This document shows, one piece after another, positions 1 through 24,470 of a stretch of 24,470 nucleotides of DNA (position 1 is its first letter; the number at the start of each line of letters is the position of its first letter). The translations under genes were made by a program, and so were the position numbers. Source of the DNA: Piromyces finnis finn (taxonomy: Eukaryota > Fungi > Neocallimastigomycota); contig MCFH01000147.1 of assembly GCA_002104945.1 (NCBI GenBank), forward strand, positions 1-24,470, in the 5' to 3' direction. The notes beneath the pieces were generated by a model. The model ran no database searches. It was not told the DNA's origin and saw nothing but the letters and a program-made list of their open reading frames with translations.

Positions 1-1022
1 GTTATCAGAGTTGATAGAACTATTAGAATTAATTGTTGAATGTTGAGATTGAAATTGTGTTTGCTGTAGATCTGGAATATTTTCATGATGGGAAACTTGT
101 TGAAGATCTGTTGAAGATCTTGTTGAAGATCGGATTGTTGATGAGATTGTTGAACTGATTGTTGAACTGATTGTTGAATGATTGTTGAATAGAATGTTGA
201 TGTTTATTAGAAACTAAAATTTTACGTTTGAGAGTGGAAAAAGTGTATTTGTGATTCCTTCTACTACGAGCTGAAAAGGAAATTGAGGTAACTGAAAGTT
301 TCTTCTTTAACATGTGTAAGATTTTAATACAATCTTTTGATGAACCATGAACCTTGACTAAGAAAAAGTGATCATTGAAAGTTGAAAATATTTAACACTA
401 ATAACTGAATTAAATTTATCTTCTAGAATAACCTCGAGTTTTTCCCATAGCATATTTACTGACCATGATCGAATACCACGGATAAAGAAGGAGCGAATAT
501 CATCTAAGGGGATACCATAAGACCGGGTACCACGTCTGATATAATTCTTATCTTTAATATAAAGGACTGACATGATAATAATTCTAATTAAAAATATTGA
601 ATATAAAATAAATACTAATAAAAATTAAAATATAACGTATATGGAAAAAAATCTGTCTCTCTCTCTCTTCTTAAAAGTACTGGATAGTACAAAAATTGTT
701 ACGATGCTTTGTTTAAAGTTTCTTTTTTTTGAATTCTAGTTGTAAATTTTCTTTAAAAATTCTAGTTTTGGTTTGTTGTTAGTAAATTCGATTCGCTTTT
801 TGACACTAAACTTGTTTGACTTTACTTTTCATTAAATATTTAAATTGGTAAAAAATTTGAATCAAGAATGTCGACACCAGAAAGCTTGTGAATAGTATTT
901 TTACATGATGTAGAGTGAATCAGTCTCTTACAAGAAACAATACAACAATAGCTACATGAATATAAAATACAATGCAAATGCTAAAGTTGACTACATTGGA
1001 TTCTTACAAGAGAAGAGTAGTA
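1..1022 (-). mobile_element. Inverted partial copy of the LINE-A 5' end (5' UTR plus N-terminal coding region), continuing off the left edge
   Basis: ORFs 358..573(-) and 83..313(-) are the same peptides as the + strand LINE-A N-terminus (ATG 1531; MLKKKLSVTS at 1793). Confidence 0.9.
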
Positions 1023-2109
1023 CTACATGAATACATGAATAAGAAAAAATACAGCAACAAAATGTATTACTCTTCTAATACTACTCTTCTCTTGTAAGAA
1101 TCCAATGTAGTCAACTTTAGCATTTGCATTGTATTTTATATTCATGTAGCTATTGTTGTATTGTTTCTTGTAAGAGACTGATTCACTCTACATCATGTAA
1201 AAATACTATTCACAAGCTTCTGGTGTCGACATTCTTGATTCAAATTTTTTTACCAATTTAAATATTTAATGAAAAGTAAAGTCAAACAAGTTTAGTGTCA
1301 AAAAGCGAATCGAATTTACTAACAACAAACCAAAACTAGAATTTTTAAAGAAAATTTACAACTAGAATTCAAAAAAAAGAAACTTTAAACAAAGCATCGT
1401 AACAATTTTTGTACTATCCAGTACTTTTAAGAAGAGAGAGAGAGACAGATTTTTTTCCATATACGTTATATTTGTAATTTTTATTAGTATTTATTTTATA
1501 TTCAATATTTTTTAATTAGAATTTATTATCATGTCAGTCCTTTATATTAAAGATAAGAATTATATCAGACGTGGTACCCGGTCTTATGGTATCCCCTTAG
1601 ATGATATTCGCTCCTTCTTTATCCGTGGTATTCGATCATGGTCAGTAAATATGCTATGGGAAAAACTCGAGGTTATTCTAGAAGATAAATTTTAATTCAG
1701 TTATTAGTGTTAAATATTTTCAAACTTTCAATGATCACTTTTTCTTAGTCAAGGTTCATGGTTCATCAAAAGATTGTATTAAAATCTTACACATGTTAAA
1801 GAAGAAACTTTCAGTTACCTCAATTTCCTTTTCAGCTCGTAGTAGAAGGAATCACAAATACACTTTTTCCACTCTCAAACGTAAAATTTTAGTTTCTAAT
1901 AAACATCAACATTCTATTCAACAATCATTTCAAACAATCAGTTCAACAATCAGTTCAACATCTCATCAACAATCCGATCTTCAACAAGATCTTTCAAACA
2001 GGATCTTCAACAAGTTTCCCATCATGAAAATATTCCAGATCTACAGCAAACACAATTTCAATCTCAACATTCAACAATTAATTCTAATAGTTCTATCAAC
2101 TCTGATAAC
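1..2109. repeat. Long inverted repeat (palindrome): arms 1-1022 and 1079-2109, 56-bp spacer at 1023-1078
   Basis: The reverse complement of 1-1022 matches 1079-2109 (e.g. ttcttacaagagaagagtagta 1001-1022 vs tactactcttctcttgtaagaa 1079-1100; position 1 pairs with 2109). The differences I found are single-base indels, mostly in homopolymers. The left arm is cut by the window edge. Confidence 0.97.
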
Positions 2110-5100
2110 AGTTCAATAGTTGATAGTTCTTCAGTTTCACAGCCATCTAGTAATAGTTCTACTTATTCCTCTGATGCATCATCCATTAATAACGATGACT
2201 TTAATAATAATAATAATAGCAACGATTCTTCCTCATCCAACAAGCCTGATAACTTTTTCTTTTTGTCTTAGTTGGAACACCAATGGGTGGAATCATGAAA
2301 AGAGAGATAGTATTAGCTATTTCACAGCTATTTTCAAACCATTATTTCTTATGTTTCCAAGAAACTGGTAATGGTTCTGGATCGAATACAGATTATCCTT
2401 GTCGTGTTACTTTGCGAAACTATAGACACTTTTTCAAGAAAGCTGACGAATCAGTTCCGGGAATGAGAGGTTTATATTTAGGTTTTCACAATTCGTGTCA
2501 AGCCTCACTTGAAAACTTCTCTGGAAAGTATATTATTTCTATTTATACTTTTAGTCTCTGGAATAGATTCAAATGCTCGATTGGAAATGTTTATATGCCT
2601 CATAGTCATCACAACATCTATGTTGATCATGCAAAGTTAGAAGTTCGCTTGTGGTTACAAAACTCATTCATCCCATCCATCGATTCTTGTTGGTGATTTT
2701 AATATGTCTAAAGTAAAATTATCCAACTGGTTATCAACTAATGGATTAGGAGATTGGGAAATTCTTCCGCTTAGAGGGTCTACTATCTCTTGGACTCGAG
2801 GTGATCAATCTTCCGACATTGACCATGCTCTTATCAATTCGAAGATGAAAGATCTTATTCACTCAGGATCATTTATAAATAATTTTTATCCTGTATCAGA
2901 CCATAAGCCACTTCTTATTAATGGTAAAATTATTCCTATGGAAGATTTTTCTAATGACTTTAATGTTCCTAAGAAAATTTCTGAAATGGAATAGATTAAA
3001 ATGTATTGAGGAAAAGGAATCTATTATCAGTCATAATAAATTCCAAATTCTTTCAGCAAAATTCAACGATCCTAATGTTTCTACAGATGAACTTTCCCAA
3101 AGAGTTTACTTCAACTGCTTTTTCAATTGCAGACGAGCTCAGTATTACTTCAGCAAATAATGTTATAAAGTCTTCATTTCATATTTCACAACAAATTTTT
3201 AATCTCCAAAAAATCAAAATGAAGTTGTATAAGAGATTTAAAAAAGAAAGAATTTATGATATAGATGAATTTATTAAAAGAATTAAAATCTACCGTAAGC
3301 TCATTGATTACATCCACAAAAGATGTAATGAATTTAGGAAACAAGAATATCTTCATTGGATTAAAAACAGGATGTGAGTATATGAAGAGTCATAATCCTA
3401 AGAAGGCCTGGAAATGGATCAAGAAAACTGCAAAAATTGGAAAAGATTCTTTCTTTATTGCTCAACCAATTAAAAATAAAAATGGAGAATTAGTTGTTGC
3501 TACGGAAGAACAACTAGATGTGTGGCATGATCATTTCGAAAAGCTTGCATCAGATCCAAGTGGTGTAAGTCTTGATTTGGAGCATTGGTATGAAGAACCA
3601 ACGAATAAACGTTTTTCACTCCCTATGCTTGATGAATGGGATATCAACCAAGATATTAGTATTGATGAAGTCAAGTCAGCTATCCTCTCTACTCCGAATT
3701 ATAAAGCATCAGGTCCGGATGGTATTCCAATTGAATTTTACAAAGCATTAATTCCATCAAGTAATGATTCTAATAATGCTACAGATAATAATTCTTCCGG
3801 TAATACCACTTCAGATAATGATGCTTATGGTTTAAATTTTATTCTTAAATTATTCAACCGTACTTGGAATGGAGATTTCCCCAACTCATGGAATGAATCC
3901 AGTATTGTTTCTATTCCTAAGAAGGGAGATTTGACAGATTGTGATAACTATCGAGGTATATCACTTATCAATAATGGTATTAAGTTGATTTCCAAAATTG
4001 TCACCACTAGAATCTCAGAATATGGTCTAAAGAATAATTTCATTAGACCTGAACAATTTGGTTTTCGAAAAAAGGAAGAAAGTATCAGTCTTTTCATTTC
4101 AATCCAAGAAATATGCCGTAGACGTCAATTAGATAATAAAGAGACATATTTGGCCTTTTTAGATCTCAGGAAAGCATACGATTCAGTCCCAATCGGTAAT
4201 ATTCTCCATAAATTAGATTGTTTAGGAATCCGAGGTAAGAGTTTACAATTCATCAAAAATTTATATTTAACATCTAAGGCTAATGTCAAATTAGATGGAC
4301 AATTCTCGAAATCTTTTGATGTGAAGAAAGGAGTCCGTCAAGGATGCCCTCTTTCTCCTATTCTCTTTAATCTCTTTATTAATGATATATTTAAAGAGTG
4401 TGAAGATCTCGGAGTCAGTTTAGGTGACACTCGATGCTGTGGTGGACTTTTTGCAGATGATATAGTTATTTGTGCTCCAACAAGAGGATGCTTAAAAAAG
4501 ATGCTTAGAAGAGTTAATGAATGGGCATTGTATAATGAAATGGAATTTGGTATCCAGAAGTGTTCAACGATGGTGATTCGTCCTGAATCAATAGAAAATC
4601 AGAACAAGAGAGATCCAACATTTTACTTAGCAGGACAACCCATTCCAACTACTGATTGTTATACTTATCTTGGTGTTCCATTTGATAAGAATCTGTCCCT
4701 TAAACCAGTTATTAAAGCTCTTAATAACAAGGTTTTGAAAGGGCTTTTTTCAGTCAGTAAATTCTTAAGAAATCCTAATATTCCTATTCCCTTCAAAAAG
4801 CTAGTACTTAACTCACAAGTGATTAGCAGAGTTTCATACTTTGCACCATTACTTGGATCCAACAAAGCCAGGTCTAGAATTGCACAGAAGCATGTTAACA
4901 AAGGAATACGATGGGTTGCCGGAGTTCATAAAGCTGTATCGTTTATATCTTTATACTCTATCTCAAAAGATTTGAATATTCCTCCATTGTCAGCCAAATG
5001 TGCATTAGCTCAGGTTAGATGTTTTAACAAATGGAAAAACTCAAATTGTATTATCTCACACCTTGTCAATTACATTCCTAAATTTAGAAAATACACGTGG

Positions 5101-6075
5101 TGCAAATCAAGTAGGACACTTGATAAAAAACTAAAGAAGCATGGAGATGTTAAAGCAATTAAAAACTTTTATTGGAAAGATCTCAAAGGGAATTCAATCA
5201 AAGCGCAATATTATGATGATAATAAATTTATTGAAACTAAAGATTTTATTAAATTATGTTATGAGTACCCAGAGTTTGCCTATGGCTTCTACTGGCTATT
5301 GAAAGCAAGAAGCGGATACAAGTTGGATGCTAGAGTTGCCAAAGCTGCTAAATTTGTTGATCCAGTTTGTCCTAACTACTGTCCATGTTGCAAGTGTGGA
5401 GATCAAAGTATTAAACATTGGTTATTAGATTGTCCAACATTTAGAGATATCCGTATTAAACATTATGATTCTATAGTCCAGCTATTAAATTTTTTCAGTC
5501 AACGTAATTCCAATAGTCCTATCAATAATAATGAAATTGATAATATCAGTAGAGATAGTAATAACATTAATAGTAATAGTAACAATAGTAATAATAACAA
5601 TAGTAATAGTAACAATAGTAATAGTAACAATAGTAATAATAACAATAATAGAAATAATAATATTAGTAATGATAGCAATAGTGAAGATAATAATTCTAAT
5701 TTAGATAGTAATTTAGTTAATGATAGTAATAGTTCTAATAATCCGGTGAATATTAATGTGTATGATTATTCTAGTGTGTGCAGTGAAATATTTAAATTCC
5801 TTCTTGGGGGAAAAAGTTTTAACAATATTAATTACAATTCCAGGGAATGGAAAGAACTTTGTAAGCGTCAGATTCAATCTGGTACTAACGAAGGAACACC
5901 ATTCTTGACGGTAACCGCGGAACTTCTAACCAAAATCATGCCTTTTGCTATTGGCCAGCAATGGTCAATGTTCAAAAGGTTTGAAGCAACATCCAAGAGC
6001 GTCAATGCTGAAGAAACAGTAAGACAGGCCAGGAGGGCCAGCGCAACCAATGGAGATCATAATTTTGTTCCATGA
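1531..6075 (+). CDS. LINE-A polyprotein (~1,500 aa reconstructed): RRM-like N-terminus, low-complexity linker, APE endonuclease, reverse transcriptase, CCHC knuckle. Frameshifted in this sequence 5' of ~3370.
   Basis: Joining the ORF pieces across about eleven single-base indels gives one frame. APE motifs: SWNTNGW (~2270), FQETG, GNVYMP, LVGDFN, DIDH, SDH (2896-2904). RT motifs in the clean 3366-6075 part: KASGPDGIP, YRGISL, EQFGFR, FLDLRKAYDSV, GVRQGCPLSPILF, FADD (4450-4461), YLGV. CX2CX8HX4C at 5380-5433. No RNase H seen. Confidence 0.9.
1905..2250 (+). repeat. Coding tandem repeats (caacaatcagtt)n and (caacaagatctt)n plus an S/N-rich tract in the LINE-A linker
   Basis: The 12- and 9-nt units are visible in both palindrome arms. 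The consensus frame reads approximately QQSVQQSVQQSHQQSDLQQDLQQ, then NSNSSINSDNSS...NNNNNSNDSSS. Confidence 0.75.
5510..5760 (+). repeat. In-frame Asn/Ser-rich microsatellite-like tract (aat/agt/aac) in the LINE-A C-terminal region
   Basis: Translates to NSNSNNSNNNNSNSNNSN... inside ORF 3265..6075 with the frame preserved. Confidence 0.85.
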
Positions 6076-6285
6076 TAAAATTTCGATCTTTGGCTCGGTG
6101 TCCCATTGGAAGTCAAATACAATTATTATACTTTAGTATGATAGTGGCTTTCTTACTTTAATTAAAATTACTAGAATACATTATACCCAATTTTTATTCA
6201 TTTGTGTTTATTTAAACATATTTTTTTTATTTTTATTTTATTTTAATTTTTATATTTCATGTATTATAATTTTAATTAAATTAAT

Positions 6286-6310
6286 AATAAAGTTTAAAAT
6301 ATTTGATGCC

Positions 6311-6360
<50 letters not shown>
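6286..6360 (+). terminator. LINE-A polyadenylation signal and poly(A) tail
   Basis: AATAAA at 6286-6291 lies 22 nt upstream of (A)47. The same terminal motif taataaagttta..tatttgatgc(c/t)gtt(A)n recurs at ~10179-10219 and ~10893-10943. Confidence 0.85.
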
Positions 6361-6362
<2 letters not shown>

Positions 6363-6597
6363 ACTCATGCTCATGGTACTGAGAGAGTAGAAAGAATTAA
6401 ATCCAAGTATTGCGCAATGGATGCTTCCCTCTTGGGTACGTGCCTTCATTTATTTAATAAATGTAGTTTCTCAAGGGGGTCTACTCATGCTCATGGTACT
6501 GAGAGAGTAGGAAGAATTAAATCCAAGTATTGCGCAATGGATACTTGGTTAGTCTTTATTTGGAAATATTATTAGGACTAAGCTCATGGTACTGAGC
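6361..6597. repeat. Direct repeat (62-bp unit, 120-bp period) plus a third partial copy; hairpin-rich
   Basis: 6361-6422 vs 6481-6542 are 61/62 identical. The core gctcatggtactgag appears again at 6582-6596. Confidence 0.92.
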
Positions 6598-7837
6598 GAA
6601 CAGAGTTGATAATTTGAGTGTTAGTTGTTATATCATATATCCCTTACACCTTCAACTTATTTTTTAGATAGTAGTTGCTTTAACAACTTTTATAACATAT
6701 TATTTTAAACTTAAAATTGTTTGATTCGGTAGTATTAAATACTGATTTTGAATATTTCTTGATTTCATTTTTATTTTAGCTTTCATCGATAATTTGTTAT
6801 CCCAGTTTACTACTTATTCTCTTTGTTCTTTTATTCCTTTTTTATTCTTTATATGTTGATTAGTCAGATAGTTTTGTTTTTTCAGTTAGTTTGTTATTCC
6901 TTTCATTTATTCTTGAGTTTCGTGTGGGGTGCGGCTTTCATTACTATAATCATATTTAATCTTTTATTTTTTTTTCTATTTTTATTATTTTCGAGGGGCG
7001 CGGCTTTTTTATTTTTCCTTTATGATTTTATATGATTCTAGTAATATCTTTTTTTATTTCTTATTTTTTTTGTAACTCTAGATTTTCCAAGGAATCTCTT
7101 TTCTACTAACATTCTTTTGTATACTTTTTCTATCTCTTTTCTATATATATATATATTTCTTATACCTTATATTATATGTATATTTATATATCTGTATAAC
7201 TTAATTAGGTTTATTATGGACTATTATGGTAAGTATTAACACCTTTTTTTTCTTTAACATTTTTATTATCAAAGCTTCTATCCTGGAAAATCGAGTATTC
7301 TATTTTTATATTGTAAATACTACTCTTGTTTCAATTTTATCTTTTAAAAAAAAAAAAAAATTTATTATGTTTACCCAAAATTCTTCAACTTTTTTTCCAT
7401 TATTTTTGATATAACAACTTTTCACTCTTATTATCTCTCTACCTTACAACATAAACAACCCAAATGAATGTTCAATTTCAACAATCAGAATCAACACAAT
7501 ACAATAATCATCCAATAAATTATACAATTCTTATAAATATAAAGAGCTTTCAAAATACAGTTATAATACAGAAATCCAAAGTGATAGATATTCAAAATTT
7601 ATCTTCCCGTTTAAAGTCTTCAGTAGAGTTGGAACTAAGTTTGTCAACAACTTAGCCACTTTTCCAGTTATAAAATTTAAAATATTGTTTGACAAATAAT
7701 CCACTAGCTATATAATATATCCGTCTTTATTATTATTATTTTTATTTTACTATTTATTTTATTTCATTATCTTATTTATATTATTATATCAATACTTCAA
7801 ATTATTAATATCTATTGTCATAATAAGTTCTTTCAAA

Positions 7838-10024
7838 ATGAACAATACCAATTGTACTGTACCTACCTTACGACGTGGTCTTCGTTTCTTCGGATCTAAC
7901 TCCAATAAATCATATCTAATTTTTATCCATGATCTTAGTTCATGGTCCAAACAACGACTAATGGAATTTCTTTTAAAGACATTCAACCCTTCAATGATAT
8001 TCTTCAATCCCTCACCAAAAAATATTCACAATCACTCGGTACCTATTTCATTCTAAAAGTCAATGGAAAATGCCCGCTTAAAGCCATGTTACTTATACAC
8101 TCACTTTCTAAAAAAACTCCCAATCTCTAGTAAAATATCTTGGAAATTCATTGATAAGCTCAAAAACAATAGATCATACAAAAGCAAACGATCTATCAAA
8201 TCCACTACTGGTCCACTCTCTGACGATTTCTATTTTAGTCATCTAAGCTCTAATGCTTCCTTTTTCAACTTATGTACTTGTTGGAACATCAATGGTTGGA
8301 ACCCGGAGAAAAAGGACGGTGTTTTATACTTCGTCTCTGTTTTCAAACCTGTATGTGTCTGTCTTCAAGAAGTAGGTAACAGCCAATTCCTCTCTGGTAA
8401 TGCAATTTCCTCCCCATGCCTACCGAACTATAAACCAGTACACAGACGTGCTAATCCTAAAGTTCCAGGTATGAGAGGACTTTACATTGGTGTTCATAAC
8501 TCTTGTTCCTTTACTCCTGAACCTCTTCTATATAAGTACATCATTTCAGTTACAATACTGTCATTTTGGAACCAGAGATGTACCATCGGTAATATTTACT
8601 TCCCGCAAACTAGATGGCCGGATGCTAGATTAATTGCCTTTGATGAACTTGATAAGTGGTTAACAACGCATAACAAATTCAACCACCCAGCTATCCTTGT
8701 AGGAGACTTTAATATGTCAGCTATTAAAATCAAATCTTATATATCACAACACTTCCCGGATTGGACTATGGCTGAGTTAACTGGTAATAATTTTACCTGG
8801 GAAAAAGGATCTAAATCTTCATGCATTGATCATATTATATACAACAAAGCTATGACAGAACACATAAACAAATCTTCAGTATGCGAAGTTTTTCACAATG
8901 TTTCTGATCACAAACCGATCCTTGTGTCTTGTAAAAAAGACTCTTCTGATGGTTTCAAAAAGCCTAAGAAGACCTTTAAGTGGTCAAGTCATATCTGTAA
9001 CACAAAGTGTTCTGACATTCTTACTAGTAATCGCTTTGCTGTTCTAGCTTCCGAGCTTGAAGCTAATTGCGATAGCCTTTCGGCTGACGATATGGTTTCA
9101 AAATTTTTAGATACTTCCAAAACTATAAGTAAAGAAATAAAAGCCATTGTGCCTGCAGATTTAAAAGGTCCAGCATTCCATTGCCCTCAATACATCAAAA
9201 ACTTATCACATGAAAAACACCTGGCTTACAAAAATATTAAGCCCCTTTCAGATTGCGCTGACATGGAAAATTATCTTAACCAGTTCTCCATATACCAAAA
9301 TCTATGTAATACCATCAAAAAGGGTTAAGAGTAAATTCAGATCCAATCTCTATAAAGCTAATATTGTTTAGTTTCTATCGGTAAACATTTTATTGATAAA
9401 AGCTTTAGACAAGGTTGGAAAGGCCTTAAAAAACTTGCCAAACCAAGTTATTCGTCCTCCCATGTTTCAACTATTAAGGACAAGAATGGCAAGGATTTAT
9501 TTACTCCTCAAGAACAATTAAAACGTTGGGCTGAACATTATGAAAATCTTGCATCTGATGTTACAAATCACAGCTTAAATCGTGGTTACTGGGAAAGAGC
9601 CTTCCAATTCAACCATATCAATCAAATAGCATGGGATATAAATGGTCCCATTTCTATTGAGGAAATTAGAAATGTTGTTCTGTCAATGAAGAATAACAAG
9701 GCTCCAGGTCCCGATGGTATCCCAATTGAATTTTTCAAAGCTTTCTTTTGTAACGAAGAACTGGAGAAAGAACATAAGTCTGCTGGAAATTGTCTTAAAT
9801 TAATTTTTAATAAAATCTGGAATGGTTCCTTTCCTTTGAAATGGAACTCTGCTTCCATTGTTTCTATTCCAAAGAAAGGCGATCTTTCAGACTGTAATAA
9901 TTATCGTGGTATTTCTCTCATCAATGTAGGTCTTAAAATTATTTCAAAAATTGTAACTAATAGAATTTCAAAGTATGCTCTTTCTCATAATTTTATAAGA
10001 CCTGAGCAATTTGGTTTTCGCAAT
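7838..10024 (+). pseudogene. LINE-B polyprotein, 5' part (RRM-like domain, APE, linker, first third of RT)
   Basis: Four frame changes (~7972, ~8110, ~9320, ~9368) join MNNT..WSKQRLMEF / KYSQSLGTYFILKVNG / WNINGW, LQEVG, GNIYFP, LVGDFN, CIDH, SDH / KDKNG..EQLKRWAEHYENLASD / KAPGPDGIP, YRGISL, EQFGFRN. It is truncated before the catalytic RT motif. Confidence 0.9.
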
Positions 10025-10027
10025 TAA

Positions 10028-10219
10028 TTCAACAATCTCATCAACATTTAGATCAAATACAGAGTATCCTTGTCGTGTTACCTTACGAAACTATAGACAT
10101 AAAAATTTACAATTCATCAAAAATTTGTATTTAACATAAGGCTAATGTCAAATTAGATGGACAATTCTCGAAATCTTTTAATAAAGTTTAAAAATATTTG
10201 ATGCTGTTAAAAAAAAAAA
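10028..10219 (+). mobile_element. ~190-bp mosaic retro-copy built from four collinear LINE-A-family fragments plus poly(A)
   Basis: 10028-10046 = LINE-A ~1954-1971 (19/19 to the reverse complement of 136-154). 10051-10099 = 2380-2428 (45/49). 10100-10179 = 4236-4317 (3 substitutions, one 2-bp deletion). 10179-10208 = 6285-6313. Then (A)11. Confidence 0.9.
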
Positions 10220-10220
10220 T

Positions 10221-10382
10221 ACTTCATATGTAGAGGATCTCGCGGCTTTTCTTACTAAAACAATCCCTATCATTAGTAGCTCAATGGAGCTTCTTTTTAA
10301 TAGATTTAGTAAGATATCTAGTGTAATAAAGAGCGCCGACGTCCTATCGATATGGCAAAGGAACATTCTTAATATTCAATAG
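10221..10382 (+). pseudogene. C-terminal 53 codons of the LINE-B polyprotein
   Basis: TSYVEDLAAFLTKTIPIISSSMELLFNRF aligns without gaps to the LINE-A C-terminus TPFLTVTAELLTKIMPFAIGQQWSMFKRF (from 5896). Ends in TAG at 10380-10382. Not in the ORF track because it has no start codon. Confidence 0.75.
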
Positions 10383-10728
10383 ACAGGGTTCAATGCTAGT
10401 ATTTCTTCGAATGAAAACATTTTGAGCTCATGGGAGAGCTTAGTGAACACCACACTATCATACCTGATATTACTTCCCTTTTTTATTTCATTAGGTAGGG
10501 ACCAATCCTACACAGTACGAATTGCAGAGTTCATTGAACTTTTATGTAACTTTAATAATTATTTTATTTTATTTTATATTTATATTTATACATATATTAT
10601 TATTATATTATTATATCAATATGTATTATTATCTAATATAATCACAAATTAAATAAATAAATACAAGAAGTATATTCTCTTCCTAATCTAAAAAAAATAC
10701 TAAAGAAACAGTATGATAAGTTGGTAGA

Positions 10729-10943
10729 ATTATACTTTCGTATAATAGTGGCTTTCTCACTTTAACTAAAGTTACTACAATATTCAATTTTTATTCATTT
10801 GTGTTTATTTAAACTTTTTTTTTTTTAATTTTTATTTTTTTTATTTTTATTTTTATTTTTTATAGCATGTATTATAATTTTAATTAAATTAATAATAAAG
10901 TTTAGTAATATTTGATGCTGTTAAAAAAAAAAAAAAAAAAAAA
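10729..10943 (+). mobile_element. 5'-truncated LINE-A-family copy (3' UTR only plus poly(A))
   Basis: Aligns to LINE-A 6125-6313 (attatacttt.gtat.atagtggctttct.acttta...tttattcatttgtgtttatttaaac...catgtattataattttaattaaattaataataaagttta). AATAAA at 10894-10899, (A)21 at 10923-10943. Confidence 0.92.
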
Positions 10944-12064
10944 GGTAAGTAGAATCAAAGTAGCCAATGTAATTATAACTTTGTTCCATAATAAAAACTG
11001 GATTTTATTTAAAGTCATAAACAATCACTACAGCTAATATTGTACTCAAGTATAATGACTTTTTTATATAAATTACTAAAATAATTAAATCAAATTTTTA
11101 TTTATTTATATTTAATGGTGTGTCTTAATTACAAATTTAATATAATAAGTAATCTATAATTTTTATTGCAAATAAAACTATTTATTTTCACTATTTTGCC
11201 TAGGAATTGAAGGATTACAAATATTATTTATAAAGATTTTATTACAAATATTAAATTTATATATTATTTTTAAATTTATCAAATAAAAAAAGTATTCGTT
11301 TTAATATTTTTTAAAATATTATAAACATTAATATTATTATATATATTTTAAAAAATCAATTTAAAGTTTTGCCTTTGTAAATTAAATATTAAGAAAAAAA
11401 AAAAAAAAAATTAATTATCTTATTTCATAACCCTTAGTATAAGAAGGTTAGAATAATATAATATTTTTTCAATTGTTAAATTTATGGAATTATTTAAGTT
11501 TACATTTTTTTATCCAACAAAAACATTGATTATATATTAATGCATGTGATCTATTTGAAATTTTGATCTTGAATTATCCACTTTTTTATTGTCCAACAAA
11601 AATTAATATGCCATGTGTATTAATTTGTATTTATTATAAATAATAATATTTAAGGAAAAATAAAACAAAAAATTGAAACATTTAATATAATATCGAGTTT
11701 TATTTTTTTTTAAAAAATACCATTTTAATAAAAATAATTATAGCATTTATAATTTTGAGTTTAATAGAAAAGTAATCCTTGCTATTTTAGTTTTATATAT
11801 TTTGTAATTATTATGGAAATATGATAGTTTTTTTTTATTAATAAAATTATAGTTTTAATATTATTATACCCAAATCATACATATTTAAATTTTCTATTTG
11901 TTTTTAACATCATTGCTTAAATTAAAATTTAGAAATCTGGGCATAGTTATTTTTATTAGCATTTTTATGTCATTAATAATAAAGATAGTGACAATAAAAA
12001 GAGAAATTAATATTATTTTAATACCACATTAAAAATAGTATATTGGAAATTTATAAAATTGTCA

Positions 12065-12104
<40 letters not shown>
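12065..12104. repeat. (AAT)n microsatellite
   Basis: About 13 uninterrupted units. Confidence 0.9.
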
Positions 12105-12107
<3 letters not shown>

Positions 12108-12708
12108 TAAATAATGTTACTTTGTGAATTATATATTCATTATATTTACCATAATAAATTTAAAATCTTGTTTCATAGTTTTTTCATTTGTATTTATATA
12201 GAATATATTAAACTCGAAATATTTGTTTTGATGTATTTTTTTTTTTCATTAATAATGTTATTGAGTATTATTTTTATTAAAAATTCTAATAAGCCTTTAA
12301 AAAATATTATTATAGGCAATAATGTTACTTTTTAATTTCATTTAGGTATTAAGATTTAAGAATAATATTTAATTGTAAATTATTTTTTAACTTCAAAGTT
12401 TATATTTAACTTTTATTACATTTCTTTTTTCTTTTCTTTTTTTTTTTTAATACTACTACTACTACTAATAAATTAAATATAAAAAATATTTAAATATAAA
12501 ATAAATTTTATAATTTTATAAAACATAATAATAATTTTATCCCTAATAATGAATTAAAAATCAATTATTAAATTAATATAAATATTTATTTTAGTTAGTT
12601 CGTTCGTATAGTTTATTATACCTAAAAAAAAAAAAGTTCTATAAATTTAATGCCATTATTTATTTGAAATATTTATTATGGAATTTATTATAGATAATAT
12701 CAAAGGAG

Positions 12709-12860
<152 letters not shown>

Positions 12861-13547
12861 CGGAAATTATATTAATCGATTAATTCTCACACCTTTTCAG
12901 TTTATTTAAATACTTTTATTTTATTGGTAGATATTTCAATAAATCTATATTGAATAAATTTATTATATATAATATATTTATTTTATATGCTATATTAATT
13001 TTTTAGATTCAATTTAACTCTTAGATATTTTTTTTATAAGGCATGCTTTATGCTTTGAATACCTTTCTTATTATTGTTGCATTTAATAATTAATTTGTGA
13101 AATTTAATTTGATGATTAGATTGGTGCTTTTTTCCTGTAAAATACTTTCTTTTTCTGATATCAAATATATAACTATATGCTTCGATCTATTTTTATATAT
13201 ACAGTAATATATAATCATCAATTAAATAATAAATAATAAAGGGTCTAAAATAAACTATAGCTACCTTTATATAACTAATAAGAAAGTATTTATATATTAC
13301 AATGAAATACTTGTGAATTTAAAATTGGATTTAACTTGAAAATAATATAGCACTTTTTTAAATATTTTAAATATTACACATCTTTAATCATCTTTTAAAG
13401 ATGTAATAATTAAAAAAATTTTGATTTATTAAAAAATATATATTAAATATTTAATTTACAATTTTATTTATTATCAAAATATTCTATTTATATATTAATT
13501 ATATATATTACATTACACATTATATATATTAATAAAAAAAATAAAAA

Positions 13548-13580
<33 letters not shown>

Positions 13581-14316
13581 TTGTTTCTGTTAAGCAATAA
13601 AGAGAGCCTTTTTTTTTTTTTTTTTTAAATCAATGTTAATATTTAGTTAAACGTAAAGTTAAGCTAAAATATTAAAATTGAAGTTTTTAATTAATTTCTA
13701 TATATTTAATAATTATTTGTTTAATAGAAGCAAAGGATAAATTAACGAAAGTTTTATTATTTTTATTGTTCAATTAAGTAAATAATTACTGATATTTTTT
13801 TTAAACTTTCAATCAATTGAAAATTGGTTCAAATACTTTTTTATTTTTAAATAATTTATTTAAAATTCCCTTTTTATTATTTTATTAATAATAATTTAAT
13901 TAGCATATTATATTTCAGATAAAAAAGTATATAATATTAACATAAAATTATTTAATTTTGATTACATTATTACAATTAAAATATAATAAAAAGTAATTTG
14001 TGATGATTTAAATAAAAATACAAATACTTCCCAGAAATAATACGCTTATTAAATTTTTACCACAATAAAGAAATATTATTATATTATTGTTATATATAAT
14101 AACTAATTACAATTTATAATAATAATAAATATTAACAATACTATATTAATAAAATTAGTATTAAAAAATAAATAATAAAAAATAAAAATATAGAAATAGT
14201 AAAAAACAACAACAACAACTCTATTATTTCTTTTTAAAGCAAAAAAAAAAAAAAAAAATAATAATAATAAAAATAAAATATATAGATTTTTTTAAAAACG
14301 TTAATTGATATTAAAA

Positions 14317-14389
14317 ATGGCTACCGAAAATTCATTATGGTATATGAAATCTGATAATTTGGAAAATTCACCCAAATGTAATTATTACT

Positions 14390-14437
<48 letters not shown>

Positions 14438-15635
14438 AATGTTATATATGATAAAAACATTTCTTTAAATAATAAATATAAATCTTTTACTTCATTTAAA
14501 ATATACTAACAAATAATTTTTTTTCTTTTTTCTTTTTTATTTTATTGAATATGCTTTTTTAAAATGAATATATATTATATATTACACATTATATAGATGT
14601 TATTGGGATATGTGCTATGGACAATAAAGCACGTTCAAAGCCCATGAGAAATATATTAAATAGATTACTTTCAACAGGAGAATTTCAAATTGTAATATTC
14701 GGAGATAAAGTCATTCTTGATGAAAGTAAATTGAAATCCTTTTTTTTTTTTTTTTTTAATTTCAAAAATAAAGTTTACATATAGAATGCAACTTAATATT
14801 GAATTTTTGGAATAATTATTTATGCTATTAAAAAGAAATATATATATGTTGTTTTATTATTATTATTATTATAAAAAAAAAACCGAAAACAAACAAACAA
14901 AAAAAAAAAAAAAAGAAAAAAAAAATGGTTATTTAATAAATATTATCAATATAGGGCATATATATATAAATTATATATTATTCAAATATGCAAATTGCAA
15001 ATTAGTATCTAATAAAAAAATTACTATTTATTTTTAATTAATAATTTATTTAAAAGGTATTGAAAGTTGGCCAATATGTGATTTTTTAATATCTTTTTTT
15101 TCAAAAGGATTCCCACTTCAAAAAGCAATTGATTATGTTAATTTAAGAAAACCATACTGTATCAATGATTTAGAGATGCAACGCTTATTATTAGATAGAC
15201 GTCTTGTTTTAAAATTATTAGATGCTATTCATGCTTCATCTCCAAAAAGACTTTTTGTTGATAATAATCATAGTGAATGGGTACCTGATAGTTTAATAGA
15301 AAAAGTTAAAGAAAGAATGGGTATTGATCTTTATGCTCCAGAATTTAAAACCAATGGAAAAATTATTCAAATTGATGCTGATACTATATCATTAGATGGA
15401 AAAATATTGAAAAAACCATTTGTAGAGAAGCCAATATGTGGTGAAGATCATAATATATATATATATTATCCTCAATCAACTGGTGGTGGTGTAAGAAAAT
15501 TATTTAGAAAGGTAATATTAATAAATATTAAATAAATGAAATTATTTAGTTATTTTATTATTTTTCGAAGTTTTTTTATTTAAAATATTTATAAAAATTT
15601 GATATAGTAAATAAATAACTTGATAACATAATGAT

Positions 15636-15687
<52 letters not shown>

Positions 15688-18600
15688 TATTTAATGAACA
15701 TTATAGGTCGGAAATAAGTCAAGTGAGTTTTGTCCAACAATAACAAATATTAGAACAGATGCTGAATATATATATGAAGAATTTATGAAAGTTGATAATT
15801 GTGAAGATGTTAAAGTATATACTATTGGTGAAAATTATGCACATGCTGAAACTAGAAAGTGACTATGAATTTTGATTTATATTTAAAAATAATATTTTAT
15901 TGATATTAACTATTAATTATTAATATTAACTATTAACTATTGTAATTTTTAATATTATCAATAATATATCAATCTATTATATTTATTAAAATAATCAACA
16001 TAAAAAATATATTTATCGAATTTTAATATTTAAAAATAATAACAAACAAAATGATATTTAATATTTCAATAATATTCTTGATAAAAACTCAAATTTATAT
16101 AACATGTAATACTAATAGATCACCAGTTGTTGATGGTGTCGTTTGCAGAAATGCTGAAGGAAAAGAAGTAAGATATGTAACAGCTTTAAGTGAAGAAGAA
16201 AAAATGTTTGCTAATAATGTATGCACTGCCTTTTTACAAGCTGTTTGTGGTTTTGATTTGTTAAGAGTTCGTGGAAAATCATATGTTATTGATGTTAATG
16301 GTTGGTCATTTGTTAAGGGTAATGATGAATATTATGATAATTGTGCAAGAGTAAGTAAAATTGTTAATATAACTTTTTTTTTTTTATAAAAACTATAAAG
16401 AGCAATAATACACTATAAATATTATTATAATATTAATAACTATAAATAATTTAATTTATTTTTTTTTATATATTTTTGTTTTCATAAGATTTTAAGAAAT
16501 TTATTTTTAGAATATGCAACCCAAAGAAATATAAAAAGTTCTGTAGTAAAGGAACAAAATTTTGATACCAGATGGAGATTGAAGGGATTTATATCAGTAT
16601 TTAGACATGGTGATAGAACTCCAAAACAAAAGATGAAGTTCCAATTTAGAAGCAAGCCATTTGTTGATTTATTAAAGGGTTCGAAAGATGAGGTATTTTT
16701 TCAATTTCTATAATACAATTTTATTATATATATATATATATATTTTTTTTTCGAAGTCTTAATAATTATAATACTTATAATGGTAATAATTATAATAATA
16801 TTATTTTTTATTATTATCCTATTTTTTATTATTATCCTATTTTTTTTATTATGATAATTTTAATACAAGATAATTCTTAGAAATCCAGATCAATTAAAAG
16901 AAGTCGTTAAAGCTGCTAATGAAGCATATGAATTAAAATGCGAAGATTTAGCATTATTAGAACAATTAAAATATATATTATATAAAAAGTCAAAACTACC
17001 TGGAACAAAGGTACAGCTTAAACCAAGTTATAATAAAGAAACGGGTGATCTAAAAAAATTTCAATTAATTGTAAAATGGTATATATTTATATATAAATTT
17101 AAATTTATTTTTATTTATTTTTTTTTATTTACAGTTAAATTAATTATTCAATTTATTATTATTATTATTATTATTATCATCATATAAAGGGGTGGTGAGG
17201 TAGATTTTTTTTTTTTTCTTTTTTAATTATATTATATATAAAAATAATATAATAAAATTTATTTATTTAATCGTTCATTTTATAATAAATTTAATATAAT
17301 TATTACCATCATGACAGTTCACACATGCAGGTCGTCATCATAGTAGAGATTTAGGCGAAAATTTGAATAAGGTAAAGATATATTTTAATTTATTTTTTAT
17401 AGAAAAATATATATATATATATTGATATATTAAATGTTTTTTAATTTTTTTTTATGTTGTTTTAATATATTATAGGATATAACAATTATGAATCCAAAAT
17501 GTTTAGATAATGTAAAAATGTATAGTTCATCGGAAAGACGTGTTGTTGCAACGGCTGATATATTCTCAAAGGCATTTTTAAAGGTTTCTGAATTACCAAA
17601 AGATTTTTTAATAATAAGTAAAGAAATGCTAGATGATACAAATGCAGCAAAGGAACAAATGGAAAGTGTTAAAACAAAACTTCAAGATATATTTAATCCA
17701 AAACAAGGATTTAGCTGTCCATCTAGTTTTATTTTACCAAAAAATATGGAAGATCCTCCAGTATTAGTACAAGATACTATTGATTTATTATGTTCATTAA
17801 GAGAAGTTATGAATGAAAATTTCAGAACTTTGGATGTTGATAAACTACAGTCAAGATGGTGTTGTTCAGAAAGTCCAGATTTATTTAAAGAACGTTGGGA
17901 AAAACTTTTCCATGAATTTTGTGATACTTATAACAGAAAAAATGTATTCGATACCTCAAAAATTTCAGAACTCTATGATTCATTGAAATATGATGCTCTT
18001 CATAATAGAGATTTCTTAGAAGGCATATTTTCTTCACCTAAATATGGTCGAGATTTATTAAGACAACTTTATAGAAAAGCTAAAGTTTTGTTTGATTTTG
18101 TAGCACCACATGAGTATGGTATTGAAGATTCCGAGAAGTTGGAAATTGGTTTATTAAATTCAAAACCATTACTTTTAAAAATACTAGGTCATATACAGGA
18201 AGTCAAGTCTTCACCAACCCCTTGTGCTCGTCTCTTTTTCACAAAGGAATCAAAGGTAATTTGCTTATTAAATATCATTTTATTAAGTGAATTACCAACA
18301 AGTGTTGATAAAGCTGATACTGATGAACTTGATTGTAATTATTTTATTTTCAATTATATTTTTATAATTATATTTTTATATATATTATCATCCTTATATA
18401 TTAATTTATTTGGATTGTATATAAAGACATATAAAATGATTCATTATTATTAATCTTTTTTTTTTTCTTTATTTATAAATATACCAATGATTAGACTTAA
18501 CACAAATAACATTTGAAATTTATGAAAGAAGTAAGAATGTTGGTCCAGATCAATATATTTCAGAGTATTCAATGAGAGTTTCATTTAGTCCTGGTGCACA

Positions 18601-18882
18601 TGATTCTAATTTAATAGATCTTCAAATTGATGGTAAACACTCTATATCCGTTGCCCCTAGAAAGTAACTATTCTTTTTTTTTTTTTTTAAATCATATTTT
18701 CTTAAATCTAATTTTATATAAAAATGTAAAATGTAAAATATTTATTATTATTTATTAATATAAATTTATTAACATATATTTATTAATATATATATTTAAT
18801 TTAAAAAAGATTTATAACAGATCATGTATCATTAGATTTTGGTATTAAGGCTCTTAATGATGTTATTGACAATAAGAAATAA
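14317..18882 (+). CDS. VIP1: Bifunctional inositol pyrophosphate kinase/phosphatase (PPIP5K; Vip1/Asp1), 12 exons, 868 aa
   Basis: Exons 14317-14377, 14597-14725, 15057-15511, 15707-15858, 16119-16350, 16489-16692, 16870-17078, 17190-17199, 17318-17371, 17476-18334, 18495-18663, 18810-18882. All introns are GT-AG, phases are consistent, total 2607 nt with no internal stop. Kinase motifs: [67 protein letters not shown]. Histidine-phosphatase motifs: RHGDRTP (16603-16623), [39 protein letters not shown]. Confidence 0.96.
15637..15684. repeat. (TAA)n microsatellite in VIP1 intron 3
   Basis: Direct read, ~16 units. Confidence 0.9.
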
Positions 18883-18904
18883 TTTTTTTTTAATCATTAA
18901 CTAA

Positions 18905-18911
18905 TAGATGA

Positions 18912-18997
<86 letters not shown>

Positions 18998-19085
18998 GCA
19001 TAATAAACATAAACATAATAACAATAACAATAATAATAACAACAATAACAATAATAATAATGGTAATAGTAATAGTAATAATAAA
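18905..19085. repeat. Degenerate (AAT)n tract downstream of the VIP1 stop
   Basis: aat/aac/agt trinucleotide array. It explains the spurious poly-Leu ORF 18890..19126(-). Confidence 0.88.
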
Positions 19086-19171
19086 ATAAAAAAAAAGAAT
19101 GAAAAAAATAATAAAAATAATATCATTATTTGGATATATAAAAACTATAAAAAATAATTAATAACTAATAA

Positions 19172-19288
19172 CAAAAAAAACAAAAAAAAACAAAAAAAAA
19201 CAAAAAACAAAAAACAAAAAACAAAAAACAAAAAACAAAAAACAAAAAACAAAAAACAACAAACAAACAAACAAACAAAAACAAAAAA
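19172..19288. repeat. C(A)n tandem array with stepwise unit lengths
   Basis: Units of C(A)8-9, then about eight C(A)6, then several C(A)3. Confidence 0.88.
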
Positions 19289-20076
19289 TTAAAGTAATAA
19301 AAAATCGTTTACTGGTTTGAAATATTATTAATAAAATAGAATTTTTTTTTTTAAAAAAAGATAATTAATTTAATATACAATTGATTTTAAAAAATATTTT
19401 ATTTTAGAATAAGTTTTTCTCACTCTTATACTCTTTCTTTTTCGTTTTATTTATTTATTTATTTTTATAATATTAATAAGTATAGTTTATTAAATAATAA
19501 CAGTAATAATTAAAATGGTTAAAGAAATTTTTTTTTAAAATTCCTTTTTTTATTTTATTAATAATTTATTGGAAAATCATTTATTTATTAGTAAAATTCA
19601 TTTTTAATAAAATTAAATTTATGTTAAAAAACATAGTAAATTATATATATATAATTTACTGTCAAAATATTTAATAATAATTTATTTAAAATATTTATAT
19701 AAGTATCTAAAAATGAAAAATAAAAGTACTTTAAAAAACAAAGCAAAATAAATAGAGAAATAAAAAATAAATATTTAATAAAAAACAGGTGTAAATTTAT
19801 TATTATTATTATTTTTATATATAATCATTGCTTAGAAACTTTAATAATTATGTTTTTTTAATAGGATTTAATATTTTTTATTTGTTAAGCATTTTATTAA
19901 TGGAAAATAAAATAAAATTGTTATTTAGCATAATTTAAAAATCTTATATATATATAAAAAAAAGTATCATATTTCACATTTTTTCTTTATATTTTTTTTA
20001 TGTTTTTTTTATTTTTTAATTTTATCTATTATTTATACGCATTACACATACACATATAATAATAAAACAAAAAATT

Positions 20077-23000
20077 ATGATAACAACACAAAATATATCA
20101 GATAATTCTGATAATACTAATAATATTAATATTATCTCAGATAATAATACAGGTAACATTGAATTTTATATTCTCCATATTAGCAATGAAAATTAAAAAA
20201 AAAAAAAAAAAAATTAAATAAAAACAATTAATGTTTTTGTAGTGTATAAGTATAACATTTATTCATAACAATAAAATGATATATTAATTAATTATTACTT
20301 TATTATAACATTAGATGTTAATAAATTTTGGGATAAAAATTCATTAAGTTCAGTATATAATAAATCCAATATAATTTCTAAAGATGATCTAGAAAAAAAA
20401 AGGAATCAGAAAATATTAAAAAATCAAAAGAATTTGAAAGAAATACTAATAACTCGAAATTACATAATGCCTTGATTGAAAATTTTAAGAATGAGTCAGC
20501 GGATATAAATCGATTATTGCTATCTAGAAAAATTATTGAGGAAACGAAGGAAGAAGCAGATGGAAGTATCAAGTATACTTTACCAAAGAGTAAAAATAAA
20601 GAAGAATTTCAAGATGATATGGAAAAAACATACTATGGTCCAAACGATTCTTTATTCCGAAATAATTATACTATTATACCTATTAATAAAGATAATGATT
20701 TTCAGAACGAAAATATATTTATTAATAATGTGAACCTTAATTTTGATGAGGAAATAAAAATAAACGAAAAATATAGTCAAATGTTATTACAAGTAAAAAA
20801 CCTCGATACAAGTAAAGATTTTTATAATATATTTACCGAACAAGAAATAAATGAAAGAATTCAAAAAATCGTTGCCAAAGTTATTCCAGAAGAATCAAAA
20901 AAATTTAAAACCTCACTTCCATTATTTGATGCTCTTGGTGCAATTGAAAATATGAGATCAAAATATATAACATTAGTAGATAAATTAAATAATATAAATG
21001 ATATTTATGAAGAATGGGTTGAAGGTAAAAAAAAAAAAATTAATGCTTAATTATAATTTTTATAATATTTAAACTATAGATTATAGTTATATATTTTTTA
21101 TTTGAACGATTTCTAAATAATATATATAATAATTTTTTTAAAGAAAGAGAAAGATCTATTGTTCTTAATTATCAGACTGCTGTAGCGAAATATGAAAAAT
21201 ATAAAAATGTTGATCATGTAATAAAATCTTAATGATTAAAATAAGAATAATAACATTAGAATTTTGAATTTAATAATATATTATTATATTATTTATTTCT
21301 GAATATAAAAACATAAAACAAAAAGGATGAACTTATTAATGAGCTATTAAAAAAAACAATGATTCAAAATTCAATTGAAAAAGAAATAGAAAATCTTATA
21401 CTATCTAATAATTCAGTAATTTTATTTATTATATTATTTATTATTTAATTATCGCTTTCTTTTTTTTAATAATATATAATTAATTAAAATATTATATATT
21501 ATAATATATTTAGTTGAATAATAAAGTGGATGAGATAACGAGCGAATTACAAAATACTCAAAAAGAAAATAGACTAATATATAATATTATTGGAAAACTA
21601 AGAATAAAAAATAAATTACTATGTAAAAAACTTAAAGAGATCATTATAAAAAAAAATATAACTTTAGGAGAACTAGAAATGGATAAAAAATTAGATGTTT
21701 GTTTCGGGGATTTTAATTATATATTATTTTATATAATAAAAATTAACCAATGAATAATATATAATATATTAAAAATTTATATTTTTCTATCTATTTAATT
21801 TAAATAATAATAAATTTTGAAAATGATTTAAATTAATATTTAGAATAATGATGAAGATGAAGAGGAAAAAGATATATTAAAAAGTTATGATGGAAAAAAT
21901 ATTGAAAAATCATTGCTATTAAAGGAAATAGATAAAATTAATACAGAAATTGAAAATACAAATAGTGAGATTCTTTGTTGGTATATAAAAATAAAAAAAA
22001 ATTTAATAATTACTTATATTTTGAATATAATATTTTAATTTTTAAAAAATCCTTTTTTCCAACCATATAAATTAATATGAAATAAATATATTTCTGTAAT
22101 GATGTATAGCTTAACTAATATAAAAGAAAAAAAGAAATGGAATAATTCAAAAATTTTTGATAAATCAATAATTAATAATGTTGATTATAGTTTAATAAGA
22201 GATAATGAGGATGAATCTAATTTAAAAAACAAAAGTACAGGTAAAAAAATCCTAAATTATGAATAATATAAATAATAGTTATATATATATAAACTTATTA
22301 TTATAATTAATAACATTCATTAATATTTATTTATAATAATGAATTTTTCTTTTTTAATTTTTATTAGAATTTCAAAAAGATTATGAACAAGAGATTAATA
22401 AACTGAGAAATATAGTTATTCAGGAAAAAAAACAAAAAAAGTATTATAGTTATATACTAATATGAATATCATTTTTTGAAATACTATTCTTTTTCTAACA
22501 AATATAATTAATATTCTAATATTTTCGTTAAAAATATTATTTCCAATATACATATGTATTGTTTCTTAAAGAAATATGCTTAATAAATTCCAGAAACATT
22601 CAAGAGTTACAAATATGATAAAAGAATTGATTGAATCATGTATTGAGGAATTAAAAATAACAAAAAAGAAATATATAATAATGATACAATTATTAATAAG
22701 TATAATTTTAATTTTATTGATACAGTTTTTAAAAACTATTTATTTGAAGATGTCTTATACAGTAATCGGAATCCAAATATTACAAACAGAATTTTCTATC
22801 GATCAAATACTAAATATGAATGAATCTAAACTTTTTTCACATGACGAAAAATTTATTCTTATTTATTTTATAATATTCAATGGTGAGCGCATAATTAATG
22901 TAATTAAAAATGAGTTTTGAAAATCAATCGAACGTTGTCAAAGATGTTAATAATTTAGTTAATAATAATTCAATTGAAAATCAAGGTTTAAATGTTATTG

Positions 23001-23839
23001 GTGTTAAAAATAAGTTAAATGTAAGGGAATCTGATAATTTAATAGATAATAAAGAAAAAATTCAATTATGAATATGAAAAAGAAAATGCAATTTCCTAAA
23101 AAAGATAAAAATATAAGTAACATCAAAAGAGATAATATTTGTGATAAAACCATAAATAAACGGAATGATAGTAGTAACTCTATTCAAAGTAAAATTGATG
23201 AGGAATCAAGTGATAAATGTGATTTATTAGAAGAAAGTCAAAGAAATAAAGAAAAAGCATTTATTAATAGATTCAATGACAATGAAAGTGACTCATCTAG
23301 TATTGTAGGTGATGATGAATTTATTGATATAACAACTCTTTCTAGTCGTTCTCGAAAAAGTATACGGAAACTCTTAAAATAGATATCTAGAATTAATGAA
23401 AAATCCCAATATTAGTTTATTAAATACAAAATCACCTAATAACAGCAACAATAGTAATAGTAATAGTAATGAAAACTGTAATATTATTGAATCTTCTGAT
23501 AATTTAATTAAAAATAAGCTAAAAGAAGATAAAAATATTAATGATAATATAATAATAAATGAAATTTATGAAGAAAAAAATAAGAGAGTGATAAAGTAAT
23601 TGAAGAAAATGTATTGGCAATAAAAAATGTCAATAATATTTTAGAAAAAAATTTAAATGATGAAAATAATGATTTTAATAATAATAAGTCATCGTCTGAT
23701 AGTAGAAGATCAAGTTATCCTTGTAATATGATTAATCAATTACCTTATTATGGTAGTAATAAAGATTTTGAAAATGAAAGTATTGAAACTGAAACTAATA
23801 AACTGTTATTTAAAAGTAGAAAACTAAATAATAATAATA

Positions 23840-23870
<31 letters not shown>

Positions 23871-23939
23871 TAATAATAATAATAATAATAATTAATAATA
23901 TAATAATAATATAATAATAATAATAATATAATAATAATA

Positions 23940-23977
<38 letters not shown>

Positions 23978-24470
23978 TATAATAATAATATAATAATAAT
24001 AATAATAATAATAATGATGATGATGATGATGCCGATGATGATAATAATAATTTAGAGGATATTTTAACTATTGATATAATTAAAGATAATAATGAACATA
24101 TTAATAAAGAATTAAATAATAATATTAGAACAAAAAATTTATGTTTTATAAATAAACCAGTCAATAAAAATAAAGTTAGAGTTATTCGTAATAAATATAA
24201 AAATGGAAAATTTATGCGAAATGATGAAAAAAAAAAGAAACAATAATTGAATTAATTGATGATGATTCCCCACCTGATAAATTGAATAAATATTATAATA
24301 AACAAGAAAAGAAAAACGAAAACCCAAATGAATTTAAAGTAATAAATTGTATGAGTTATAAGCTACCACCTGAAAATTCAGATATATATAATGATAGCTT
24401 TGATAACTATTATAAAAGAAGAATATCAAATCTATAAAGAAAACATTGTCAGTCAATTTTTAGAAGGAAA
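20077..24470 (+). CDS. Hypothetical multi-exon protein (coiled-coil-like N-terminal half, long Asn/Asp-rich terminal exon); incomplete at the right edge, with indels
   Basis: Predicted exons 20077-20152, 20315-21024 (needs one extra A in the run at 20393-20401), 21144-21217, 21326-21415, 21514-21696, 21844-21980, 22110-22240, 22368-22440, 22572->24470. GT-AG junctions have consistent phases. The last exon keeps a coding-like composition but changes frame several times. No recognisable family motif. Confidence 0.68.
23829..24050. repeat. (AAT)n/(GAT)n low-complexity tract, probably coding poly-Asn/poly-Asp
   Basis: Flanked on both sides by coding-like frames of the hypothetical gene. It explains the spurious ORF 23892..24164(-). 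Confidence 0.8.

Follow-up and report, generated by a model that had tools for sequence, protein, structure and literature searches.

A single-copy mosaic of four collinear LINE-A pieces in Piromyces finnis, probably formed by template switching during target-primed reverse transcription

Retrocopies of human L1 that lack internal stretches are known as SpIREs (spliced integrated retrotransposed elements), in which GT-AG splice sites bound the deletions. Insertions of L1 that are internally deleted or chimeric were also reportedly recovered by Gilbert et al. in 2005 from cultured-cell retrotransposition assays. To our knowledge, the LINEs of the early-diverging fungus Piromyces finnis, the subject of the present analysis, have not been studied before. 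Close counterparts come from the MGL LINE of Magnaporthe, for which single and double template jumps have been documented, including a tripartite chimera with a 14-bp target-site duplication (TSD), without microhomology (PMC2104539). Template jumps in vivo have been described for R2, in a study that refers, as its ref. 38, to L1 insertions with internal deletions from cultured cells (PMC3414825). A further point of comparison is offered by the SIDEs (short internally deleted elements) of Drosophila R2/R1, LINEs cut to short terminal parts with the 3' end kept, which form many-copy families, retain a functional 5' end (ribozyme) and are mobilised in trans (PMC3414825).

The feature analysed here is evidently a dead, single-copy retrocopy of about 225 bp, derived from an L1-like LINE family (LINE-A) and built of four collinear, same-sense pieces. 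It lies largely within the window, the whole 24,470-nucleotide stretch of DNA under study, which is the entire contig C54 of the P. finnis assembly. Like the Magnaporthe MGL/WEIRD/Mg-SINE chimeras (PMC2104539) and the mammalian U6/L1 chimeras, the mosaic consists of same-sense, RNA-derived pieces joined head to tail; in all of them the 3'-most piece is a LINE 3' end with poly(A), a single TSD surrounds the whole (also of 14 bp in the tripartite chimera from the fungus) and extended microhomology is absent. It differs from these chimeras in that all its pieces come from one LINE family in collinear order, resembling a multiply deleted element, and in that it involves three switches rather than one or two; its donor sites do not show the GCC*A/U switch motif described for MGL (PMC2104539). 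The internally deleted L1 insertions reported from cultured cells are likewise one-off dead copies, with internal deletions attributed to events during reverse transcription or integration, and the reverse transcriptase here is of the L1 type too; next to them, the mosaic, with three skips and only about 4% of the template retained, would stand at the extreme end. With the SIDEs it shares the reduction of a LINE to short parts that include the 3' end, but it exists as a single copy without the LINE 5' end, and nothing points to its mobilisation. It resembles SpIREs in missing internal stretches; unlike them, none of its three gaps is bounded by GT-AG.

We searched the whole assembly of 56,455,805 bases in 232 contigs, which was produced from PacBio reads with Falcon (PMC5622200); the sequence has a G+C content of 11-36%. 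The 199 bp of the mosaic returned 100% matches on the contigs C54, C212 and C189 and no other full-length match in the assembly. Positions 1076-24470 of C54 align with C212 168550-191874, reaching both contig ends, and positions 9245-24470 align with the end of C189. The flanks of these matches share 99.1-99.4% identity across as much as 23 kb, and nearly all their differences are indels: 170 indel events were counted, against 14 apparent substitutions that are mostly adjacent swaps. These differences are PacBio consensus noise. Because all three matches share their flanks, they represent a single locus assembled three times, with C54 re-assembling the ends of C212 and C189, rather than three members of a family. 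This rules out the mini-family of several loci with common junctions that had been raised as one prospect in an earlier reading of the sequence alone (hereafter the sequence-only reading), and it illustrates how redundant contigs of this assembly can imitate a 'family' of three identical copies. Consistently, 70-mers spanning each of the three junctions occur only at the mosaic locus in the 56-Mb assembly, a second locus with any of the junctions was not found there down to roughly 80% identity, and two junction 34-mers had no match in the metagenome collection. An apparently contiguous 82% match over the first junction, seen in three contigs, proved to be a spurious extension. Separately, positions 1-1079 of the window are an inverted copy of C54's own 1076-2150 without counterpart in C212, which marks them as a fold-back artefact.

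Positions 10023-10219 of the window hold four LINE-A pieces, followed by the exact 3' terminus of the family and A11 (Table 1). Comparing positions 9990-10260 with the remainder of the window by local BLAST reproduced this arrangement, including the collinear order and common orientation claimed in the sequence-only reading: 10051-10099 matches the window's LINE-A at 2380-2428 (92%), 10100-10182 matches 4236-4320 (93%) and 10179-10219 matches 6285-6324 (95%). The 19-nt core of the first piece (10028-10046) is matched 19/19 in three other LINE-A copies (E 3.5e-6 against a 5.7-kb element), among them the C212 version of the window's own LINE-A, where C54 carries a 1-nt assembly indel. For element coordinates we used a complete LINE-A copy that starts at C212 168113 and has 5666 nt before its poly(A), in which the pieces correspond to 1314-1332, 1737-1785, 3595-3670 and 5638-5666 followed by A11. 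This copy puts the parent at 5.67 kb rather than the 5.3 kb estimated earlier; C54 lacks the first ~435 nt of the element because the window begins with the fold-back artefact.

Table 1. Features of the mosaic and of the neighbouring insertions (window positions unless a contig is named)
Feature	Position	Strand	Remarks
Full-length LINE-A with A48	1076..6360	+	Reference copy of the sequence-only reading; 5' part of the younger nested block
LINE-B, 5' mid-monomer to element ~3595	6361..10022 (to 10024)	+	3' part of the nested block
Segment 1a, upstream half of piece 1	C212 168087-168111, off C54		LINE-A 1272-1296, 25/25, E 8.5e-10
Segment 1b, downstream half of piece 1	10023..10046	+	LINE-A about 1309-1332
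Junction 1	10047..10050	+	TTTA, filler or mismatched ATCC
Segment 2	10051..10099	+	LINE-A 1737-1785; 45/49 to main LINE-A, 44/44 to the C13 copy
Junction 2	10100..10105	+	TAAAAA; 4/6 to TAAGAG just 5' of segment 3; filler or error-rich edge
Segment 3	10106..10179	+	LINE-A 3595-3670 (window 4242-4320), within the reverse-transcriptase coding region
Segment 4	10179..10208	+	Terminal 29-30 nt of the LINE-A 3' UTR (5638-5666)
The mosaic's A11 tail and TAC	10209..10222	+	Doubles as upstream TSD copy of the later LINE-B-like insertion
LINE-B-like 3' end plus A8TAC, 5'-truncated	10223..10700	+	LINE-B 5251-5760; later, nested
Downstream copy of the mosaic's 14-bp TSD	10701..10714	+	TAAAGAAACAGTAT; 13/14 match to the upstream copy
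LINE-A-like 3' end (86%) plus A21	10731..10944	+	Oldest insertion at the site; flanked by GATAAGTTGGTAGAAT / GGTAAGTAGAAT

The first piece extends beyond the window. On C212, its upstream half and the TSD copy that precedes it occupy 168073-168111 (L032 614-652), and LINE-A of the L063/L065 type carries both halves without interruption. This perfect continuation on the far side of a 9.4-kb block indicates that the 19-nt piece recognised at first is the tail of a longer one, piece 1, which evidently measures ~57 nt or more and has been split by the younger, nested block. The element does not begin at 10021, as had been proposed, since the upstream half of its first piece lies outside C54 before the block, and the whole element comes to ~225 bp, against the ~190 bp proposed. 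The ~122-bp 5' monomers of the family are absent from the mosaic, whose 5' end corresponds to LINE-A position 1272. Away from the junctions, the pieces differ by ~1% from the sampled copies. Segment 3 matches at 73/76, the differences being a single substitution and the loss of 2 nt; segment 4 is identical to the C164 copy (30/30) and matches the main LINE-A at 25/26. We considered whether the segment-wise best matches to different types of copy (main, C13 and C164) betray an intermolecular mosaic and did not sustain this inference, as shared ancestral states explain the pattern.

Between the pieces, 404, 1809 and 1967 nt of the parent are skipped, in agreement with the previously estimated 0.4, 1.8 and 2.0 kb. 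The skipped stretches begin and end with AT..TG, CT..AG (or CT..GG) and GA..AA, respectively. The GT...AG bounds of a spliced LINE retrocopy were thus found at none of the three gaps in the parent copy, and the conclusion that the skips are not spliceosomal stands. Mismatches and fillers of the mosaic cluster at the junctions. At junction 1, the GATC that follows TTTA is present at the donor and the acceptor site alike; at junction 2 the overlap is 0-1 nt; and at junction 3, segments 3 and 4 overlap by 1 nt (T). Junction 1 has either a 4-nt filler (TTTA) or a GATC overlap, and the overlaps as a whole span 0-4 nt.

The whole is bracketed by a TSD. Its upstream copy, TAAAGAAAAAGTAT, lies directly 5' of segment 1a at C212 168073-168086, and the two copies give the 14-bp consensus TAAAGAAA[A/C]AGTAT. 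At up to one mismatch, the 14-mer has only two matches, against 0.32 expected over both strands of 24.5 kb. Clean LINE-A and LINE-B insertions carry TSDs of 12-13 bp. Given the 3' terminus, the A-tail and a duplication close to this usual length, the mosaic entered as a single unit through target-primed reverse transcription (TPRT) and is one genuine retrotransposition event carried out by the LINE machinery. Three extra nucleotides (TAC), for which we have no explanation, sit between its A-tail and the TSD.

Two further insertions are nested in the mosaic. One is the LINE-B-like fragment, which has a complete 3' terminus and is 82-86% identical to about 40 LINE-B copies; A11TAC (10209-10222) and A8TAC (10690-10700) bracket it, a reading identical in all three assemblies. 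We considered the mosaic and this fragment as one chimera, but nesting is likelier, with A(8-11)TAC on both sides of the fragment. The other is the 9.4-kb block, made up of extra C residues, a full-length LINE-A, A48 and LINE-B from mid-monomer to ~3595. Its LINE-B portion (6361-10022) is 3'-truncated at ~3595 of 5.8 kb, has no poly(A) and adjoins segment 1b with a 2-4-nt overlap (CAAT); it is 97.6-98.1% identical to full-length copies and, over 9500-10023, 100% identical to many copies. A single chimeric cDNA comprising the mosaic and this truncated LINE-B was rejected, as piece 1 continues (25/25) upstream of the block and the TSD brackets the mosaic.

We favour, with a probability of roughly 60%, an origin of the mosaic by serial template switching of an L1-like reverse transcriptase during TPRT, within one LINE-A RNA or between several. 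The LINE-A at 1076-6360 encodes an RVT_1 domain; among solved structures human L1 ORF2p comes closest to it (E 2.5e-33), and its reverse transcriptase is, by this measure, L1-like. In the proposed course of events, a nick in an A/T-rich target, some 35 bp downstream from a tRNA-Ser gene, would have primed synthesis on the poly(A) end of a LINE-A RNA. Some 29 nt later, the enzyme would have abandoned the template and resumed copying at a point about 2.0 kb nearer the 5' end, copied about 76-82 nt, hopped over about 1.8 kb, copied 49 nt, hopped over about 0.4 kb and copied about 60-70 nt more, after which the cDNA would have been joined to the upstream end of the target. The expected product is a ~225-bp mosaic bracketed by a 14-bp TSD. 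In the order of events that we reconstruct, the LINE-A-like 3' end was in place before the mosaic arrived, and the LINE-B-like 3' fragment and the 9.4-kb LINE-A/LINE-B block followed later, in either order, the former into the A-tail and the latter into the first piece. The mosaic combines discontinuous same-sense pieces within one TSD-flanked insertion with a lack of splice signals, the pattern by which a template-switch product is recognised. Of the two mechanisms put forward in the sequence-only reading, template jumping during TPRT is the better supported, through the poly(A) end, the 14-bp TSD, the intact termini and the oddities at the junctions.

Formally, the sequence is compatible with skips at the reverse-transcription stage as well as with a later loss of three stretches from a 4.4-kb, 5'-truncated insertion. 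In the latter case, an ordinary LINE-A insertion (about 4.4 kb, from 1272 to the tail) would have undergone three DNA-level deletions by end joining or replication slippage. Several other LINE copies do have internal deletions; a copy with three of them (L048) is old, as expected if deletions build up with age; and the 0-4-nt overlaps and small fillers at the junctions are compatible with end joining too. What speaks against deletion is the shape of the loss. Of the interior of the mosaic, 95% (4.18 of 4.4 kb) is gone, yet the two termini and the two TSD copies have come through intact, as have islands of 49 and 76 nt, so that three kilobase-scale losses would all have had to stay inside the element and to spare the termini, the tail and the duplication while leaving these islands between them. 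Intact ends and small islands are the automatic outcome of a hopping polymerase and are unlikely to result from independent kilobase-sized deletions. Moreover, with only about 1% private change, the retained pieces leave little time for three such deletions. We accordingly hold later deletion to be unlikely and infer that the skips were made during reverse transcription and not afterwards. The collinear order is weak evidence in this respect, as by our own calculation about 20% of cases with random acceptor sites would show it by chance.

It is also conceivable, though improbable, that the RNA was already shortened before it was reverse transcribed, by non-canonical processing, by RNA recombination or by transcription of a lost or unassembled deleted master, a SINE-like mini-element included. 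The retained 3' terminal 29 nt and poly(A) are the part that a LINE reverse transcriptase would need, and non-autonomous, internally deleted LINE derivatives do exist, as the SIDEs of Drosophila R2/R1 attest (PMC3414825). A template shortened beforehand is, however, hard to square with three full matches that reduce to one locus, with junctions confined to it in the 56-Mb assembly to roughly 80% identity and with two junction 34-mers that are absent from the metagenome collection; the missing 5' monomer/promoter region and the lack of GT-AG at the gaps point the same way. The SINE-like non-autonomous derivative proposed earlier, with its pieces marking cis-acting elements, fails on the same grounds of a single locus, unique junctions and no 5' monomer region. 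That the mosaic arose as an artefact of the PacBio assembly or its consensus is hardly credible: C54 is itself redundant and partly artefactual (the fold-back at 1-1079) and the assembly has many indel errors, but the 199 bp are identical in three separately assembled contigs, and a chimeric read would not yield collinear pieces of 19-80 nt within a TSD and a poly(A) tail.

Under template switching, the choice of sites finds no structural rationale in our MFE-based folding and complementarity tests. In an MFE fold of the 5.7-kb RNA, the donor-acceptor graph distances ranked at fractions of 0.71, 0.095 and 0.72 relative to random pairs of equal spacing, a weak test of proximity given that the MFE of an AT-rich RNA of this length is unreliable. 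The complementarity of the ends of the skipped parts, measured as duplex energy, was likewise not unusual (fractions 0.21, 0.15 and 0.81). Jumping along one folded RNA, as envisaged in the sequence-only reading, thus gained no proximity or complementarity signal at the jump sites from this MFE-limited check.

On its own, the mosaic is likely a by-product of retrotransposition without function. Most likely, the process behind it is a known and ordinary one, of which the mosaic is a tidy example, rather than the sign of a new mobile mini-element. Its interest lies in being a clean, TSD-bounded case in which a LINE reverse transcriptase most probably made three successive hops on RNA of its own family within one integration. 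Internal skips with 1-2-nt overlaps also occur in other LINE copies, namely L048 (three skips), L012, L042/43 and L051/52; L048 is 87-92% identical, and a TSD around this multiply deleted copy was looked for and not found. At the locus itself, the full-length LINE-A of the nested block is without a separate TSD and is followed immediately by the poly(A)-less LINE-B, from which it differs in the body (~58% identity) while the ~122-bp 5' monomers are common to both families. Taken most simply, this makes the nested LINE-A/LINE-B block a second jump product and suggests another chimera of that kind. In combination with the other copies that carry skips or are chimeric, the mosaic suggests that a census of the whole P. 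finnis assembly could measure the frequency and the sites of such hops.

Two nested jump products at one locus and skips in several other copies make it conceivable that the LINE-A and LINE-B reverse transcriptases of P. finnis are unusually prone to template switching and have preferred landing regions, such as the TTCAACAA-repeat region at ~1270-1390 of LINE-A, a proposal that we regard as speculative and doubtful. If true, P. finnis would preserve in its genome a natural record that reveals the rules of LINE template switching. In a weaker version, the retained pieces may reflect regions of the RNA that are protected or bound in the RNP. As for the setting of the insertion, the tRNA gene, a tRNA-Ser(CGA), precedes the upstream copy of the 14-bp TSD by 35 bp. 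The AT-rich, AAT-repeat sequence had brought to mind the tRNA-targeted TRE-type elements of Dictyostelium, an idea that we dropped, as a tRNA gene is near only 2 of the 22 LINE loci examined.

The LINE-A/LINE-B pair nested within piece 1 of the mosaic (the ~225-bp LINE-A retrocopy assembled from four collinear pieces) is probably a second template-jump chimera at this locus. Its LINE-B part ends at element position ~3595 without a poly(A), the full-length LINE-A lacks its own TSD, and the pair meets piece 1 with an overlap of 2–4 nt (CAAT). A possible 12-bp TSD surrounds the pair as a whole (ATCATTTCAACA and ATTAATTCAACA, matching at 10 of 12 positions). Under such a scheme, priming would have taken place internally on a LINE-B RNA, followed by an end-to-end jump to the poly(A) of a LINE-A. 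Both A-runs at the 3' side of the mosaic are followed by TAC (window 10220-10222 and 10698-10700). The TSD created by the nested LINE-B-like insertion accounts for one of these copies. The original TAC, between the mosaic tail and the mosaic TSD, could represent either bases added without a template or a 3' end of the template RNA that was longer by 3 nt.

The locus has been hit repeatedly: a ~30-bp stretch adjacent to a tRNA-Ser(CGA) gene took at least two independent LINE insertions, all in the same sense, and two further LINE insertions later landed within the mosaic there. A tRNA gene lay nearby in only 2 of the 22 LINE-bearing loci examined, which does not establish targeting of tRNA genes as a general habit of these LINEs.

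Coordinates of the tRNA gene, LINE copies and counterpart contigs (C, contigs of the assembly; L, fetched genomic stretches)
Feature	Location	Remark
tRNA-Ser(CGA) gene	L032 497-578 (C212 167956-168037)	35 bp upstream of the ~30-bp insertion stretch
Repeated insertions	window 10701-10960	
LINE-A + LINE-B pair	C212 168112 to window 10022 (window 1076-10022)	full-length LINE-A with A48, then LINE-B directly
C54 counterparts	C212 168550-191874; C189 1298977-1314210	whole-contig comparison
L048 LINE-B-like copy	L048 284-1978 (C200 987365-989059)	87-92% identity
L051, L052 young LINE-B copies	C118 5442-8965; C90 151128-154651	99%
5' monomer sites	window 6361-6546; C212 168113-168410 (= L032 654-951); L062 3071-3242; L065 1916-2200	

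Self-comparison of C54, the contig forming the window, revealed that positions 1-1079 repeat the kilobase that follows them (1076-2150) in inverted orientation. C212 lacks this inverted copy; the rest of C54 is a redundant re-assembly of the overlapping C212 and C189 ends. Identical 'copies' on small contigs of the P. finnis assembly should not be tallied as distinct loci. Internal skips also recur elsewhere. The LINE-B-like copy in L048, in which no TSD was recognised, carries three collinear skips of 1159, 191 and 888 nt (overlaps of 2, 1 and ~5 nt, respectively), making it a larger-scale sister of the similarly skipped mosaic. L051 and L052 have an identical 409-nt internal deletion (LINE-B 1786-2193, GG overlap), representing either a propagating deletion variant or, again, redundant contigs.

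LINE-A and LINE-B differ at their 3' ends, and identity between their bodies is only ~58%. Even so, both families carry a 5' monomer of ~122 bp that is 94-98% identical between them; it occurs as 1-2.5 tandem units, and its start point varies from copy to copy. This combination suggests that the monomer is a promoter module swapped between the two families, a proposed exchange reminiscent of mouse L1 monomers.
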